NCBI GenBank assembly: GCA_040876265.1
Contig: JBBDPN010000002.1
Span: forward strand, 170,510 to 234,509
Direction of reading: 5' to 3'
DNA from: Candidatus Woykebacteria bacterium
GTDB taxonomy: Bacteria; Patescibacteriota; Microgenomatia; Woykebacterales; RBG-16-39-9b
Length of the DNA stretch: 64,000 nt
Positions 1 through 64,000 of the stretch are shown here, one piece after another. Within the stretch, counting starts at the first letter, position 1. Every line of letters begins with the position of its first letter. The position numbers and the translations under genes were made by a program. The notes under the pieces are model-generated. The model was not told the origin of the DNA. It saw nothing but the letters and a program-made list of their open reading frames with translations, and did no database searches.

Positions 1-287
1 GCGGTCCTGTCAATTTTGTTTTGGTGGATGTGTCAATGAAGAATGACACCGAACAGACTCTTTTCTTATCCACACTTGGCTTTAAATTAAAGGATGCTAA
101 TAATAAATCCTACCCACAAGCTAGCACCGGCACTTACAAATTACCGAGTGGCAAAGTGTTGATATTTGACCAACAAATGGCCGCTGGAGAGACGGTGTCT
201 GGAAGCGTGGTTTTCTCCGCTCCTAAAACTGTTAATCTATTTACCCTCATATACGAAAACCAAGAGCGTACTATTACGGTTAAATAA
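1..287 (+). CDS. C-terminal fragment of a hypothetical secreted beta-sandwich protein (DUF4352-like). The reading frame is open from the window edge.
   Basis: Frame 3 is open from position 3 with no stop before 285-287. The GETVSGSVVFSAP beta-strand pattern resembles the DUF4352 lipoprotein domain. This is a weak family call. Confidence 0.3.
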   Translation, partial: GPVNFVLVDVSMKNDTEQTLFLSTLGFKLKDANNKSYPQASTGTYKLPSGKVLIFDQQMAAGETVSGSVVFSAPKTVNLFTLIYENQERTITVK

Positions 288-333
288 CTCCTCGCCTTTG
301 ACAAGGTTTCTACCCAACCCTACAATCAACTAA

Positions 334-966
334 ATGATTAGAGCAGTTATTTTTGATTTGGATGGTGTAGTTGTTGACACCGAACCACTTTGGTTTGAAA
401 CATACAAAAAAGTTTTTGGCGAATACGGAATTACTTTCACTCAAGAACATGATAAATTGGCAAAAGGGAGGTCTGATGCTTTTTCGAGACTGTCAGAGAA
501 GTTTGATTTAGCTGATGAATCCGCCGAAATTTCGGCAAAAATAAAAGCTACGTACAAAGACCTCTTTTACCGTAAGGCCAAGTTGACACCGGGGTTCACG
601 GAGCTTATCAATGGGTTAAAAGGCAGGTACAAATTAGCTCTGGCCACGTCAGCATATAAGGAACGAGTCGAGTTTAATCTAAGGAAATTTCCCCAACTTA
701 ATTCATTTTTTGAAGTAATTACAAATGGTGACGAGATCAAAAATAGTAAACCATCCCCAGATATTTTTCTTTTAACGGCCAAAAGGTTGGGAGTGGATCC
801 ACGTGAATGCTTGGTCATTGAGGATGCAGAATCTGGTGTTACGGCGGCGAAAGCGGCCGGCATGAAGGTGATCGGAGTAAATCCGGGCCATGTTACACCG
901 CAGGATTTATCAAGTGCTGATAGAATTGTAACTACGCTATCCAAGGTGGATATAAAACTTTTTTAA
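334..966 (+). CDS. HAD-IA family hydrolase (beta-phosphoglucomutase-like phosphatase)
   Basis: N-terminal motif I FDLDGVVVDTE (DxDG), K-containing motif III, C-terminal EDAxxG motif IV; 210 aa. Confidence 0.75.
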   Translation: MIRAVIFDLDGVVVDTEPLWFETYKKVFGEYGITFTQEHDKLAKGRSDAFSRLSEKFDLADESAEISAKIKATYKDLFYRKAKLTPGFTELINGLKGRYKLALATSAYKERVEFNLRKFPQLNSFFEVITNGDEIKNSKPSPDIFLLTAKRLGVDPRECLVIEDAESGVTAAKAAGMKVIGVNPGHVTPQDLSSADRIVTTLSKVDIKLF

Positions 967-1101
967 CAAATCTATAGCGCAATCTTATATGGAGAAAAAG
1001 AATTTTCCAGGTTGGGTACAGTAAAATTCTAAAAAAATTTGCTACAATATCAATTTGGGTTGATGTTTTACATCGATTTAAAATCGATCTAAAATAAAAT
1101 T

Positions 1102-2379
1102 GTGATCATAAAAAACTTTGCCCAACTCGCTACATCCAAGTTACGTCGCGACGCTCTTCAGATCATCGAAGACGGTCTTAACTCCATAAACACCAGAAAA
1201 ATAATTGAAAAAAATGTAAGACTGCACAAAAACGGACTTTTGTGGGTAAAGGATAATTGGGTAGATCTAAAAAAATACAGGCGAATATACCTTATTGGTA
1301 TAGGTAAAGCAGCCTTTGCGTCTGTGAGAGTGCTTGAGGGAAAGCTGAAAGATTATATTACTGATGGGATAGTTTTGGATATTTATGGCGCACCCCTGAA
1401 AAAGGTAAAAAGTATGGTTGGCACCCATCCCCACACTACCGAAACCAACGTTTCAGCCACGAGAGAAATTATAGGCTTGCTGCAATCCGCTCAAGAAGAA
1501 GACCTGGTCCTCACGGTTATAACCGGGGGAGGTAGTGCACTGCTTTGCTCGCCTTACAAAATGAGTTGTGAGACAAAAGATTCGATAGCTCAGGCCCTGT
1601 GGAACGCTGGTGCAACAGTCCAGGAGATGAATACGGTGCGTAAGCACCTCTCGGGAATTAAAGGTGGCCATTTCGCCCAACTAGCTTACCCAGCAAAAGT
1701 CGTTTCCCTGATTTTTTCTGACGTCCCAGGGGACAATCTCTCGGCAATTGCTTCGGGACCAACCGTACTTGACCCGACCACAGTGCAAGACGCAGCCAAG
1801 ATACTGGCGAAGTACAATGTTTTAAAGGTGTGTAGTCTGCCAAACTGTGATCTGCAAGAAACCCCGAAAGACCCGATGATTTTCCGGAGGGTCGTAAACG
1901 TTGTGGTTGTTAATAATAAAACCCCTATTGCCGCAATGGAAGAGACAGGTAGGCATCTAGGCTACAAAGTTGAAATTTTTAGTAGTGAAATTTCCGGTGA
2001 AGCAGAAGCAGTAGCAAAGGAGCTGGTGCTAAACTCCAAACCAAAAACCGCTCTTTTAGCTGCTGGTGAAACAACTGTACGGGTAAAAGGTAAGGGTAAA
2101 GGAGGCAGAAATCAGCATCTTGTCTTGGCCGCCCTAAAATATTTAAGAGACGGCCGAATAATAGTTTCCGTTAATAGCGATGGTTATGATTTTACTCCCC
2201 ATGCAGGTGCGATAGGTGACGAGTATACGCTTAAGAAAGCCGCCAGGAAAAAACTTCCGCCAGAGAAATATTTAAAAAATGACGACTCGTTTCATTTTTT
2301 CGAAAAAGTTGGAGACGCTATAAAGACCGGGATATTGGGTACAAACGTAGCCGATCTAATGTTAGTATTGTCAAAGTGA
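1102..2379 (+). CDS. glycerate kinase, MOFRL family (GckA/TtuD-like)
   Basis: GGGSALL and AAGETTVRVKGKGKGGRNQHLVLAA motifs typical of MOFRL glycerate 2-kinases. GTG start. TGA stop. Confidence 0.7.
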   Translation: MIIKNFAQLATSKLRRDALQIIEDGLNSINTRKIIEKNVRLHKNGLLWVKDNWVDLKKYRRIYLIGIGKAAFASVRVLEGKLKDYITDGIVLDIYGAPLKKVKSMVGTHPHTTETNVSATREIIGLLQSAQEEDLVLTVITGGGSALLCSPYKMSCETKDSIAQALWNAGATVQEMNTVRKHLSGIKGGHFAQLAYPAKVVSLIFSDVPGDNLSAIASGPTVLDPTTVQDAAKILAKYNVLKVCSLPNCDLQETPKDPMIFRRVVNVVVVNNKTPIAAMEETGRHLGYKVEIFSSEISGEAEAVAKELVLNSKPKTALLAAGETTVRVKGKGKGGRNQHLVLAALKYLRDGRIIVSVNSDGYDFTPHAGAIGDEYTLKKAARKKLPPEKYLKNDDSFHFFEKVGDAIKTGILGTNVADLMLVLSK

Positions 2380-2380
2380 T

Positions 2381-2893
2381 TTAGTGGAAGCGTTTCTCTC
2401 CAGCCTTGATCACCACAGGCAATGTATTTTCCTCTGGAGCTATTGGACAACGAAAGTTCTCATTGTAGGCACAGTAGGGGTTATAGGCATAATTGAAATC
2501 TAGCTCGGTAATAACTCCGTTCTCAGTTTCTACTTCAACGTATCGACCGTCATGATAAGTTTCTTCTTGGTTCGTTTTATCTCTAAACGGTAAGAAAATA
2601 CCAGCACCTTCAGTACTTTCATAAACAGTGAGCTCGCAACTTGTTCCTTCAATTTCAAAACGAGTTTTCCCCAGTATTTTATAAGGCTGAGTATCGCCGG
2701 CACTGGTTTTTATTTGCACAATTTGTTCCTCCTGGTTGGGTTCGATACCCAAGTCATGGAAGATTAAGTCCGGGTTCTCTGGGTAGTAATTCAGACCCTT
2801 AAATTCTTTTTTTTGCTCTTGGGTCAGAGGAGACTCGGCTTCTTTAGCGAAAAGTTCATTTTTTTCTTTTCGAAATTGTTCCAATTCGCTCAT
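2381..2893 (-). CDS. DUF1684 family protein
   Basis: LNYYPENPD and C-terminal CAYNENFRCPIAPEENTLPVVIKAGEK motifs match the DUF1684 signature. Confidence 0.55.
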   Translation of the reverse strand: MSELEQFRKEKNELFAKEAESPLTQEQKKEFKGLNYYPENPDLIFHDLGIEPNQEEQIVQIKTSAGDTQPYKILGKTRFEIEGTSCELTVYESTEGAGIFLPFRDKTNQEETYHDGRYVEVETENGVITELDFNYAYNPYCAYNENFRCPIAPEENTLPVVIKAGEKRFH

Positions 2894-2968
2894 GCAACAT
2901 CCAATTTATCACGCATTTATTTGTGTGTCTAGGCCAACGTCGGCAGAAATTGACAGTACGTATTTAAA

Positions 2969-4618
2969 TTGCTAAGCTTAAAGTTAGAGATATTCTATAT
3001 GGAAGAGCAGTTGCCCTCACAAAAGAAGTCTTTTTTCCGAAGAGAATCACTTTACCTTGTAGTTGTATTGATCGCTGCTATTATTGTCGGCGTACTTGTA
3101 ATATTTCGCCTCAACACCACTTCCACTACAACCCAAAGCGCTGATTATGTGGAAAATCTTCCCAAGGACCAAGTTACTGTAGGAGTTTTAGGGACGATCT
3201 CAGGGCTGTATCCAACCGTCCCCTTTGATGTGGATTCGACATCAATAAACAGTAACATGTTCGAAGGACTCACCCAGATCCGAAACGGAAGATTAGAGCC
3301 AGCTCTAGCTGAAAGCTGGACCAATCCTGACAATTTGACCTGGCGTATCAAATTACGTAGCGATGCAAAATTTCATAATGGCGAGGCGCTAGAAGCCAGC
3401 GATGTTAAATATACCATTGAAGAAGCGAAAAAACATGAGGATTGGAGAGACGGGGTTCTGAACTCCATAGCGGCCAGAATTGATCGGGTGGAAGTTGTTG
3501 ACGAGGCGACTGTCCAACTGCAAACTAAAACACCCGACGCCACCCTTCTTTACTGGTTAGTGTTTCTATTTATCCTTTCGGAAGATCAGATCAAAAAAGA
3601 TGGGCTGGACAAGGCAGTAGGCACCGGCCCCTACAAATTGGTTTCAATAAATGAAAAACAGATTACTTTGCAAGCAAATAATGATTATTGGGCGGGGGCG
3701 CCTAAGGTTAAAAAACTAGTTTATAAGACTTTTGAAGACGATGAGGCTTTAGCAGGTGGATTGGAAAGTGGTGAGGTTGATCTCGCCCTTTTATTTGTAA
3801 CTACCCACAACAGTCGGCTGGAAAAGAAAGGTTTTAGGATTGTTTCGGTAAGAAGTGGGGACATAACCTTTTTTGGCTTTGATATCAATAGTAAAAAAGC
3901 AGCCCATGTAAATACGGAAACAAACCCTTTCGCCAGTCTTGATGTACGTAAGGCAATATTGCTAGCGATTGACATCAATAAAGCGCTGGAGGCGACTAAC
4001 GTTGAGGGGAAGCCGGTGAGCCAGTTTGCGGTGCCGGAGCTGATAGGTTATAACCGCAGTCTTAAAAGACCGGTCACAAATATTACTGAAGCCAAAAACC
4101 TACTTGTCAAAGCCGGCTTCCCTGATGGTTTTAAAGTTACTCTGGATATCGATGAGCCGTCAAAAAGGTTAGGAGAGGAGGTTAAGAAACAACTGGCCCA
4201 AATAAATATAGAGGTGGAGTTAAACACTTACACCGACTTCCAGAGCTATTTTGAACGGTTGACAACTGACTCATCATTTTTTGCACTAGCCTATGCGCCT
4301 GACACTTTAGACTCGGTAGATCTATTAGAGAGCTTTTTCCACACAGATGGATTTAACAACTTGAAGGGTTTTTCAGATAAGGATATCGACAGCTTGCTAG
4401 AGAAAGCCCTATCGACATTTAACACAGCCGAAAGAGCTAAATTGACCCAAGAGATTCATAAAGCAGTTATGGAGAAACTTCCATCAATTCCTTTTTACAC
4501 AAGAGTCGACCATTATGTAATCAAGGATGATGTAGCCTTCAAACCGGCCCCACCGTTCTCATTCCTATCTGGCTACGAGATTTCCGGCCGGCAAAAAGCG
4601 ACAGAAGTTAGCCAATAA
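2969..4618 (+). CDS. ABC transporter substrate-binding protein, family 5 (peptide/nickel type), N-terminal membrane anchor
   Basis: N-terminal TM helix followed by SBP_bac_5-like architecture (GTGPYKLVS and related motifs). Stop is adjacent to the downstream kinase start. Confidence 0.7.
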   Translation: MLSLKLEIFYMEEQLPSQKKSFFRRESLYLVVVLIAAIIVGVLVIFRLNTTSTTTQSADYVENLPKDQVTVGVLGTISGLYPTVPFDVDSTSINSNMFEGLTQIRNGRLEPALAESWTNPDNLTWRIKLRSDAKFHNGEALEASDVKYTIEEAKKHEDWRDGVLNSIAARIDRVEVVDEATVQLQTKTPDATLLYWLVFLFILSEDQIKKDGLDKAVGTGPYKLVSINEKQITLQANNDYWAGAPKVKKLVYKTFEDDEALAGGLESGEVDLALLFVTTHNSRLEKKGFRIVSVRSGDITFFGFDINSKKAAHVNTETNPFASLDVRKAILLAIDINKALEATNVEGKPVSQFAVPELIGYNRSLKRPVTNITEAKNLLVKAGFPDGFKVTLDIDEPSKRLGEEVKKQLAQINIEVELNTYTDFQSYFERLTTDSSFFALAYAPDTLDSVDLLESFFHTDGFNNLKGFSDKDIDSLLEKALSTFNTAERAKLTQEIHKAVMEKLPSIPFYTRVDHYVIKDDVAFKPAPPFSFLSGYEISGRQKATEVSQ

Positions 4619-4619
4619 G

Positions 4620-6107
4620 ATGCTTCCTCACAACTTCCTTAGCCCTCGTAGGAGTAGTTTGCGGGTAAAATTCTCTTTGGCAGCGGTTTTAATCTTTTTA
4701 GTAATTTTTTCTATCACATCCTTTGTTCTAATTCGCCAGAACATAGATTCTCAGAAAAACTCGCTATTAGCCCGCGCAAATACCTTTGCTGGTCTAGCTA
4801 CCAAACCGATCGGAGACGATTATACATTGTATTTTGAGTCTGGTTATTATAAATTTCGCGAGAGTCTCCAAGATATATTTGCACTCAATGAAGACATTAC
4901 TCGGGCTCAGATTATATCTGTCGATGGCGAAGTTTTTTTTGATACTTTTTATTTAGATTTAGCCGAGTCGCCATCACCAAAAAAAATTGACGAACCCCGC
5001 CTCCTGATAGCAGTTAGATCAAATAGCCTCACCGGTATAGCGGACCAAGGTGGCAGCATTACCCAAATAATTGTTCCGTACAACGATGATTTTGGAGCGA
5101 GACCGTTTTCGATCCGTTATTTTATATCTTATGAATCGGTTTACGAAAACATAAATAGTACTATCCTAACCACCTTATTACTGAGCGTATTGGTACTGAT
5201 TTTGGCCGTCCTGGCCATATCAGCGCTGGTTAATTTTTCTATACTTTCACCGCTAGGTAAGGTGGTTGCTGCGGCCAAGAAAATTAGCGAAGGCGATGTT
5301 AACACGGAGATAAAGCTTTCCACGGGTGACGAGCTGGAAGATATAGCCAGCTCTCTTGATCAAATGACGGTTACCCTGCGAAAAAATATTGAGGATCTTA
5401 AAGCGCTGGATAAACTAAAAAATGAATTTGTCTTTCTGGCATCGCATAACCTGCGAACACCACTGACAGTAGTAAAGGGATATGTGGATAACTTGAAAAA
5501 CGCGGATCTAGGGAAAAAAGCCGCTGCTGATTTGGAAAAGATCTCTGAAAGCACCCGCGAACTTGAAAGTATGGTGGAATCATTGATAAACCTAGTTTCA
5601 CTGGAAAAGGAAAAACAACTGACTATCAAAAATGAGGTTGATCTGAAAGACTTAATCAGGCAAATCACCCTGGACGCGAAGAGTAAATTAAACGAAAAGA
5701 GATTGAGCCTGGTTTTTGAGACGCCCGAGGAAAAGCTGCCAAAAGTTTCGGTAGATCAGAAGAGAATAAGACAAGCGTTTGAAAATTTGATTGACAACGC
5801 AATTAAATTTAACAAGGAAAACGGGAAAATAGTTATCGGCCTGCGTAAAAAGGGGGACAGCGTTGTAATTTCTATAGCTGACACCGGGATTGGAATATCC
5901 GAGGGGGAAAAGGCCCGAGTATTTCAAAAATTCCATCGAGCTACTGATGTTCTAACGTACAATTACGAAGGAATCGGTCTTGGGCTATACTTGGCAAAGT
6001 TAATTATTGAGGCCCACCAAGGGAAAATATGGTTCGACTCTACCATTGGAAAGGGAACCACCTTTTATGTTCAGCTACCCATTAAGGCAAAAGTGCAAGG
6101 GGGTTGA
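4620..6107 (+). CDS. sensor histidine kinase (2 TM, HAMP, HisKA, HATPase_c)
   Basis: H-box FLASHNLRTPLT, N-box DNAIKFN, G-boxes DTGIGI/GLGLYLAK, two TM segments. Confidence 0.85.
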   Translation: MLPHNFLSPRRSSLRVKFSLAAVLIFLVIFSITSFVLIRQNIDSQKNSLLARANTFAGLATKPIGDDYTLYFESGYYKFRESLQDIFALNEDITRAQIISVDGEVFFDTFYLDLAESPSPKKIDEPRLLIAVRSNSLTGIADQGGSITQIIVPYNDDFGARPFSIRYFISYESVYENINSTILTTLLLSVLVLILAVLAISALVNFSILSPLGKVVAAAKKISEGDVNTEIKLSTGDELEDIASSLDQMTVTLRKNIEDLKALDKLKNEFVFLASHNLRTPLTVVKGYVDNLKNADLGKKAAADLEKISESTRELESMVESLINLVSLEKEKQLTIKNEVDLKDLIRQITLDAKSKLNEKRLSLVFETPEEKLPKVSVDQKRIRQAFENLIDNAIKFNKENGKIVIGLRKKGDSVVISIADTGIGISEGEKARVFQKFHRATDVLTYNYEGIGLGLYLAKLIIEAHQGKIWFDSTIGKGTTFYVQLPIKAKVQGG

Positions 6108-6798
6108 TTGCGCCGTTCTTACTGCGAATCTCAAAGTGTAAATGGGCCCCGGTCGCATAACCGGTGGTTCCGACGTTTCCAACTGTTGTCTTGGTACTCA
6201 CCGGTTGACCTTTAACTACCTGAATGGACGAGAGGTGGGCGTAGGTCGTAAAAAGACCATCTTCGTGTTTAACCACCACCTTTTTTCCAAATCCACCATC
6301 CCAACCAGCAGATACTACTTTTCCGTGTTCAAACGGATACACTTTTTGCCCGTACCTCGATGGTATATCTATACCTTGGTGATGGTAGGAAAAATACGTA
6401 GAGATATAGGTTAGTGGTACGGGCCATCTGATCACAGGGGCTTCACGAGCTACGACCTGGGTTGAGATTTTAATTGATGCAGCCTGTTTTTGTATCGGGG
6501 CTGCTTGAGTAGCGCCATTTGTTAGTATAGATTCGGCTTGTGCTTTTGGACTGATTACTAAAAGGAATAGCAGTATCAGAGCGAACACCCTAAAAATAAA
6601 CAAGGGAACGGCTCGTTTGAAAACTTCCCAGAGCCAAAGGACGTCAGTATAGACGTCAGCCGCGTCCAATATAATAGCCTCCGGTGTAAACCAAATATGG
6701 CTGGGAAGTACCAGAGTAGTGGAGCCGAAGGAAAATTGTTCGTTACGCGGGGACAGATCGCGGTCCGATGTCCATCGGACTGCTTTGCGTTTTAACAT
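6082..6798 (-). CDS. M23 family metallopeptidase (LytM-like), membrane anchored
   Basis: HHQGIDI ... GxTGYATGAHLHFEIR motifs of peptidase M23. N-terminal TM. 26-nt convergent overlap with the kinase 3' end. Confidence 0.8.
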   Translation of the reverse strand: MLKRKAVRWTSDRDLSPRNEQFSFGSTTLVLPSHIWFTPEAIILDAADVYTDVLWLWEVFKRAVPLFIFRVFALILLFLLVISPKAQAESILTNGATQAAPIQKQAASIKISTQVVAREAPVIRWPVPLTYISTYFSYHHQGIDIPSRYGQKVYPFEHGKVVSAGWDGGFGKKVVVKHEDGLFTTYAHLSSIQVVKGQPVSTKTTVGNVGTTGYATGAHLHFEIRSKNGAINPLALLP

Positions 6799-6902
6799 AA
6801 CCCCCGAAAATTCGGGGAAAAAAGAAAAATCTCCCTAGTTTTTGGGAGATCAGAGGCTTATTCTACCAGTCGATTAGGAGTATGTCAAGTTAAGTAAGGA
6901 AA

Positions 6903-6976
6903 TGGAGGCGTCGAGCGGATTCGAACCGCCGTAAAAGGTTTTGCAGACCTCTACCTAGCCACTCGGTCACGACGCC
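6903..6976 (-). tRNA. tRNA-Cys (anticodon GCA), CCA encoded
   Basis: Reverse complement reads GGCGTCG...CGACGCCTCCA with a 7-bp acceptor stem. Anticodon loop is CTGCAAA. T-arm is GCGGTTCGAATCCGC. Confidence 0.8.
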
Positions 6977-7084
6977 AATCCTAACTGAGGCTAAATTATA
7001 ACATATTTATCCATTAAGCCTAGTTGGAGACAGGGGATTTTGTGAATAAATATGTTGATACAACAAGAAATAACAGTCTAGTGA

Positions 7085-8233
7085 CTAAAGTCTCTTTGCG
7101 TATTGAGAGGAGATCCAGCCACTCGAACCAGTGGGAAGTTTTATCTTGTACCAATCGGTTTGTTCATCTAGCAGCTGATATTTTTCACCAGGTTTAACCT
7201 TAGTAATTATATTATTATTTAAATTCGGGCCGCTACGTACATTTAGTGTCCCGGTGGGTGTGGTGAGTATCTGAACCTGATTTTTGTTTGCAGTTGGACC
7301 AGCAACCTTTAACCGCTTCTTGATGTCTTCGATCGCGGCTTTAGCCTCGGCGGTCAAACTTTCAGCTTTTTTGTCACCTAGATACCCTACGGTGACTTGT
7401 TTGGCCCCTTTAATTTTCTTATCCCACGATCCTTGGTCTTTAAAATAAAATCTACCAGTGGGGTTTATCAAAGCGTCAAATTCAAAATCTACATTTTTTT
7501 CAAAAAAGAAAACCCCCTCAGACCAAATAGGTGGATTTTTTACTAAGAATTCCTGACTAGTTGATAAATCATAAAGCTCCAATTTCCCTTCCTCCAGTTT
7601 TTTTGGTTCGTTAAAGGGATTTGCGGCAAGAAAAACCTCGACAAGCAACCTAAATCCCGACTCAATATTAATTTCAAGCTCCCGACCATAATATCCAGCC
7701 TGGGTGATTTTTACTTTATGCACACCTTGGTTGGGGTTTAGCGACAGTGGGGATTTACCGATTATTTCACCATCGAGCCACACGTCAGCGCCGCTTGGAG
7801 TGGTTAATATAGATAGACCCTCTCCTGTTCGGAAGGTGCGTATATCTCCTGAGGAGAATGTATCATTTGGGCCAAAATTATAATTGACAGCAGTTAGGGC
7901 TAGAGATGTCAGAGTAATTGGTGTCGAAAAACTGACCATCCTTTTTGTTAGGCTGGGTAGCTCAGTCTCCAGACGAAGTTTATATTCACCCGAGCGTAGT
8001 TTTCTCTCAGAGATTGGTGTTGTGCCGATGAGCTCCCCATCCAAATAAACTTTAGTCTTAGTACCCGGCGTAGTTATTTTTAAGAAAGAATCTGGGCTTT
8101 TAAAGACTGGTAGTAGAAACTTCCAAACCAAAAGACCGATGACGAGAGCTAGGAAAATTAATAAGGCTGTTCTTAGTTGTTTCATAATGGTTTTTGGCAC
8201 GGAGCAGATTTGAGTAGCTTTATAAAATACCAC
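7085..8233 (-). CDS. membrane-anchored PEGA-domain protein with C-terminal bacterial SH3 (SH3b) domain
   Basis: N-terminal TM. Two PEGA-like repeats (VYLDGELIGTTP, VWLDGEIIGKSP). C-terminal NVRSGP...GWISSQY matches the SH3_3 pattern. Confidence 0.55.
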   Translation of the reverse strand: MVFYKATQICSVPKTIMKQLRTALLIFLALVIGLLVWKFLLPVFKSPDSFLKITTPGTKTKVYLDGELIGTTPISERKLRSGEYKLRLETELPSLTKRMVSFSTPITLTSLALTAVNYNFGPNDTFSSGDIRTFRTGEGLSILTTPSGADVWLDGEIIGKSPLSLNPNQGVHKVKITQAGYYGRELEINIESGFRLLVEVFLAANPFNEPKKLEEGKLELYDLSTSQEFLVKNPPIWSEGVFFFEKNVDFEFDALINPTGRFYFKDQGSWDKKIKGAKQVTVGYLGDKKAESLTAEAKAAIEDIKKRLKVAGPTANKNQVQILTTPTGTLNVRSGPNLNNNIITKVKPGEKYQLLDEQTDWYKIKLPTGSSGWISSQYAKRL

Positions 8234-8257
8234 AGCAGAAATTTATATACAATAAGG

Positions 8258-8839
8258 TTGTTTAAAACACTTGATCAAAAAGAATTATTGGTGTTTAATA
8301 AGTTTGTGGGTAGGTCTTCAATTGCGAAAACACTCGATCAGCTTATTTTACCGGTGGTTATTTTCGTTGGAGCCAGATACTTGGGTATTTTTTTACCCGT
8401 TCTTTTTTCCCAGGTAGAATTTCAATTTTCGCTAGATTTTAATTTGATTTCGGTACCATTCATCGAATTTGTAAATTTCAATAACTTGTTGTTTCTGAAT
8501 TCTTTTTCCTGGCTTCTAACGGCAGCGGTATTTGGAGTAGTCTTTAGTTTTATAGCTTTTAGGAGTTTACATCTTAACGAAGACTGGTTGCACCCAAAAG
8601 AAGCAAGCAGACTCCACAAGAGAAAATTGGACCACTTCACTATATCTCCTGAAGAAGCCTATCCCCAGGTTCTAGCCTGGTCATTAGTTACTCTAGTGGC
8701 TCTCAACCTTTCGATTGTGGATTTCCTCAGTGGAGCCATTTCAACTGTGGTTTTTGGGGTAGGCGTCGCTATAAACGCACTTCTGGTCGCCCTTTTCGTA
8801 CTTTCATTAGGTAGAGGTTTAGAGAGAGAAAAAGTATAA
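8258..8839 (+). CDS. hypothetical polytopic membrane protein (no in-frame ATG; TTG/GTG start inferred)
   Basis: Long ORF with several hydrophobic helices. No internal Met, so a non-ATG start downstream of the converging gene is required. The start is uncertain. Confidence 0.3.
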   Translation: MFKTLDQKELLVFNKFVGRSSIAKTLDQLILPVVIFVGARYLGIFLPVLFSQVEFQFSLDFNLISVPFIEFVNFNNLLFLNSFSWLLTAAVFGVVFSFIAFRSLHLNEDWLHPKEASRLHKRKLDHFTISPEEAYPQVLAWSLVTLVALNLSIVDFLSGAISTVVFGVGVAINALLVALFVLSLGRGLEREKV

Positions 8840-9760
8840 GGTCGATATTACTAGCACGAGCCAAGAAGCTACCGAGATAAATAACGGTTTATCTGAAAGT
8901 AAGATCCTCTCAGGAGATTCCCCTTCGCTTTTTTCAAAAACTAAGTACAAGTAACGAAAAATACCGTAAACAACAATCGGTATGGTAGCCATTAAGAGCT
9001 TTGGGGAAGCTAGAGTTTGCGGAAAAAAAGATGTGAAAAATTCACGTTGCACAGTCTCAGGCGCATTAAAGGTAAATAGACTATAAGTAAGCAAAGTGGA
9101 CGTAGCCATCATTATCGCTAGAGCATCCAAAAGAACAGCCGGATAAAAAATTAAGCTTCGGCGGTGCTTTACTGCTGTTTGCCCGCTCAAAAGGGTAAGT
9201 TCGCTTCTTCTCTTACCAACACCCAGGAAAAGGGCCAGCATCATGGTTGTAAGGATTAGCCAAGCTGAAAGTGGTGTAAGAACAACTATTGACCCGGCGA
9301 AGATTCGTAGCATGAAAGTGAAAGCAATTACTAGAATATCTAAAATCATTATATTTTTTAGCCACAAACTGTAAAAAAGTTGAACAATTATATAGGAAGC
9401 TATTATCGCCAATAGATAGTAGGAGATTTGATAGGCTGCCATTAGAGAAATTGTAATCAGTACTATTGCCACGAGAAGGACATTTCCAGTGCGTAGGCGA
9501 CCAGCAGCGATAGGCCTATTCTTTTTAGAAAAGTGAAGACGATCTTTTTCCTGATCAATAAGGTCATTTATTAGGTACATTGAGGAGCTCGCCATGGAAA
9601 AGATCAAGAAGGTATAAAAAACCGGTAGAAATTTATCGCCAATAAAGAGTTCCCTGGAAAACAAAATCGCGGCAAAGACGACTAAATTTTTTAACCACTG
9701 GGCCGGCCGAAATGAGATGATAAGATTAGTAACCCTAGCTTGTATTGGCTGGTTTTTCAA
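8819..9760 (-). CDS. UbiA-family prenyltransferase (decaprenyl-phosphate phosphoribosyltransferase-like)
   Basis: YLINDLIDQEKDRLH (NDxxDxxxD) motif. About 8 TM helices. 313 aa. Confidence 0.75.
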   Translation of the reverse strand: MKNQPIQARVTNLIISFRPAQWLKNLVVFAAILFSRELFIGDKFLPVFYTFLIFSMASSSMYLINDLIDQEKDRLHFSKKNRPIAAGRLRTGNVLLVAIVLITISLMAAYQISYYLLAIIASYIIVQLFYSLWLKNIMILDILVIAFTFMLRIFAGSIVVLTPLSAWLILTTMMLALFLGVGKRRSELTLLSGQTAVKHRRSLIFYPAVLLDALAIMMATSTLLTYSLFTFNAPETVQREFFTSFFPQTLASPKLLMATIPIVVYGIFRYLYLVFEKSEGESPERILLSDKPLFISVASWLVLVISTLYFFSL

Positions 9761-10853
9761 TCCGTTTTACTATTTGGGCAAGGCTAATAAGTATAGCTAA
9801 TATTAGCACCCCGCCCACTGCTATTGCAAAAAAACGGCCCCGGTTATCTAAAGTTAAAGCTAGATAAGCAGAAACTCCAGCCAGAATATAGTAAAAAACA
9901 GCTACTCTCTGTCTACTCCAACCCAGTGCTAACAATTGATGGTGAAGGTGTTCTTTATCGCCCCAAACCGGCGATTTAAGTGTTGATATTCTACGAATAA
10001 TTGCCCAGAGGCCGTCAACCAAAGGGACTATGAGTAGTAAGAAGGTGGTTGCTAATTTGGCGCCCGCTAAAATTGAAAGGGAAGCTATTACCATACCAGC
10101 GAAAGCGGCCCCACCGTAACCGGGCATGATTTTTTGAGGGTAGAAACTCCAAGGCAAAAACCCTAAAAAGGCACCCGCGGAGACAAAAGCTAAAATAGCC
10201 ACAGCGAGTTGGTTTGGATCTGTTGCTAGGTAACGATTTGCAGCTACTCCTAACGCAAGTAAAACTATCGTAGCAATACCTGGTAACTGCCCATCTACAC
10301 CAGAGGACCAATTGAGCGCGTTCATTACCCAGACTATCCAGAGAAACGCAAAGATATCAGCTAAAAGTACAATTGTGTGCGGTCCGGCAAAAAAATCAAA
10401 CGGTAAAACAGCCGGGAAAGTAAACATTATTATTATTTCATCAAGCCGAATTTGTCCACCAAAAGGATTTGTTATCCAACTGATACCAACTCCCGAACCA
10501 ACTATTATTCCAGCTGCAAAAAAATTGGTAAACAGACGAAAATAGGGATTTAAGTCATATTTATCGTCGAGAACTCCAACAGCCACAATGATAAATCCAG
10601 CTATTAAGATCCCGATAACATGTTTATCAAAAACAGCATTGCCAGTTGAAAAAACGTAGAGAATATAGGAAGTTACGATCGCTAAAAATGTAGCTACTCC
10701 GCCCGCTCTAGGCAGAGGCTTTTTATGAAGAATAGCCGGATGAGGCCTCCAGGGAAAATCTATAATAAAAAACTTTTTAGCTGCCCAGATTACAACTGGG
10801 GTGGTAAGGAAGGCGACCGTCGCCGCAACTAAGAGTAGCGTGGTTGTACTCAT
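9735..10853 (-). CDS. glycosyltransferase family 4 polyprenyl-phosphate sugar-1-phosphate transferase (MraY/WecA family)
   Basis: Polytopic membrane protein with the NALNWSSGVDGQ (NxxNxxDGxDG) motif of MraY/WecA. Confidence 0.7.
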   Translation of the reverse strand: MSTTTLLLVAATVAFLTTPVVIWAAKKFFIIDFPWRPHPAILHKKPLPRAGGVATFLAIVTSYILYVFSTGNAVFDKHVIGILIAGFIIVAVGVLDDKYDLNPYFRLFTNFFAAGIIVGSGVGISWITNPFGGQIRLDEIIIMFTFPAVLPFDFFAGPHTIVLLADIFAFLWIVWVMNALNWSSGVDGQLPGIATIVLLALGVAANRYLATDPNQLAVAILAFVSAGAFLGFLPWSFYPQKIMPGYGGAAFAGMVIASLSILAGAKLATTFLLLIVPLVDGLWAIIRRISTLKSPVWGDKEHLHHQLLALGWSRQRVAVFYYILAGVSAYLALTLDNRGRFFAIAVGGVLILAILISLAQIVKRIEKPANTS

Positions 10854-11213
10854 CTAAACTACCACCGAAACAATTTCCAAAAGAGTATAGAAGGAAAGCC
10901 CACTTATAAACAAACTTGACGAAATTAAAATTGAGGAAAGTAAACGCTCTCTCCGGGAAAAAAACCCGGCAAGCACAAAATTTAATATTATTACTACTAA
11001 GCTTAGCAATGGCAATAGCCAAAGGAACATTGGGTCAGCCAATCTTTGCTCGCCCCAGACCCTTGAAAACCATAGTGGAACAGCAAGTGGGAAATTACCA
11101 GTGTTTGTAAGTATCAAATAAGCAGAGGATATTGTAAAGATAAAGCTAAAGGTGGAGCTTATAATGATGTGAGCTGATAGGGTAGGAAAGCTCTTGACGA
11201 AAAATAACCTCAT
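10854..11213 (-). CDS. small hypothetical membrane protein
   Basis: 119-aa ORF with 3 hydrophobic segments. Lies in operon position with the GT4 gene. Confidence 0.3.
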   Translation of the reverse strand: MRLFFVKSFPTLSAHIIISSTFSFIFTISSAYLILTNTGNFPLAVPLWFSRVWGEQRLADPMFLWLLPLLSLVVIILNFVLAGFFSRRERLLSSILISSSLFISGLSFYTLLEIVSVVV

Positions 11214-11299
11214 ATACGCAAGCTGATTATAGCGAGAGCGAAGACGCTTCTCAAGTAGCCCTCGTGAGCGTTAGCAAATACTCAGGTTAATTTCTTACT

Positions 11300-11460
11300 A
11301 TTTTTTCAGTAACTTTTAGACCGTCAAACGGGTGCAGAGTCACAATTTCTAAATCAGTTTTTACAATTTTTTCTGTGACTCTTAATCCACGAAGTGGTTG
11401 CAAAGTAACCGAATTTAACTTTTAATTATTTTTTCGGTTACTTTATACTCCAACCTTTTC
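11300..11460. repeat. degenerate tandem repeat (~63 bp x 2.5) spanning the GT2 gene 3' end; contains one copy of the 21-nt CCACTTCGTGG motif and a 9-bp inverted repeat
   Basis: Units start at about 11300, 11365 and 11427 (tattttttcAgtAact / aattttttcTgtGact / tattttttcGgtTact). The last unit encodes the GT2 C-terminus. IR AGAGTCACA/TGTGACTCT at 11336-11344 and 11374-11382. Confidence 0.6.
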
Positions 11461-12908
11461 CCAAACAAGAGTCTGGTGTGGGCGTCCATGCCAGGTAAAG
11501 AGGAAAAGAAAAAGCCGGTGATTGGGAGTAGTATGTATTGAATAAGTGTCATCGGAAGCAAGCTCTTTTTGAAATACGCAGGTCGTGGAGGGCGCATAAG
11601 AAAATCAATTACGATAACAACCAAAAAGAATATCGCACATAGGGTAAGGATAAAACTAGCTATTCTGGGCAAATTAAAACCAAGAGCAGTATATTTAAAG
11701 GACTCATTGATCAGCGGAGGTATGGCTGCGCCTAGAGTGATTATCCACCAGTTCACCGGCCAAAGAATATGTTGCTCGGCTGCTCTTATAAATCTGACCA
11801 CAAAGGAACTGATCGGTACACTTTTTCTGAATTTGATAAAGCGGGAAAGAGCGTAAGCAATATCAGTAACCCCCCAGGCCCAACGTCTATTTTGAATATA
11901 TTGGGCTTTTAGGCTTTCCCAATAAGTCTGACCTTCAGCGGCATCGGCGTATAGTGGCAAAAATATAGATTCCAGCTCGACGTCACCTCTATTGGCGAAA
12001 AAAGCTTTAAAAAACAGATGCCAATCCTCTGGAATTACATCGACGTCCCAAAAGCCACTTTTTTCAAGCAGTCGCCAACTGGTAGAGTAGGTTGAATAGT
12101 TAAAATTGGACCCAGGGCGTAGAAGTTCAGCCACGCCGGTGATGGAGTAAATTGTGTGGACAACCCTGACGAATATCGGTACTCGCCAAATGTTGTTATA
12201 AAATAAAATAGCCGCTTGCCAAAAACGGCTGTATGGGTTTTCATTTGTCAAAAATTGGTAGGTAAGAAGGGCGAAATATTTTGGATGGATCGAAACGTCA
12301 GCGTCACAGCTGGTGACAGTGATGTAGTCTTTATCATAACCAGCTGCTTCAATAAAACCTTGGACTTGTTTAGCGGCGTGGGCTAAATTGGAAGATTTTC
12401 CGGCTACTTCATTTTTGGTGAGTTTATGGTGGGTGATCCAGAAATTTCCAAAGAAGTGCCCATACTTATCTTGAAGCTCCTTCGCCTTCTCCAAAACACC
12501 TTCTTCCCGCTCTTCTGTAGCTAAACAAACATCAATTTGCTTTGTGGTAAATTCGGTTTCGGAGAGAAATGTTAACGTCCGAGATAAAATTTCCTCCGGC
12601 TCTTTGTATGTTGCGACTATTACTATGTGCCTCATTTTTTGCCAAGGTAATCCTCCTTCCTTTAATTTTTTTAACCAATCGATACTGTTCGTTTTTTTGA
12701 TACGTCTGTAGCCTCGAACTGAGTTAACGGCCAACGTTACGGTGCGGTAAAAGAAGTAAATATCAAAAAAGATGATGAAATAAGCTACTGCAACCGGGAT
12801 AAAAAAACTAGCCCAGAAAGGTGAGCTTAATAAGAGTAGTGAAATTATAGGAGGAATAATTTCAAATAGTCTGTTCAACCGCTTTTCACGTCTTTCTTGT
12901 TTGCTCAT
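11415..12908 (-). CDS. processive family-2 glycosyltransferase (cellulose/chitin-synthase-like, membrane-embedded)
   Basis: N- and C-terminal TM segments. D/DxD motifs. QNRRWAWG (QxxRW) processivity motif. Confidence 0.7.
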   Translation of the reverse strand: MSKQERREKRLNRLFEIIPPIISLLLLSSPFWASFFIPVAVAYFIIFFDIYFFYRTVTLAVNSVRGYRRIKKTNSIDWLKKLKEGGLPWQKMRHIVIVATYKEPEEILSRTLTFLSETEFTTKQIDVCLATEEREEGVLEKAKELQDKYGHFFGNFWITHHKLTKNEVAGKSSNLAHAAKQVQGFIEAAGYDKDYITVTSCDADVSIHPKYFALLTYQFLTNENPYSRFWQAAILFYNNIWRVPIFVRVVHTIYSITGVAELLRPGSNFNYSTYSTSWRLLEKSGFWDVDVIPEDWHLFFKAFFANRGDVELESIFLPLYADAAEGQTYWESLKAQYIQNRRWAWGVTDIAYALSRFIKFRKSVPISSFVVRFIRAAEQHILWPVNWWIITLGAAIPPLINESFKYTALGFNLPRIASFILTLCAIFFLVVIVIDFLMRPPRPAYFKKSLLPMTLIQYILLPITGFFFSSLPGMDAHTRLLFGKRLEYKVTEKIIKS

Positions 12909-13684
12909 TTGTGGAAATTAAATAAGTTCCTAGCGTTTTGAGCGGTAATTTTGGCAGCTTTTTCTAGCGACCACCCTTTGAGGTCTGCAATAGTAACCGC
13001 CACCATTTTAACATAAATAGGTTCATTTCGCTTCCCTCGACGACCTTTCGGGGACAGAAACGGAGAATCGGTTTCAGTTAAGATTCTGTTATCAGGCAGT
13101 TTCTTAGCAACGTCTCGTATGTAATCGTTACCTTTGTAAGTAATGTTTCCAGAAAATGATATGTATAGACCCAGGTCAAGGAAATTTTTTGTTTGTTCCC
13201 AACTACCCATGTAACAATGCATCAAGCCAGTAGTTTTGCCTTTATATTTTTTAATCTGGTTGTATATCTCGTCATACGCATCTCGGCAATGAAAAAGGAT
13301 TGGTTTACCTAACTCACCCGCAAGATTAATTTGTTGCTCGAGAATTTCTACTTGCGCCTTTAAATTGGGCTTACGATAATTCTTGTAGACATGTTTATCG
13401 AGCCCAATTTCACCGACGGCAACCACCTTTCCCCTTTTGCCTAAGGATTCTAGAGTTTGGTAAGTTTCTTTGCTCCATTGACCGACATGATGAGGATGGA
13501 CGGCAACGGAGGCGAAAAAATTATCAAATTGTTCCGAGAGCTTTACGCTTTTTTCACTTGCATCCACACTAGTACCAACATTGATCAATGCTTCGAGTTC
13601 CTTCGAATTTCTTTTTGTAACCTCGTCGCGATCGCCATCATAAGCCTTAAACTGCAAATGGGCGTGGGTATCTATTAGGTTCAT
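12905..13684 (-). CDS. tatD: TatD family metal-dependent hydrolase
   Basis: MNLIDTHAHLQF start. Conserved His/Glu/Asp ladder of TatD. 259 aa. Confidence 0.85.
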   Translation of the reverse strand: MNLIDTHAHLQFKAYDGDRDEVTKRNSKELEALINVGTSVDASEKSVKLSEQFDNFFASVAVHPHHVGQWSKETYQTLESLGKRGKVVAVGEIGLDKHVYKNYRKPNLKAQVEILEQQINLAGELGKPILFHCRDAYDEIYNQIKKYKGKTTGLMHCYMGSWEQTKNFLDLGLYISFSGNITYKGNDYIRDVAKKLPDNRILTETDSPFLSPKGRRGKRNEPIYVKMVAVTIADLKGWSLEKAAKITAQNARNLFNFHK

Positions 13685-15150
13685 TTTCTAGGAAATAGTG
13701 CAGCAGATGAAGTGATATTCTTTTGTAAAAATTGCTTCTCTATTCTTTCTGCTGTTTCTGGCAGGAATGGTTTGATCAATTTTGAGATGCCTTGAATTTT
13801 AACAATTGTTTCCTGCAGAAAGGAATAAAGTTTATTTGGGTTAGACTTCAGTAGTGCCCACGGCTTCTCCTTATCAATTGCTTGGTCCAATTCTGATATC
13901 TCAACCCAAATTAAATCCAGCACATCTTTGAGATATAATTTTTCGATGTACTCAACAATTTTTCTTTCTCGATCGTTATTTGGTTTACCGTACGGGTCGC
14001 CCAAGTCTCTAAGGGAATAATTTTTACCGGACTTTTCGACCAGTTTCGCTACTCTAGCGATCAGATTTCCTAGACCATTGGCAAGATCGGCGTTATAGAC
14101 TTCTTTCAATCGGTCAAATGAGAAGTCGCCGTCATTACCAAATGGTATTTCTTTGAATAGGAAATAGCGAAGCGCGTCGGTGCCGTATTCATCAGCAATT
14201 TTTATCGGGTCAATTGCGTTGCCAAGTGACTTGCTGATTTTTTGGCCATCGATGGTGAAGAAACCGTGAGCAAAGACCTTTTTTGGCAGTGGCAGGTCTG
14301 CGGCCATAAGCATTGCTGGCCAGATGACAGCGTGAAAGCGAAGAATGTCTTTACCGATTATATGCACATCTGCAGGCCAAAATTTTTCTGGTGTTCCGGA
14401 GTAGTAACTCAAAAGCGCGTCAAACCAAACGTAAATCCTTTGTTTCTTATCAAATGGCACTTGTATACCCCACTTCGCGTTCTCCCTTGATATCGAAACG
14501 TTTTCCAAACCCCTCCTAACAAATGAAACTACCTCATTCCTTCTTTCAGGAGGTTCTATAAAGCTTTTATTTTCCTCGTAAAGGACTAGGAGTTTGTCTG
14601 TAAAATCTTTTAATTTGAAAAAATAATTTTTTTCTTCCAAAACCTCAGGTTTAGTTTTATGATCAGGGCAAAGTCCTTTTTCATCCAAGTCCTCATTTTT
14701 GATAAAGGCCTCGTGTCCTAAGCAGTAGAGACCTTTATAAGTTCCTTGTTCAATAAGACCAGCGTCGTAGATCTTTTGAAAAATTTCTTGGACAAATTTT
14801 TCATGTTTCTTTGTTGTTGTTCTAACAAAACCAAACTTTCCATCAGCAATGTTGAGTTTTCGCCAGGTTTTTTGCCACGTTTTTGCCATAACATCGGCAT
14901 ATTTTTCGACTGGCAAGTTCTTTTTCCCAGCGGCTTCAACCGTCTTTTGAGAATTCTCATCGCTGCCAGTTAATAGAAACGTTTCGACACCTTTTTGCTG
15001 GTGGTATCTAGCCAAAATATCAGCAGCGAAAGTCGCATAGGCATGACCTATGTGCGGCACGTCGTTTATGTAATAAATAGGTGTGGTTACAAAGAATTTT
15101 TTCGATTCGTTCATAGATTTGCGTATTTTATTATTCTTTGCCTCTATCAC
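13681..15150 (-). CDS. metG: methionyl-tRNA synthetase (core form without C-terminal domain)
   Basis: HIGH motif (PHIGHAYA). KMSKS motif (KISKSLGN). 489 aa. Confidence 0.9.
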   Translation of the reverse strand: MIEAKNNKIRKSMNESKKFFVTTPIYYINDVPHIGHAYATFAADILARYHQQKGVETFLLTGSDENSQKTVEAAGKKNLPVEKYADVMAKTWQKTWRKLNIADGKFGFVRTTTKKHEKFVQEIFQKIYDAGLIEQGTYKGLYCLGHEAFIKNEDLDEKGLCPDHKTKPEVLEEKNYFFKLKDFTDKLLVLYEENKSFIEPPERRNEVVSFVRRGLENVSISRENAKWGIQVPFDKKQRIYVWFDALLSYYSGTPEKFWPADVHIIGKDILRFHAVIWPAMLMAADLPLPKKVFAHGFFTIDGQKISKSLGNAIDPIKIADEYGTDALRYFLFKEIPFGNDGDFSFDRLKEVYNADLANGLGNLIARVAKLVEKSGKNYSLRDLGDPYGKPNNDRERKIVEYIEKLYLKDVLDLIWVEISELDQAIDKEKPWALLKSNPNKLYSFLQETIVKIQGISKLIKPFLPETAERIEKQFLQKNITSSAALFPRK

Positions 15151-15160
15151 GCAACTTTAT

Positions 15161-15200
15161 TAGCCCACGAACTCCGATTTGATCGGAGGAAGTGGTCGCC
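15161..15200 (-). promoter_or_regulatory. split copy of the 21-nt motif (GGCGACCACTTC-[17-nt hairpin CTCCGATCAAATCGGAG]-TTCGTGGGCTA) in the metG 5' leader, preceded by a GC-rich hairpin
   Basis: Reverse complement of 15161-15200 matches motif copies at 36383-36403 and 47044-47064 on both sides of an inserted perfect 7-bp hairpin. Confidence 0.45.
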
Positions 15201-15287
15201 CGCCTGCCGGACGGTCAGGCAGCGCGCGTGAATACTGAAAAATCCTGTATTTTGAAGTATGAAGCGTGCTATCTCTACCAAGCAAGA

Positions 15288-15680
15288 TCAACGGCTTGAT
15301 AAGTATATCTCAACCAGAATTGCGATACCAACGACAAGCCCAACGTTTAATATGTTCGAGAGATTTAATACGTTCAAAGCTACTACGCTAGTGGTTACTA
15401 GTGAAAATAAAAAACCGCGCCTTAACGATCTAAAAAAAAGTCTTCGCGGCTGTGATTGGGCGCCGGTTGCTCTGCTTTTAGGAGCGAGAAAATTTTCAAA
15501 AAAATAAAGTACCAAAGAGACACTGATTCCTAACGCCAGAAAGCCAGAAAGGAAAACATAAAGGATATTAGAAATTGCCAATTGGCCTTCGATATCCGGT
15601 GGAACAAACCAGATAAGATAAGCAAAAGCAGCCCAAGAGAAAGCAGCGATTAGAAAGAAAACTGCGACAAAAAATTTCAT
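15288..15680 (-). CDS. hypothetical membrane protein
   Basis: 130-aa ORF with 4 predicted TM helices. The opposite-strand ORF is less plausible. Confidence 0.35.
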   Translation of the reverse strand: MKFFVAVFFLIAAFSWAAFAYLIWFVPPDIEGQLAISNILYVFLSGFLALGISVSLVLYFFENFLAPKSRATGAQSQPRRLFFRSLRRGFLFSLVTTSVVALNVLNLSNILNVGLVVGIAILVEIYLSSR

Positions 15681-15749
15681 GTATTTTCATTTTGCCCCAT
15701 CTAGCCTCAGTTTACAACCAAAGCCTTTCTTGTTAATATTGGAAAACTA

Positions 15750-16793
15750 ATGGATCAGAATACTTTACTGTTTATTTTAATAGCCGTGGTGGTGGTTGGT
15801 TTTATCTTTCTGTTTCGGCAATTCCAGTCTATCAAAGAAGAAAAGGACAAGGATAAATCTAGTGAGGTTCTCATGAAATGGCTAGAGGAAATGAGAACCA
15901 GTGTCGATAAAAGTACCGAGACTATGCAACGCAGACTCGATGCGACGAACAAAGCGATTAATGAAAGGTTGGACAATGCCGCTCGGGTCATTGCCGGGGT
16001 TGGCAAAGAAGTAGGGGCCATGAGTGAAATTGGACGTAGCATGAAAGACTTGCAGGACTTTCTGCGTAGTCCAAAACTGAGAGGTAATATCGGCGAGCAA
16101 GTGCTGAAAGAACTGCTAGGCCAGTTTTTACCAAAGGAAAGTTTTCACCTCCAGTACCGATTTCGCAGCGGAGAAATTGTTGACGCGGCGATAAAGACAG
16201 AGAGCGGCATTATTCCGATCGACTCAAAATTTCCGATGGAAAATTTTAAACAAATGATGAAAGCCGAAGGTGAAGCGGAGAAAAAGGTTTATGAAAAAGA
16301 GTTTGGCCGAGATGTAAAGAAACATATTGACGATATCTCTAAGAAATATATTTTACCCGAAGAAGGCACGATCGATTACGCTCTGATGTACGTGCCTAGC
16401 GAACCTGTTTACTATGAAATTATGAGTAATATGCCTGAACTCTCTGATTACGCCCACAAAAAGCGAGTATTGCCGGTTTCTCCATCCACTTTTTACGCTT
16501 ATATGCGGGCGATTTTGATGAGTTTTGAAGGAAAAAAGATAGAGGAACGCGCTCGCGCTATCCTCGCCGCCCTTCGCGGTATAAAGGGAGACAGTGAAAA
16601 ATTTGGCGACGCTTTGCGTGTTCTCACCAAACATATTAACGATACAAAAAACACTAGCGACTTAGTCAACTCTCGCTACATTTCTCTACACTCCAAAATC
16701 GACACCGCCGGAAGTTTAAAAAGCGCTGACAAAAAAGCCCTCGAAGAACCACTAGCAGTAGAAGAAGTCGAAGAGATTACGGAAGAAACTTAG
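15750..16793 (+). CDS. rmuC: DNA recombination protein RmuC
   Basis: N-terminal TM, long coiled-coil, and the RmuC C-terminal region (IDSKFPMENF ... YALMYVPSE). Confidence 0.8.
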   Translation: MDQNTLLFILIAVVVVGFIFLFRQFQSIKEEKDKDKSSEVLMKWLEEMRTSVDKSTETMQRRLDATNKAINERLDNAARVIAGVGKEVGAMSEIGRSMKDLQDFLRSPKLRGNIGEQVLKELLGQFLPKESFHLQYRFRSGEIVDAAIKTESGIIPIDSKFPMENFKQMMKAEGEAEKKVYEKEFGRDVKKHIDDISKKYILPEEGTIDYALMYVPSEPVYYEIMSNMPELSDYAHKKRVLPVSPSTFYAYMRAILMSFEGKKIEERARAILAALRGIKGDSEKFGDALRVLTKHINDTKNTSDLVNSRYISLHSKIDTAGSLKSADKKALEEPLAVEEVEEITEET

Positions 16794-16806
16794 GAGGAGA
16801 GCACTA

Positions 16807-17049
16807 ATGGTTATAGAACAAGATGGGTTCGCAACCATCGAAGGTACCAGAGTGAGAGTCAAGGATATTGCGGACCAGTATCAGCGCGGCCTTGATGAGA
16901 TAGTTGCAGAGAAGCTGCAGGACTATTTCCCGCACCGGAGCATAGAGTAGATCCAAGCCGCAATTTCCTACTGGCGTGAGAACTCGGAGAAGATCGACGA
17001 GGAAATCCGCGCCGAAAAGGAAGTCTTTTTGGAAGCGTCGAAAGGATAG
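16807..17049 (+). pseudogene. DUF433-family (antitoxin-like) gene with in-frame TAG at 16948-16950
   Basis: The N-terminal 47 codons (IEGTRVRV...DYFPHRSIE) and the downstream in-frame segment (IQAAISYWREN...) together match the DUF433 consensus (GTRIPV ... YPxLTxEDIxAALxYA). The TAG sits at the conserved D/E position. A GGAGGAGAG ribosome-binding site lies 5 nt upstream. Confidence 0.5.
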
Positions 17050-17076
17050 CGGGAAGAACCTAGAAGGGAGATCAAT

Positions 17077-17310
17077 ATGGAGTGGCAGGACTGGCTCGTA
17101 TGGGGCGTTCTTGCTACCTGGCTTGGTGGAGGGTTGGTGTACTTTGCTCACTTGACTCACCAAATTCGGGCCGAGACAGGGAAGTGGCTCCACCCAACCG
17201 AACCTGGAGCCCAGATCCTCACCATCCTCATATGGTGGGTGATACTAGCGGGACGCTTTGCTTCGTGGATAGGAGGAGTGATGAAACGAAGGAATGGGGA
17301 GGTCTTGTAA
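17077..17310 (+). CDS. small hypothetical membrane protein (2 TM), G+C-rich islet
   Basis: 77-aa ORF with a GGGAG ribosome-binding site 7 nt upstream. Followed by an intrinsic terminator (ACGCCG...CGGCGT + T6) at about 17326-17364. Confidence 0.35.
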   Translation: MEWQDWLVWGVLATWLGGGLVYFAHLTHQIRAETGKWLHPTEPGAQILTILIWWVILAGRFASWIGGVMKRRNGEVL

Positions 17311-17514
17311 TCCAACCGCGCAACGACCGCCCTTAACGCCGACTCACACGAGCCGGCGTCTTTTTTGGAAACGGGTCGTTTCTCTTTTCCTTCGACTTCG
17401 CTCTCTTCGAGCCTGAGCGATGAGGCTCAAGCCTCAGAGCCGAAGGCAGGACAAGTTTCCGCAGTTTCCTCTCATCTTGACGCACAAATAATATTGGTGT
17501 ATGTTATATACACC

Positions 17515-17802
17515 ATGAAAAGGACCCAGCTTTATTTACCGGAAAAAACTTTGAAAATTTTGAAAAAAGAGGCGGCCGAGACTAAAAGGAGCGTTTCCGA
17601 AATCGTACGGGAAACTCTAGATGAAAGATTAAGAGAAAGTAGAGGCAACCCGGCTAGATTTTTAGTTGATATGGCCTTGCGAGCCGAACGGCTTGGCTAC
17701 AGCGGTCCAGTCGATTTAGCTGAAAAACACGATGAGTACCTTTATGGTAAAAAATCTCCTAAATGGGGTTATCTCTACAAAAATAAAAAGAAGAAAAAAT
17801 GA
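17515..17802 (+). CDS. vapB: ribbon-helix-helix (CopG/VapB-like) antitoxin with lysine-rich tail
   Basis: MKRTQLYLPEKTLKILKKEAAETKRSVSEIVRETL is a classic RHH N-terminus. Its stop overlaps the PIN gene start (ATGA). Confidence 0.6.
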   Translation: MKRTQLYLPEKTLKILKKEAAETKRSVSEIVRETLDERLRESRGNPARFLVDMALRAERLGYSGPVDLAEKHDEYLYGKKSPKWGYLYKNKKKKK

Positions 17803-18194
17803 TTTTTGTAGACACCAGTGCTTTTGTAGCTTTAAATAACCCTAAAGACCCACATCACAAAAAATCACTTCAAGTAAGTTTAAATCTAGAAAAAGAATCA
17901 GCGCCCTTTTTTACCACGAACTACATTTTGGCAGAAAGCTATACTGTAATAAGCCAAAAAGTTGACAAAGAAGCCAGCGTTTATTTTAGAGAGAATTTGG
18001 ATTTAAGGATTCGTATTGTTAGAGTGGGTGAAAGTTTAGAAGAGACTGCTTGGGAAATTTTTAAAGAAACACGCTCAAAAAATGTTTCCTACGTAGACTG
18101 TACTTCTTTTGCGGCGATGAAGGCTTTTAATATCAAGCGGGCCTTTGCCTTCGACGATGATTTTAAAAGAGCCGGATTTTCTTTATTGACGTAA
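17799..18194 (+). CDS. vapC: PIN-domain toxin VapC
   Basis: MIFVDTSAFVAL start and conserved acidic residues of PIN domains. 131 aa. Confidence 0.7.
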   Translation: MIFVDTSAFVALNNPKDPHHKKSLQVSLNLEKESAPFFTTNYILAESYTVISQKVDKEASVYFRENLDLRIRIVRVGESLEETAWEIFKETRSKNVSYVDCTSFAAMKAFNIKRAFAFDDDFKRAGFSLLT

Positions 18195-18257
18195 CCGTAG
18201 AATCCTTACCCTCGAAGAACCCGAAGAAATCACCGAGGAGTAACGACACACTATAGG

Positions 18258-18286
18258 TTGACATTCGAACCTATTTCCTGTATAAT
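18258..18286 (+). promoter_or_regulatory. perfect consensus sigma70 promoter TTGACA-N17-TATAAT
   Basis: TTGACA at 18258-18263. Exact 17-nt spacer. TATAAT at 18281-18286. About 40 nt upstream of the next ORF and its ribosome-binding site. Confidence 0.5.
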
Positions 18287-18328
18287 TCCCATCATCAAAT
18301 TAGCTAAATAACCTTGAAAGGATAGAGA

Positions 18329-18592
18329 ATGTTCGACGAACCACGTCAAGGGAGCATCGTCGGAAAAGTACTAAATGTACTCCTCGACCACATTGATGAG
18401 TTCGTGACGGAGGATCATATCTTAACAGAGGCTAGCCTCTGGGAGGAACACCTCCATCCGAACTTTCAGCGACAGCGTGTAGTCGCTGCGATGACTACCC
18501 TGCGGGGCAGGTACCGCTGGAAGATCGACACGAAGCGTAGTGGTGAGTACCCGAGCGAGGGTAACACCGCCTACCGACTACCTACACAGTAA
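18329..18592 (+). CDS. hypothetical small protein (ORFan), G+C-rich islet
   Basis: 87-aa ORF. AAGGA ribosome-binding site. Codon usage is clearly G+C-richer than the flanking genes. Confidence 0.4.
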   Translation: MFDEPRQGSIVGKVLNVLLDHIDEFVTEDHILTEASLWEEHLHPNFQRQRVVAAMTTLRGRYRWKIDTKRSGEYPSEGNTAYRLPTQ

Positions 18593-18606
18593 GGAGGGAA
18601 ACTGTC

Positions 18607-18903
18607 ATGCCGTGCAACAACAGGACCGTTCAGGAAGTGGTGGAGGAATGGTTGCGACAAGCAAGTCGAAGCCTCGAAAACCAGCTTCCTTGGAAGAGAG
18701 AGGAACTGCTGGTAGAGGCGATACGGGAGTCACTCGGTGATCCTCGCCTAGCTTTTGCCACTAGAGTCGGGGGAAAGCTGGTCATCCCGCCACCGCACTC
18801 GATACCGGTCCCGCAAGAAATGGAGAGACGCCGCCTCATTTTGAGGATGGCGTTGACTCTGCTCACGGAGATGGAATTACTCCGTTATCAAAACCAACCC
18901 TAG
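18607..18903 (+). CDS. hypothetical small protein (ORFan), G+C-rich islet
   Basis: 98-aa ORF. AAGGAGGG ribosome-binding site 6 nt upstream. Followed by a hairpin (GAAACGACC ... GGTCGTTT) with a T-run at about 18990-19045. Confidence 0.4.
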   Translation: MPCNNRTVQEVVEEWLRQASRSLENQLPWKREELLVEAIRESLGDPRLAFATRVGGKLVIPPPHSIPVPQEMERRRLILRMALTLLTEMELLRYQNQP

Positions 18904-19083
18904 GGCGAGCGTTGAAGATGCTGGAAACAGCGATGCCACGACCCCTAGGAGCTCCTAAGTAAATCAAGGGATTGATTTTCTTAGGAGGAGAAACGACCCC
19001 GTGTAGTCTTGTATGAAGTGGTGGTCGTTTTTCTTTTTCCTTCACTTCGCTCAGGATAAGTTATCTGGTAAAATGGTTTATCC

Positions 19084-22038
19084 ATGAGTAAAGTACTAGA
19101 GGGTTTGAACAAACAGCAAAAAGATGCAGTAATGACGACGGAAGGACCATTACTGATAATCGCTGGAGCTGGGACTGGAAAAACCACCGCCATTACCCGC
19201 CGCATCGCTTACCTTATTGAGCAAAAATTGGCTAAACCATCAGAAATTCTCGCACTCACCTTTACCGAAAAAGCAGCCGGAGAGATGGAAGAAAGGGTCG
19301 ATATTCTGGTTCCCTATGGTTACATTGACACTTGGATCTCTACATTTCACTCTTTTGGCAACCGCGTCTTGCAAGAAAACGCTATAGATCTAGGTCTATC
19401 CCCGGACTTTAAAGTCCTCACCCGCCCATCCCAAATTCTTTTTTTCCAACAAAACCTTTTTGCTTTTGATCCCTCTTATTATCGGCCACTTAGCAATCCA
19501 ACGAAGTTTATCGAAGCGATTTTGCAATTCATCAGTCGCTGTAAGGATGAAGACATTTCACCGGCAGACTACAAAAAATATGTCAGAAAATTGAAAAAAA
19601 CTACTCCAAGGAAACTTGGTTTAACGAAGAAGGAATGGGAGACCGAGGTCAAACGACAGGAAGAACTTGCTAATGTCTACGAAAAGTACGAGAAACTAAA
19701 AACAAATGCTGGACTTGTGGATTTTGGCGATCAGATTACTTTGACACTTAGACTTTTTCGCGAAAAACCAGGGGTTCTCAGAAAATACCAAAAACAATTT
19801 AAATACGTCCTTGTGGACGAATTCCAGGACACCAACTGGGCTCAGGACGAACTCGTCAAATTACTGGTAGAACCAAAGGATAATATCTGTGTGGTGGCAG
19901 ATGACGACCAGAGTATTTACCGTTTTCGCGGCGCGGCCATCAGCAACGTGCTGGAGTTTAAAAAGACTTACCCAAAAGCAAAAATAGTTACTCTGCTGGA
20001 AAACTTTCGCTCCGGGCAACCGATTCTCGACTCCGCCTACCGTCTGATTCGTCATAACGATCCAGATAGGCTTGAAGTACGTGAAAAAATTGATAAAAAA
20101 TTAAAATCAGTAAAAAAGAATCCGCCGGCTGGTGGATCTGGCCCGCCAAAAGAAATTTATGCTGAGACTCTTAGCGTTGAGGCTGATGCTATCGCAAAGA
20201 AAATTAAAGATTTAACAAAAAGGGAGAAGCTGGCCTACAAAGATATCGCAATTTTAGTGCGGGCAAATGCCCACGCCGATCCCTTTTTGCGAGCTCTCAA
20301 CATGAAAGGAATTCCCCACAAATTTGTTGGCAGTAGCGGCCTATACGCCCAGGAAGAAGTGAAGCTTTTAATCTCTTTCTTAACTGCAATTTCCAATTTC
20401 GACGATTCGCCAAACCTTTACAACCTTGCTTCGAGTGAAATTTATAAATTGCCTCTGAAAGACGCGATCGCGGTGATGGATTGGGCAAAAAGAAAAAGCA
20501 AGACCCTCCGTTATGTCCTCACCAAAATTGACGATCTAGAAGAGATCGAGCTAGGTGCGGAGGCGAAAGAGATAATTAAAAAGATAAACAGCGATTTAGA
20601 TTCTCTCGTTGATTTGTCCCGTAAAGAACCAGTCGGCCGGGCGCTCTATGAATTTTTGAAGAGAACTGGGTTCTTATCGCGGCTTGAACAAAAAGGCAAC
20701 GTGGAGGCGGAGATAAAGATCCAAAATATTGCCAGGTTTTTCGATAAAATCCGCGAATTTTCCGAGATTGCCCAAAATGAATCGGTGCGCGCCTTTACCG
20801 ATTGGCTCGCGGTTATGAGAGGTGCGGGAGACGACCCCGCAACTAGCGAATTTGATCCGGACACGAATGCAGTAAATATCATGACTGTTCACTCTGCCAA
20901 GGGTTTGGAATTCCCAGTGGTTTTTCTGGTGAATTTGGTTTCAGACAGGTTTCCCTCAAGAGAGAGGAGAGACGTTATTGCTATTCCGGCCGAACTAATA
21001 AAAGAAACACTTCCGGCTGGGGACTTTCACATGCAGGAGGAAAGAAGACTTTTTTACGTGGGTATGACGCGGGCGATGGATCATTTGTTTCTGACCTGGT
21101 CGCGTGATATTGGCGGAAAAAGGACCAAGAAAGTTTCTCCTTTTGTTCTTGAGGCACTGGATAAAACAGTCAGCAGTGCTCTGGTGGAAAAAACGAGCGC
21201 GCTAGAAAAAATCCACCGTCACGCTGGCCATACAGCCTCGGCTAGCAACCTACCTCAAGCAGGCGTAAAAGTAATTAAACTTACTCAAGGAGCAGTTGAT
21301 GATTACCAAACGTGCGCTTATAAGTATCGCTACGTTCATGTTTTGAGACTGCCTATTCTTCGTCACCACGCTGTGGTTTACGGAGCCGCGCTCCACATCG
21401 CTGTGGCCGCTTTTTACCGGGCCAAAATGGCTGGTAAAAAAATGCCACTCGCAGCACTCCTAGCAATTTTTGAAAAAGCCTGGACTGGCGAAGGCTTTCT
21501 TTCACAAGAGCATGAGGAGAGAAGATTAGCACAAGGGAAAAAGATCTTGGCTGATTTTTGGAGACGTGAAAAAGATAAAAAACAAAAACCCACCTTTATT
21601 GAAAAGGATTTTCGTTTCAGCGTCGGCGGAACTATTGTTACCGGTAGGTTCGATCGGGTGGATGTCGGCAGAAAAAAGGTGAAAATAATTGATTTCAAAA
21701 GTACTGAGGGCAGAAGCAAGGAAGAGATAGAAAAAAACGCCAAAGAAAGTATCCAACTTCGCGTCTATGCGTTGGCTTATTACAAAAATAGTAATCCGCC
21801 GGTAGTTCCAGATTTTGTCGGCATTTACGATCTTGATAGCGGAGTAGTGGGTGGTTACAAACCTACAAAGAAACATCTTGAAAAAACAGAAGAAGAGATC
21901 AAAGAAACTGCAAAAGGAATTAAAAATAATCTACAAGAGGACAATTTCCCAGCCAACCCAAAATACTTTGGTAGAGTCCCGGCGTGTTATTACTGTGCAT
22001 ACAATAGTATTTGCCCTTTCTCTTTAGTTAGAAGATAA
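19084..22038 (+). CDS. UvrD-family superfamily-1 helicase fused to a C-terminal RecB/Cas4-like PD-(D/E)XK nuclease with Fe-S cysteines
   Basis: Walker A GAGTGKTT. UvrD motifs (VDEFQDTN, TVHSAKGLEFP). C-terminal GRFDRVD ... IIDFKSTEG ... QLRVYALA nuclease motifs. Cysteines C...CYYCAYNSIC. Confidence 0.8.
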   Translation: MSKVLEGLNKQQKDAVMTTEGPLLIIAGAGTGKTTAITRRIAYLIEQKLAKPSEILALTFTEKAAGEMEERVDILVPYGYIDTWISTFHSFGNRVLQENAIDLGLSPDFKVLTRPSQILFFQQNLFAFDPSYYRPLSNPTKFIEAILQFISRCKDEDISPADYKKYVRKLKKTTPRKLGLTKKEWETEVKRQEELANVYEKYEKLKTNAGLVDFGDQITLTLRLFREKPGVLRKYQKQFKYVLVDEFQDTNWAQDELVKLLVEPKDNICVVADDDQSIYRFRGAAISNVLEFKKTYPKAKIVTLLENFRSGQPILDSAYRLIRHNDPDRLEVREKIDKKLKSVKKNPPAGGSGPPKEIYAETLSVEADAIAKKIKDLTKREKLAYKDIAILVRANAHADPFLRALNMKGIPHKFVGSSGLYAQEEVKLLISFLTAISNFDDSPNLYNLASSEIYKLPLKDAIAVMDWAKRKSKTLRYVLTKIDDLEEIELGAEAKEIIKKINSDLDSLVDLSRKEPVGRALYEFLKRTGFLSRLEQKGNVEAEIKIQNIARFFDKIREFSEIAQNESVRAFTDWLAVMRGAGDDPATSEFDPDTNAVNIMTVHSAKGLEFPVVFLVNLVSDRFPSRERRDVIAIPAELIKETLPAGDFHMQEERRLFYVGMTRAMDHLFLTWSRDIGGKRTKKVSPFVLEALDKTVSSALVEKTSALEKIHRHAGHTASASNLPQAGVKVIKLTQGAVDDYQTCAYKYRYVHVLRLPILRHHAVVYGAALHIAVAAFYRAKMAGKKMPLAALLAIFEKAWTGEGFLSQEHEERRLAQGKKILADFWRREKDKKQKPTFIEKDFRFSVGGTIVTGRFDRVDVGRKKVKIIDFKSTEGRSKEEIEKNAKESIQLRVYALAYYKNSNPPVVPDFVGIYDLDSGVVGGYKPTKKHLEKTEEEIKETAKGIKNNLQEDNFPANPKYFGRVPACYYCAYNSICPFSLVRR

Positions 22039-22140
22039 AACTTGACTTAGCTAGGCAGAAGTTGCCTAGCGCAGGATACGTGAATACTCGAGAAATTAAG
22101 GAGCCCGCAAATTTCGAGCGTATGTAGTATCCTATAGGAT

Positions 22141-22169
22141 TTGACTTTAAGCCTATTTTGTGATATTAT
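22141..22169 (+). promoter_or_regulatory. near-consensus sigma70 promoter TTGACT-N17-(TGa)TATTAT
   Basis: TTGACT at 22141-22146. 17-nt spacer. Extended -10 TGATATTAT at 22161-22169. Confidence 0.4.
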
Positions 22170-22384
22170 ATACCCGTAATTAAATAATACCACTGCCAGC
22201 TTCCTGAGAAAAAATTCTCGCGAAGTAGCCAGCAGAATGCAGGAAATCACGAAAGACACAATCTTGAGCGACGAAGCGCATTCTTTTTTTGTAGGGTTAA
22301 ATCTGATTACTACAGGTTGTTAGTTTCAACCCCGCAACTTGAAAAGTAGAGTCTTGTGTTGGCCCTTAGTAAAGGAGGCGTTTT

Positions 22385-22822
22385 ATGGCCAACTATTCAA
22401 GGCGGTTTCCGAGAGATCCGTACGAAGGGTTGCTGACTGAAGCACTCGTAGCCTGCGGTTACGAGGTAGTTCTGTCCAGCGGCCTTGAAGACGAGATCTT
22501 CGGTGAGGACGCTCGGGATACCGAATACGATGTTCCTTGGGACTTCTATGTCGGTAACGGAAACAACGGCCGGTACGCGGAAAAGCTTGCAAAGGCTGAA
22601 GCAAACCGAGTCGCTGTTCTTCAAATCCCAGTCGGTCTTCTGGATGATCTATGTCTTCCCTCCCGAAGGGCCCGAGCCCTGACTCAGCTAGCAGGTCTCT
22701 ACGATGAGGCACTTAGCAAAGCACGTAGTCAGAGGCTTCGGAGTCGACAGGAGTTGGAAGCGGAGAAATCCAGTTGGTTGACGTTCGAGCGCCAACCTCG
22801 CCGTGTTCTCCAACCCGCCTAA
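22385..22822 (+). CDS. hypothetical protein (ORFan), G+C-rich islet
   Basis: 145-aa ORF. AAAGGAGG ribosome-binding site 6 nt upstream. The antisense ORFs here are attributed to high G+C. Confidence 0.4.
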   Translation: MANYSRRFPRDPYEGLLTEALVACGYEVVLSSGLEDEIFGEDARDTEYDVPWDFYVGNGNNGRYAEKLAKAEANRVAVLQIPVGLLDDLCLPSRRARALTQLAGLYDEALSKARSQRLRSRQELEAEKSSWLTFERQPRRVLQPA

Positions 22823-23035
22823 GAACCAAATACCTGCCAGGGGGAGTACTGATATTAGCGAAAGCCAATCAGTCTGGTAACCAACAACCTCCCTCCGCTT
22901 CGCAAGTCGTCAAGGACTTGCTCAGGAAATAAAAGGAGGTGAAAACCATATTCCTGGGCAGCTCCTTGGCAAGATGCCAAAGCGGACTATCTCACCCGTT
23001 AGTGAGGTGACAGTTACCCTAAGGAGGGATATCGA

Positions 23036-23413
23036 ATGGTAGACAGCAACATGTATGGTTGCGCTCTCGGAATCTGCGATGTTCTGGGTGCACCCCAGGA
23101 CACCTATACGTTCCGGGGTGACAACGACCCCTCGCCTCTGCTCTGGGTGGTCGTGGACCTGGACAGCAATAGGGATCCACTCAAGCGGCAGTACAAAACC
23201 TTGTGTTGCCATCACAGGGGTAAGGCAGCCAAGGCGCTCGAGAGTAAGGGTCGCAGCGTCACAGTGATGCCTTTGCACGCCTTCCTCGAGAAGCGCGCGG
23301 AGTTCGAAGCCGAAGCGCAGGCCAAGCGGGATCAGGAAGAAGCCGAGGCTGCAGCCTTCGAGGACCTTTGGAACACTCCTACCGCAGAGGCACCGGCCGT
23401 TACGACCGTGTAG
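23036..23413 (+). CDS. hypothetical Cys-containing protein (ORFan), G+C-rich islet
   Basis: 125-aa ORF. TAAGGAGGG ribosome-binding site 7 nt upstream. Confidence 0.4.
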   Translation: MVDSNMYGCALGICDVLGAPQDTYTFRGDNDPSPLLWVVVDLDSNRDPLKRQYKTLCCHHRGKAAKALESKGRSVTVMPLHAFLEKRAEFEAEAQAKRDQEEAEAAAFEDLWNTPTAEAPAVTTV

Positions 23414-23645
23414 CCCCAGCCAAACCAAGCGACCATCTCCAAATCACTCAGAAAAGAGACACCCGTGATTGGTGAGCACGGTTAACGTGCAGTGATTAAC
23501 CGCTCGAGGAATGAATGAGCGGAAAATAAAGATCAGGGAGGTACTGGCCTATAACATATAGGAAGTCTGGTTGGAAGAAGTCGAACTTCTCAAAAAACCT
23601 CCCCAACCTTTCTTACAACCGCCAAAATAGGTGGTTTTTCTTTGG

Positions 23646-24533
23646 TCAAAAAAAGCGAGACGGGAAAAAGAGTATTTTTGACCAAAGCTTGGGGTACTTC
23701 ACGAAAGAGCCAATATATTCCACCTCTTCCCCGCCAAACCCCCGTTTAAAAAGAGTAAAGCCTTTCCAATTTCTGGTTGAGTGGATGCGAGGGTCGTGAA
23801 TGCCTTCAAGATCGAGCGTCTTGCAGCCTTTTTTCTTTAAGAATCGCATCGCTTCCCACAAAAGTAGATATGGAGCCATCACGTCGCGATGTCCTTCTAC
23901 GGAAGCCGCGTGTTGATAGTACCCAGCTTTTTCTGAGAACAATAGTAAAGAAGAAGCGAGAGCCTCATTATTGTAATAAGCAGTAAGTATCGCGGCCGAG
24001 CCGCCTTTGTGAAAAATTTTCCAGAGAACCTCTATTTCCTTTTTTGCCGGCCAAAACCCCTTTCTTTTTGCAGTTGCGTAGTAAAGAGTTTTAAACTCTT
24101 CAATATCATCAGTTTGCTTTACCATTACTCCTCGACGCTGTGCTAAACGTACATTGTAGCGAGTGTCTTTTTCCATATTTCTGAGGAGCTCATCTTCACT
24201 TTTGGTAAGGTCAATTTTTATAGTTCGGGTGGGTGAGAGCGGCCAACGATCGCCTCTAAAACCACTATTTTCAATTAGGGATAAAATATTATCGAGCTTG
24301 GATTGTTTGGTTTCTATGGCGGGTTCTAGCTTAACGAAAAAAACATTGTTTTCTTTCACTACAGCGTCAATTTGTTTCAGAGGTAGAGGTAAAGGGACTC
24401 TAGGTATCTTTACTATTGTTCCCATGACAGGGATCTTTTTGGAGTAAGCAAATGAAGTTGGAGTCAGAGGGTGTGTTTGCCAACCAAGTTCCTCCAGGTA
24501 TTTCGCCCACAAACTGCTTTGCCGAATGTCCAC
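23646..24533 (-). CDS. FemAB-family peptidoglycan interpeptide-bridge aminoacyltransferase (GNAT fold)
   Basis: TRYNVRLAQRRG, YLLLWEAMRFLKKKGCKTLDLEG and FKRGFGGEEVEY motifs match the FemAB family. Confidence 0.6.
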   Translation of the reverse strand: MDIRQSSLWAKYLEELGWQTHPLTPTSFAYSKKIPVMGTIVKIPRVPLPLPLKQIDAVVKENNVFFVKLEPAIETKQSKLDNILSLIENSGFRGDRWPLSPTRTIKIDLTKSEDELLRNMEKDTRYNVRLAQRRGVMVKQTDDIEEFKTLYYATAKRKGFWPAKKEIEVLWKIFHKGGSAAILTAYYNNEALASSLLLFSEKAGYYQHAASVEGHRDVMAPYLLLWEAMRFLKKKGCKTLDLEGIHDPRIHSTRNWKGFTLFKRGFGGEEVEYIGSFVKYPKLWSKILFFPSRFF

Positions 24534-24542
24534 ACTTTAATA

Positions 24543-25145
24543 CTACTTCAAAATATATAGTTCGACAAAGCGGGCCGACCACCAACCATTTTTTACATCG
24601 TCAAAACCTAGATCCACTCTAGCACCTTTTATGTTTCCACCGGTATCTCCAGCGGTGGCTACGCCGTAACCAGGAATATAAAGTTTGCTACCAAGCGGTA
24701 TTACCGTTGGATCAACAGCTACCACACCAAAACCGGTCGGCAGTCCAGAAGCAGTGGTGCTACTGCAACCCTTACAATATTTATCATAAGAAGTAGAAAA
24801 GACATTAAGTTTCTTCGAAAAGGGTAGTAGTCCTTGGGGGGTTTTTACCAAACCTTGGGCTTCAAAAAGATCTGCCGCACTAATGTTTTTGGAAGTTGGA
24901 GAATGTATTGTCTGAATTGATATTGGTAGCCTAAGAGAATCAAGTCTGGTAAGACCAATACTTAACGCGGGAGCAATTTGATTACCTACACTTATTACCA
25001 ACACCGCGGAGATAAATAAGATTATTAAACCTAAAGACCGAAAAGAGAGTCTTCCGAAAAGGAGAAAGAAAAGTCCTCGTACTGCAGGCAATAGATTTAC
25101 CTGAGCTTGCTTCTCAGTAGAAAAGAGACGGCCAGTAGTTCTCAT
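24543..25145 (-). CDS. 3D-domain (MltA-like) cell-wall protein, membrane anchored
   Basis: N-terminal TM. C-terminal YIPGYGVATAGDTGGNIKGARVDLGFDD matches the 3D domain with three conserved Asp. Confidence 0.6.
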   Translation of the reverse strand: MRTTGRLFSTEKQAQVNLLPAVRGLFFLLFGRLSFRSLGLIILFISAVLVISVGNQIAPALSIGLTRLDSLRLPISIQTIHSPTSKNISAADLFEAQGLVKTPQGLLPFSKKLNVFSTSYDKYCKGCSSTTASGLPTGFGVVAVDPTVIPLGSKLYIPGYGVATAGDTGGNIKGARVDLGFDDVKNGWWSARFVELYILK

Positions 25146-25197
25146 CTAAGGAAATTCTAATAAACATTTCAGTGATAGTAAAGAAGATCTTACAGCA

Positions 25198-27054
25198 TCA
25201 AAACTTAATCGTCGTTATTAGCTCTTGAGGGATTTCAGTTAGAAAACGGCTTGGTATCCCCTCACTTCTCTGCCCAAAGTAGAGTCTATTTGTGGCGTAA
25301 GTGAAAAATAATTGTTCCTTTGCGCGAGTTATACCAACATAACAAAGCCGCCGCTCTTCCTCCAGCTCATTTGCGTCAAAAATTGAGCGGTTGTGGGGAA
25401 ACAAACCCTCCTCCATTCCTACTATAAAAACGACGGGGAACTCCAACCCCTTGGCCGCATGGGCGGTCATAAGAGTAACAGCATCTGCTTTTTGTTTTCC
25501 CAAGGAAGGTTTCTGCGGTCCGTATTCTTTTTCAAGAAGAGCAACGTTTTCCAGAAAATCCATTAGGTTTGGGAATTCCGCCGCAACACTTCGTAGCTCT
25601 TTTACGTTTTCTACTCTCGCCGCCGCTTCAATACTACCATCGTCAAGCCACTCAAGGTAAGCTATTTTTGATAAAACAAGATCAATTATGTCGATCGTAA
25701 CTAGTTCTTTATATGAGGGACGCAAGCCCTCAAGTAGCTGCTCAAATTCTTTTAATTTCGCGCCGTCCCCCTTTATCGTAGCGGGACCAATTCCTCGAGG
25801 TGGTACGTTAACAACTCGTTTGTAGGACATCTCATCGTCCGGATTAATAATCAACCGTAAGTACGCTAGTATATCCTTGATCTCTTTTCTTTCGTAAAAC
25901 CGGACACCGCCCACAAGTAAGTAAGGAATGCCATCTCGTAAGAAAACTTCTTCAATCGCCCTTGATTGAGCGTTGGTTCTATAAAGCACAGCGAACGAAC
26001 TGTAAGAATAACCTTTGTTCGAAGAGAAAAGACGAGCGATGGCTCTAGTAATAAAAGAAGCCTCCTCTATTTCATTTTGGGCTTCGTAGGAGATGATTGG
26101 GTTGCCGTCCGGATTGTCTGTCCAAAGATCTAGTATAGGGTGGGAACGGTTTTGAGCGATAATTTTTGTCGCCGCTGCCAAAATATTTTTGGTACTACGA
26201 TAATTTTGTTCGAGGTTAAAAATCTTACTCTCCGGATAATCAGCAGAAAAATTTAGAATATTACGAAAATCAGCTCCTCGCCAGCCGTATATTGCTTGAG
26301 CAGCGTCACCAACGATAAAGATGTTTCGTTTCGGCCCAGCAAGAAGTTTAGTTAATAAATACTGGACTTTGTTGGTGTCTTGATACTCATCTACCAATAT
26401 GAATTCCCAACGATTTTGATATTTTTGTAAAACCTTTGGGTAATTTTTGAAGAGATTAGCCACCTTTATTAATAGGTCGTCGAAATCTGCAGCGTTTGAA
26501 CTGGCTAATTTTTTTTCATAGTCGTCGTAGACTTTAGCAACAATATCTTCTTGAAAAAAACCTTGAGATAGAACATCGTACTCTTTGGGTCCAACAAGCT
26601 CATTCTTGGCGCTACTGATAGCCCCACGGACACTACCTGGCGAAAACTGCTTTATATCAATGTTAAGGTTTTTCATGGAGTCTTTGACGGCACTCAACGA
26701 ATCGTATTCATCAAAGATTACGAAGTTTTTACCCAAACCCATATGATGGCCATCCTCTCTCAAAATTCTTGCGCAGATTGCATGAAATGTTCCCATAGTA
26801 GGCAGGGAAACACCTGGCCCTAACAACTTTTTTACCCGTTCTTTCATTTCACTAGCAGCTTTGTTGGTAAAAGTGACCGCTAGTATTTTATCAGCCGGAA
26901 TTTTCTTTGTTTTTATAAGATAAGCGATTCGGTGAGTTATTACGCGAGTTTTTCCAGATCCCGGTCCTGAAAGAACAATCGCCTGCCCAGTGAAGAACTC
27001 TACCACCCTTTTTTGGGACGGGTTAAGCGGTGTCAAAATATCCACAGTCATCAT
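25198..27054 (-). CDS. pcrA: ATP-dependent DNA helicase, PcrA/UvrD/Rep family (compact 618 aa)
   Basis: Walker A GPGSGKT. LAVTFTNKAASEM, VDEYQDTN and MTAHAAKGLEFPVVF motifs. Confidence 0.85.
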   Translation of the reverse strand: MMTVDILTPLNPSQKRVVEFFTGQAIVLSGPGSGKTRVITHRIAYLIKTKKIPADKILAVTFTNKAASEMKERVKKLLGPGVSLPTMGTFHAICARILREDGHHMGLGKNFVIFDEYDSLSAVKDSMKNLNIDIKQFSPGSVRGAISSAKNELVGPKEYDVLSQGFFQEDIVAKVYDDYEKKLASSNAADFDDLLIKVANLFKNYPKVLQKYQNRWEFILVDEYQDTNKVQYLLTKLLAGPKRNIFIVGDAAQAIYGWRGADFRNILNFSADYPESKIFNLEQNYRSTKNILAAATKIIAQNRSHPILDLWTDNPDGNPIISYEAQNEIEEASFITRAIARLFSSNKGYSYSSFAVLYRTNAQSRAIEEVFLRDGIPYLLVGGVRFYERKEIKDILAYLRLIINPDDEMSYKRVVNVPPRGIGPATIKGDGAKLKEFEQLLEGLRPSYKELVTIDIIDLVLSKIAYLEWLDDGSIEAAARVENVKELRSVAAEFPNLMDFLENVALLEKEYGPQKPSLGKQKADAVTLMTAHAAKGLEFPVVFIVGMEEGLFPHNRSIFDANELEEERRLCYVGITRAKEQLFFTYATNRLYFGQRSEGIPSRFLTEIPQELITTIKF

Positions 27055-27133
27055 AATAACTAAAAAAGAAACGTGAGGAAAGTAACAAAAGTCTGAAAAA
27101 ATTGTGATATACTAATTTTTGGGACAATTATTT

Positions 27134-27403
27134 ATGGCGTTGCAACTAATTGATTTTTACGCTGACTGGTGTGGCCCATGTGTGGTTATGAAACCAGTAA
27201 TTGATGAGCTAGAAAAAGAGCTCTCAGAGAAAATCGAAGTTAAAAAAATTGACGTTGATGAAAATCAAGAAGAAGCAAGCAAATATGGCGTTATGAGCAT
27301 TCCTACTTACCTCATCCTCAAAGACGGTGAGGAGGTAGATCGCTTTGTCGGAGTAACCAGTAAAGAAGTAATCAAACATAAGCTTACCTCTCACACCTCT
27401 TAA
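27134..27403 (+). CDS. trxA: thioredoxin
   Basis: WCGPC active site. Extended -10 promoter TGTGATATACT just upstream. Confidence 0.85.
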   Translation: MALQLIDFYADWCGPCVVMKPVIDELEKELSEKIEVKKIDVDENQEEASKYGVMSIPTYLILKDGEEVDRFVGVTSKEVIKHKLTSHTS

Positions 27404-27436
27404 CAACCTTGTTTATCTGGTGATACAATTGATGAC

Positions 27437-28429
27437 ATGCGTTCTGTAGAAGAAGCAGATGTCTCCGGAAAAAGAGTAATAGTTTGGGCTGATTTGGATG
27501 TCCCAATTGAAAACGGTCATGTTACTGATGATACTCGACTTCAGGTCGCTACCGCGACAATAAAATGGTTAAAGGGAAAGAGGGCATCTATATTGCTGCT
27601 TGGGCATCTTGGAAGGCCGAAAGGGAAGGATTTATCACTATCCTTCAAGCCTGTTACGGAAAAGTTAACCCAACTTTTAGGTTCAAAGGTTGAGTTATTG
27701 GAAGAGATAAAGCCTCCACAAACTGATCTGGCGGTGCTAGAAAACATCCGCTTTTGGCCCGGCGAAGAAAAAAAAGATAAGAATTTTGCCAAGCAGATAG
27801 CCGGGTTGGCAGAGATTTATGTTAACGATTGCTTTGCTACTTCTCATCACGCTGGCGCCACCATGATCTATATACCAAGCCTGCTACCTGCATTTGCCGG
27901 TATAAACCTTCTAAGAGAAGTTCAAGAATTGGGGAAATTGTTTGATCGTCCAGCAAGACCACTTGTTGCAATAATTGCTGGGGCAAAACTTGAAACCAAA
28001 CTGCCAGCGATCTACAATCTTTCTAAGGTTTCCGACACTGTTTTGGTAGGGGGTAAATTAATGTTGGAGGTGGATAGAAGAACTTTACCAGAGAATGTAG
28101 TGGCCGCTTACGATGATTTAGACGGAAAGGATATAGGCCGAAAATCTATCGATCTTTTTAACGACGAAATTAAAAAAGCAAAAACAATTGTTTGGAACGG
28201 AACATTGGGAATGTACGAAGACAGTAAGTATATGAATGGGACAGCTGCAGTAGCCTCAGCTGTTGCCGACTCAAAAGCCTATTCTATAGTCGGTGGGGGT
28301 GATACGATTGCCGCTTTGAATAAAATAGGCTTACTTGATAAAATAAAATTCGTTTCCACCGGTGGTGGCGCAATGTTAGAATTTCTCGCCGGTAAAAGCC
28401 TCCCTGGCATTGAAGTGTTGGACGGTTGA
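27437..28429 (+). CDS. pgk: phosphoglycerate kinase (compact form)
   Basis: N-terminal substrate-binding region. C-terminal GGGDTIAAL and STGGGAMLEFL motifs. Confidence 0.85.
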   Translation: MRSVEEADVSGKRVIVWADLDVPIENGHVTDDTRLQVATATIKWLKGKRASILLLGHLGRPKGKDLSLSFKPVTEKLTQLLGSKVELLEEIKPPQTDLAVLENIRFWPGEEKKDKNFAKQIAGLAEIYVNDCFATSHHAGATMIYIPSLLPAFAGINLLREVQELGKLFDRPARPLVAIIAGAKLETKLPAIYNLSKVSDTVLVGGKLMLEVDRRTLPENVVAAYDDLDGKDIGRKSIDLFNDEIKKAKTIVWNGTLGMYEDSKYMNGTAAVASAVADSKAYSIVGGGDTIAALNKIGLLDKIKFVSTGGGAMLEFLAGKSLPGIEVLDG

Positions 28430-28433
28430 TTTT

Positions 28434-29144
28434 ATGAAGAAGCCACTCGTAGTTGCCAATTGGAAAGCAACTAAAACACATAATGAGACAATTGACTGGA
28501 TAGAAAAAGCTAAGCCCTTACTCGAGAAGGTTAGTGGGTCCGAGATTGCTATCTGTCCTCCATTTCCCTCTCTGACAACCGCGTATTCCTATTTTAAAGG
28601 TACAAACGTAAAATTGGGAGCTCAAGATGTTTCAAAGTTCAAAAAAGGCGCTTATACGGCTGAAGTTACGGTGGAAATGCTGGACGGGCTGGTGACCCAT
28701 TGCATAGTTGGTCATTCGGAGAGAAGAAAGTATTTTAGCGAAAACGATGATGATGTTATTCAGAAAGTTAATCTGCTTTTGGAATTTGAAATAACACCAG
28801 TTCTTTGTGTGAGCGACCTGAAGCAAATGGATTCGTACGTTCAACGCGGCCGGAAAATTATTGATCGAGCCGAAAAAATAGTTTTTGTTTACGAACCGCC
28901 GACCGCAATAAGTGGGGGTGGTGATTACCGACCAGAAGAACCTGGAGTTGCAAACGAAAATGCTGGAAAAATTGGCAAAAAAATAGGTAAAAAAGTTACC
29001 ATCCTTTATGGAGGGAGTATCAACCCCGACAACGCCCACACATTTTTCTCCCAAAGCAATATTGATGGCGGTCTAATTGGCCAGGCAAGTACTGACCCGG
29101 GCACCTTTTCAGATTTGTTAGTTAGTGCGAAGCTTAATGGTTGA
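28434..29144 (+). CDS. tpiA: triosephosphate isomerase
   Basis: VANWK start. GHSERR. YEPPTAISGG. ILYGGSI. The start is placed just after the pgk stop. Confidence 0.8.
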   Translation: MKKPLVVANWKATKTHNETIDWIEKAKPLLEKVSGSEIAICPPFPSLTTAYSYFKGTNVKLGAQDVSKFKKGAYTAEVTVEMLDGLVTHCIVGHSERRKYFSENDDDVIQKVNLLLEFEITPVLCVSDLKQMDSYVQRGRKIIDRAEKIVFVYEPPTAISGGGDYRPEEPGVANENAGKIGKKIGKKVTILYGGSINPDNAHTFFSQSNIDGGLIGQASTDPGTFSDLLVSAKLNG

Positions 29145-29147
29145 TTC

Positions 29148-30311
29148 ATGAAATATGTAGATTATGGCGTTTTAAAACCTAATGCTCTGAACCAAAAAAA
29201 GAAGAAACGAAAAAAAATCGTTCTTTTTGCTTCTGGGCTGGTAGCTGCTTCAATCATCGGTATTTTCGGCTACGCGTTTTATTGGCCCATCTCAAATCTA
29301 ATCGGGCAGATATTGAAGGATCCCGGGTCTGTACTTTCCTTTTTTCGCGACCCCAGTGGGGAATTAAAATCGACCGACGGTAAGACTAATTTTCTTATTT
29401 TAGGCATAGATAAGAGGTCAAACGTACCCTACACTTATCTGGGCCCAAGCGGTAAACAAGAGCACAATGGATTTTTGTCAGATACCATAATAGTTGCCTC
29501 TGTAGATTTAACGACAAAAAAGGCGGTTATGATTTCTGTACCTCGCGACACATGGGTTTCTATCCCTGGCTGGAGTGGGTTTCCAGCGAGTGAGGGTAAA
29601 ATAAATTCCACTTACTCTTTGGGAGATATGTACGGCCATCCTGGTGGGGGTTTAAATTTGGCGAAAAAAGTAGTTTCTAGCCATTTGGGGATACCGGTCC
29701 ATTACGCTATACGAGTGGATTTTGAAAGTTTCATCAAATCTGTAGATACGCTGGGTGGTTTAGATATCGTCGTGGAAAAAACATTCGACGATTATAAATA
29801 TCCAGTAGCTGGGAAAGAAGCTGCCAATTGTTTTGGGGGAGGTTATAATTGTAGATTTGAACACATTCATTTTGACGCTGGAAAAACCCACATGGATGGG
29901 GAAACAGCCCTTAAATACGCAAGAAGTAGGAGTGGTACAAACGGTGAGGGTAGTGATTTTGCTCGAGCACGAAGGCAACAAAGGGTAATCCAAGCATTTG
30001 TAAAAAAGGCCACTTCTCTTGAAAATCTTCTAGACCCGTTTAAGTTAAACAGCCTATTCAAAAATTTGGGCGAAACCGTGGAAACAGATTTTGACCTAGC
30101 TTCTCTTCCAGCGCTTGCCAAACTTTCCAAAGAAGTGCATATGGGGAGTATTCAAACCATGGTCTTGGATCCTTCCTCCGGGCTTATGCAAACCCCCAGC
30201 GCAACTCTTTACGGTGGTGCCTACGTGATTATTCCAAAAAATGGTTGGGAGGAAATAAAGACAAGAGTGAGAGAATTTTTGGATAAAACTTCTCCGGAGG
30301 AAGAAAAATGA
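29148..30311 (+). CDS. LytR-CpsA-Psr (LCP) family cell-envelope phosphotransferase
   Basis: N-terminal TM. FLILGIDKR ... DTIIVASVD ... SVPRDTWV LCP motifs. Confidence 0.8.
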   Translation: MKYVDYGVLKPNALNQKKKKRKKIVLFASGLVAASIIGIFGYAFYWPISNLIGQILKDPGSVLSFFRDPSGELKSTDGKTNFLILGIDKRSNVPYTYLGPSGKQEHNGFLSDTIIVASVDLTTKKAVMISVPRDTWVSIPGWSGFPASEGKINSTYSLGDMYGHPGGGLNLAKKVVSSHLGIPVHYAIRVDFESFIKSVDTLGGLDIVVEKTFDDYKYPVAGKEAANCFGGGYNCRFEHIHFDAGKTHMDGETALKYARSRSGTNGEGSDFARARRQQRVIQAFVKKATSLENLLDPFKLNSLFKNLGETVETDFDLASLPALAKLSKEVHMGSIQTMVLDPSSGLMQTPSATLYGGAYVIIPKNGWEEIKTRVREFLDKTSPEEEK

Positions 30312-30964
30312 TCTATTTAGTTCATGGGCAAAATGTGGTCGAATCAAGGAGGTTTTTGGTTCGACTAAAGACCAACTACCAAAATATCGAGGCTCTGAGT
30401 GGAAAAACTATCACAAACAAGGCCTTAGAAAAAATCTTAAAAGAGTTTTCCTTTCACCTTTTTGGCGGAAAAAGCGCTTTACTAATCGAGCATTTTAGTG
30501 GTGATTGGACCCAAATACCAAAAAATATTTCTAGAGATCTGGATCTTATTCTGTGGTCCGATAAGAAAATTGACACTAGAGGGCTGACGGGAAAAGCCTA
30601 TCTATTTAGTAAGCCGCTAAAAGCCACTACCTTTAACTTATCAGACGCTATTCTTTACAAAAACGAAAAAGAAGCCCAGAATCTAACATCGGAATTGTTA
30701 AGCAGCAAAGAGCCGGTAGAAAAAATAATCGGTGCTTTGACCCATAGCCTATTTCTTGTATATTGTGCCAAAAAAGAAAGTTTGTCTGGTGCAAACCTGC
30801 CGGAATTTGTCAAAGATAAACTTATCGGTCAAGCGAAGCTTTGGAATAAGCTCTCTTTGAGAAGGGCAATGATCTATTTGCTTTCAACTGACGTGTCCAT
30901 AAAGGAAGGGATGAGGGCTGACCTTGCAATGGCCTCATTTATTAGTCGAGTAGTGGCTTCATAA
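30308..30964 (+). CDS. DNA polymerase III delta subunit-like (HolA-like, short)
   Basis: MIYLVHGQN start and overall resemblance to the HolA N-terminal domain. Weak call. Confidence 0.35.
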   Translation: MIYLVHGQNVVESRRFLVRLKTNYQNIEALSGKTITNKALEKILKEFSFHLFGGKSALLIEHFSGDWTQIPKNISRDLDLILWSDKKIDTRGLTGKAYLFSKPLKATTFNLSDAILYKNEKEAQNLTSELLSSKEPVEKIIGALTHSLFLVYCAKKESLSGANLPEFVKDKLIGQAKLWNKLSLRRAMIYLLSTDVSIKEGMRADLAMASFISRVVAS

Positions 30965-30971
30965 GATCTAA

Positions 30972-31157
30972 CTATTTTGTAGTGGTTTCTAGATCATCTA
31001 GCACTTTTGTATCAAGATTAGGGTCAAGACTTTGTATTTGTTTTTGGGTAGGCGCGGGTATGGTGTCGGTTGTGAAAATCCTGTACACTTGGAAAACGGC
31101 CCAAAGTACTAAGGTGATTAAGGTTAGTATTAAAATAGGCACAAACTTCTTACTCAT
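30972..31157 (-). CDS. small membrane protein downstream of pilO
   Basis: 61-aa ORF with one TM, in operon position after pilN and pilO. Confidence 0.3.
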   Translation of the reverse strand: MSKKFVPILILTLITLVLWAVFQVYRIFTTDTIPAPTQKQIQSLDPNLDTKVLDDLETTTK

Positions 31158-31812
31158 TTACCCCTCCACTGGTACTCTGACTTGAAACACTCCCAGCTGC
31201 ATTTGAATCCTCCCCTAAATAATACGTAGTGATTTGTAGAGCTTGTTTTACCACCCCGCCGTTGTCTCTAGCTAAGTTAGCCGTAGTTACGTCACTAGTC
31301 CTTATAAAGCTTTCCAGATCTTTGAGAAATTTTCTAAAGTTTGTGAAATTACCTTCCAATGTCAGGTTATAACTAAGATCTTTTGTTCTAAGATCGTCTC
31401 CTATTTCTGGTTTCGAAAGTGGAACAGTCGAAAATTGCACCGCCGTTATGGAAAGTTTATATTTTCTTGCGAAAGATTCAATTTTTCTTAAGTACGGAGT
31501 TACGTCGGAACCTAAGGGAAGAGCAAGCTCGAGTGTCGGTAGCCCCTCTCTTATTTGGTCCAAGTTCAACTTTGCTTGCTGTATATTGGTGAGTTTATTC
31601 TCCAAATTAGTCTTTACTACTTTCGCATCTGCGAGCTCTTTATTTAGCTTTGTTATATGCTGCACCGCGGGATAAATCAAAAAAATAAGCACAATTAGCA
31701 GTACTAGGGTTGCTATAATAGAAAAGTAACCTCCTTGAATTGAGTCACTTAGTACTCGGCCAAGTTGATTTCTAGATTGATTATTCTCCGCCATTTTGCA
31801 CCTCCGTAGCAA
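31150..31812 (-). CDS. pilO: type IV pilus assembly protein PilO-like
   Basis: N-terminal TM, coiled-coil, then periplasmic domain. Adjacent to the PilN-like gene. Confidence 0.5.
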   Translation of the reverse strand: MLRRCKMAENNQSRNQLGRVLSDSIQGGYFSIIATLVLLIVLIFLIYPAVQHITKLNKELADAKVVKTNLENKLTNIQQAKLNLDQIREGLPTLELALPLGSDVTPYLRKIESFARKYKLSITAVQFSTVPLSKPEIGDDLRTKDLSYNLTLEGNFTNFRKFLKDLESFIRTSDVTTANLARDNGGVVKQALQITTYYLGEDSNAAGSVSSQSTSGGVNE

Positions 31813-32377
31813 AACCCTCTGACACTATTAATGCGTCAGCCGAAAAGGTAAAGTCCGATTGTTTTTCTGTAGGGTGCTCAAGATTACTTATATTTAAACC
31901 GACAATTTTTTGAGACTGTGAAAAGCTGGATATTAAAGTTTGGAGCTCTCTCGGCGATCTAAAAGACCCAGAGAAGGTTACCTGATTCTTACTGATTTCT
32001 AGCGAATCTAATTTCATTCCTCTAGGTAACAGTTTTAGAAGCTCAGCTATCACGGCGTTGTTAAGGAAATGCGCTGCTCTTAAACCTTTTATTTCGTTTA
32101 TTCTGTTTTGGACAAAACGAAACTCGTTTTCAAACTCGGCTTCGGTATCAACTTGGGCGGTAAGGACTTGAATGTCTTCTTTGAGACCTTGCTTATCAGT
32201 TGAGAGTTTTATACTCAAAACGAAGATCGAAATTGCTATTATTTCAGTGAGGATTACCAAAAAGCGGCCAACGGTTAAAGCCCAATGTACAGCAGTTCCA
32301 ACAGTACCGGCAGGTTTTTCACCACCGGGCATTAGGTTTATATTAATCTCAGCAGGTTTAGGGGCAGCTTTAGCCAT
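31781..32377 (-). CDS. pilN: type IV pilus assembly protein PilN-like
   Basis: ININLMP (INLLP-like) N-terminus. Single TM, then periplasmic domain. Confidence 0.5.
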   Translation of the reverse strand: MAKAAPKPAEININLMPGGEKPAGTVGTAVHWALTVGRFLVILTEIIAISIFVLSIKLSTDKQGLKEDIQVLTAQVDTEAEFENEFRFVQNRINEIKGLRAAHFLNNAVIAELLKLLPRGMKLDSLEISKNQVTFSGSFRSPRELQTLISSFSQSQKIVGLNISNLEHPTEKQSDFTFSADALIVSEGFATEVQNGGE

Positions 32378-32406
32378 TTATCTTACTTTAAGCTAAGTAT
32401 AGCAAG

Positions 32407-32733
32407 TTAACGCACTTTTTGACTAGGTCTTTCTCGCGAGAGCTTGTTAGTCTTGGTTGATGCGTTGCCGCTACCAAGATTGGTTTTTGAGGATTTGGTT
32501 TTTGGCAGCAGGCCGCTTAGACGAGATTTACTGCGATCGGCTCTTTTTTTTGGGATAATTCCTTTTTTTGCGGCCGTGTCGAGCGCTGAATAAGCATTTG
32601 CTAAATTATCATTTGATGGTTTTGCTCGGTAGGCTTTAATCGCTGCCTTAAATTTATCTTTTACCTTTATATTCACTACCTTCTTCCGAAGATCAGCTCG
32701 TAATTTCTTTTTCGCACTTTTTATAATTGGCAT
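32407..32733 (-). CDS. rpsT: 30S ribosomal protein S20 with basic C-terminal extension
   Basis: MPIIKSAKKKLRADLRKK N-terminus and the AIKAYRAKP ... AAKKGIIPKKRADR core of S20. ATG at 32733. Confidence 0.7.
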   Translation of the reverse strand: MPIIKSAKKKLRADLRKKVVNIKVKDKFKAAIKAYRAKPSNDNLANAYSALDTAAKKGIIPKKRADRSKSRLSGLLPKTKSSKTNLGSGNASTKTNKLSRERPSQKVR

Positions 32734-32843
32734 AATTTGAGCCCTCGTAAATTGGCAATTACGTGTCCGCACATAATTGGCACGGTGAGTAATGTTAACA
32801 AAATGTTGGCACAAATTCAAGTTCCTGATATTATTTAGAGAGT

Positions 32844-34532
32844 ATGGTTCGCCAATTTATCAGAAATAGTACTCAGGTCCTATTTCGGCGGCAGACGACA
32901 ATAGTCTCAGCCGCAGTCATAATGATGTTTTTGGTCCTAGCCTCAATAGTTCTAGGTCTAATAAGAAATAGATTTTTAGCCCATTATTTTCCTATCGATC
33001 AAATAGGAGCATACAAAGCGTCATTTGTAGTACCAGATCTTCTTTCCAGTATCCTTATTACCGGGATGCTGTCGGTGGCTTTTATACCCGTTTTTACCAC
33101 TTATTTAAACAATAAACAGGAAAAGGAAGCGTGGAACATTGCTGACTCTGTCGTAAATATTTCCTTACTGTTTTACCTTTCGTTAGCAATTGGTATATTT
33201 ATTTTCATTCGCCCCATCACCGAAACATTTGTTGTACCTGGGTTCAGTCCCGAAAAAGTCGCGCTAACAACAAATCTAGCTAGAGTTATATTAATTGCCC
33301 AAATCTTTTTAATAATCGGTAGTTTTTTCACTTCGGTATTACAAAGTTTCCACAGATTTATTATCCCGGCAATTGCTCCAGTTCTTTACAACGTAGGGAT
33401 AATCATTGGAATTTTATGGTTGCGACCATTTTTTGGGTTCATAGGTGTAGCGTGGGGTGTACTAATTGGAGCTTTTTTCTTTATGTTGATTCAATTTTTG
33501 TTAGTCAAGAAATTTGGGTTTAAATATAAATTCGAGTTGAGACTAAGGGACAAAGGAGTAATAGACATAATCAAGTTGTCCTTGCCGCGGGCAATTGGGG
33601 TTGGACTGGCGCGGGTCGAATGGTGGGTGAGTATATTTCTATCTTCTTTGCTGGTGGCCGGATCGGCAAATACTGGGATTTTTGGTTTCGCCGCTGATAT
33701 CCAAAATTTCCCTATAAGTTTATTTGGAGTCACCTTCGCCACGGCAGCACTACCGATGCTGTCGGCCGAGTGGGCAACAAACAAACTTGAACATTTTAAG
33801 GCAACATTTTTAACCACATTACACCAAGTAATTTATTTGACCGTTCCTTTGAGTATTCTGCTGATGACACTACGGATTCCAATCGTTAGAATAATTTATG
33901 GCAGCGGGTTTTTTGATTGGGATGCTACTGTTGCGACTGCAGTGACCACCTCTTATTTTGCAATTGGGATTTTTGCCCAGAGCGGAGTCCTCCTTTTGAT
34001 AAGGACGTTCTATGCTTTGCACGATGCCGCAACGCCTCTGAAAGTGGCGGTAGGTTCTTTAATTTTTCACGTTACGATAAGTTCTTTTCTTGTATTTTTT
34101 GTGGCCCCGAAAGTCCTAATACCTGTAGCATTGCTCGGTCTGTCAGCGTCATTTACAGGAATATTTAGCTTTTTTATTCTGCTTTACCTGCTTCATAGGA
34201 AGGTGGGCGGTTTTGATAAACATAAGCTTTTTGTACCAGCTGGAAAAATATTTTTTTCGGCGGCTGCGATGGGTTTACTTCTATATATACCTCTTCATGT
34301 TAAAATCGGAGGAACTTATGTAATTGATTACATAATAGATACGACCAGGGTGTTTAATCTTCTTATTCTGACAGCGGCTGCACTGATCCTAGGACTTGCG
34401 ATTTACGTGGCACTGACCTGGTGGCTAAAGAGCGAAGAACTCAAAAATTTCCTCAAACTTCTACCCGATATCCGCCGTTTGCAGAAATTCCTGATTATCC
34501 AGGAAAAATTTGACGCTAGTAACCCCAAATAA
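32844..34532 (+). CDS. murJ: lipid II flippase MurJ (MviN)
   Basis: 14-TM protein with a MurJ-type N-terminus (ASIVLGLIRNRFLAHYF). 562 aa. Confidence 0.8.
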   Translation: MVRQFIRNSTQVLFRRQTTIVSAAVIMMFLVLASIVLGLIRNRFLAHYFPIDQIGAYKASFVVPDLLSSILITGMLSVAFIPVFTTYLNNKQEKEAWNIADSVVNISLLFYLSLAIGIFIFIRPITETFVVPGFSPEKVALTTNLARVILIAQIFLIIGSFFTSVLQSFHRFIIPAIAPVLYNVGIIIGILWLRPFFGFIGVAWGVLIGAFFFMLIQFLLVKKFGFKYKFELRLRDKGVIDIIKLSLPRAIGVGLARVEWWVSIFLSSLLVAGSANTGIFGFAADIQNFPISLFGVTFATAALPMLSAEWATNKLEHFKATFLTTLHQVIYLTVPLSILLMTLRIPIVRIIYGSGFFDWDATVATAVTTSYFAIGIFAQSGVLLLIRTFYALHDAATPLKVAVGSLIFHVTISSFLVFFVAPKVLIPVALLGLSASFTGIFSFFILLYLLHRKVGGFDKHKLFVPAGKIFFSAAAMGLLLYIPLHVKIGGTYVIDYIIDTTRVFNLLILTAAALILGLAIYVALTWWLKSEELKNFLKLLPDIRRLQKFLIIQEKFDASNPK

Positions 34533-34555
34533 TTTTCAGCTGTTTACGTATTGTT

Positions 34556-36322
34556 ATGGGAAACATCCGTAATTTTTCAATCATCGCCCATATTGACCAT
34601 GGCAAATCCACGCTCGCGGACAGGCTCTTAGAAATTACTGGAACTATCAAAAAAGAAAACTTGTCACCCCAGCATCTCGATCAGCTTGATCTTGAACGGG
34701 AGAGAGGCATTACAATCAAACTCGCACCAGTAACGATGATTTACAAAGGTTTCACCCTTAATCTCATTGATACACCCGGTCACGTCGATTTTTCTTACGA
34801 AGTGTCACGCTCACTTGCGGCTGTTGAGGGAGCTGTTCTTTTGGTGGATGCCACAAAGGGAATTGAGGCCCAAACCCTCGGTAATTTCTTGCTCGCGAAA
34901 AACCAAAATCTAAAAATAATTCCAGTTATAAATAAAATTGATCTTCCAAACGCTCAAGTTGAAGAGGTTGAAAAGCAATTGGTTGAAACCGCCGGATTTC
35001 AAAAAAGTCAGATTTACAAAGCTAGTGCTAAAACTGGCGAAGGCGTAGAAAAATTACTGGGAAAAATTATTGAAATTGTCCCTCATCCTTCCGGAAAAGA
35101 GGAAAAACCATTTCGGGCGCTGATCTTCGATTCATTCTACGACCAATTTAAAGGGGTCATAGCTTATGTACGCGTTTTTGATGGGAAGATAAAAAAAGGC
35201 GAAAAAGTGGAATTTTTTGGGGTTGGCAAAAGCGTGACAGCGGAAAGCCTTGGCCAATTCGCACCAAGTTTAGTCGAGAGAGGAACACTGCGCGCGGGAG
35301 AAATTGGCTGGATAGCAACCGGACTAAAAAATGTCGAATACGTAAGAGTTGGCGATACTATTACAAGGCTTGATAAAAAAGCCGAACCCATCCTGGGTTA
35401 TAAAGAGACAAAACCTTTTGTCTTTGCTGGGGTTTTTCCAGTAGATAGGGATGAGTTCCCAGCCCTCAAAGATGCTCTGGAAAAACTGAAATTAAACGAC
35501 GCCGCTCTTCACTACGAGGCAGAAAACTCACCCGTTCTTGGATTTGGTGTCCGGGCCGGGTTTCTTGGACTCCTTCATATGGAGATCGTGCAGGAAAGGC
35601 TGGAGCGAGAATTTGATTTGGATCTGATCCTCACCTCACCCACGGTTCCTTATAGATTAGTAAAAACAAACGGTGAAAAGCTGGAGATCTCAAATCCTAG
35701 TTCTTTCCCCTCGTCCCCCGTGATAAAGGAAATAAAGGAACCTTGGGTAAAAGGGAGCATTGTAAGTTTGCAAAATTATTACGGGCCGATCTCCCAACTG
35801 CTTTATGATCATAGGGCGGCGATCACGGACGCTGAGTATTTTGGAGATAAGGTAAGGGTTTTAGTTCAGCTGCCTCTGGCCGAAATAGTGTCTTCTTTTT
35901 ACGATAAGCTCAAAACTGTATCGTCCGGATTTGCAAGTTTCGACTATGAAATCGGTGAGTTTAAGTCCATAGATGCGGTTAAGTTGGATATATTGGTTGC
36001 TGGGGAGAGTGTAGATGCCCTGTCCCAAATTGTAGTGAAGGACAAAGCTTACAAGACAGGGAAAGCTTTGGTTGAACGATTAAAGGATGTTATCCCTCGC
36101 CAAAATTTCGAGGTTTCCCTCCAAGCTGCGATCAGTGGGAAAATAATCGCCGCTGAAAAAATCCCCACTTTCCGAAAAGATGTCACTGCCAAACTTTACG
36201 GTGGCGATAGGACTAGAAAAGATAAACTTCTTAAAAAGCAGAAAAAGGGTAAGAGTCGTATGAAGATGGTCGGTAAGGTATTAATACCGCAGGAGGCTTT
36301 TCTCTCTGTACTTAAGATTTAG
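34556..36322 (+). CDS. lepA: elongation factor 4 (LepA)
   Basis: G-domain IRNFSIIAHIDHGKSTL, DTPGH, NKID. LepA C-terminal domain. 588 aa. Confidence 0.9.
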   Translation: MGNIRNFSIIAHIDHGKSTLADRLLEITGTIKKENLSPQHLDQLDLERERGITIKLAPVTMIYKGFTLNLIDTPGHVDFSYEVSRSLAAVEGAVLLVDATKGIEAQTLGNFLLAKNQNLKIIPVINKIDLPNAQVEEVEKQLVETAGFQKSQIYKASAKTGEGVEKLLGKIIEIVPHPSGKEEKPFRALIFDSFYDQFKGVIAYVRVFDGKIKKGEKVEFFGVGKSVTAESLGQFAPSLVERGTLRAGEIGWIATGLKNVEYVRVGDTITRLDKKAEPILGYKETKPFVFAGVFPVDRDEFPALKDALEKLKLNDAALHYEAENSPVLGFGVRAGFLGLLHMEIVQERLEREFDLDLILTSPTVPYRLVKTNGEKLEISNPSSFPSSPVIKEIKEPWVKGSIVSLQNYYGPISQLLYDHRAAITDAEYFGDKVRVLVQLPLAEIVSSFYDKLKTVSSGFASFDYEIGEFKSIDAVKLDILVAGESVDALSQIVVKDKAYKTGKALVERLKDVIPRQNFEVSLQAAISGKIIAAEKIPTFRKDVTAKLYGGDRTRKDKLLKKQKKGKSRMKMVGKVLIPQEAFLSVLKI

Positions 36323-36464
36323 TAGAAAGTCGTATAGCAACCCCCGTACCTCAAAACTAAAGTTTTTCAGTACGCTTGGTTGCTGCGACCACTTCGTGGA
36401 CTAGAAAATGGTCGGCCGCGTTCAAATACCCCAAGAGGCTTTCCTATCGGTTCTAAAAGTTTAA
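36266..36464 (+). repeat. diverged ~57-nt direct duplication of the lepA 3' end with an 85-nt spacer carrying the 21-nt motif; the downstream copy is an intact 18-codon mini-ORF (36408-36464)
   Basis: ATGGTCGGTAAGGTATTAATACCGCAGGAGGCTTTTCTCTCTGTACTTAAGATTTAG versus ATGGTCGGCCGCGTTCAAATACCCCAAGAGGCTTTCCTATCGGTTCTAAAAGTTTAA. Peptides MVGKVLIPQEAFLSVLKI versus MVGRVQIPQEAFLSVLKV. Confidence 0.65.
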
Positions 36465-36477
36465 GGTTTAGCTCGTT

Positions 36478-36765
36478 TTGGTATACTTGAATTATATGTT
36501 GAGGAATATTATTGCCGTAGCCGTCTCAGTATTGGTGGGGATTGTTCTATTGTTTTTCGCGGTTGTATTTCTTTTGCTCTCGGCTGGTTTTGATAACTCC
36601 AATCCTTCACTTTCGGAAATCCTTCCAGGGGTAATTGCGTTGATAATAGCTATTGCAGCCGCCTCAGGTTTAAGTTGGGGGATAAGTAAGAACTGGAAAA
36701 TAGTTTTATTGACAGTCTCAATAGTAGTGTTGATATCCTTCCCAATTTTTGGTTTGGGGTTCTAG
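36478..36765 (+). CDS. small hypothetical membrane protein (3 TM)
   Basis: 95-aa hydrophobic ORF. Confidence 0.3.
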   Translation: MVYLNYMLRNIIAVAVSVLVGIVLLFFAVVFLLLSAGFDNSNPSLSEILPGVIALIIAIAAASGLSWGISKNWKIVLLTVSIVVLISFPIFGLGF

Positions 36766-36831
36766 GTTTTGTCCCTTCTTGTATCCTAGTAGCTAAAATA
36801 TTATTGTGAGCAACGCAATTTTTGAGTTGAC

Positions 36832-37731
36832 TTATTTCTGCTGAAATCCTTTTTCCAAAAAGCTATACACTTCTTTCCGGTAAAGATCGGGGTCGGATTT
36901 GTAGGTTTCTATGTGGCTGCCTTTATAAAAAACCACCAACCTACTTTTCTTGTTCGCATCGGCTAAAAGTTCTTGACTGTTTTTCAAGGGAATCGTTTCA
37001 TCCTGTGCCCCGTGGAGAAATAGGAATTTTCTTTTTGGAGCCAATTTTATCTTATCGATCGGTCGGATGATAGAAAGATCAACCCCGAAAAAAGTTTTGT
37101 TAAAGAAAAATATGGTTGGGTGAAAAAAGGGTGGGATCAGTTTTTCCTTCCACAAACGGTCGGATATGATAGGCCTAAATTCTGTAGCAGTACTATCTAG
37201 TACTATTGGACCAATTTCTTTCAGTTGGTCAATTACCATCAGAGTTGAAATAGCCCCAGTCGAGTCAGCAATTATACCAATATTTTTGGGTACAAAATCT
37301 TTAGTCTGTGCAAACTGTACCGCGCCCATCACATCATTTCCTTCCACTGAACCGTAACCAACCCTAGCCCCTTCGGAAAGACCATGGCTCCGGGTATCAT
37401 AAAGCAGAACATTGTAACCCCCTTCAATTAATTCTTTAGCAATCATTGGGGCTAGGTACTCAACGTTCGCTCTATTTGGTAGTAAACCGCTAACCATAAT
37501 AATTAAGTTTTTGCCTTTTGAGCGGAAAAGCCAACCCTTCAAATTGATCCCATCCAAAGCTTGGAAATCTACCTCCTCATAATTTTTTGAGATAACCTCT
37601 GGCGAAATTTCTATGCTAGGAGCTAGCCGAGAGGTCATAGCGTTGGCAATATAGACAGATATGCCAAGATACAATAGGGCCACGAGAACCAATGTAGCCA
37701 GAAAAATCTTTCCTACGATAATCTTCCTCAC
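36832..37731 (-). CDS. alpha/beta hydrolase-fold protein with N-terminal membrane anchor
   Basis: N-terminal TM. Alpha/beta-hydrolase-like spacing with HGxxD (LHGAQDE). The nucleophile elbow is not canonical. Confidence 0.45.
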   Translation of the reverse strand: MRKIIVGKIFLATLVLVALLYLGISVYIANAMTSRLAPSIEISPEVISKNYEEVDFQALDGINLKGWLFRSKGKNLIIMVSGLLPNRANVEYLAPMIAKELIEGGYNVLLYDTRSHGLSEGARVGYGSVEGNDVMGAVQFAQTKDFVPKNIGIIADSTGAISTLMVIDQLKEIGPIVLDSTATEFRPIISDRLWKEKLIPPFFHPTIFFFNKTFFGVDLSIIRPIDKIKLAPKRKFLFLHGAQDETIPLKNSQELLADANKKSRLVVFYKGSHIETYKSDPDLYRKEVYSFLEKGFQQK

Positions 37732-37769
37732 GAGTCCAATTTTAACCTAATCCCAATCCTCACACCAGC

Positions 37770-37808
37770 TCTAACACCCTTGACAACCATTAGCACTCGT
37801 GGTAGATT
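37770..37808 (+). promoter_or_regulatory. promoter (TTGACA-N17-TAGATT) overlapping a CIRCE-like operator (TTAGCACTC-N9-ttGTGCTAc) upstream of hrcA
   Basis: TTGACA at 37770-37775. CIRCE left arm TTAGCACTC at 37780-37788. Imperfect right arm GTGCTAC at 37800-37806. Confidence 0.5.
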
Positions 37809-37862
37809 TGTGCTACTCTCGAACCGTATCAGGTTCAATATCTGGACAGCAGGTGCATTTTT

Positions 37863-38594
37863 ATGGTGGATTTGACAGAGCGGCAAAAAACACTTCTCAA
37901 AGCAATAATTGAGGAATACATTGAATCAGCCGAGCCAATCGGTAGCGAGATCATTGTAAACAAGCACTCACTCGGGGTATCACCAGCCACAGTGAGAAAC
38001 GAAATGGTTGCTCTCACCCAGGACGGATTTCTTAAACAGCCGCACACCAGTGCGGGTCGTGTTCCCACCCCAACCGGTTTTAAATTTTACATTAGGGGAC
38101 TAATGAAAGAGCAAAATTTACCGGTTAAGGACGAAGTTGAAATTAAGGAACATCTCTGGGATCACCGCTTTCACCTGCACCGGCTGTTAAAGCAGGCAAC
38201 ACGGGAGTTAGCCGAAAAATCTGGCAGCTTATCCCTTGCTGTTACTGAGGAGGGTGATCTGTACCAATCAGGAGCATACAGCATTCTGGATATGCCGGAG
38301 TTTTACGACATAGATCTAACCAAGACCATTTTAATGATGGCTGATCGCAGCGAAATGATCAATGAGATCCTTGATAAAGCAGTGATCAACGAACCAGTAT
38401 CTGTTTTACTTGGCGATGAGCTCGGCGATGAATATCTAGAGTACTGCAGTTTTGTGTTTTCACCATTTGGTGCAGGCAAGAAAAACGCCGGAGTTATCGG
38501 TATTCTCGGCCCAAGCAGGATGTCTTATCCGCACGTAGTTCCTACAGTACGTTACTTTGGGGATTTGCTCACCGAGCTCGTCAACAATTGGTAA
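37863..38594 (+). CDS. hrcA: heat-inducible transcription repressor HrcA (compact)
   Basis: N-terminal wHTH LTERQKTLLKAIIEEYIESAEPIGS. 243 aa. Confidence 0.8.
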   Translation: MVDLTERQKTLLKAIIEEYIESAEPIGSEIIVNKHSLGVSPATVRNEMVALTQDGFLKQPHTSAGRVPTPTGFKFYIRGLMKEQNLPVKDEVEIKEHLWDHRFHLHRLLKQATRELAEKSGSLSLAVTEEGDLYQSGAYSILDMPEFYDIDLTKTILMMADRSEMINEILDKAVINEPVSVLLGDELGDEYLEYCSFVFSPFGAGKKNAGVIGILGPSRMSYPHVVPTVRYFGDLLTELVNNW

Positions 38595-39055
38595 AAATGG
38601 TAAAGAAGGTAAAGAAGAGTCAGAAGAACAATAACCAATTGGAGGAACAACTCAAACGAGCGCTCGCAGATTACGCCAATTTGCAACGACGAGTGGAAGA
38701 AGACAAAAAACAAATGGCCCAGTATCTAAAAGGAGCACTCTTCATCGAACTATTACCGGTCTTGGATAATTTGGAAAAATCAGCGGCGTCGATGGGGAAA
38801 GAAACGCCTGTTTCCACGAAGCAGGGATTGGAAATGTCGATTGATCAGTTTAAGAAGCTACTTGCAGAAGAGGGGATCGAAGAAATCCGCGCTGAGGATA
38901 AATTTGATCCGAGAATACACGAAGCAGTTGAAGTGGTACCAGGAAAAGAGAGCGACAGAGTAATCGAAGTGGTGGAGAGAGGGTACCAAATAGGTGAAAG
39001 AATACTACGACCGGCTAAGGTAAGGGTAGGAAAAAGGAAAGAAAGTATAGGTTAA
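38588..39055 (+). CDS. grpE: nucleotide exchange factor GrpE
   Basis: Coiled-coil N-terminus and C-terminal GrpE domain (FDPRIHEAV ... GYQIGERILRPAKV). Confidence 0.8.
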   Translation: MVKMVKKVKKSQKNNNQLEEQLKRALADYANLQRRVEEDKKQMAQYLKGALFIELLPVLDNLEKSAASMGKETPVSTKQGLEMSIDQFKKLLAEEGIEEIRAEDKFDPRIHEAVEVVPGKESDRVIEVVERGYQIGERILRPAKVRVGKRKESIG

Positions 39056-39058
39056 ATT

Positions 39059-39301
39059 ATGATTAGAGTTTTATCACTTTTATGGACATTAGTTTTAGCA
39101 CTAGCTACGACTGGGGTAAGCTTTTTCTACATCAGAGGGGAAATGCACGGATTTCCGTTTACTTTTGCGCGAGATACTTTAGGCCAAAGCGGAAGTAAGT
39201 TGGATATAAACTTCTGGTCGGTGGTGCTCGACGTAGTTTTTTGGTGGTTAATTTTTAGTATAGTTTGGATAATTTTGAAAAATTATATCTTTGAAGCGTA
39301 A
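39059..39301 (+). CDS. small hypothetical membrane protein
   Basis: 80-aa ORF with 2 TM, between grpE and dnaK. Confidence 0.3.
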   Translation: MIRVLSLLWTLVLALATTGVSFFYIRGEMHGFPFTFARDTLGQSGSKLDINFWSVVLDVVFWWLIFSIVWIILKNYIFEA

Positions 39302-39382
39302 AGGAAGATTAAGATATGTCAAAAATTATAACGAGCGTTGCTCGATGTAAGCTTAGCCAAAGAATTATAGGAGGAACAGAGT

Positions 39383-41326
39383 ATTTCTAAGATTATTGGT
39401 ATTGACCTAGGAACAACAAACTCAGTGGTGGCGGTCGTTGAAGGAGGCCAGCCAAAAGTTATTCACAGTGCTGAGGGAGAAAACATCATCCCATCAGTTG
39501 TCGATCCAGCGAAGAGGGTAGCCGGTCGAGTGGCCAAAAGACAGCAAGTCGTGAACCCAAAACAGACCATTTTTTCTGTGAAAAGGCTTATGGGTCGACA
39601 TTTTAAAGACACCCAAGTGCAGGAGGACATGAAATGGCTCCCCTACGAAATAAAAGAAGGTAAGGACAGTACGGCGACTGTTGAAGTGGAGGGTAAACAA
39701 TACACCCCACAGGAAATTTCGGCCCAAATTCTGCAAAAAATAAAGAGCGATGCAGAAAGTTATCTAGGGGAAAAAGTAACAGAGGCGGTCATTACTGTTC
39801 CTGCTTATTTTGATGATGCCCAGCGTCAAGCTACAAAACAAGCCGGAGAAGTGGCTGGACTTGAGGTCAAAAGGATCATTAACGAGCCAACAGCCGCAGC
39901 TCTCGCCTACGGTTTAGATAAAGAGAAAGCTCATACTATTGCTGTCTATGATCTTGGTGGTGGGACTTTTGATATTACTATTCTGGAGCTGGGAGAGGGA
40001 GTCTTCGAAGTAAAAGCAACTGCTGGAGACACTCACCTGGGTGGAGACGATTTTGACCAAAAAGTTATTGATTACTTAACCACTGAATTTAAAAAAGAAC
40101 AAGGTATTGATCTCGCGAGCGACAAACAAGCCTTGCAACGATTGAGAGATGCAGCAGAGAAAGCAAAAATCGAACTTTCTTCCACCACCGAAACTGAAAT
40201 CAACATTCCTTATATTACGGCTGACGCTAGCGGTCCAAAGCACCTGGTTCATAAATTAACACGGGCCAAGCTGGAAGCCTTAACCGGGGAGTTAATAGAA
40301 AAAAGTTTCAAAGCAGTAGAACAGGTGCTGAAAGACGCGAAGATTGAAGCCGGTAAAGTAGATGAAGTTGTACTAGTTGGGGGCCAAACTCGAATGCCGG
40401 CTGTCGCCGAAAAGGTAAAAAGTTTCTTTGGTAAAGACCCACACAAAGGAATAAATCCCGACGAAGTCGTCGCTATCGGGGCCGCTATCCAGGGTGCAGT
40501 ACTTTCTGGGGAAATGAAAGATGTTGTGCTTTTGGACGTAACACCGCTGTCTCTTGGAGTGGAAACTTTGGGTAGCGTTTCGACAGTTCTAATTCCTAGA
40601 AACACCACTGTTCCCACCCAAAAAAGCGAAGTTTTTTCTACTGCAGCGGATAATCAAACATCGGTTGAAATTCACGTGTTGCAGGGTGAACGGCCGATGG
40701 CAGCGGACAACAAATCCCTAGGACGTTTTATCCTCGACGGTGTCCCACCGGCGCCAAGAGGCATCCCGCAGGTAGAGGTAACGTTTGACATCGATGCCAA
40801 TGGAATTCTCAACGTGACGGCGAAAGAAAAAACAACTGGTAAAGAGCAATCCATAAAAATTACGGGCTCTACTGGGCTTTCCAAAGAAGAAGTCGAGAAA
40901 ATGCAAAAGGAGGCTGAAGCCCACGCCGCCGAAGATACCAAGAAAAAAGAGTTAATCGAGGCTCGAAATATTGCCGACAGCCTGGTTTACACTGCTGAGA
41001 AGTCCCTGAAAGACGCTGGTGACAAGGTACCAGGGGATGTAAAAGAAGAAGTGGAAGATAAAGCCAAAGTAGCTAAGGAAAAAATAGCCGCTGACGATTT
41101 GGAAGAAATACGTAAAGCAACCGACGAGCTAAGCGCTTCCTTGCAAAAAATAGGTCACGCTATGTCTTCTCGTTCCCCAGGCTCTGATACCACCGGTGCT
41201 GGAGTGCAAGAAGAAATAAAAGAAGGTGAAGAAAAAAAAGATAAGGGCAAAGAGAATCCACCAGCTAGCGGAGAAACCGTAGAAGGCGAAGTAGTCGACG
41301 AGGACAAAAAGGAAGAGAAAAAGTAA
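39383..41326 (+). CDS. dnaK: molecular chaperone DnaK (Hsp70), inferred ATT initiation codon
   Basis: Full Hsp70 motifs ([18 protein letters not shown], and others). The only upstream in-frame position that gives the canonical (M)[14 protein letters not shown]-terminus is ATT at 39383. It lies 8 nt after AGGAGG (39369-39374). The first ATG/GTG/TTG (39425) would truncate the conserved motif. Confidence 0.9.
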
Positions 41327-41378
41327 GTGTAAAAAGGGACGACTCGAGATGAGCCGCCCTCTTGGATAGGAGCCTCGA

Positions 41379-41729
41379 TTAGTTGGCGGAAACTAATTTC
41401 CGGACTTCTTTCAGCACTTCATGCTTTGGTACCCACCGATCCGCTCCCGCCTCCACGATTTGTTGGCCAAAGTAGGAGCTCCTAGAGGAGGCTAGGATGA
41501 TCCCGTCAAATTGGGCTCGAAACCCACTCGTTAGTTGCTGAGTGTTCGGTTTCGTGGTGTGGAGGCAGGCATCCATCACGATGATGTCGATGGTTCCGAG
41601 GTATTCTCGAAATAGAACTCTGGCTTCCGCCTCGGTCGTAGCGACAATTAAGTCGCAATAGCTACGAAGCCCTATTTCGACAACCTCGATGAAATCATCA
41701 TCGTCTTCGACTAGCAACACTTTTTGCAT
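41379..41729 (-). CDS. stand-alone response-regulator receiver (CheY-like) domain protein
   Basis: LLVEDDDDF, DIIVMD and conserved Lys. 116 aa with no output domain. Confidence 0.6.
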   Translation of the reverse strand: MQKVLLVEDDDDFIEVVEIGLRSYCDLIVATTEAEARVLFREYLGTIDIIVMDACLHTTKPNTQQLTSGFRAQFDGIILASSRSSYFGQQIVEAGADRWVPKHEVLKEVRKLVSAN

Positions 41730-42028
41730 CGGATCTCCCCCCCAAGCTTAGATGACAGAACTGTTATAGGATTATAACACCCCTTACCACCAACGTGAGT
41801 GTACTAATAATTGAAAATTGTTTGTTGATAATTATTCAAATTTACTATAGCTTATTGACAGAAGCGGTAATTTGGTGTACAAAGCTCTTGCCAGATGTCC
41901 TACAAAACCCTGTTTTTTATAGTTCTTCTTCTTGTTGGTGTAGTCCTAGCCTTCCTCTTTCTAGCTGGATTTGTCCGCCAGTCTTAAATTAGCAAACACT
42001 TGAAATATCTGCTAAAATCCTCTTCATA

Positions 42029-43123
42029 ATGTCAACAAAAAAAGATTATTATGACGTCCTCGGCGTCTCCAAAACAGCCTCAGATTCTGAAATAAAGAGC
42101 GCTTATCGTAAAAAAGCACGGGCTCATCACCCGGATGTAGATAAATCTGCGGACGCCGAGAAAAAATTTAAAGAAATAAACGAGTCTTATCAAGTGCTTT
42201 CTGACCCTCAGAAACGAGAAGCCTACGACCGTTTTGGTCACGATGCCTTTCGCACTGGTGGAGCCGGAGCCCCAGGGGGCTTCAGCTATCAGTACTCCCC
42301 AGGTGTAGATTTCAACTTTGACTTTGGTGGGTTTGCCGATCCCTTTGAAATATTCGAGCAGTTTTTTGGTGCTCGTTCTCCGTTTGGTGGTTCAGCGCGG
42401 CGTGGACCGAGAACAGGCGAGGACCTTCATTACGAGATTATCATCCCCTTTGAGCAAGCGGCTTTTGGTGTAGAAAAGAAAGTTGAGCTGGAGCGGCACG
42501 AAAACTGCTCGGTGTGCGGTGGTTCTGGAGCAGAGCTGGGAAGCAAAAAGACTAAGTGCCCTACATGCAATGGAAGAGGTCGTATCCAGCAAGCAACCCA
42601 ATCTATTTTTGGTAACATAGTTACATCACGTACGTGTCCTACTTGCGGTGGTGAGGGTGAAGCGATAGAGAAAAAATGCCACCAGTGTAAAGGTTCTGGC
42701 CGTACAAAGGCAATCGCCGAGAAGACAATTAAGATCCCCGCTGGAGTAGATGATGGCGATACTATTCGGTTTCAAGGCTTGGGCGAGGCCGGGGAACGCG
42801 GCGGCGGCTACGGTGATCTTTATCTTTCGATCCGTGTCTTGCCTCACAAAGAGTTCAAACGCCGCGGGTTTGACGTTTACTATGAACAGCCGATTTCTTT
42901 TTCCCAGGCCGCTCTGGGGGATACGATCGAAGTGACAACTCTTGACGGAGAAATGAAATTAAAAATTCCCGAAGGTACCCAGACCGGAACGGAATTCCGC
43001 TTAAAAGATAAAGGTATAAAGCACGATAGTTCTCGTGGTGACCAATACGTGCGTGTCAAAGTACAAACCCCGACACGGCTTTCTTCAAAACAGAAAGAAG
43101 CGTTGAAAAATCTAAGGGATTAA
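42029..43123 (+). CDS. dnaJ: molecular chaperone DnaJ
   Basis: J-domain with HPD. G/F region. Four CxxCxGxG zinc-finger repeats. C-terminal domains. Confidence 0.9.
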   Translation: MSTKKDYYDVLGVSKTASDSEIKSAYRKKARAHHPDVDKSADAEKKFKEINESYQVLSDPQKREAYDRFGHDAFRTGGAGAPGGFSYQYSPGVDFNFDFGGFADPFEIFEQFFGARSPFGGSARRGPRTGEDLHYEIIIPFEQAAFGVEKKVELERHENCSVCGGSGAELGSKKTKCPTCNGRGRIQQATQSIFGNIVTSRTCPTCGGEGEAIEKKCHQCKGSGRTKAIAEKTIKIPAGVDDGDTIRFQGLGEAGERGGGYGDLYLSIRVLPHKEFKRRGFDVYYEQPISFSQAALGDTIEVTTLDGEMKLKIPEGTQTGTEFRLKDKGIKHDSSRGDQYVRVKVQTPTRLSSKQKEALKNLRD

Positions 43124-43143
43124 ATAAGGCGAGGAATGAAAGA

Positions 43144-43196
43144 GGCGCAGAGTCGCTCGCGAGCGTCTTCGGAGAGACTCTGCGCCCCTGGTTTTC
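43144..43196 (+). terminator. intrinsic terminator after dnaJ
   Basis: 11-bp stem GGCGCAGAGTC/GACTCTGCGCC (43144-43154 and 43176-43186) enclosing the palindrome GCTCGCGAGC. Followed by GGTTTT. Confidence 0.5.
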
Positions 43197-44188
43197 CCGC
43201 GGACCTCATCGATAGAAACGGCAGTCAGCCATGGAGGTTCTACCGAGGGAGGCGTTGATCAAGCAGAGTCTTTGGCCTTACGTCGACCTGCAATGTCCAA
43301 AGGATCTGCCAGAGAGTTTTTGCCTCGCGAGCTAGCGCCAAGCTCTAGCGAAACAGATGTTAACGAAAACTCTTTGCCCACGATCCCACAACACATCCCT
43401 CTCCTACTGCGGCATTTGCCGATGAGGACGTGCAGGCAAATAGTAGTGGGGTATTTTACATGTTTGGGAAGTAAATGTCAAAATATATTGATAAGACTTT
43501 CGAAATTGGTAATAGAAAAGTTGAAGGCGCATCAAAGAGGATATTACACCTCACTGATGCGCCTACTCGATTGCTGACGCTTTCCAGGCCGCCCCAACCC
43601 GAAAAGCGTCATATCCACCATTGGCGGCGGACTAGAAGGAGGTCGCCCGATACTTTCCAGTTAAGGAGCACCGGTTTGATTTCCTAAGGGGTATAAGGAA
43701 AGATTCCAAGATACCCCGGTTGATTTCAGACGCTCCTGAGTCTGAGTGATTGCTCGCCAGGGGGTGCGGCGGTGAGACAGAGGAGCGTCGAACCACGACA
43801 GTTGCGGCTTCTGTCGAGGCCAAATTTAAGCCAATCGGTCAAAGAGTTTGAGCTGTTGCGACCGATCGGGTCTGCTCTATTGTCAGGCAGCAGACCATTC
43901 CTACTAGCAGGGTATTAGGCGTTGTCGAAGATTGCTAAATTGCCTAATCCGTGCTCGTACCGCTGGTATATAAAAGATAAGTGCTGAAGCTGAGTGTAAA
44001 CTCCAGTTGGCCCGGGCGGGAGGGGGATGCCCATAAACTGGAAGCCGTACCCAGCATATTACAAACCTCTGCTCGAGTAAATCGAACAGAAGTCAGCTAC
44101 CCCTTCCTCGTTTCTTCACCTTAACTTAACCACTTTTTTGCTTGATTGTCAATATATGTTTGTCGGTCAAGATTTTTCGCCTAGTTAC

Positions 44189-44224
44189 TTGATGCCCCAA
44201 CGCACTAAGTGCTTGGGGCATCAA
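44189..44224. promoter_or_regulatory. 36-bp near-perfect palindrome TTGATGCCCCAA-CGCACTAAGTGC-TTGGGGCATCAA upstream of nusA
   Basis: 12-bp perfect arms with a spacer that is itself palindromic. Could form a 16-bp hairpin or act as an operator. Confidence 0.4.
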
Positions 44225-44355
44225 CCCTTTCGTAGTCTTTAGCGAAGGAGGGTTGACCAAAGCGCGCTAATTATTTATTATTGGTACACTAAAATTTATT
44301 AACTTTTTAAAAGTGGGATAAACTCCCACTTTCTTAGGTTGAGGAGGTCAAAAAC

Positions 44356-45465
44356 GTGGCGCTTAGGACAGAATTCGCAGCGGCTCTAAACCAAGCAGCA
44401 GCTGAACGAGGAGTAGAACCCGAAGAGGTTGTTGACATAATTAAAGAGGCAATAAAAACTGCCTACAAAAAGGATTATGGTGGAGAAGTGGAAGGCTTTG
44501 AGGTTGAGATAGATCAGGAAAGCGGCGCGGCAAAAATTTTTGAAAATAAAAAAGACGTCACTCCCGCTGGCTTCGGTCGTATCGCTGCTCAGACAGCTAA
44601 ACAAGTGCTGCTCCAACGTATCCGTGAGGCTGAAAAGGGAGCGATTTTTTCAGAATTTGAAAAAAGAGTTGGTACCATCGTCAACGGAATGATCCAGAGA
44701 CTAGAAGGCCCCAATATAGTGGTGGACCTGGGAAAGACGGAAAGCACTATGCCCGTGGTAGAAAAAATGCCTGGCGAAGATTACCGGCTAAACCAACGAT
44801 TGAAATTTTATATTGTTGGGATCCGCGAGGGAGCTAGAGGTCAAGAAATTGTTGTTTCCAGAGCTCATAAAGGTTTGGTCGAAGGTTTATTCAAACTTGA
44901 AGTACCAGAAATTGGTTCGGGGATAGTTGAAATAAAAGGTATCGCTCGCGAAGCTGGTAGCAGAAGTAAAGTCGCAGTCTCATCTCGTCAGGCTGGGGTT
45001 GACCCGGTGGGTAGCTGTGTTGGCCAAAAGGGAGTAAGAGTCCAGGCGGTGATAGCAGAACTTGGCCACGAAAAAATAGACGTTATTGCTTACAGCGACG
45101 ACCCGGCCAAGTTTGTTGCCGCGGCTCTTTCACCAGCTACAGTTGACAAGGTGAGTGTTGATGAAAAAACGAAAACAGCTTCGGTCGAAGTACCCGACGA
45201 TCAACTCTCTTTAGCAATTGGTAAGGACGGACAAAATGTTCGTCTGGCTGCAAAATTGACGGGTTGGAGGATTGATATAAAGGGAGCTGAGAAACTGCAA
45301 GAAGTAGAAAAGGTTCCAAGTGAGAGTGAAAAGCCAAAGAAAGCAAGAAAGACGGCATCCAAGACAAAAAAAGCGACAAAACCCAAGAAGAGCAAAACCA
45401 GTACGAGTAAGGGTAAGAAAAAAGTAGCAGAAAAACAACCAGCAGAAGCTACCGATGAAAAATAA
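44356..45465 (+). CDS. nusA: transcription termination/antitermination factor NusA with lysine-rich C-terminal tail
   Basis: NusA N-terminal, S1 and two KH domains. GTG start 8 nt after GAGGAGG. C-terminal KPKKARKTASKTKK tail. Confidence 0.9.
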   Translation: MALRTEFAAALNQAAAERGVEPEEVVDIIKEAIKTAYKKDYGGEVEGFEVEIDQESGAAKIFENKKDVTPAGFGRIAAQTAKQVLLQRIREAEKGAIFSEFEKRVGTIVNGMIQRLEGPNIVVDLGKTESTMPVVEKMPGEDYRLNQRLKFYIVGIREGARGQEIVVSRAHKGLVEGLFKLEVPEIGSGIVEIKGIAREAGSRSKVAVSSRQAGVDPVGSCVGQKGVRVQAVIAELGHEKIDVIAYSDDPAKFVAAALSPATVDKVSVDEKTKTASVEVPDDQLSLAIGKDGQNVRLAAKLTGWRIDIKGAEKLQEVEKVPSESEKPKKARKTASKTKKATKPKKSKTSTSKGKKKVAEKQPAEATDEK

Positions 45466-45516
45466 ACTAGCATTTTTAGTTTTTAATAGATTCGGTGGTA
45501 GGGAAGTAAATATTTT

Positions 45517-47013
45517 ATGGCAAAGAATAAGAGCAGAACAATTGAAAAAGGACAACAAAGTACGGCTCAGCCGTCAGGCAGACCGCCGGTCGTCGCGATT
45601 CTCGGCCACGTTGATCATGGAAAAACCACTCTTCTTGACTATATCCGCAGAAGCCACGTAGCAGCCAAAGAAGCTGGGGGAATAACCCAGCACATAGGGG
45701 CTTACCAAGTCACCCACAAAGGCCGAAAAATAACCTTTATTGATACTCCAGGCCACGAAGCTTTTTCCGCTATGAGGGCCCGCGGCGGTTCCGTCTCAGA
45801 CGTTGCTGTTTTAGTAGTAGCCGCCGATGATGGTGTCATGCCTCAAACAAAAGAAAGTATCGCCCACCTAAAAGCAGCCCAGACCCCGTTTATCGTGGCT
45901 GTTAATAAGATGGATTTACCCGGCACAAATATAGATCGGATCAAAAAGCAACTTTCGGAGGAAGGAGTTTTGGTAGAAGGGTTCGGAGGTGATGTTGTTG
46001 TAGTTCCGATTTCCGCGAAGAGGGGTGAAGGTGTTGATAATCTTCTCGAAATGGTTAATTTAGTCGCGGATATGCAAGGGCTCAAAGAAGAGACAGGAAA
46101 AGATTTTTCCGGAGTTGTTATCGAATCCAAACTAGATAAATTTAAAGGTCCAGTCGCTACGGTTCTGGTGAAAGAAGGAGTATTACGAATCGGCGACCCG
46201 GTGCATACAAAAAGTACTACTGGAAAGGTAAAGGCGTTGGTAGGAGATGAAGGTGTACCAGTGAAAGAAGCCAGGCCATCCACCCCAGTTGAAGTTTTGG
46301 GCTTTGCGGCCGTACCAAAAGTTGGTGAGGAGGTTAGCTCAAAAGAAGCGGAAACAGAAAAAGTGGAAAGCAAGAAACCGATTGAGACAGGTGAAAAATT
46401 TGTACGGCCGAAAGAAAACGAGATCAGGCTAATTATAAAAGCGGATGCTCAAGGCTCACTTGAGGCTATTACAAGTTCTTTAGAGAAACTTAAAAAGGAA
46501 AATCAGCAAGTAAAAATATATTATTCTGATACTGGAAATATTACTGATAGTGATATTCTCCTTGCCTCAGCGACCAAGTCCTTAGTCATCGGCTTTAACG
46601 CAAATATCTCAAACACCGCTAGCAAACTCGCCAGCGAAGAAGGAGTTCTGGTTAGAACTTACAATATTATCTATGAGCTAATCGACGAGTTGGAAGAGGG
46701 TTTGGAGGCGATTAGCCGGCCAGAAGTAAAAGAGGAGATCCTAGGCAATGCTGAAATACTGAAGATTTTTACGGCCGAGGAGGATAAAGTTGCCGGTTGC
46801 AGGACAATATCGGGTCGGATTAATAAGGGCGATCTACTGGCAATAAAAAGAGATGGAAAGGAAATTGGACGAAGTAAAATAGTTTCGATGAAGCACCGAG
46901 ACAGTAACATAAACGAAGCTAACGAAGGGGAAGAATTTGGACTGATTTTTGAAAAAAAGGTGCCCTTTGCCAAGAGTGATATAATTGTTGCTATGGGATC
47001 CTCCGTAAATTAG
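45517..47013 (+). CDS. infB: translation initiation factor IF-2 (compact, 498 aa)
   Basis: [22 protein letters not shown]-motifs and IF-2 C-terminal domains. Confidence 0.9.
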
Positions 47014-47078
47014 AAACCTTGGTTTCTAAGGTACTCTCGGATCCTGCGACCACTTCGTGGGCTACGGTCAATTTTATG

Positions 47079-47879
47079 CAAATACAGGCAGAAAATTACA
47101 ATCTTTTCGCCAACTTAGTAGATCAAGCTAAAAATATTATTGTTTTGGCAGATAAAAACCAAACCGCGGACTTATTGTACGCCGCTTTATTTTTTGAAAG
47201 CCATTTAGCTACTTTTGGTAAGAACGTTCAAATTGTAGCGGGAGCAAAACTGCCTGAAGACTTCCGTCAGTTTGAAACTAAGGTCAAATACAAAATTGAG
47301 CCTAAAAAGTTGGTGGTTTCTTTAAACTGGCGTAAAAATGCAGTCGACAAAGTCTCTTACAATCTGGATGGAGAATATTTTAATTTCGTCGTCACCCCGA
47401 GGAACGCAAATATAAAACCTGAGGATATAAAAGTTTTCCAAAAAGGTAGCGATGTTGATCTCATCGTCGCTCTTGGTGTAGATTCATTGTCAAGCCTCAC
47501 TGCTACCGAGAGAGACTATATAAGAGATAAAGACGTAGTGAATATCGACATCAAGAGCCAAAACCAACTGTTTGGCCGACTTAATATAGTAAATGAAGCG
47601 GCGGATAGTGTTTGTGGCGTGATAGCTGATCTTATTGAAAAAACAGGTATGCAGTCTCCGCCCTCCTCAATAGATTTCCTGCTGCGAGGTATAAGAGAAG
47701 CTACTGAAAATTTTTCTCGAGTAAACGACCCAACTACCTTTGAAGCAGCCGCCTTTTGTACGAAGGTTAAAAAAGGACAAACATTGGGAAGAAAATTTGA
47801 AATAAGACAAGAAAAGTTTGACGCGCCAGCCGAGTGGCTTACTCCAAAAGTTTTTCGGTCAAAAAATCCAACCTCTTAA
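47079..47879 (+). CDS. DHH/NrnA-like phosphoesterase homolog lacking the DHH catalytic motif
   Basis: Layout resembles NrnA-like DHH-DHHA1 proteins found downstream of infB. No DHH triad is visible. The start is uncertain (ATG at 47079; the ORF is open from 47019). Confidence 0.3.
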   Translation, partial: QIQAENYNLFANLVDQAKNIIVLADKNQTADLLYAALFFESHLATFGKNVQIVAGAKLPEDFRQFETKVKYKIEPKKLVVSLNWRKNAVDKVSYNLDGEYFNFVVTPRNANIKPEDIKVFQKGSDVDLIVALGVDSLSSLTATERDYIRDKDVVNIDIKSQNQLFGRLNIVNEAADSVCGVIADLIEKTGMQSPPSSIDFLLRGIREATENFSRVNDPTTFEAAAFCTKVKKGQTLGRKFEIRQEKFDAPAEWLTPKVFRSKNPTS

Positions 47880-47993
47880 ATTTATTGAAGCTTAGGTTCG
47901 ATTTTGTTATACTTGAATTACTTTTTATTTCCTGCTCGTACGAATATAAACTAAACGACTGCTAAAACGCGGTCTAAGTTGCAATTAAAACCG

Positions 47994-48263
47994 ATGGCAT
48001 TAGAAACTGAAGAGAAGAAAAAAATACTAAAAGAATTTGCTCAACATGAAGGCGATACAGGCAGTCCTGAAGTACAGATCGCTCTTCTTAGCGAGAGAAT
48101 TAAAAGATTGTCCGATCACTTAAAGGGGCATAAGCAGGATATCCATTCAAGGCGTGGTCTGCTCCAAATGATTAACAAAAGACGCCGAATCTTAATATAC
48201 TTAACCAGAAAGGACCCAGACAGGTACAAGAGCATAGTTCAAAAACTTGGATTGAGTAAGTAA
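47994..48263 (+). CDS. rpsO: 30S ribosomal protein S15
   Basis: [27 protein letters not shown] ... [15 protein letters not shown]. Confidence 0.85.
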
Positions 48264-48446
48264 CACTCGTTGGCCACCACTAACGTCAACGTAGGGTGGA
48301 TTGGTTCTTGCACACTTGTAGTACAATGTAATAATTGTGGTTGAGAGATAGAAATGATAGGGGACCGGTGATTAGCAATCAGATATGTTCGCAATTGGTT
48401 GCAGGTCACAGCTCCCCAATCAATCTCCAACTGCAGCTGATATTTC

Positions 48447-50537
48447 ATGACTAAAAAACCAAAACTAATAAAAAAAGAAATAAATTGGGGTGGTAGGACA
48501 CTCTCATTTGAACGTGGAAGAATTGCTAACCAAGCAGATAGTGGTATTTTAGGCCGCTACGGAGATACTATGGTTCTAGCCACTGTGGTTTCCGCTCCTC
48601 CCCGCGAAGATCTTGATTACTTTCCTCTTTCGGTCGATTATGAAGAGAGGCTTTATGCGTCGGGTCGTATATCAACCTCGAGGTTTATCAAAAGAGAAGG
48701 CAGACCGACCGATGAAGCCATTTTAAACGGGAGATTGATAGATCGTTCTATCCGTCCCCTCTTTCCTAAAGATTATTATAATGAAGTTCAGGTTATCATA
48801 ACCATCCTTTCTTACGATCAGGAAAACGATCCTGATATTGTGTCGCTTCTCTCCACAAGTGCGGCTCTGGTTACATCACCTATCCCTTGGGGTGGGCCGG
48901 TGGTTGGAGTCCGTGTCGGTTACAGGGATGGAGAGTTTATTTTGAACCCAACCAAAAGCGATGAGTCTTTTTCGGATCTGTCCCTTACCGTATCGTTCAA
49001 TCGGGAAAAGGTAGTCATGATAGAAGGAGGTTCTAGAGAAATTTCAGAAGAGATAGTTTTAGGCGCGATTGATTTTGCCAGGGAACAAGTAAAGGCAGTT
49101 TTTGAGCTCTTTGACCTACTTCAGAAAGAGGCCGGTGTAGAAAAAGAGATTGGAAACGAAGAGGACAGTTCAAAGGAGCTAAAGAAGCAAGTTACAGATT
49201 ATATCAAGAAAAATTTCGAAAAAGATCTTTTTGACCCTGAAAAAAGTGCTCGGGAGAGTTTATCTGACGAAATGAAAGAGGAACTCTATAAGAAATTCGA
49301 AGGTAAACTCCCAAAGACCGAAATGAGTAAGCTGTTTGATAACATGGTGAAACAATTTGTGCGGGAGCAGATTGTGGAAAAACACCACCGCCCAGATGGT
49401 AGGAATTTAACCGACGTTCGGGAGTTGGAAATTGAAACAGGTATTCTCCCCCGGACCCACGGCTCGGCAATTTTTCGTAGAGGCGACACCCAAGTTCTAA
49501 CCGTAGCAACACTTGGTTCCACTTCCCTAGAGCAGTTGATCGAAGGAATGGAAGGCGAAGCTACGAAGCGCTACATGCACCATTATGAATTTCCTCCGTT
49601 TTCAACCGGAGAAGTAGGTCGGGTCGGACCCCCAAACAGGCGAGAAATTGGTCACGGCGCACTAGCCGAGAAAGCGCTCTTGCCGGTTATACCTGAAGAA
49701 GATAAATTCCCCTACACTGTCAGACTCGTTTCCGAGGTCCTTTCCTCATCTGGATCTACCTCTATGGCAGCCACTTGCGGCTCAACATTGGCCTTGATGG
49801 ACGCTGGTGCCCCGATAGCCTCTCCAGTTTCTGGTGTAGCAATGGGTTTGGTGACTGAAGGCGAAAAATATAAAATTCTAACCGATATCCAGGCGTTAGA
49901 AGATTTTTATGGGGACATGGATTTTAAAATAGCTGGTTCCGAAAACGGTATCACCGCAATACAGCTGGATGTAAAAATAGACGGTCTAACCCCCAAGGTT
50001 TTATCCGAGACACTAAAGCAGGCTAAAGAAGGGAGATTATTTATTCTAGGTAAAATGTTGGAGGCCTTGCCAAAAGCAAGAACAGAAATCTCCAAATACG
50101 CACCCAAGGTATCAATGATCCACATACCGCCGAAAAAAATCGGTGAGGTTATAGGTTCTGGTGGAAAAACGATCAACCGGATCATAGAAGAAACTGGAGC
50201 GGCGATCGATATTGACGATGATGGTTCGGTAAGCGTGACTAGTAACAATGAAGAAGGACTCAAAAAGGCAGTAAAATGGATCCAGGCTCTTACCCACGAA
50301 GTCAAACCAGGCGAGGAATATATTGGTGAGGTGAAAAGGATAATGAATTTTGGAGCTTTTGTTGAAATTCTCCCTGGGAAAGAAGGGATGGTGCATATTT
50401 CTCAGCTTGCTCCATATCGGGTTGAGGATATAAATAAGGAAGTTAAAATAGGCCAGAAGCTAAAAGTAATGGTCAAGGAAATAGATTCACAAGGTAGGGT
50501 AAATTTAACTTGTAAGTTTCCGAAGCAGTCTGAATGA
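48447..50537 (+). CDS. pnp: polynucleotide phosphorylase
   Basis: Two RNase PH domains, then KH and S1 domains. 696 aa. Confidence 0.9.
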   Translation: MTKKPKLIKKEINWGGRTLSFERGRIANQADSGILGRYGDTMVLATVVSAPPREDLDYFPLSVDYEERLYASGRISTSRFIKREGRPTDEAILNGRLIDRSIRPLFPKDYYNEVQVIITILSYDQENDPDIVSLLSTSAALVTSPIPWGGPVVGVRVGYRDGEFILNPTKSDESFSDLSLTVSFNREKVVMIEGGSREISEEIVLGAIDFAREQVKAVFELFDLLQKEAGVEKEIGNEEDSSKELKKQVTDYIKKNFEKDLFDPEKSARESLSDEMKEELYKKFEGKLPKTEMSKLFDNMVKQFVREQIVEKHHRPDGRNLTDVRELEIETGILPRTHGSAIFRRGDTQVLTVATLGSTSLEQLIEGMEGEATKRYMHHYEFPPFSTGEVGRVGPPNRREIGHGALAEKALLPVIPEEDKFPYTVRLVSEVLSSSGSTSMAATCGSTLALMDAGAPIASPVSGVAMGLVTEGEKYKILTDIQALEDFYGDMDFKIAGSENGITAIQLDVKIDGLTPKVLSETLKQAKEGRLFILGKMLEALPKARTEISKYAPKVSMIHIPPKKIGEVIGSGGKTINRIIEETGAAIDIDDDGSVSVTSNNEEGLKKAVKWIQALTHEVKPGEEYIGEVKRIMNFGAFVEILPGKEGMVHISQLAPYRVEDINKEVKIGQKLKVMVKEIDSQGRVNLTCKFPKQSE

Positions 50538-51148
50538 GTCAAACAAGCCAATTAACAGATCTCGCCGCTGCGATTGAAATCTGTAAGCGTTGCGATCTTT
50601 ATAAATCCGCTACCCATGCTGTTCCCGGGGAGGGAAACTTTGAAACAAAGGTAGTGTTTATTGGCGAGGCTCCGGGATTTCATGAAGATGTCCAAGGCCG
50701 ACCTTTTGTAGGAAATGCAGGTAAGTTGTTAAATTTGCTTTTGACGAAAGTTGGATTGAGACGCGAAGATGTTTTTATCACCAACGTTATCAAACACCGA
50801 CCCCCAGAAAATCGAGATCCGGCTCCGTCAGAAATAGCCGCGTGCACCTTTTGGTTGGAACAACAACTAGCAGTAATTTCTCCGAAGCTGGTAGTTACAC
50901 TGGGTAAATGGAGCTTGAATTATTTTTTACCGAATAAAAAAATTTCTGATGTCCATGGCAAAGTTTTTAGAGTTGGAGGAAGAACAATCTTGCCTATGTA
51001 CCATCCTGCAGCGGCACTACGCAGCGGTAAAATTGGTCAGGATCTCGAGAATGATTTTTTGAAAAATAAAGATTTATTACAAAACCCGGATAAACCTCTC
51101 GATTTGGGAGAAACAAAAAGCGAAGAAGGACAAGGTAGTCTATTTTAA
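50534..51148 (+). CDS. uracil-DNA glycosylase, family 4
   Basis: GEGNFETKVVFIGEAPGFHEDVQGRPFVGNAGKLL family-4 UDG signature. Start overlaps the pnp stop. Confidence 0.8.
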   Translation: MSQTSQLTDLAAAIEICKRCDLYKSATHAVPGEGNFETKVVFIGEAPGFHEDVQGRPFVGNAGKLLNLLLTKVGLRREDVFITNVIKHRPPENRDPAPSEIAACTFWLEQQLAVISPKLVVTLGKWSLNYFLPNKKISDVHGKVFRVGGRTILPMYHPAAALRSGKIGQDLENDFLKNKDLLQNPDKPLDLGETKSEEGQGSLF

Positions 51149-51149
51149 T

Positions 51150-52832
51150 ATGAGTAACGGAAGCAAACTCAATATGGAAGCAAAAAAACTACGCTTTATA
51201 CCGCTTGGGGGTAATGGTCAGGTTACTAAAAACATGTTCGTTTATGAATATGGACAAGATATTATTTTAGTTGACTGCGGTATGGGGTTCCCGACAGAAA
51301 TGCTTTACGGAGTCGATATGGTGATCCCTGATGTGTCTTATTTAAATGATCGGCGGGATAGGATAAGAGGCTATTTCATTACTCACGGTCATGAAGATCA
51401 TATTGGTGCCCTGCCTTACATCATTGACAAAGTCACCGCGCCAATTTACGCCACCAAACTTACAGCGGGACTAATCAAGGTGCGATTGAAAGAAGCGGGG
51501 AAACTGTCGACAACTACTTTTATTGAGCTAGAACCCAGAAAAAAGTATCAGCTAGGCAATTTTACAGTCGAGCCCATCAGAGTTAGCCATTCTATCCCCG
51601 ATTCTGTTTGTTTTGCCATCACCACTCCACTAGGAACCACGATCCACACCGGTGATTTCAAGTTTGATCCCTCCCCAGTGGATGGTCGTACTACCGATAG
51701 CGAGACCCTATCTTCGTATGGTAATCGCGGAGTGCTGGCCTTGATGAGTGACTGTCTGCGAAGTGAAAAACCTGGCTCAACTCTATCAGAAAATACAATC
51801 CGTCAGAGATTTGATGAAGCGATGAAAGAGGCGTCTGGTAGGGTAATCATCACAACATTTTCTTCCAATGTTTCCAGATTGCAGCAAGCGGTGGATGCTA
51901 GTATGAGTCATGGTCGTAAGGTGGTAATTGTTGGTAGAAGCATGGAACAAAATGCTCAAGTGGCCACAGAACTGGGGTACTTAAAAATTCCTTCGGATAT
52001 TTTAGTTAAGCCTGAAAAGAGTAGAAATCTTCCGGACAAAAACGTCACCTTGATCGTAGCTGGTAGCCAGGGTCAGCCAGGTAGCGCTCTTTCCAGAATT
52101 GCGTCCGGCGAGCACAAGTATTTCTCGATAAAAAATGGGGACTTAATTATTTTTTCAGCCGATCCCATTCCGGGTAATCAAGACGCAGTGTATGAAATGG
52201 TAGATAATTTATCACGTATGGGCGCTGCCGTGAAATATTCTGATATCACAAGTGATTTCCATGTTTCCGGTCACGGGTCTCAAAACGAGCTTCTAATGAT
52301 GCTTTCTCTCACCCGCCCAAAATATTTGGTACCAGTTTCAGCGATGTACCGACAAATGAGACAGTTTGTTGAAATTGCAAAAGCTTCCGGCAACCCTCCG
52401 AAACAAAGTTTTATTGTTGATGAAGGCGAAATAATAGAGTTTGACCAAAACGGGGCTCGGGTTAATGGGGAAGTAGAAACCACAAATATATTTGTAGATG
52501 GGATCGGTGTTGGGGACGTGGGGTCTATCGTTTTGCGCGACCGTAAAACTTTGGCGGAGGAAGGCATTGTGGTAGTTATTGTCACGGTAAAAAAGAAAAC
52601 AGGCGCTCTCTTGGAAAAACCAGAAATAATCTCGCGAGGGTTTGTTTATATGAAAGAAAGCATCCAACTGATAAGAGAATCTCAAAATGTAGTGACAAAG
52701 ACGATAAAGAAAAATGGAAAGGTGAAAAACTGGCTGTCGGTAAGGGAGAAAATTACTTCAGATCTGGAGCGTTTTCTTTTCAAAAAAACCGCCCGCCGCC
52801 CCATGGTCCTCCCCGTCATCGTCGATGTTTAA
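51150..52832 (+). CDS. rnj: ribonuclease J (metallo-beta-lactamase/beta-CASP)
   Basis: HGHEDHIGA motif, beta-CASP region and C-terminal domain. 560 aa. Confidence 0.85.
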   Translation: MSNGSKLNMEAKKLRFIPLGGNGQVTKNMFVYEYGQDIILVDCGMGFPTEMLYGVDMVIPDVSYLNDRRDRIRGYFITHGHEDHIGALPYIIDKVTAPIYATKLTAGLIKVRLKEAGKLSTTTFIELEPRKKYQLGNFTVEPIRVSHSIPDSVCFAITTPLGTTIHTGDFKFDPSPVDGRTTDSETLSSYGNRGVLALMSDCLRSEKPGSTLSENTIRQRFDEAMKEASGRVIITTFSSNVSRLQQAVDASMSHGRKVVIVGRSMEQNAQVATELGYLKIPSDILVKPEKSRNLPDKNVTLIVAGSQGQPGSALSRIASGEHKYFSIKNGDLIIFSADPIPGNQDAVYEMVDNLSRMGAAVKYSDITSDFHVSGHGSQNELLMMLSLTRPKYLVPVSAMYRQMRQFVEIAKASGNPPKQSFIVDEGEIIEFDQNGARVNGEVETTNIFVDGIGVGDVGSIVLRDRKTLAEEGIVVVIVTVKKKTGALLEKPEIISRGFVYMKESIQLIRESQNVVTKTIKKNGKVKNWLSVREKITSDLERFLFKKTARRPMVLPVIVDV

Positions 52833-52892
52833 TTTAACACCCTTGATTATTCAACGAAAGCAAAAGTCAACCTCATTTGTTATGATTGGGCT

Positions 52893-53411
52893 ATGAAACT
52901 TCTGCTTACCATAAAAGAGCAGGATATTTTTGCTTCATCTCCAAATACAGATTCAAAAGACTTTAGAAGTAGGCGCGCTGCTAGGGTAGTTGTTCTAGAC
53001 AGCCAAGGCCATGCTGCTTTACTTAAAGTAAATCGCTACAAATATCATAAATTGCCAGGTGGTGGTGTTGAGAGAGGTGAAGATTTCGAGAGAGCTCTTA
53101 AAAGAGAGTTACTAGAAGAAATAGGCTGTGAGGTTGAAATCCTTGATGAAGTTGGGCAAATTGTTGAGTATCGAGGCCGACCAAAGTTGAGACAAACTTC
53201 TTATTGCTTTTTGGCGAGGCAGATTGGCAAACAACACCCGTCCTCCTTTACTGAAGTCGAACTAGGGGGGGGATTTGAAGTTGAGTGGGTTGAAGGTATA
53301 GTTGGGGCGATTAAAATTTTGGCGCAAGATCAACCGCAAAACTATGAGGGTAAGTTTATCCAACGCAGGGACATAGAGTTCCTGAGAGCCGCCAAAAAGT
53401 TAAGTTATTAA
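52893..53411 (+). CDS. Nudix hydrolase
   Basis: Nudix box GGGVERGEDFERALKRELLEEIGCEV. Confidence 0.8.
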   Translation: MKLLLTIKEQDIFASSPNTDSKDFRSRRAARVVVLDSQGHAALLKVNRYKYHKLPGGGVERGEDFERALKRELLEEIGCEVEILDEVGQIVEYRGRPKLRQTSYCFLARQIGKQHPSSFTEVELGGGFEVEWVEGIVGAIKILAQDQPQNYEGKFIQRRDIEFLRAAKKLSY

Positions 53412-53471
53412 TTCGAACCCTCGCAGTTTGCTTGAAACCTAGAGTAATTGAGGGTATAATTAAGCCTACCA

Positions 53472-55547
53472 ATGCCCAGAAGGAGAAAGTATTTCAAAAA
53501 CCTGCTCAAGGTCAATCTTAAGAAAAAGACCGTTACTAGCTTAGCCGGACTTGGGTTCATACTAGCGGCTGGTATTTTATTACTTTCAATACTTAACGTT
53601 TCGGCTCCCGTTGCTTTTATCGCAGACCAGGTTTATAGATTTATAGGCTTTATTACACCGCTTCTTATTTTGGGGTTTACCATTACCGGGTTATATTTAC
53701 TAAGGGTTCGCCCATCGATGATAAACGCCAATATGGTAGTTGGTTCTTACCTCTTTTTACTCTCGGTTCTCTCTATAGGATCAATTTTCTCCTCTAGTAG
53801 CGGTGGCGTGGTAGGATCATTTATCACCGAAGTGTTATCAAGCTTACTTTCAACCCCGGGGACTTTATTTGTTTTTGTAGTATTACTTTTTGTTTCAATC
53901 GTGGTATTTTTCAACACTTCCCTGGAGACAGCGTTTAGCTTCTCAAGTCAAGCAATTACAGCAACGGTCACCTATGTAAAGGACCTTTGGTCCAAGAAAG
54001 GAGAAAAGGAAGAGAAAGAACCGATCTTTGCTACCAAAGGTATGGACGGTCCCCAAAGAACAGCGGAAAAAGACATGCCCCTGATGCCAAGTGAGCCGGT
54101 GACCAATCTTCGTGGCGATCAGGTTTGGGAATACCCACCGTACACATTGTTAAGTGATAATCTAGGGTCAAAAGCTAACCGAGGCGACGTGAAACAAAAC
54201 GCGGCGATAATCGAAAGGACTTTGGAAAACTTTGGCATCCGCGCCAAAGTAGCTGAAGTTAATATGGGCCCGGCGGTAACACAATACGCGCTAGAAATAG
54301 CTCTCGGAACGAAATTAACAAAAATCACCGCTCTGGCAAATGACATTGCTTTGGCTCTTTCTTCGCCAAACGGTATGGTAAGGATAGAAGCTCCGATACC
54401 GGGTAAATCGCTGGTAGGAATTGAAGTACCAAACATCACCCCGGAGATAGTCGCTCTCAAGTCCATTCTTAGCGCTTCCCAGATGCGAAATTCAAAATCG
54501 AAACTTTCGCTTGGTTTAGGACTAGACGTCTCCGGAACGTCTGTAGTTAGAGATCTGGGGGCTATGCCTCATATGCTTGTAGCTGGTTCGACCGGTTCGG
54601 GTAAGAGTGTAGCCATAAACGCGTTTATATCGACACTACTCTTCAGAGCAACACCAGAGGAAGTCAAATTTATTCTGGTGGATCCCAAAATGGTTGAGCT
54701 TTCTAATTGGAATAATATTCCCCACCTTCTGACGCCGGTGATCACCGAGCCAGAAAAAGTCCTCTCGGCTCTAAAATGGACACTGTCTGAAATGGAAAAA
54801 AGGTATAAATTGTTTAAAGAGGTGAGTGTAAGAAATATTGATGGGTACAATGAAGCCGCTGGGTTTCAGTCTCTGCCATACATCGTTTTAGTTATTGATG
54901 AATTTGCCCACCTAATGCATTTTGCTCCCGTGGAAGTCGAAGACGCCATTACAAAACTAGCTCAAATGTCCCGTGCCACCGGTATTCACATGATTTTGGC
55001 AACTCAAAGACCAAGTGTTGACGTAATTACCGGACTGATAAAAGCCAATATCCCGTGCCGAATTGCTTTCAACGTAGCTAGTAGGGTTGACTCACAGGTT
55101 GTTCTTGACCAACCAGGAGCAGAAAGATTGCTTGGGCGGGGAGACATGCTTTTCGTCCCACCGGATGCATCAAAGCCACAAAGACTGCAGGGGGTTTATG
55201 TTTCAGATGCAGAAATAAAAAAACTGACCGAATTTATTACCAAGAGCGGAGTAGAGCCTCAATATACTGAAGAGATTACCACTATGCCCGTAGCCAAACT
55301 AACTGGTACGCCCGGCGGGCAAGATGAGCTTTTCGGAGAAGCAGTAATTGCCGTCACCCAATATGACCGGGCCAGCGCTTCTCTCTTGCAAAGAAAATTG
55401 AGGATCGGTTATGCACGCGCAGCCAGACTTTTGGACGAGCTTGAAGCCGCTGGAGTGGTTGGTATGTCAGATGGTAGTAAACCACGAGATGTTTTGGTAA
55501 AAGACCCAAGTAGAGTATTAAATACCCAGGAAGAGCAAACAGAATAA
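53472..55547 (+). CDS. ftsK: DNA translocase FtsK/SpoIIIE
   Basis: N-terminal TM helices. Motor domain with Walker A GSTGSGKSV. C-terminal gamma wHTH. Promoter TTGAAA-N17-TATAAT just upstream. Confidence 0.85.
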   Translation: MPRRRKYFKNLLKVNLKKKTVTSLAGLGFILAAGILLLSILNVSAPVAFIADQVYRFIGFITPLLILGFTITGLYLLRVRPSMINANMVVGSYLFLLSVLSIGSIFSSSSGGVVGSFITEVLSSLLSTPGTLFVFVVLLFVSIVVFFNTSLETAFSFSSQAITATVTYVKDLWSKKGEKEEKEPIFATKGMDGPQRTAEKDMPLMPSEPVTNLRGDQVWEYPPYTLLSDNLGSKANRGDVKQNAAIIERTLENFGIRAKVAEVNMGPAVTQYALEIALGTKLTKITALANDIALALSSPNGMVRIEAPIPGKSLVGIEVPNITPEIVALKSILSASQMRNSKSKLSLGLGLDVSGTSVVRDLGAMPHMLVAGSTGSGKSVAINAFISTLLFRATPEEVKFILVDPKMVELSNWNNIPHLLTPVITEPEKVLSALKWTLSEMEKRYKLFKEVSVRNIDGYNEAAGFQSLPYIVLVIDEFAHLMHFAPVEVEDAITKLAQMSRATGIHMILATQRPSVDVITGLIKANIPCRIAFNVASRVDSQVVLDQPGAERLLGRGDMLFVPPDASKPQRLQGVYVSDAEIKKLTEFITKSGVEPQYTEEITTMPVAKLTGTPGGQDELFGEAVIAVTQYDRASASLLQRKLRIGYARAARLLDELEAAGVVGMSDGSKPRDVLVKDPSRVLNTQEEQTE

Positions 55548-55554
55548 ATTTGAG

Positions 55555-56487
55555 TTGGCGGATACACCAACGAGCAAAGTTATGCGGACAGTAGGTGAAA
55601 TATTAATTGAAGCACGCGAAAAAAAGAACCTCTCTTTGGAGCAGGCGGAAAAAGATACAAGAATTCGGAAAAGCGTCCTAAAGCATCTCGAGGAAGGGAA
55701 TTGGAGTTCGTTAGCGCCCACCTACACAAAAGGCCTGTTAAAAAATTACGCAAATTACCTCGGACTCGACGAAAGAAGAGTCTTGGCCTTTTTCCGTAGA
55801 GAGTACGACGAGAAAAAACAGCTCCATCTACCCAAGAAAACTGAAAAGATACAACCAAAATTGCGTTTGTCACCACCCTTACTTACGGCCGCTCTTATCT
55901 CTGGGTTGGTGTTGATAGTCGGTCTGTATTTATTTTCTCAGTATAGATCATTTACCGCCGCGCCCTTCTTGGAGGTAGAGGAACCAAAAAACAATACGAA
56001 GATTTCTTCGGATGAAGTAAACGTGGTCGGGAAAACTTTAAACGACAGCATCCTAAAGGTTAACGGTGAGCAAGTCCAAGTCTCCCCTGGCGGCAGTTTT
56101 TCGATAACAGTCGGGTTGAGAGAAGGAGTAAATAGCTTGACTATTACATCTGCAAATCGCTTTGGGAAGATAACAACCGTGAAGAGAACCGTTGTGGCAG
56201 AAACTGGGGAGAAAGAGTCGAATAGTGGAGAGGAAGATGAGCCTTTAAACCTAGAACTGAAAATTGCGCGGCGATCGACATTTTTAACTATAGAAATCGA
56301 TGGCAAACCTACGTTTAAAGGCCTAATGCTGGCCGATAGCAAGAAAAAATTCCAAGCAGCGGAAAAAATAAAAATTATCGCCGAGGATGCCGGCTTAGTA
56401 TCGGTAAATTTTGGCGGAAAAGAATTTACCCTGGGTAAAGAAGGAGAAAAAGTAGAGAGAGAATTTACAAGGCTAGATCTTCCCTAG
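55555..56487 (+). CDS. rodZ: RodZ-like cytoskeleton protein (XRE HTH + TM + C-terminal domain)
   Basis: N-terminal HTH (VGEILIEAREKKNLSLEQAEKDT). Single TM. C-terminal beta-rich domain. Confidence 0.5.
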   Translation: MADTPTSKVMRTVGEILIEAREKKNLSLEQAEKDTRIRKSVLKHLEEGNWSSLAPTYTKGLLKNYANYLGLDERRVLAFFRREYDEKKQLHLPKKTEKIQPKLRLSPPLLTAALISGLVLIVGLYLFSQYRSFTAAPFLEVEEPKNNTKISSDEVNVVGKTLNDSILKVNGEQVQVSPGGSFSITVGLREGVNSLTITSANRFGKITTVKRTVVAETGEKESNSGEEDEPLNLELKIARRSTFLTIEIDGKPTFKGLMLADSKKKFQAAEKIKIIAEDAGLVSVNFGGKEFTLGKEGEKVEREFTRLDLP

Positions 56488-56555
56488 GCAAAAAACTCCC
56501 TTGCCAAAACCTCTGCGACCTGATATTCTGTGCCTACCTTAAACATAAGCTGCCT

Positions 56556-56849
56556 ATGGACACTACAACTTTTTTCTTAATAATAATTATTTTGGTCGCG
56601 ATAGTACTTATCGCGGTAGGAATCTACCTAATTTTGGTGCTTCATGAGGCTAGGATTACTCTTCGTCGCTTCAACAATATTTTAAATCACGCTGACACAA
56701 TAATAGAAATTCTCGATGAAAAAATCGCCAGACCCGCCGGCTCTTTATTTGGAGTCGTCGGTGTTGTCAAAGAAGTGATGGAAATTTTTCGCGATTTTAC
56801 TCGAAAGCAAAGAAGGAGTGATCATGACGGGTCAAAACACGAAGAATGA
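56556..56849 (+). CDS. small membrane-anchored coiled-coil protein (hypothetical)
   Basis: 97 aa with N-terminal TM. Confidence 0.3.
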   Translation: MDTTTFFLIIIILVAIVLIAVGIYLILVLHEARITLRRFNNILNHADTIIEILDEKIARPAGSLFGVVGVVKEVMEIFRDFTRKQRRSDHDGSKHEE

Positions 56850-57099
56850 ACATGAAGGACATTTTTATAAAGGTCTTTTCTTTGGCCTACTGATCGGTGT
56901 GGGGATGATTTGGTTTTTGAATAGTGAAGGTGGGAAAGATATTGTTCGTAGAGCCCGAAATAAAATAGATGAAGCGCTTACCTTTGAGCCTGGAATCGAG
57001 GATTATGATGAAGATATGGAAGATGACGCCAGGGCCGATAATGGTTCCAAAACTACCTCCAAAACCCCCAAACGGTTTTTCCAGAAAAAAACTAAGTAA
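56824..57099 (+). CDS. YtxH-like small membrane protein
   Basis: GLFFGLLIGVGMIWFLNSEGGKDIVRRARNKID resembles the YtxH family. Confidence 0.35.
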   Translation: MTGQNTKNEHEGHFYKGLFFGLLIGVGMIWFLNSEGGKDIVRRARNKIDEALTFEPGIEDYDEDMEDDARADNGSKTTSKTPKRFFQKKTK

Positions 57100-57146
57100 A
57101 CTCTTCGCGTGCTTGTTTCGCCTAAACGCGATATAATGATAAACCT

Positions 57147-59042
57147 ATGACCGCGAGGGAGCTCAAAAAAAAATATTTAGATTTTTTCGAGAAAAAAGGA
57201 CACACGATTATTCCATCAGCCCCGCTCGTTCCAGAGCACGATCCGACTGTTCTTTTTACTACGGCTGGTATGCACCCTCTTGTTCCCTTTCTCCTCGGTG
57301 AATCTCATCCAGCCGGTAAAAGATTGGCTAACATTCAAAAATCTTTCCGCACCGACGATATAGATGATGTGGGAGACCCCTGGCACAATACTTTTTTCGA
57401 AATGCTTGGTAACTGGTCGCTGGGAGAGTATTGGAAGATGCAAGCAATAGGTTGGTCGTTTGAATTTCTCACAAAAGAGCTGAGGCTAGATCCAAAAAGA
57501 ATTTACGTAACAGTTTTTGGTGGAGATCGCGATATCCCAGGCGTAGCGAAAGACGCCGAATCAATCGAAATTTGGAAAAGCCTGGGGATCGCCGAGAGCA
57601 AAATTTACAAGCTTGGTAAAAAGGATAATTGGTGGGGACCAGTTGGATTGACTGGTCCGTGTGGACCAGATACCGAGATGTTTTACGATACTGGAGCTGC
57701 CGAGCACGGCGAGAATTGCCAACCCGGAGAGACTTGCGGGAAATACGCGGAAATTTGGAACGATGTTTTCATGGAATTTAACAAAACAGCCAACGGCAAA
57801 TACGAGCCGCTAAAACAAAAAAACGTCGACACTGGTATGGGTGTTGAAAGAACTACCGCAATTCTCCAAGGCAAGGACAACGTCTACGACACCGAGCTTT
57901 TTAGACCAATCATGGATAAAATACGCGTTTTAGCGCAAAATTGGAATGTTCGCTCGGCTAGAATAATCGCTGACCATCTCCGCGCCGCAGTTTTTTTAAT
58001 TTCCGACGATGTTACGCCCTCTAATGTTGAGCGAGGTTACGTGCTCCGCCGACTTATCCGCCGAGCTATTCGTTATGGGAAACTCCTTGATATAGACAAA
58101 AACTTTATGAAAGAAATTTCTGAATCAGTAGTCGAAATATATAAAGATGATTGGCCTGATCTTAAAAATAGGATCCCTATTTTTAGCCAGCTAGAACAGG
58201 AGGAAGATAGATTTCGGAAAGCGCTCGAGGAAGGGTTAAGAAAATCAGAATCCATTTTCAATAAAAAGATCTCAATTCCTAAAGAAAAGTATCAGAAAAT
58301 TATGCAAACAGCTGATAAAAAAGAAATTTTCAGACAAATCTATAGACTGAAAGGCTCCGGTGACACTTCGGCCGGTTTAGGGTTTGGAATCAAAATCACC
58401 AAAGATGAAATTGCTAAGGCTACGGTTTCAGGTAAAGAAGCTTTTGACCTTTATCAAACTCATGGATTTCCAATAGAAATGATCATCGAGCTTGTTCAAG
58501 AGAAGGGTTTGTTGGTTGATATTGAAGATTTTGAATCGGAAGCGAAGAAGCATCAAGAAGTTTCAAAAGCAGGACAGAAGAAGAAATTTGCTGGTGGACT
58601 CGCTGATCATTCGGATATTACTGTTCGGGGACACACGGCCACCCATTTGCTTCATCAGGCTTTGCGGGATGTTCTTGGCGACCATGTTCATCAAACCGGT
58701 AGCAATATTACTCCCGAAAGAATTCGTTTTGACTTCTCGCACAGCGATAAATTAACACCGGAGCAAATAAAGAAAGTCGAGACCATTGTTAACTCCAAAA
58801 TAAGAGAGGATTTACCGGTAAAAAAAGAGCTGATGAGCCAGGAGGAGGCAGATAAGTCTGGTGCTATAGGCTTGTTTCGCGAAAAATACGGAGACAAAGT
58901 GAGTATATATAAAATTGGTGACTATTCGATTGAGTACTGTGGTGGGCCTCATGTAAAGCACACAGGAGAGGTTGGCAGGGTTAAAATAATAAAGGAAGAA
59001 GCACTGGGTGCCGGGCAAAGACGTATCAGAGCAACCCTTTAA
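57147..59042 (+). CDS. alaS: alanyl-tRNA synthetase (truncated form lacking the C-terminal C-Ala domain)
   Basis: Class II catalytic core. Editing-domain HxxxH (HTATHLLH). 631 aa. Confidence 0.9.
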   Translation: MTARELKKKYLDFFEKKGHTIIPSAPLVPEHDPTVLFTTAGMHPLVPFLLGESHPAGKRLANIQKSFRTDDIDDVGDPWHNTFFEMLGNWSLGEYWKMQAIGWSFEFLTKELRLDPKRIYVTVFGGDRDIPGVAKDAESIEIWKSLGIAESKIYKLGKKDNWWGPVGLTGPCGPDTEMFYDTGAAEHGENCQPGETCGKYAEIWNDVFMEFNKTANGKYEPLKQKNVDTGMGVERTTAILQGKDNVYDTELFRPIMDKIRVLAQNWNVRSARIIADHLRAAVFLISDDVTPSNVERGYVLRRLIRRAIRYGKLLDIDKNFMKEISESVVEIYKDDWPDLKNRIPIFSQLEQEEDRFRKALEEGLRKSESIFNKKISIPKEKYQKIMQTADKKEIFRQIYRLKGSGDTSAGLGFGIKITKDEIAKATVSGKEAFDLYQTHGFPIEMIIELVQEKGLLVDIEDFESEAKKHQEVSKAGQKKKFAGGLADHSDITVRGHTATHLLHQALRDVLGDHVHQTGSNITPERIRFDFSHSDKLTPEQIKKVETIVNSKIREDLPVKKELMSQEEADKSGAIGLFREKYGDKVSIYKIGDYSIEYCGGPHVKHTGEVGRVKIIKEEALGAGQRRIRATL

Positions 59043-59053
59043 GCTATAATAGT

Positions 59054-60025
59054 ATGAGACTACCAAAAATGCCCATTCTCAATTTTTTGAACAGAAAATC
59101 AAAAAAGAAATCCTTTCTAGTTATCGAGATAGGGTTAGAGAGGATTTCATGCGCTGTTTTTGAAAAGGAAAAAGGCGCTATTCGATTGAAAGGTATCGGT
59201 AAAAAAAGTTTCTCTAGGCAAGATGAGGTATTTGACGCAGTTTTGGAAGCCCTGGACTCTCTCGCTGCCATAGTACCAGATTTTCCGCCGACGGGCATAT
59301 TGGGTATTTCAGGTGGTTCTTTAGAAACGGTTACAACTGTAGCGAGATTTACTAGAGAAAATCCCAGAAAGGCAATTAGCCCAAAGGAAACAGAAGGCAT
59401 ATTAAACAAGGTTGTAGATGATTTAGATACCGGTGAGAAAAGGATACTGTTTTCTACAATTGCTAACGCCCAGATTGACAAAGTGAAAGTCTCCAACCCC
59501 CTTGGCCTAAAAGGAGAAAAAGTTGAATTGTCTTGCTTTGTAGCATTTAAAAAGAGTCAAGAAATGGAACTTCTCGACAGGTTAATGAATGAAATAGATT
59601 TGAAAGTAGAAAAGGTCCTTCCCAGCTCCTTTGCGGTAGCGAAAAGTTTGGAGAATAAAAACTTAAAAGATGCTTTTATTTTTCGGGTCGGTAGTGAAAA
59701 TAGCGAGGTCACCGCTCTTGTGGACGGTCATATATCAGAGATATTACCGGTAAGCCTTGGATTTTCGCAGCCACAACTACTTCCCTTTGCTTGGAGAGCA
59801 GCGGTAAATAAGATCGAGAAAGACAAATACCCGTCACTCATTTGGGTATTTGCTGATAGTGATAGGGTTGATTTGGAAAAAGCCAAAGACCTATTAGAAA
59901 ATTTTGATTGGAAAGCAGGTCTTGGGTTTGAAATATCACCAAAGATAGAGGTGGCTTCTAGCGTTCAGAATTTTTCACCTTCTGACATTGGCGTTTACGC
60001 TTTGGGTAAACAAGGAGAGACCTGA
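59054..60025 (+). CDS. actin-like ATPase, FtsA/PilM family (putative)
   Basis: N-terminus FLVIEIGLERISCAVFEKEKGAIRL resembles the FtsA/PilM phosphate-1 region. Weak overall. Confidence 0.35.
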   Translation: MRLPKMPILNFLNRKSKKKSFLVIEIGLERISCAVFEKEKGAIRLKGIGKKSFSRQDEVFDAVLEALDSLAAIVPDFPPTGILGISGGSLETVTTVARFTRENPRKAISPKETEGILNKVVDDLDTGEKRILFSTIANAQIDKVKVSNPLGLKGEKVELSCFVAFKKSQEMELLDRLMNEIDLKVEKVLPSSFAVAKSLENKNLKDAFIFRVGSENSEVTALVDGHISEILPVSLGFSQPQLLPFAWRAAVNKIEKDKYPSLIWVFADSDRVDLEKAKDLLENFDWKAGLGFEISPKIEVASSVQNFSPSDIGVYALGKQGET

Positions 60026-61554
60026 TGAAGAGACTTGAATTTGCTGAAAAGCACAATTTAGTAGATGTTTTAAACGCGCTGAAGAACGAGCCCGACAAAG
60101 ATATTGAAATTTTTATTTTTGCCGGTAGTGAGATATTGAAAAACCCGACCAACCGAACGATCATCAATCTCCAGGCCGCCGAGTTAGGAAAAAAGATATC
60201 GATCAAAGGTGATGAGGGAATAAAACCAATCATAAGCGGCGAACAACCAAAACAAGAGGGGCAACCCGATAAGAATTTAGGGTTTGTTGAGGGTAAAGAC
60301 GTAGTTCATGAGGCACCTCCAGCATCGACACCGGGAGTACCCCCGGAGAAAAAAGGAAAATTCACCCTTCCGAAATTACCAAAACTTGCCTTTGTGGATA
60401 AGTTTTTTAAAGGTCCTAGGTGGATTTACTTTTTAATTGGACTTTTGGCCCTGTTGTTTGCTGGAACGGTTTTGGCTTTTTGGCTCGTTCCTAGTGCTAC
60501 TGTTACTCTTCGTACCGAGGAGAGATTCCAAGAGGCAGAGCTCACTCTAGTAGCAAGTCCCGCGCAGGAAGAAATAGACATGGACAAAGTAATTATACCG
60601 TTGAAAACTGTTGAGGCAACTGTAGACGATGTTCTAGAGGTAAAAGCCACGGGTACAAAAACTGTAGGTACATCAGCCAAGGGTAGGATAAAGATTGTAA
60701 ATCGTGATTCAAAAAGCGCAAAGACTTTCTTCAAAGGGACGACGATTACTACTGTTTCGGGAGCCAAGGTCTCATTCACGCTTGATAATATCGCTACTGT
60801 TTCTGCTGCTCCTGTTGGATGTGAAGATTGCCCATCCGCCGGAGTTGATGTAACGGCGACATCTATTGGCGAGGAAGGGAATCTTAAAACAGGGACCGTT
60901 TTCAGGGTCGGTAGTGCTAACGTAAATTTGGTTTTCGCCAAAAGTGAAACTAATTTCACTGGGGGTTCTAGCAAAAAAATTACAGTGGTTTCGGCTAATG
61001 ATCAAAAAAAAGCGAAACAAGAGCTCTTGAAAAAATTAGAGGAAGAAGCCCGCAAGCAAATAGAGGAGGAAAATCCTGATGTTACCATCCCAGAAGGTGG
61101 TCTGGAGACTGAGATTGTAAATGAAACATACAGTAAGGACGTTGGTGACGAAGCAGGAGATTTTCGAATAAGTTTAGAGGTTGGGGTGACGACGAGCGTC
61201 TTTTCAGAGGAAGATCTAAAGGACCTGCTCATAGGTTCGATTAGTGATAGCGTTCCCAGTGGTTTCGAGGTGGATAGGGAAAAATCAATAGTGGAAAGTG
61301 AAATCTTGGAAAAAGGAGAGGAGGATATAAAAGTTACGGGGAAGATAAAAGCCAGTTTGGTGCCAAAGATAGATAAGGAAGAGTTAGCAAGAAATATTTC
61401 AGGAAAGGATTTTGGTACCACCGATAAACATCTAAAATCAATAGCTAGTATTTCCGGGTTCGAAATTAAGCTAAACCCCCCATTCTTTAGAATATTTGGT
61501 ACGATGCCACTTTCGGCAAGTAGAATAAATGTGGAGGTAGCAAAAGAAGAATAA
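60025..61554 (+). CDS. hypothetical bitopic membrane protein with large T/V/G-rich extracytoplasmic domain
   Basis: 509-aa ORF with a single TM near residue 130. Translationally coupled to the upstream gene. Confidence 0.35.
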   Translation: MKRLEFAEKHNLVDVLNALKNEPDKDIEIFIFAGSEILKNPTNRTIINLQAAELGKKISIKGDEGIKPIISGEQPKQEGQPDKNLGFVEGKDVVHEAPPASTPGVPPEKKGKFTLPKLPKLAFVDKFFKGPRWIYFLIGLLALLFAGTVLAFWLVPSATVTLRTEERFQEAELTLVASPAQEEIDMDKVIIPLKTVEATVDDVLEVKATGTKTVGTSAKGRIKIVNRDSKSAKTFFKGTTITTVSGAKVSFTLDNIATVSAAPVGCEDCPSAGVDVTATSIGEEGNLKTGTVFRVGSANVNLVFAKSETNFTGGSSKKITVVSANDQKKAKQELLKKLEEEARKQIEEENPDVTIPEGGLETEIVNETYSKDVGDEAGDFRISLEVGVTTSVFSEEDLKDLLIGSISDSVPSGFEVDREKSIVESEILEKGEEDIKVTGKIKASLVPKIDKEELARNISGKDFGTTDKHLKSIASISGFEIKLNPPFFRIFGTMPLSASRINVEVAKEE

Positions 61555-61555
61555 G

Positions 61556-62554
61556 ATGCGCTCTTCGTGGACAGTAAAACATCCCTTTGGTGGGTGGTTT
61601 AAGTTGTTTATAACGGGTTTTATTTTAATAGCTATACCAATAGCGACTTTGACCATTTGGGTAAACTGGTCGATGAAACCGGTTAGTGAAAGGGTAAAAG
61701 AAAAGGTCTTTGTGATAAAAAGGGGGGAAGGGGCTCTTTCTTTTTCACGCCGGCTGGAAGATGAAGGCATAATCAAGAACGCTTTTATATTTAGAATTTA
61801 CCTTGGTCTTTCTGGCTTGGATAAAAAAATACAAGCAGGTAGCTTCAAACTCTCAGGACAAAATAGCGCTGAGGAGATTGCGCAGAGCCTAACCAAAGGG
61901 AGAATAGATAAATGGGTTACTATAATCGAAGGCTTGCGAAAAGAGCAAACCGCCGAAATTTTGGTAGAAGATTTTGATATAGACGAAAAGAAATTTTTAT
62001 CCCAAGTTAGGGAAGGAGAGCTTTTCCCGGACACCTATCTTATCCCTACGAACGCTAATGAAGCAAAAATACTAGCAATTTTTAGAAAAAATTTCGAAAC
62101 AAAAGTTAACGCTGCTCTTTTAGAAACAGCTAAAAAGAGGAGACTTACAAAAGACCAGGTTCTTATACTTGCTTCTATTGTAGAAAGAGAAGGTAGAAAT
62201 GAGAGTGAAAGACCGACTATCGCTGGGATTCTAATTAAAAGATGGAGGGAAGGAATGACACTTGGAGCTGATGCCACGGTCCAATATGCATTGGGATACA
62301 GCAGCGAGGAAAAAACTTGGTGGCGAAAAAACTTGACCGCAGACGATCTTCAGGTAAACAGTTCGTATAATACGCGTAAAAAAGTCGGTTTGCCTCCCAC
62401 TGCTATTTGCAGCCCTGGGCTCTCGTCGATCCGGGCGGTGGTTGAGCCAAGAGAAACACCATACTATTATTACCTTCACGATAAAGAAGGCAGGGCCCAT
62501 TATTCGGAGACTTTTAAAGAGCATCAGCAAAAGATATCGCAGTTCTTATTATAG
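61556..62554 (+). CDS. mltG: endolytic murein transglycosylase MltG (YceG family)
   Basis: N-terminal TM. YceG domain with GLPPTAICSPGLSSIRAVVEP. Confidence 0.8.
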   Translation: MRSSWTVKHPFGGWFKLFITGFILIAIPIATLTIWVNWSMKPVSERVKEKVFVIKRGEGALSFSRRLEDEGIIKNAFIFRIYLGLSGLDKKIQAGSFKLSGQNSAEEIAQSLTKGRIDKWVTIIEGLRKEQTAEILVEDFDIDEKKFLSQVREGELFPDTYLIPTNANEAKILAIFRKNFETKVNAALLETAKKRRLTKDQVLILASIVEREGRNESERPTIAGILIKRWREGMTLGADATVQYALGYSSEEKTWWRKNLTADDLQVNSSYNTRKKVGLPPTAICSPGLSSIRAVVEPRETPYYYYLHDKEGRAHYSETFKEHQQKISQFLL

Positions 62555-62621
62555 ATTTAATATCTTGACAAGACAGTCCTTAGCGACTATTCTTTAGATG
62601 TAATTGAATATAAAGTTGGAC

Positions 62622-62653
62622 GTACATTGTGCGTACGTCTTTTATTTTTGACG
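62622..62653 (+). terminator. intrinsic terminator after mltG
   Basis: 7-bp stem GACGTAC/GTACGTC with a 7-nt loop, followed by TTTTATTTTT. Confidence 0.6.
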
Positions 62654-62694
62654 TAACCTGCCTTTTCTTACTAGGGATTCATCTAAAGGTTTTA

Positions 62695-64000
62695 ATGGCT
62701 AAACGGAAAATTTTTGGAACAGCAGGCAACACCTTTCCTCTTATAAATTTAATAGAACCACAAAAAGCTTCGTATAAGTGGTTACTCGACGAGGGAATCA
62801 AGGAACTTCTAGCCGAGGTTTCTCCCATCGAAGATTTCACCGGGCAAAATTTTGCCCTTTATTTTGTCGAGCATTTTACCGGTGAGCCAAAATATACACC
62901 ACGGCTGGCCATCGAAAAAGGCGGCACTTATTCAGCGCCATTGAAAGTAAAAAGCAGACTTGAAAATAAGCAAAGTGGAGAAACCATAGAGCAAGAGGTC
63001 TTTTTAGGAGACCTGCCGCTCATGACAGATTCGGGTACGTTTATTATAAACGGCGTCGAACGTGTGGTAGTAACTCAGCTAACCAGAAGTCCTGGTATTT
63101 TTTACACTGCTGATGTTGATCCGGCCACAGGGAGAAATTTGTTTAGGGCGGAACTGCGACCGACTAGAGGCAGCTGGTTGGAGTTTGAAACCGCCAGGAA
63201 CGATCTTATTTCAATTAGGATTGATCGAAAACGTAGAATTCCAGCAACTACTTTTTTGCGAACTATTGGCTATGGTAGCAGTGAAAAAATTAGAAAACTT
63301 TTTGAGGGTATAGAAACCACTAAAGAACATGACTACATTGACGTTACTTTGGGTAAAGACTCCACCGAAACCGCAGAGGAGGCTTTTCTGGAGATCTACC
63401 GAAAGATGCGCCCAGGTGATCCACCGGTACTTGAGAACGCCAGGGTACTTTTGGAGAACCTCTTTTTCAACAGCCGAAGATACTCTTTGGGTAAAGTTGG
63501 AAGGTACAAATTAAACAAAAGACTTTCTCTTTCGGTTCCCAACGATCCAGATCATTGGATACTTTCCCCCGATGACATAGTTGCTGCCATAAAATTACTA
63601 ATTAGGTTGAATCATGGGGAAGGCAGTCCAGATGACATTGACCATTTGGGTAACAGAAGGGTAAGAGCTGTCGGTGAATTGGTCCAAAATACCCTTAGGA
63701 TTGGGCTGCTGCAGATGGAAAGGGTCGTAAAAGAAAGGATGAGTCTTTCCGCAGATCTAACCAGTGTTACCCCGGTTGCACTTATAAACGCAAGACCAAT
63801 AGTCGCTCGGCTAAACGAATTTTTTGCTGGTAGCCAACTCTCACAGTTTATGGATCAGATCAATTCTCTTTCCGAGCTTGAGCATCTGCGCCGATTGTCG
63901 GTGATGGGTCCCGGTGGTTTAACTCGCGAAAGAGCAAGCTTTTCCGTTCACGACATTAACAACTCACAATACGGAAGAATTGATCCGATCAAATCTCCCG
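62695..64000 (+). CDS. rpoB: DNA-directed RNA polymerase beta subunit, N-terminal part (runs off the window)
   Basis: MAKRKIFGT ... FIINGVERVVVTQLTRSPG and further RpoB N-terminal motifs. No stop before the window end. Confidence 0.9.
   Translation, partial: MAKRKIFGTAGNTFPLINLIEPQKASYKWLLDEGIKELLAEVSPIEDFTGQNFALYFVEHFTGEPKYTPRLAIEKGGTYSAPLKVKSRLENKQSGETIEQEVFLGDLPLMTDSGTFIINGVERVVVTQLTRSPGIFYTADVDPATGRNLFRAELRPTRGSWLEFETARNDLISIRIDRKRRIPATTFLRTIGYGSSEKIRKLFEGIETTKEHDYIDVTLGKDSTETAEEAFLEIYRKMRPGDPPVLENARVLLENLFFNSRRYSLGKVGRYKLNKRLSLSVPNDPDHWILSPDDIVAAIKLLIRLNHGEGSPDDIDHLGNRRVRAVGELVQNTLRIGLLQMERVVKERMSLSADLTSVTPVALINARPIVARLNEFFAGSQLSQFMDQINSLSELEHLRRLSVMGPGGLTRERASFSVHDINNSQYGRIDPIKSP

Follow-up and report, generated by a model that had tools for sequence, protein, structure and literature searches.

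The dnaK gene carried by this stretch of a Candidatus Woykebacteria genome (the window, 64,000 nucleotides in all) very probably begins at an ATT codon, at 39383-39385 of the forward strand. The case for this rests on the homologous position of the codon in related genomes, the recovery of the same base in an independent contig, the fit with the product annotated at NCBI, and the functional appearance of the gene. The account that we favour, with a probability of roughly 0.75, is that an insertion displaced the original dnaK start, that the ATG of the replacement start later changed to ATT, and that initiation at the resulting AUU is kept up by a strong Shine-Dalgarno (SD) sequence and probably by translational coupling to a short upstream reading frame. 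What can be read directly from the sequences compared is the anatomy of the locus, the homology of its two start positions, the uniqueness of the ATT, an intact gene and a conserved leader hairpin; that the AUU is decoded by initiator tRNA, that the short upstream frame is translated and that coupling contributes is inferred from these.

The dnaK start region and its homologues

The dnaK frame is closed by a TAG at 39368-39370 and is hence open from 39371. Only the codons GAG GAA CAG AGT precede the ATT, none of them a canonical start, and the first in-frame ATG, GTG or TTG is the GTG at 39425-39427, from which an ORF of 633 aa (39425..41326) would run. The SD sequence AGGAGG (39369-39374, forward strand) is separated from the ATT by AACAGAGT (39375-39382), a functional spacing of 8 nt, and the ATT is followed by TCT AAG ATT ATT GGT ATT GAC CTA GGA ACA ACA AAC TCA. 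Re-reading of the coordinates and of the ORF listing thus bore out what the first-pass annotation had said about the extent of the open frame, the lack of a canonical start ahead of GTG 39425 and the placement of the ATT 8 nt behind a strong AGGAGG. That placement is not a matter of chance, as the 44 copies of AGGAGG in the 64-kb window, two strands together, imply a probability of about 0.2% that one starts 5-10 nt before any given codon. Moreover, dnaK was singled out by a crude scan that covered 55 long ORFs, as the one gene with a strong SD and a near-cognate codon ahead of its first canonical start and no canonical start immediately adjacent.

Alignment with related dnaK genes, a check that the first-pass annotation had proposed, places the ATT at a start position shared by nearly all of them. 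Among the 96 other related loci with a readable start, 95 have a start aligned to ATT 39383 (91 ATG, 2 GTG, and 2 loci, L006 and L033, that have ATG at this position and lie too near contig ends for the pattern search), and the 96th (L081) is the identical Logan contig and so has the same ATT. The start lies seven codons ahead of DLGTT in 74 of the 74 loci that were readable in the first pattern search and in 17 further loci. The 119 closest proteins also share the start position, their first residue being M, or V or L where the gene caller took GTG or TTG, and all of them carry the conserved Hsp70 N-terminal segment; orthologues that start at the equivalent of 39425 and lack the phosphate-binding segment were thus not seen. 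Apart from the identical contig, an ATT start was found nowhere else among the 97 readable related dnaK loci or the 119 proteins, and a search of the literature on non-AUG dnaK starts surfaced nothing relevant. Comparison of codons 2-16 after the ATT with those of seven related lineages gives 6-9 synonymous differences but only 1-3 that are non-synonymous.

The encoded protein appears to be intact. Translated from the ATT, it matches the HSP70 profile (PF00012) with E = 2.4e-254 over profile positions 1-597 of 599, and it contains the phosphate-1 motif (G)IDLGTT(N/Y)S within the N-terminal segment encoded at 39386-39424. No canonical in-frame start would preserve this conserved N-terminus: from GTG 39425 the profile match begins only at position 12, and the residues lost with positions 1-11 include IDLGTT, in agreement with the earlier remark that such a start would delete the phosphate-binding loop. 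The amino-acid divergence of DnaK shows no excess and its rate is normal; among columns conserved in at least 97% of sequences a single deviation was found, a conservative one. With a full HSP70 match and no rate acceleration the gene looks functional, although this is no proof of good expression, since the ATT is confined to one lineage and may be very recent. The NCBI product (MEX0622145.1, 647 aa) is identical to the window translation starting at the ATT, and together with the homologous start position and the HSP70 profile it makes initiation at ATT 39383, and not at GTG 39425, the best-supported reading.

An inserted leader within the heat-shock operon

The features of the locus are collected in the table. 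The genes hrcA, grpE, dnaK and dnaJ occur in the same order as in relatives, and the arrangement hrcA-grpE-(orf80)-dnaK ... dnaJ, with a CIRCE-like repeat over a sigma-70-like promoter, resembles the HrcA/CIRCE operons of Gram-positive bacteria. Unlike them, it carries an additional, conserved small membrane ORF that separates grpE from dnaK, a receiver-domain gene on the minus strand in the interval from dnaK to dnaJ, and the leader insertion before dnaK. The inverted repeat at 37790-37816 has three mismatches to TTAGCACTC-N9-GAGTGCTAA, where 0.01 such matches are expected by chance, and the promoter-like site that it overlaps is probably the HrcA-controlled promoter of the operon.

Features of the dnaK locus, with positions in the window
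Feature	Positions	Strand	Remarks
Promoter-like site, TTGACA-17-TAGATT with TG	37780..37816	+	Upstream of hrcA; overlapped by CIRCE-like repeat
hrcA	37863..38594	+	PF01628
grpE	38588..39055	+	PF01025; TTG start overlapping the end of hrcA
orf80, small hydrophobic protein	39059..39301	+	No Pfam match; conserved between grpE and dnaK in Woykebacteria-like genomes
Degraded SD, AAGGAAG, of the putative fossil start	39301..39307	+	Recognized by comparison with relatives
Mini-ORF, 24 codons	39316..39390	+	ATG and first 14 nt correspond to the ancestral dnaK start; +1 frame relative to dnaK
Hairpin, UUAUA-A-CGAGC-GUU-GCUCG-A-UGUAA	39326..39350	+	10 bp; conserved with the RBG_16_39_9b lineage
Insertion relative to leaderless relatives, ~67 nt	39330..39396	+	Boundaries ambiguous within repeated ..ATTAT; single-copy
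dnaK	39383..41326	+	647 codons and stop; same as NCBI MEX0622145.1
dnaJ	42029..43123	+	Preceded by a degenerate CIRCE-like repeat, ~41989-42015

The ATG at 39316, which the first-pass annotation did not mention, lies 67 nt upstream of the ATT, in the +1 frame relative to dnaK, and opens with the same five residues, MSKII. By its position this ATG is taken to be the ancestral, now fossil, start of dnaK: in two relatives (L084, L095) the stop of orf80 is followed by 15-17 nt, an AAGGAGG and the dnaK start, an arrangement matched by ATG 39316, which lies 14 nt past the orf80 stop (TAA 39299-39301). The SD of the fossil start is degraded in both leader-bearing lineages, whereas the corresponding dnaK SD is an intact AAGGAGG in 6 of 6 leaderless relatives. 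Besides the hairpin and a spacer, the insertion contains an SD and a start codon of its own and codons that replace those for S-K-I-I; a homologous leader occurs in the RBG_16_39_9b lineage of Woykebacteria (L083, L086-L093), where the downstream start is ATG. A segment of about 67 nt would thus have been inserted after nucleotide 14 of dnaK (ATG TCA AAA ATT AT^), probably in an ancestor shared, or in an exchange, with the RBG_16_39_9b lineage. The original ATG would from then on have opened a short leader ORF, the real start of dnaK having passed to the downstream copy, and the change from ATG to ATT would have followed later in the lineage of the window.

The source of the insert was sought in several ways. 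BLAST searches of the window and all 99 loci returned no second copy of the 53-nt insert or of the 105-nt leader, which rules out a dispersed MITE or REP element. The 36 nt at the 5' end of the insert are identical at only 7 of 36 positions (ungapped, by eye) to the 36 nt before the fossil initiation region and do not resemble dnaK codons 6-18; as this identity is at the random level, a simple tandem duplication was also rejected. A search for the duplicated-start architecture at other genes found none. In metagenomes the leader motif ATGNNNAARATTATAACN11GATGTAA retrieved two members of the RBG_16_39_9b lineage (L092, L093) and one chance hit (L094) and no third lineage, so that the evidence for covariation is based on two sequences. 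Between the RBG_16_39_9b lineage and the window the hairpin shows one compensatory change, G-C to U-A, and its loop varies freely. The predicted fold of the leader is no more stable than that of shuffled sequence (z = 0.19), and an Rfam scan of the window returned one tRNA only, with no leader or thermometer family at the dnaK locus. The hairpin was rejected as a terminator or attenuator, as there is no U-run on the forward strand (it was flagged only on the reverse strand), and as a CIRCE operator, which it does not resemble; the CIRCE-like site sits upstream of hrcA.

Probable AUU initiation and translational coupling

Bacterial genes initiated at AUU include infC, which encodes IF3, and pcnB, which encodes poly(A) polymerase, both of E. 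coli. The AUU of infC is conserved across many bacteria and forms part of a feedback loop, since IF3 itself rejects AUU. The dnaK start is of a rare kind and is not unprecedented, as the first-pass annotation had noted with reference to infC; its further suggestion, that the AUU could confer translational autoregulation, found nothing to support an infC-style loop. The likeness to infC and pcnB lies in an AUU at the initiation position of a conserved protein, with an SD before it. Unlike the AUU of infC, the ATT of dnaK is confined to a single lineage and has an upstream mini-ORF running across it; infC itself is absent from the 64-kb window. To our knowledge DnaK has no role in start-codon proofreading, and known biology gives no reason to expect an IF3-like feedback. 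Given the restriction to a single lineage, a chaperone with no known proofreading role and the overlapping mini-ORF, autoregulation cannot be inferred.

The AUU at 39383 would be decoded by initiator tRNA, its use being sustained by the perfect AGGAGG at a spacing of 8 nt. An AUU start is expected to lower intrinsic initiation and to be sensitive to proofreading by IF3, and in E. coli reporters its output is only about 1-2% of that of AUG (10.1101/063800). So low an output fits poorly with a major chaperone, unless the deficit is made good by coupling or by a permissive IF3. Once the mini-ORF overlapping the ATT is taken into account, the likely mechanism shifts towards coupling-assisted initiation.

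Translationally coupled pairs, in which the downstream gene is served by termination-reinitiation or by the unfolding of RNA, include trpE-trpD, galT-galK and the overlapping ATGA and TAATG pairs. The dnaK locus is like these in having its SD inside the upstream ORF and in a predicted pairing of the SD that an upstream ribosome could melt. It differs in that the upstream partner is a 22-24-codon relic of dnaK's own former start and not a gene for a protein subunit. The mini-ORF and dnaK are co-directional and closely spaced in both leader-bearing lineages: in the window the mini-ORF ends with TAA 39388-39390 and shares 8 nt with dnaK as read from the ATT, and in L083, where the mini-ORF is in frame 0 with dnaK, a gap of 3 nt separates its stop from the downstream start. 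Stop-start spacings of this kind are those at which coupling is strongest (PMC12548453). The geometry therefore suits translational coupling, which could offset weak initiation at AUU. Ribosomes translating the mini-ORF would open the local hairpin in which SD and start region are paired. Termination at the UAA (39388-90) would then leave them two nucleotides away from the AUU, in register with the SD, a geometry for termination-reinitiation. Unfolding by an upstream ribosome would help, since the SD is predicted by RNAfold to be mostly paired in the window (unpaired probability 0.19). In L083 the value is 0.59, and sequestration of the SD, as in an RNA thermometer of a heat-shock gene, is thus predicted for the window but not clearly for the sister leader. 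Coupling probably contributes to initiation at the AUU. Nevertheless, with only two leader-bearing lineages known, the coincidence of stop and start could be due to chance, for which a rough, unsimulated estimate is about 1-5%. Hints that the mini-ORF may be translated and that dnaK may depend on it are indirect: besides the predicted sequestration of the dnaK SD, the SD of the fossil start has been weakened but not lost, and in the first 15 codons of the mini-ORF there are 4 synonymous to 3 non-synonymous changes. As the hairpin lies inside the 30S footprint of the fossil ATG, it might also silence the mini-ORF instead of coupling it to dnaK.

A bolder version of coupling, which we consider unlikely, would make the leader a dedicated device of translational control, with the change from ATG to ATT rendering DnaK synthesis strictly dependent on the mini-ORF. 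If this were true, DnaK would be made only when ribosomes cross the mini-ORF. This might happen, for instance, once the hairpins have melted at high temperature, or once the nascent MSKIITSVARCKL peptide, which resembles a DnaK substrate, is no longer bound by free DnaK. This would amount to a post-transcriptional heat-shock or feedback circuit of a kind undescribed for dnaK.

Alternative explanations and biological meaning

An improbable alternative to a maintained AUU start is a recent hypomorphic or inactivating mutation: the loss of ATG in favour of ATT would be slightly deleterious or null, and it would have become fixed by drift, or be present in the dominant strain, in a symbiont with a small population, so that DnaK is made in traces or not at all and the decay of the gene is yet to come. 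Such a scenario would account for the uniqueness of the ATT among the 97 readable related loci and 119 proteins, it agrees with the poor efficiency of AUU in E. coli (about 1-2% of AUG), and there is no sequence from the same species to show that the ATT is old. The start codon is also labile in this clade, with GTG in L084, L085, P0043, P0045 and P0060. Set against this, the SD is a perfect AGGAGG at ideal spacing and at least as strong as that of the ATG-bearing sister leader (GAGAGGAG), which indicates that the initiation region has been maintained; DnaK shows no excess of amino-acid divergence; and the gene sits within an intact hrcA-grpE-dnaK/dnaJ regulon with a CIRCE-like operator. Even under this scenario residual translation would begin at the ATT.

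It is still less probable that the true codon is ATG, the T at 39385 having arisen through faulty sequencing or assembly or from a minority variant that entered the consensus. The codon is a single base apart from an otherwise universal ATG, but the 36-kb Logan contig SRR27977662_3004 has the same T at the start codon and agrees with the window over 7,902 nt with zero mismatches, the two assemblies having been made by different assemblers, although possibly from the same reads of one run. Moreover, the sequence around this base, AGTATTTCT, is not a long homopolymer and matches no known error motif.

A recoding event from ATG 39316 is very improbable. It would consist either of a bypass, in which ribosomes would skip about 64-67 nt between ATT 39325 and ATT 39392, or of a +1 frameshift near UAU UUC UAA that would give a DnaK with a 23-residue N-terminal extension, the peptide MSKIITSVARCK... 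being fused to DnaK. The model for the former is gene 60 of phage T4, in which a coding gap of 50 nt is bypassed during translation. The dnaK locus resembles it in having a short, non-homologous insertion in the 5' coding region with matched flanking codons, a hairpin upstream and an SD-like element downstream. Matched take-off and landing codons are present at ATT 39325 and ATT 39392/39395; in both lineages the insertion is flanked by AAA ATT AT. and AAR ATT ATT, the conserved hairpin begins at the putative take-off codons, and an SD-like element lies ahead of the landing site. For the frameshift, the mini-ORF is in the +1 frame and its stop adjoins the ATT. However, the resemblance to gene 60 fails at several points: the putative take-off, ATT ATA, is followed by ACG in the window and ACT in L083 and not by a stop; only 4-5 codons precede it, so that the nascent chain would be unable to supply a long peptide signal of the gene 60 type and would be prone to drop-off; and the gap holds an initiation region of its own, an SD and ATG in L083 and AGGAGG and ATT in the window. 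AUA, moreover, is read by a dedicated tRNA-Ile2, which counts against recoding. In the sister leader the downstream copy is equipped with an ordinary SD and ATG, and the mini-ORF, in frame 0, is closed off by a stop; recoding is therefore neither needed nor conserved. In the downstream ATG/ATT-TCN-AAR, S-K is preserved and all differences are synonymous, a constraint that a bypassed gap would not be under. As for the frameshift, a +1 shift would involve re-pairing from UUC to UCU, which is poor, and the SD stands at a spacing of 10 nt, as against the 3 nt of the prfB type. The evidence favours separate initiation rather than hopping at dnaK.

Initiation at GTG 39425, the first canonical in-frame start and the one that the automatic call on the Logan contig took (633 aa), is hardly credible, since the sequence before it (ACAACAAACTCA) holds no SD, the resulting DnaK would lose its first 14 residues and with them strand beta-1 and the phosphate-1 loop (HSP70 positions 1-11), which 119 of 119 homologues keep, and the 14 upstream codons are perfectly preserved behind an ideal SD.

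Initiation of dnaK at ATT 39383 has consequences for annotation as well as for biology. Gene callers limited to ATG, GTG and TTG cut 14 residues and the ATP-binding loop off this DnaK, as happened on the Logan contig, whereas the homology-guided call at NCBI recovered the full protein. Very few bacterial genes are on record with an AUU start, and dnaK would extend their range to a third kind of housekeeping gene, in this case for a major chaperone, in a CPR bacterium with a little-studied translation apparatus. The locus also appears to document the displacement of a gene start, in which an insertion brought in a replacement initiation region while the old start persisted as a leader ORF positioned for coupling. 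Coupling can be tested on a compact construct of 135 nt from the dnaK locus and, if it is real, it would show one way in which a near-null start codon can be tolerated or even exploited.

The chaperone operon and its host

The gene order is hrcA-grpE-orf80-dnaK, followed by a receiver-like gene on the minus strand and then by dnaJ, nusA, infB and pnp (see table for features). The DnaK proteins nearest to that of the window, at 84-87% identity, belong to Candidatus Woykebacteria MAGs, which places the window in a Woykebacteria-like bacterium of the Candidate Phyla Radiation. The orf80 frame, kept in all Woykebacteria-like loci examined with a length of 80-85 aa and the C-terminal pattern ...FWWLxFSxxWIILKNYIFE, adds an uncharacterised protein to the chaperone operon. 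The first 7 nt of grpE, counted from its called TTG start, coincide with the end of hrcA (38588-38594), and orf80 starts 4 nt past the grpE stop; the tight packing of the whole operon is compatible with serial translational coupling. In relatives, the slot between dnaK and dnaJ is occupied by other genes (PIN-domain genes, hypothetical proteins).

Features of the chaperone operon and the dnaK leader in the window
Feature	Position	Strand	Remarks
CIRCE-like inverted repeat	37790-37816		Upstream of hrcA; TTAGCACTC-N9-TTGTGCTAC, 3 mismatches; overlaps TTGACA/TAGATT promoter-like site
orf80, 80-aa hydrophobic ORF	39059-39301	+	Between grpE and dnaK; no Pfam match
Leader hairpin	39326-39350		UUAUA-A-CGAGC-GUU-GCUCG-A-UGUAA; conserved; one compensatory G-C to U-A change; loop fully divergent
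Receiver-domain-like protein, 116 aa	41379-41729	-	Between dnaK and dnaJ; PF00072, below curated cutoff
CIRCE-like repeat, more degenerate	about 41989-42015		Just upstream of dnaJ; TTAGCAAAC-N9-ATCTGCTAA

Two observations concern other records. In a locus of Ca. Gottesmanbacteria GW2011_GWA2_43_14 (L007; LCFP01000003.1, about 2960-3010) dnaK is without about its first 27 codons, the grpE stop being followed almost at once by codons for ...GRNVIPSVVDP; the cause is either a true 5' deletion or a faulty assembly. Many records (loci L001, L004-L006, L008, L010 and others, proteins P0014/P0074) are CPR-like MAGs with DnaK nearest to Microgenomates or Woykebacteria, and carry the titles 'uncultured Gammaproteobacteria bacterium' or 'Candidatus Nanoarchaeia archaeon', which look like record-level taxonomy errors.

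The start of dnaK

The first-pass annotation had placed the dnaK start at an ATT codon from the sequence alone, and its coordinates for the reading frame, the AGGAGG, the ATT and the first canonical start are all borne out. In the dnaK frame, TAG 39368-39370 is followed by GAG GAA CAG AGT and then by ATT 39383, after which the codons read TCT AAG ATT ATT GGT ATT GAC CTA GGA ACA ACA AAC TCA; AGGAGG lies at 39369-39374, with 8 nt between it and the ATT. The first in-frame ATG, GTG or TTG is GTG 39425, which is without a Shine-Dalgarno (SD) sequence and at which the mechanical ORF list opens the gene (39425..41326, 633 aa). An ATT-led dnaK frame behind AGGAGG is thus confirmed as an observation. 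With 44 copies of AGGAGG on the two strands of the 64-kb window, the probability that one falls 5-10 nt ahead of any given codon by chance is about 0.2%.

Translated from the ATT, the product matches positions 1-597 of the 599 of the Pfam HSP70 profile (E = 2.4e-254). In dnaK of 74 loci from species-representative genomes an in-frame ATG stands exactly 7 codons before DLGTT, save in six of them, where one or two extra N-terminal residues make it 8-9 codons. Another 17 related loci in which the start of dnaK can be read have ATG throughout, apart from GTG in L084 and L085. No orthologue that starts at the equivalent of 39425 and lacks the conserved N-terminal segment was found among the closest 119 proteins, all 119 of which possess it; their first residue is M in 115, V in three, with GTG at the same position, and L in one (P0048), whose called start is a TTG 7 codons upstream. 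The GTG starts (loci L084 and L085; proteins P0043, P0045 and P0060) fall in several Woykebacteria-like lineages, indicating that the dnaK start codon is evolutionarily labile in this clade. ATT at this position was encountered, among the loci and proteins compared, nowhere but in the window and L081, a Logan contig (run SRR27977662). Over codons 2-16, comparison with seven related lineages shows 6-9 synonymous and no more than 1-3 non-synonymous changes. The NCBI protein MEX0622145.1 (647 aa, from a 302-kb Woykebacteria contig), which clusters with the 633-aa call, equals the window translation from the ATT, initiator residue apart, so in all likelihood the NCBI annotation already starts dnaK there. 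The proposal that dnaK initiates at ATT 39383 is therefore upheld by the starts of its relatives, and we give it a probability of about three in four.

A displaced start in the leader

The first-pass annotation overlooked ATG 39316 and the mini-ORF that it opens. This ATG, 67 nt upstream of the ATT, begins the sequence ATG TCA AAA ATT AT, whose 14 nt are those of the dnaK start barring three third-position differences. In L084 and L095, relatives without the insertion described below, the orf80 stop is followed by 15-17 nt and then by AAGGAGG and the dnaK start, and in the window 14 nt lie between the orf80 stop (39299-39301) and ATG 39316; from this spacing, ATG 39316 is judged to be the ancestral dnaK start by position. 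Its mini-ORF runs for 24 codons in the +1 frame to TAA 39388-39390, overlapping the ATT-led frame by 8 nt.

Behind the doubled start is an insertion of about 67 nt, placed after ATT AT, which brings, along with a hairpin, its own SD and start codon and a substitute set of S-K-I-I codons. The RBG_16_39_9b Woykebacteria lineage has a clearly homologous insertion, and its leader is identical in L083, L086-L091, L092 and L093. In that lineage dnaK has a normal ATG at the downstream copy, with a gap of 3 nt between the stop of the mini-ORF (MSKIITSCARCNLRQEHILERS*) and this ATG. Both leader-bearing lineages have a decayed SD at the fossil start (AAGGAAG, AAGGATT), as against AAGGAGG in 6/6 leaderless lineages. 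Both also keep a start-stop ATGTAA in the 3' arm of the hairpin (window 39345-39350), probably conserved only as part of the outer stem. The insert is single-copy, no second copy being found in the window or any fetched locus, and no duplicated start was found at other genes of the window. In the DnaK tree the two insertion-bearing lineages do not group together as sisters; precise loss via the 14-nt direct repeat could account for this, as could lateral transfer or a tree that is poorly resolved.

Probable initiation at AUU and its alternatives

The strong SD, the S-K codons with only synonymous differences and the ATG of the other lineage argue that both leader-bearing lineages use the downstream copy as the working dnaK start; in the window lineage that start has turned into ATT. 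In E. coli reporters AUU initiates at about 1-2% of AUG, and the only confirmed AUU genes are infC and pcnB (10.1101/063800). A perfect AGGAGG at optimal spacing may raise this yield, as may the mini-ORF, whose ribosomes would cross the SD and reach their stop codon with the AUU lying two nucleotides behind the P site; stop-start distances of this kind are the best for both termination-reinitiation and coupling by RNA unfolding (PMC12548453). The SD is predicted to pair with the start region (RNAfold unpaired probability 0.19, versus 0.53 with ATT reverted to ATG), in which case unfolding by an upstream ribosome would matter; this pairing is only a hint, since the leader is predicted to fold no more stably than shuffled sequence does (z = 0.19). 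It is plausible that mini-ORF coupling helps AUU initiation, and the 5' hairpin may have the opposite role of silencing the fossil start. A leader-dependent translational control circuit for dnaK is rather doubtful, and the suggested translational autoregulation of the infC type found no basis here.

Several other explanations can be weighed against initiation at the ATT. A recent hypomorphic or null start mutation, in a gene whose decay has not yet begun, is improbable: the divergence of the window DnaK from outgroups does not exceed that of sister DnaKs, and at columns conserved in at least 97% of sequences it deviates once, conservatively (I to V); in favour of such a mutation, no diverged same-species sequence exists. 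Still less probable is a sequencing or consensus error at the ATT, given that L081 and the window agree at every position along 7,902 nt, although these two concordant assemblies may be built from one set of reads. A recoding event that begins from ATG 39316, whether a bypass like that of gene 60 or a +1 frameshift, is very improbable, as the sister leader requires none and its mini-ORF stands in another frame relation, the putative take-off codon has no stop after it, a nascent-peptide signal has no room, and there is no good slippery site. A start at GTG 39425 is hardly tenable, since it would, as the first-pass annotation foresaw, delete the phosphate-1 loop retained in all homologues, the HSP70 match then beginning only at profile position 12.

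The ATT start of dnaK is thus a further example of a known rarity, the bacterial AUU start, and it differs from that of infC, where AUU is conserved, whereas the ATT of dnaK is not. The displacement of a fossil start into a leader ORF represents an unusual course of gene-start evolution, documented in two lineages only.

What the first reader, a model, noticed from the sequence alone, without database searches (positions are those of the whole stretch)
43124..44355. About 1.2 kb G+C-elevated, ORF-poor, palindrome-rich gap between dnaJ and nusA: candidate structured RNA locus
There is no convincing ORF in any frame, although G+C is clearly above the host background. In AT-rich genomes that usually flags structured RNA genes. 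Elements present: an 11-bp-stem terminator right after dnaJ; multiple additional inverted repeats; a 36-bp near-perfect palindrome (44189-44224) about 130 nt upstream of nusA. There is also a segment CCACGACAGTTGCGGCTTCTGTCG (43794-43817) reminiscent of the RNase P RNA P4 3' strand (CCACGACAGAACCCGGCUUAUCGG in E. coli), but I could not assemble a full RNase P or tmRNA by eye. It could be a novel or divergent ncRNA, a decayed acquired gene, or a regulatory leader of the nusA-infB operon.
Basis: partly seen in the sequence, partly recalled or inferred. Interest (0 to 1): 0.6.

Follow-up and report, generated by a model that had tools for sequence, protein, structure and literature searches.

The report
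Unannotated structured RNA gene beside nusA
The 1.2-kb "empty" stretch between dnaJ and nusA in this Candidatus Woykebacteria (candidate phyla radiation) genome is not a degenerate RNase P or tmRNA. It mainly holds a roughly 600-nt highly folded non-coding RNA gene on the opposite strand, with its own promoter and terminator, that matches no described RNA family.

Summary
The gap is real: 1232 nt, no credible ORF, G+C 0.49 against 0.43 for the window. It is a mosaic. The main part (about 43515-44118, minus strand) is a candidate structured non-coding RNA.

- **Promoter:** TTGACA-N14-TGn-TTAAGT, present in all 13 loci examined with a pattern search.
- **Terminator:** a hairpin followed by a U-run that appears only on the minus strand.
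- **Structure:** helices keep pairing through G.U and compensatory changes on the minus strand only. P5 pairs in 86/88 cells on minus against 67/88 on plus.
- **Conserved features:** a CCCUCCC hairpin loop and the near-invariant motif UCUCAUCGCCGCACCCCC.
- **Known families:** Rfam 15 matches nothing here or in seven relatives.

In relatives the same spacer also carries 0-7 minus-strand tRNA genes behind a second promoter. The window keeps that promoter (43453-43481) but has a unique folded 300-nt segment with no tRNA. The 36-bp palindrome lies in a 64-nt insertion not seen in any aligned relative, inside the nusA -35 box. The RNase P-like string is the complement of a small hairpin, so the resemblance is chance. 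Only about 44253-44355 is a nusA promoter and leader.

Function is unknown. My best guess is a trans-acting or scaffold RNA with anti-Shine-Dalgarno-like loops, in a tRNA-adjacent context like GOLLD/ROOL.

The parts
43141..43189 (.). Hairpin after dnaJ with an 11-bp perfect core. It is followed by GGUUUUCC on the plus strand and UUCAUUCC on the minus strand, so it is a likely bidirectional terminator for dnaJ and for minus-strand unit X.
   Evidence: I1; read directly from the sequence
43125..43447 (-). Unit X. A folded segment of about 300 nt downstream of the tRNA-array-type promoter. It has no tRNA and no homologue in any fetched locus. Its nature is unknown.
   Evidence: z -4.5. nhmmer finds no homologue. 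No tRNA by ARAGORN or Rfam.
43453..43481 (-). Sigma-70-type promoter TTGACA-N17-TAAAAT. In relatives the same promoter drives the minus-strand tRNA arrays.
   Evidence: 11 of 12 matches. Same motif upstream of tRNAs in L001, L161, L162 and L165.
43510..43564 (-). Intrinsic terminator of the large RNA: hairpin 43525-43564 followed on the minus strand by UCAACUUUUCUAUUA.
   Evidence: (I2). Most other relatives printed have a hairpin plus U-run on the minus strand at the same relative position (L085 and L002 lack the U-run).
43515..44118 (-). Candidate large structured non-coding RNA, about 600 nt, G+C 0.52. Ends are inferred from the promoter and terminator.
44124..44152 (-). Promoter of the large RNA: -35 TTGACA (44152..44147), TG (44132..44131), -10 TTAAGT (44129..44124). 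This is the most conserved block of the spacer.
   Evidence: (pattern present in all 13 loci examined)
44093..44118 (-). Purine-rich 5' leader (GGUGAAGAAACGAGGAAGGGGUAGCUGA). In the window's MFE fold it pairs with the ACCUCCUUC segment near the 3' end.
44000..44045 (-). P2/P3 hairpin. Its apical loop AUCCCCCUCCC (44028..44018) carries the conserved CCCUCCC (anti-Shine-Dalgarno-like) motif. The stems differ in sequence between relatives while the shape is kept.
   Evidence: loop unpaired probability 0.66-1.0
43976..43986 (-). Conserved single-stranded motif M1, CAGCACUUAUC.
43831..43869 (-). Hairpin P5 (CCGAUCGGUC / GACCGAUUGG).
   Evidence: 86/88 cells paired on minus (20 G.U), 67/88 on plus
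43796..43816 (-). Hairpin P6 (CGACAG-AAGCCGCAA-CUGUCG).
43729..43789 (-). Helix P7 (43789..43775 with 43743..43729) enclosing the near-invariant motif M2, GUCUCACCGCCGCACCCCC (43778..43760).
   Evidence: (I6), 63, 66, 67: P7 82/88 cells paired on minus, 73/88 on plus; five pairs with changes on both sides
44044..44052 (-). GGGUACGGC, a possible long-range partner (P1) of M2. Tentative: on the minus strand it shows A.C mismatches in several relatives, and it is missing in L178.
43565..43728 (-). 3' extension shared only with L166. It has hairpins at 43688-43717 and 43575-43611 and the sequence ACCUCCUU (43643..43636), which is identical to the 16S rRNA anti-SD core.
44189..44252 (.). 64-nt insertion not seen in any aligned relative, carrying the 36-bp palindrome (44189-44224). 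It is flanked by a 4-nt TTGA repeat (44189-44192 and 44253-44256) and sits inside the nusA -35 box, which the repeat regenerates.
   Evidence: absent from L001, L085, L088; unique in the window
44253..44281 (+). nusA promoter TTGACC-N17-TATTAT.
   Evidence: conserved in L001, L085 and L088
44310..44336 (+). nusA 5'-UTR hairpin AAAGUGGGA-UAAAC-UCCCACUUU followed by CUUAGGUU. It is terminator-like and may be an attenuator. It lies just upstream of the RBS GAGGAGG (44341-44347).
   Evidence: found upstream of nusA in at least 26 related loci

Best explanation
Most of the gap (about 43515-44118) is a gene for a structured non-coding RNA of about 600 nt on the minus strand, divergent from nusA.

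Shown or read from sequence:
- It starts at a conserved extended -10 promoter (44152..44124).
- It has a multi-helix core (P2/P3, P5, P6, P7) that displays a CCCUCCC loop and the near-invariant motif UCUCAUCGCCGCACCCCC.
- It ends at an intrinsic terminator (43564..43510).
- It belongs to a lineage-restricted, fast-evolving family found in a subset of Ca. Woykebacteria, 0.3-0.6 kb long with modular insertions.
- In relatives it sits directly upstream of a variable minus-strand tRNA array. In the window a tRNA-less folded unit X takes the array's place.

Inferred, with low confidence:
- The RNA acts in trans. It may pair through its C-rich, anti-Shine-Dalgarno-like loops with G-rich ribosome-binding sites, or it may be a self-contained scaffold RNA linked to tRNA arrays, as is suspected for GOLLD and ROOL.

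The rest of the gap is the dnaJ terminator, a lineage-specific palindromic insertion, and the nusA promoter and leader.
For: **Transcription signals**
- TTGACA-N14-TGnTnnnnT is present on the minus strand in all 13 loci examined with the pattern. It is the best conserved block of the spacer.
- A hairpin followed by a U-run lies at the far end on the minus strand in the window and most other relatives printed. Of the exceptions, L085's nearest hairpin lacks a U-run, and L002 has neither terminator nor promoter before its tRNA.

**Homology**
- The window aligns with L166 over 43550-44165. The core aligns with L001, L085, L088, L092, L178 and L179.
- Covariance model R1 recovers exactly these loci at E 1e-20 to 1e-32 and nothing else in 0.58 Mb.

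**Structure**
- P5, P7 and a mini-stem pair in 92.5% of cells. Eight pairs have changes on both sides. 0/500 shuffles reach the observed covariation score, and slid controls pair in 27-43% of cells.

**Strand**
- P5 pairs in 86/88 cells on minus (20 G.U) against 67/88 on plus. P7 pairs in 82/88 against 73/88.
- RNAalifold energy is -77.6 on minus against -63.3 on plus.

**Folding stability**
- z is -6.6 for the window transcript and -2.3 to -6.2 for eight relatives, with G+C 0.52-0.59.

**Non-coding character**
- 34 of 38 indels between close pairs are not multiples of 3, and substitutions show no codon periodicity.
- There are only chance-level Pfam hits and no gene calls in any assembly.

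**C-rich motifs**
- CCUCC occurs 25 times against 9.7 expected across 13 transcripts. The P3-loop copy is predicted unpaired.

**Not a known family**
- Rfam 15 is negative in the window and in seven relatives.
Against: - There are no expression data, so the promoter, terminator and transcript ends are all inferred from sequence.
- Only eight distinct core sequences from close relatives were available, so the covariation statistics are weak. Relatedness alone can inflate the shuffle test.
- Relatives with 85-89% identical NusA (L161, L162/L164, L165, L002) keep the promoter, terminator, G+C richness and the GCCGCACC motif. Their interiors are otherwise unalignable, so constraint on most of the sequence is loose.
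- The element is absent from some relatives, where the dnaJ-nusA gaps are 73-145 nt (L004, L093, L182). It is therefore dispensable or relocated.
- The proposed long-range helix P1 fits the plus strand better (G.U on plus, A.C on minus).
- The -10 hexamer lacks the usual A at position 2, and the consensus promoter scan did not list it.
- The proposed function rests only on motif enrichment and on context.
Confidence: 0.72

Rival explanations
1. The gap is a non-functional, fast-evolving spacer. It would be debris from a turnover-prone tRNA-array hotspot. G+C richness and hairpins would be left over from decayed tRNA genes and terminators, and only the promoters and terminators would be under selection.
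For: - Spacer length varies from 73 to about 1480 nt. tRNA content varies from 0 to 7 genes of different identities among close relatives.
- Interiors are unalignable between some close relatives.
- Unit X is unique to this genome.
- Several odd tRNA-like sequences in relatives go uncalled by ARAGORN.
Against: - Helices P5 and P7 stay paired through 31 G.U cells and eight double changes, on one strand only.
- M2 and the P3 loop are nearly invariant.
- There is no tRNA-like hit even at E<=10.
- Between L162 and L164, most changes seen by eye fall in loops or keep the predicted pairs.
- A dedicated promoter and terminator would be pointless for junk in a genome of about 1 Mb.
Confidence: 0.12
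2. The element acts in cis. It would be either a long plus-strand leader or riboswitch of the nusA-infB operon, or a minus-strand leader or processing element of the downstream tRNA operon, and not an independent RNA.
For: - It lies immediately upstream of nusA.
- In L002 the RNA runs into tRNA-Gly with no intervening terminator or promoter.
- GOLLD and ROOL are thought to be sometimes co-transcribed with tRNAs (PMC5737381).
Against: - The conserved nusA promoter lies downstream of the element.
- Pairing statistics favour the minus strand.
- Many relatives keep the same nusA promoter and leader hairpin without the element.
- In the window and most other relatives printed, a terminator precedes a separate promoter for the tRNAs or for X.
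Confidence: 0.08
3. It is a highly diverged member of a known RNA class that the models miss: RNase P RNA, tmRNA, 6S, SRP RNA, or a tRNA gene split by a divergent group I intron, as reported for Patescibacteria.
For:
- The size of 300-600 nt fits RNase P or tmRNA.
- PMC13011429 reports Patescibacteria tRNA introns that RF00028 and ARAGORN miss.
Against: - No Rfam family appears at E<=10 in the window, and none at the homologous place in seven relatives. ARAGORN finds no tmRNA.
- The P4-like string is on the wrong strand and is not conserved.
- There are no tRNA exon halves (D-arm, T-arm GGUUCGA) at either end of the transcripts.
- The element is absent from some relatives, which is unexpected for an essential RNA.
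- Relaxed ARAGORN gives only one implausible call spanning the promoter and the palindrome.
Confidence: 0.04
4. It is the remnant of a protein-coding gene, or it holds small protein genes.
For: - A 101-aa ORF on the plus strand and a 45-aa minus-strand ORF (43259-43396) preceded by AGGAGAGGG exist.
Against: - ORFs and six-frame translations give only chance-level Pfam hits.
- No ORF here was called in any assembly.
- Indels are mostly not multiples of 3 and there is no codon periodicity.
- The ATG-led frame in the core is broken by 1-nt indels between L085 and L088.
Confidence: 0.04

Closest known systems
GOLLD and ROOL (large 'ornate' bacterial RNAs of unknown function; Rfam RF01998, RF03087)
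   Same: - Several hundred nucleotides long, multi-helix, and non-coding.
- Own transcription unit.
- Typically next to tRNA genes and possibly co-transcribed with them (PMC5737381).
- Patchy phylogenetic distribution and unknown function.
   Different: - No sequence or structure match to either model, even at E<=10.
- Smaller conserved core of about 200-300 nt.
- Restricted, so far, to a subclade of Ca. Woykebacteria.
- Not found in phage records or viral contigs.
- Oligomerisation was not tested.
C-rich-loop regulatory sRNAs of Gram-positive bacteria (RsaE/RoxS type; from my own knowledge)
   Same: - Exposed C-rich loop motifs (CCCUCCC, CACCCCC, ACCUCCUU) complementary to Shine-Dalgarno sequences.
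- Own promoter and Rho-independent terminator.
   Different: - Three to six times longer, with long-range helices.
- No homology.
- No target prediction or experimental support. The resemblance is only a shared motif type.
Bacterial RNase P RNA (RF00010/RF00011)
   Same: - Size range.
- A 24-nt string (43794-43817, plus strand) that resembles the 3' strand of P4.
   Different: - No covariance-model match.
- The string is the complement of a variable minus-strand hairpin.
- No CR-I GAGGAAAGUCC element.
- The element is absent from some relatives.
rimP-nusA-infB operon leaders and NusA autoregulatory attenuators (from my own knowledge)
   Same: The short segment 44282-44355 is a conserved terminator-like hairpin between the nusA promoter and the RBS. 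It behaves like such a leader.
   Different: That segment is only about 75 nt. The large RNA lies upstream of the nusA promoter and on the other strand.

Membership tests
Bacterial RNase P RNA | Match to the Rfam covariance models (P1-P4 core, CR-I and CR-V sequences) | tested here: not met
   No hit at gathering score in the 64-kb window. No hit at E<=10 in 43000-44500 or at the homologous place in seven relatives.
Bacterial RNase P RNA | The P4 3' strand is conserved and on the transcribed strand | tested here: not met
   The P4-like string is on the plus strand, while pairing statistics place the RNA on the minus strand. The string varies in relatives.
tmRNA | tRNA-like domain (acceptor stem, T-arm, CCA end) plus a tag reading frame | tested here: not met
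   ARAGORN finds no tmRNA in the window or relatives. Rfam tmRNA models give no hit. No T-loop precedes the 3' strand of the closing helix.
tRNA gene interrupted by a group I intron (Patescibacteria type, PMC13011429) | tRNA exon halves flanking an intron with a group I core | tested here: not met
   No RF00005 or RF00028 hit, even partial, at E<=10. ARAGORN with introns finds nothing at its default threshold. No D-arm or T-arm sequences at the transcript ends. Caveat: the paper's own model (gpI_bact_tRNA) was not available.
GOLLD / ROOL / OLE / raiA / HEARO (large structured RNAs in Rfam) | Match to the family covariance model | tested here: not met
   No such family listed at E<=10.
GOLLD / ROOL (context) | Location next to tRNA genes | tested here: met
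   In L001, L002, L092, L161, L162 and L164 the RNA lies directly upstream of minus-strand tRNA genes. L165 has only an uncalled tRNA-like sequence there. This is a resemblance in context, not membership.
Independent bacterial ncRNA gene (generic) | Own promoter and intrinsic terminator on the same strand | tested here: met
   Conserved -35 and extended -10. Hairpin plus U-run on the minus strand in the window and most other relatives printed. Sequence inference only.
Independent bacterial ncRNA gene (generic) | Secondary structure conserved through compensatory change | tested here: met
   92.5% of cells paired, eight pairs with double changes, 0/500 shuffles reach the covariation score; strand asymmetry. 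Only eight sequences, so the support is moderate.
Independent bacterial ncRNA gene (generic) | Detected transcript | not testable with these tools
   No expression data available.
nusA operon leader | Lies between the nusA promoter and the start codon, on the nusA strand | tested here: not met
   This applies to the large RNA: the nusA promoter at 44253-44281 is downstream of it. The feature is met only by the 44282-44355 hairpin segment.

The most novel reading that the evidence does not exclude
This is the first sighting of a new family of large structured RNAs specific to CPR (Woykebacteria) bacteria. It is made from its own strong promoter back-to-back with the nusA promoter. It travels as a module with a variable tRNA array and exposes anti-Shine-Dalgarno-like loops and an invariant GCCGCACCCCC motif. 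It would be either a translation-targeting regulator or sponge, or a GOLLD/ROOL-like self-assembling scaffold, in organisms with minimal genomes.
Probability: 0.45. Interest if true: 0.7.

Novelty: new variant of a known kind. Interest (0 to 1): 0.55.

Why it matters
CPR/Patescibacteria genomes are about 1 Mb and densely coding. A 0.3-0.6-kb strongly folded RNA with a dedicated promoter and terminator is an expensive thing to keep in such a genome. Orphan large RNAs (OLE, GOLLD, ROOL, raiA) have repeatedly led to unexpected biochemistry, and none has been described as specific to CPR bacteria.

A tRNA-adjacent large RNA in an uncultured, host-dependent lineage would give a second, independent instance of the unexplained pairing of large RNAs with tRNA genes. 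It would also be a compact candidate for structure work.

On the practical side, the result shows three things:
- The G+C-rich long-spacer heuristic also works in a 43% G+C CPR genome.
- The dnaJ-nusA spacer is a hotspot of tRNA-array turnover.
- Similarity to RNase P judged by eye can be misleading.

Tried and rejected
- **RNase P, tmRNA, SRP, 6S, tRNA, riboswitch or large ornate RNA.** Rfam 15 at gathering score on the 64-kb window found only tRNA-Cys at 6906-6976. At E<=10 on 43000-44500 it found only chance sRNA and miRNA hits. At E<=10 on seven relatives it found nothing at the homologous place.
- **ARAGORN.** Nothing in the gap. With introns allowed and an 85% threshold it gave one implausible 'tRNA-Arg with a 97-nt intron' spanning the promoter and the palindrome.
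- **tRNA split by a group I intron (PMC13011429).** No exon halves and no intron core.
- **Protein remnant.** Pfam on 9 ORFs and on all six frames gave only chance-level hits. Exact look-up of 10 ORFs found none. Indel and periodicity tests were negative. A full translated search against all proteins was not run, so that the expensive searches were kept in reserve.
- **Plus-strand RNA or nusA leader.** This was my own first model, a closing helix GGGGGUGCGGC/GCCGYACCC with G.U pairs on plus. I abandoned it after finding the minus-strand promoter and terminators and running the strand test.
- **Small conserved ORF starting at AUAUG in the core.** Broken by 1-nt indels between L085 and L088.
- **boxA-like antitermination site in the P5 loop.** Half of it is buried in the stem and it is absent from L092, so I dropped it.
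- **Phage or mobile origin.** No match in 50,697 phage records. Seven viral 17-mer hits are in the range I estimated for chance, and the covariance model rejected all of them.
- **Repeat family for the palindrome.** It is a single copy in the window.
- **Structural alignment of the 5' domain with MAFFT.** This failed, so P2/P3 rests on single-sequence folds.
- **A full-length covariance model.** Not attempted, because the alignment exceeds the tool's 400-column limit and calibration-time cap.
- **Collection scans.** No database-wide search for the RNA itself could be done.
Full report
**1. The observation**

The window comes from a Candidatus Woykebacteria (CPR/Patescibacteria) genome. Its NusA is 100% identical to an NCBI MAG protein of that name. 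The closest genome-collection loci are Woykebacteria-like MAGs.

dnaJ (42029-43123) and nusA (44356-45465) are both on the plus strand and are separated by 1232 nt. The evidence that the gap is non-coding is as follows.

- The longest ORF is 101 aa with a TTG start.
- ORFs of 40 aa or more have no Pfam match apart from one chance-level hit (E 0.055).
- Full six-frame translations give only two chance-level hits, at E about 0.1.
- None of ten ORFs occurs as a called protein in about 15 billion public predictions, although NusA from the same contig does.

G+C is 0.487 for the gap and 0.52 for its main part, against 0.428 for the window. These are the 96th and 98th percentiles. The genome is not really AT-rich, and dnaJ itself is 0.48.

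The hairpin after dnaJ and the 36-bp palindrome are real. The region folds much better than shuffled sequence, with z about -7.

Rfam 15 finds nothing relevant at gathering score or at E<=10. ARAGORN finds no tRNA or tmRNA.

**2. What relatives show: the spacer is modular**

I collected dnaJ-nusA spacers from genome contigs, metagenome contigs and exact-protein look-ups of NusA homologues. Spacer length ranges from 73 nt (L004) to about 1480 nt (L162).

Many spacers hold minus-strand tRNA genes, from 0 to 7, with different identities even among close relatives. These sit behind a TTGACA-N17-TAAAAT promoter. The window keeps this promoter at 43481..43453, scoring 11 of 12 in the consensus scan. 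Downstream of it (43447..43125, minus strand) lies a folded segment (z -4.5) with no tRNA and no homologue in any fetched locus. I call it unit X and cannot explain it.

**3. The main element**

Between that promoter and the nusA promoter lies a G+C-rich stretch that is homologous across several loci.

- The window and L166 align over window 43550-44165 (75% mean column identity; 64% over the transcript).
- L179/L180 also align across the conserved core, though without the 3' extension shared by the window and L166.
- The core aligns with L001, L085 (the same contig as L167), L088, L092 and L178.

The best conserved block of the whole spacer reads, on the minus strand, TTGACA-N14-TG-n-T(T/A)(A/T)(A/G)(G/T)T. 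This is a -35 box plus an extended -10. It is present in all 13 loci examined with the pattern. In the window it lies at 44152..44124.

At the other end, the window and most other relatives printed have a strong hairpin followed by a U-run on the minus strand only. L085's nearest hairpin lacks a U-run, and L002 has no terminator before its tRNA. In the window this is 43564..43525 followed by UCAACUUUUCUAUUA. In L166, which has no tRNA module, the same hairpin abuts dnaJ.

The inferred transcripts are about 230-620 nt long. The window's is about 600 nt.

**4. Structure and strand**

Two helices could be aligned reliably in eight distinct sequences.

| Helix | Window coordinates | Cells paired, minus strand | Cells paired, plus strand |
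|---|---|---|---|
| P5 | 43869..43831 | 86/88 (20 G.U) | 67/88 |
| P7 | 43789..43775 with 43743..43729 | 82/88 (11 G.U) | 73/88 |

On the minus strand the tested structure as a whole is 92.5% paired. Eight of its 25 pairs show changes on both sides. 0/500 column shuffles reach the observed covariation score, and sliding the partners drops pairing to 27-43%. Because G.U pairs become A.C mismatches on the other strand, the RNA is on the minus strand. RNAalifold energies agree, at -77.6 on minus against -63.3 on plus.

P7 encloses the near-invariant motif UCUCAUCGCCGCACCCCC (M2; window 43778..43760).

Upstream of P5 lie two more features. One is a two-tier hairpin (P2/P3; window 44045..44000) whose stems differ in sequence between relatives while its loop keeps CCCUCCC. 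The other is a conserved single-stranded CAGCACUUAUC (M1).

A possible long-range pairing of M2 with GGGUGCGGC (44052..44044) is doubtful. It shows no compensation, it has A.C mismatches on the minus strand, and that segment is missing in L178.

A covariance model of the P5-P7 domain finds the eight core loci plus L180 (a copy of L179) at E 1e-20 to 1e-32. It gives only weak partial hits in L161 and L165, and nothing else in 0.58 Mb, including the seven viral contigs that share a 17-mer.

The element is non-coding: 34 of 38 indels between close pairs are not multiples of three, and substitutions show no codon phase.

**5. Divergent forms**

L161, L162/L163, L164/L081, L165 and L002 have NusA 81-89% identical to the window. 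They keep the promoter, the purine-rich 5' leader, the GCCGCACC motif (seen in L161, L162/L164 and L165) and the high G+C (0.54-0.59). All but L002 also keep the terminator. Their folding is significant, with z from -2.3 to -6.2. Their interiors, however, cannot be aligned with the core form.

L162 and L164 are 88% identical. By eye, most of the differences between them fall in apical loops or keep the predicted pairs.

The element is missing where the spacer is short (L004, L093, L182) and where the tRNA promoter directly abuts the nusA promoter (L005, L006, L084, L086, L087, L094).

So this is a lineage-restricted, modular, fast-evolving RNA and not a universal housekeeping RNA.

**6.

- The 'RNase P P4-like' string (43794-43817) is the complement of the small hairpin P6 (CGACAG-AAGCCGCAA-CUGUCG). 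Its stem varies in relatives, so the resemblance is chance.
- The 36-bp palindrome lies in a 64-nt insertion that is absent from L001, L085 and L088. The insertion is bounded by a 4-nt TTGA repeat and sits inside the nusA -35 hexamer, which the repeat restores.
- The nusA promoter TTGACC-N17-TATTAT (44253-44281) and a terminator-like leader hairpin (44310-44332) are conserved across Woykebacteria-type loci. Only this last stretch of about 100 nt is a 'leader of the nusA-infB operon'.

**7. How it may work**

Shown or read directly from the sequence:
- the promoter-like and terminator-like signals;
- strand-specific conserved helices;
- conserved loops;
- the position next to tRNA arrays.

Inferred:
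- that it is transcribed as an independent RNA.

In the window's minimum-free-energy fold, the purine-rich 5' leader pairs with ACCUCCUUC near the 3' end. That would tie the two ends of the RNA together.

CCUCC occurs 25 times against 9.7 expected over 13 transcripts, whereas GGAGG is not enriched. The P3 loop copy is predicted to be unpaired.

My best functional guess is an RNA that presents anti-Shine-Dalgarno-like loops, acting as a regulator or sponge of ribosome-binding sites. I give this about 15-20%. The alternative is a scaffold RNA functionally tied to the tRNA array. The nearest parallel there is GOLLD/ROOL, which are also large, of unknown function, and often lie next to tRNAs (PMC5737381). 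Neither family's model matches.

**8. Verdict**

The gap is a genuine structured-RNA locus, but on the opposite strand and of a kind not in Rfam 15. I put 0.72 on 'independent structured ncRNA gene of a new family'. The main rival, at 0.12, is a loosely constrained spacer in a tRNA-array hotspot.

Interest is moderate, at 0.55. It is a plausible new orphan RNA class in CPR bacteria. It is narrow in distribution, rests on eight core sequences, and has no expression data.

Noticed in passing
window 44310-44336 (and upstream of nusA in L001-L006, L081, L088, L090-L093, L097, L099, L161-L165, L169, L178-L183): A conserved hairpin AAAGUGGGA-loop-UCCCACUUU followed by a U-rich run lies between the nusA promoter and the RBS in nearly all Woykebacteria-type loci. 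It looks like an intrinsic-terminator attenuator and could be the site of NusA autoregulation.
   Followed up: partly
window 44189-44256: A 64-nt insertion carrying the 36-bp palindrome is flanked by a 4-nt TTGA direct repeat and sits inside the nusA -35 hexamer (TTGA|CC). The repeat regenerates the -35 box. It looks like a small hairpin element with a target-site duplication, present as a single copy in the window.
   Followed up: partly
window 43125-43481 (minus strand): The promoter that drives tRNA arrays in relatives is intact here. It is followed by a unique, well-folded segment of about 300 nt (z -4.5) with no tRNA and no homologue. The segment contains CUCAUCGGCAAAUGCCGCA, which is reminiscent of motif M2, two CCUCC motifs, and a 45-aa ORF (43259-43396) preceded by AGGAGAGGG.
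   Followed up: partly
relatives: L001 1174-1558, L005 9379-9749, L006 9169-9791, L086 342-1114, L087 107-562, L092 2569-2811, L161-L163: The dnaJ-nusA spacer is a hotspot of tRNA-array turnover. It holds 0-7 minus-strand tRNA genes whose identities differ between genomes with 80-89% identical NusA.
   Followed up: partly
L165 2590-2665; L169 about 3290-3370; L005 9379-9488; L001 1481-1558: There are odd tRNA genes. Two clear tRNA-like sequences are not called by ARAGORN (the L165 copy has not passed any detector; L169 was never scanned with Rfam). One Rfam tRNA hit is 110 nt long and may contain an intron. One tRNA was called with a 4-base anticodon (cgca). These may relate to the unusual Patescibacteria tRNAs described in PMC13011429.
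   Followed up: no
window 18195-19083: This is a second G+C-rich (0.51), strongly folding (z about -9 on plus) stretch with no ORF of 120 aa or more. It appears to hold two small ORFs with good RBSs (starts at 18330 and 18608) behind a TTGACA-N17-TATAAT promoter (18259-18287). It is possibly an acquired two-gene cassette. No Rfam family matches.
   Followed up: partly
window 41327-42028: The 702-nt dnaK-dnaJ spacer folds well on the minus strand (z about -6, from only 12 shuffles) and contains a 116-aa minus-strand ORF (41379-41729). Relatives have two small plus-strand ORFs there (L167 862-1593).
   Followed up: no
window 22046-22117 and L001 954-1025: A segment of about 72 nt just downstream of the ORF 19084-22038 is 76% identical, in reverse orientation, to the sequence just after dnaJ in L001. 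It may be a shared terminator or a small repeat element.
   Followed up: no
L001 5661-5776, L088 2007-2121, L161 5845-5957: Sub-threshold Rfam S15-leader (RF00114) matches of 18-28 bits (gathering score 39.5) lie upstream of rpsO in L161 (the L001 and L088 positions were not checked against gene calls). They suggest a diverged S15 autoregulatory leader in this clade.
   Followed up: no
L165 3395-3500, L166 3391-3500, L179 2385-2500, L088 about 5880-5995: Some relatives carry an extra conserved segment of about 110 nt (GGAGGAAAATAAAGCACCTGTCGTTTTCGATG...) between the nusA leader hairpin and the nusA start. The window lacks it.
   Followed up: no
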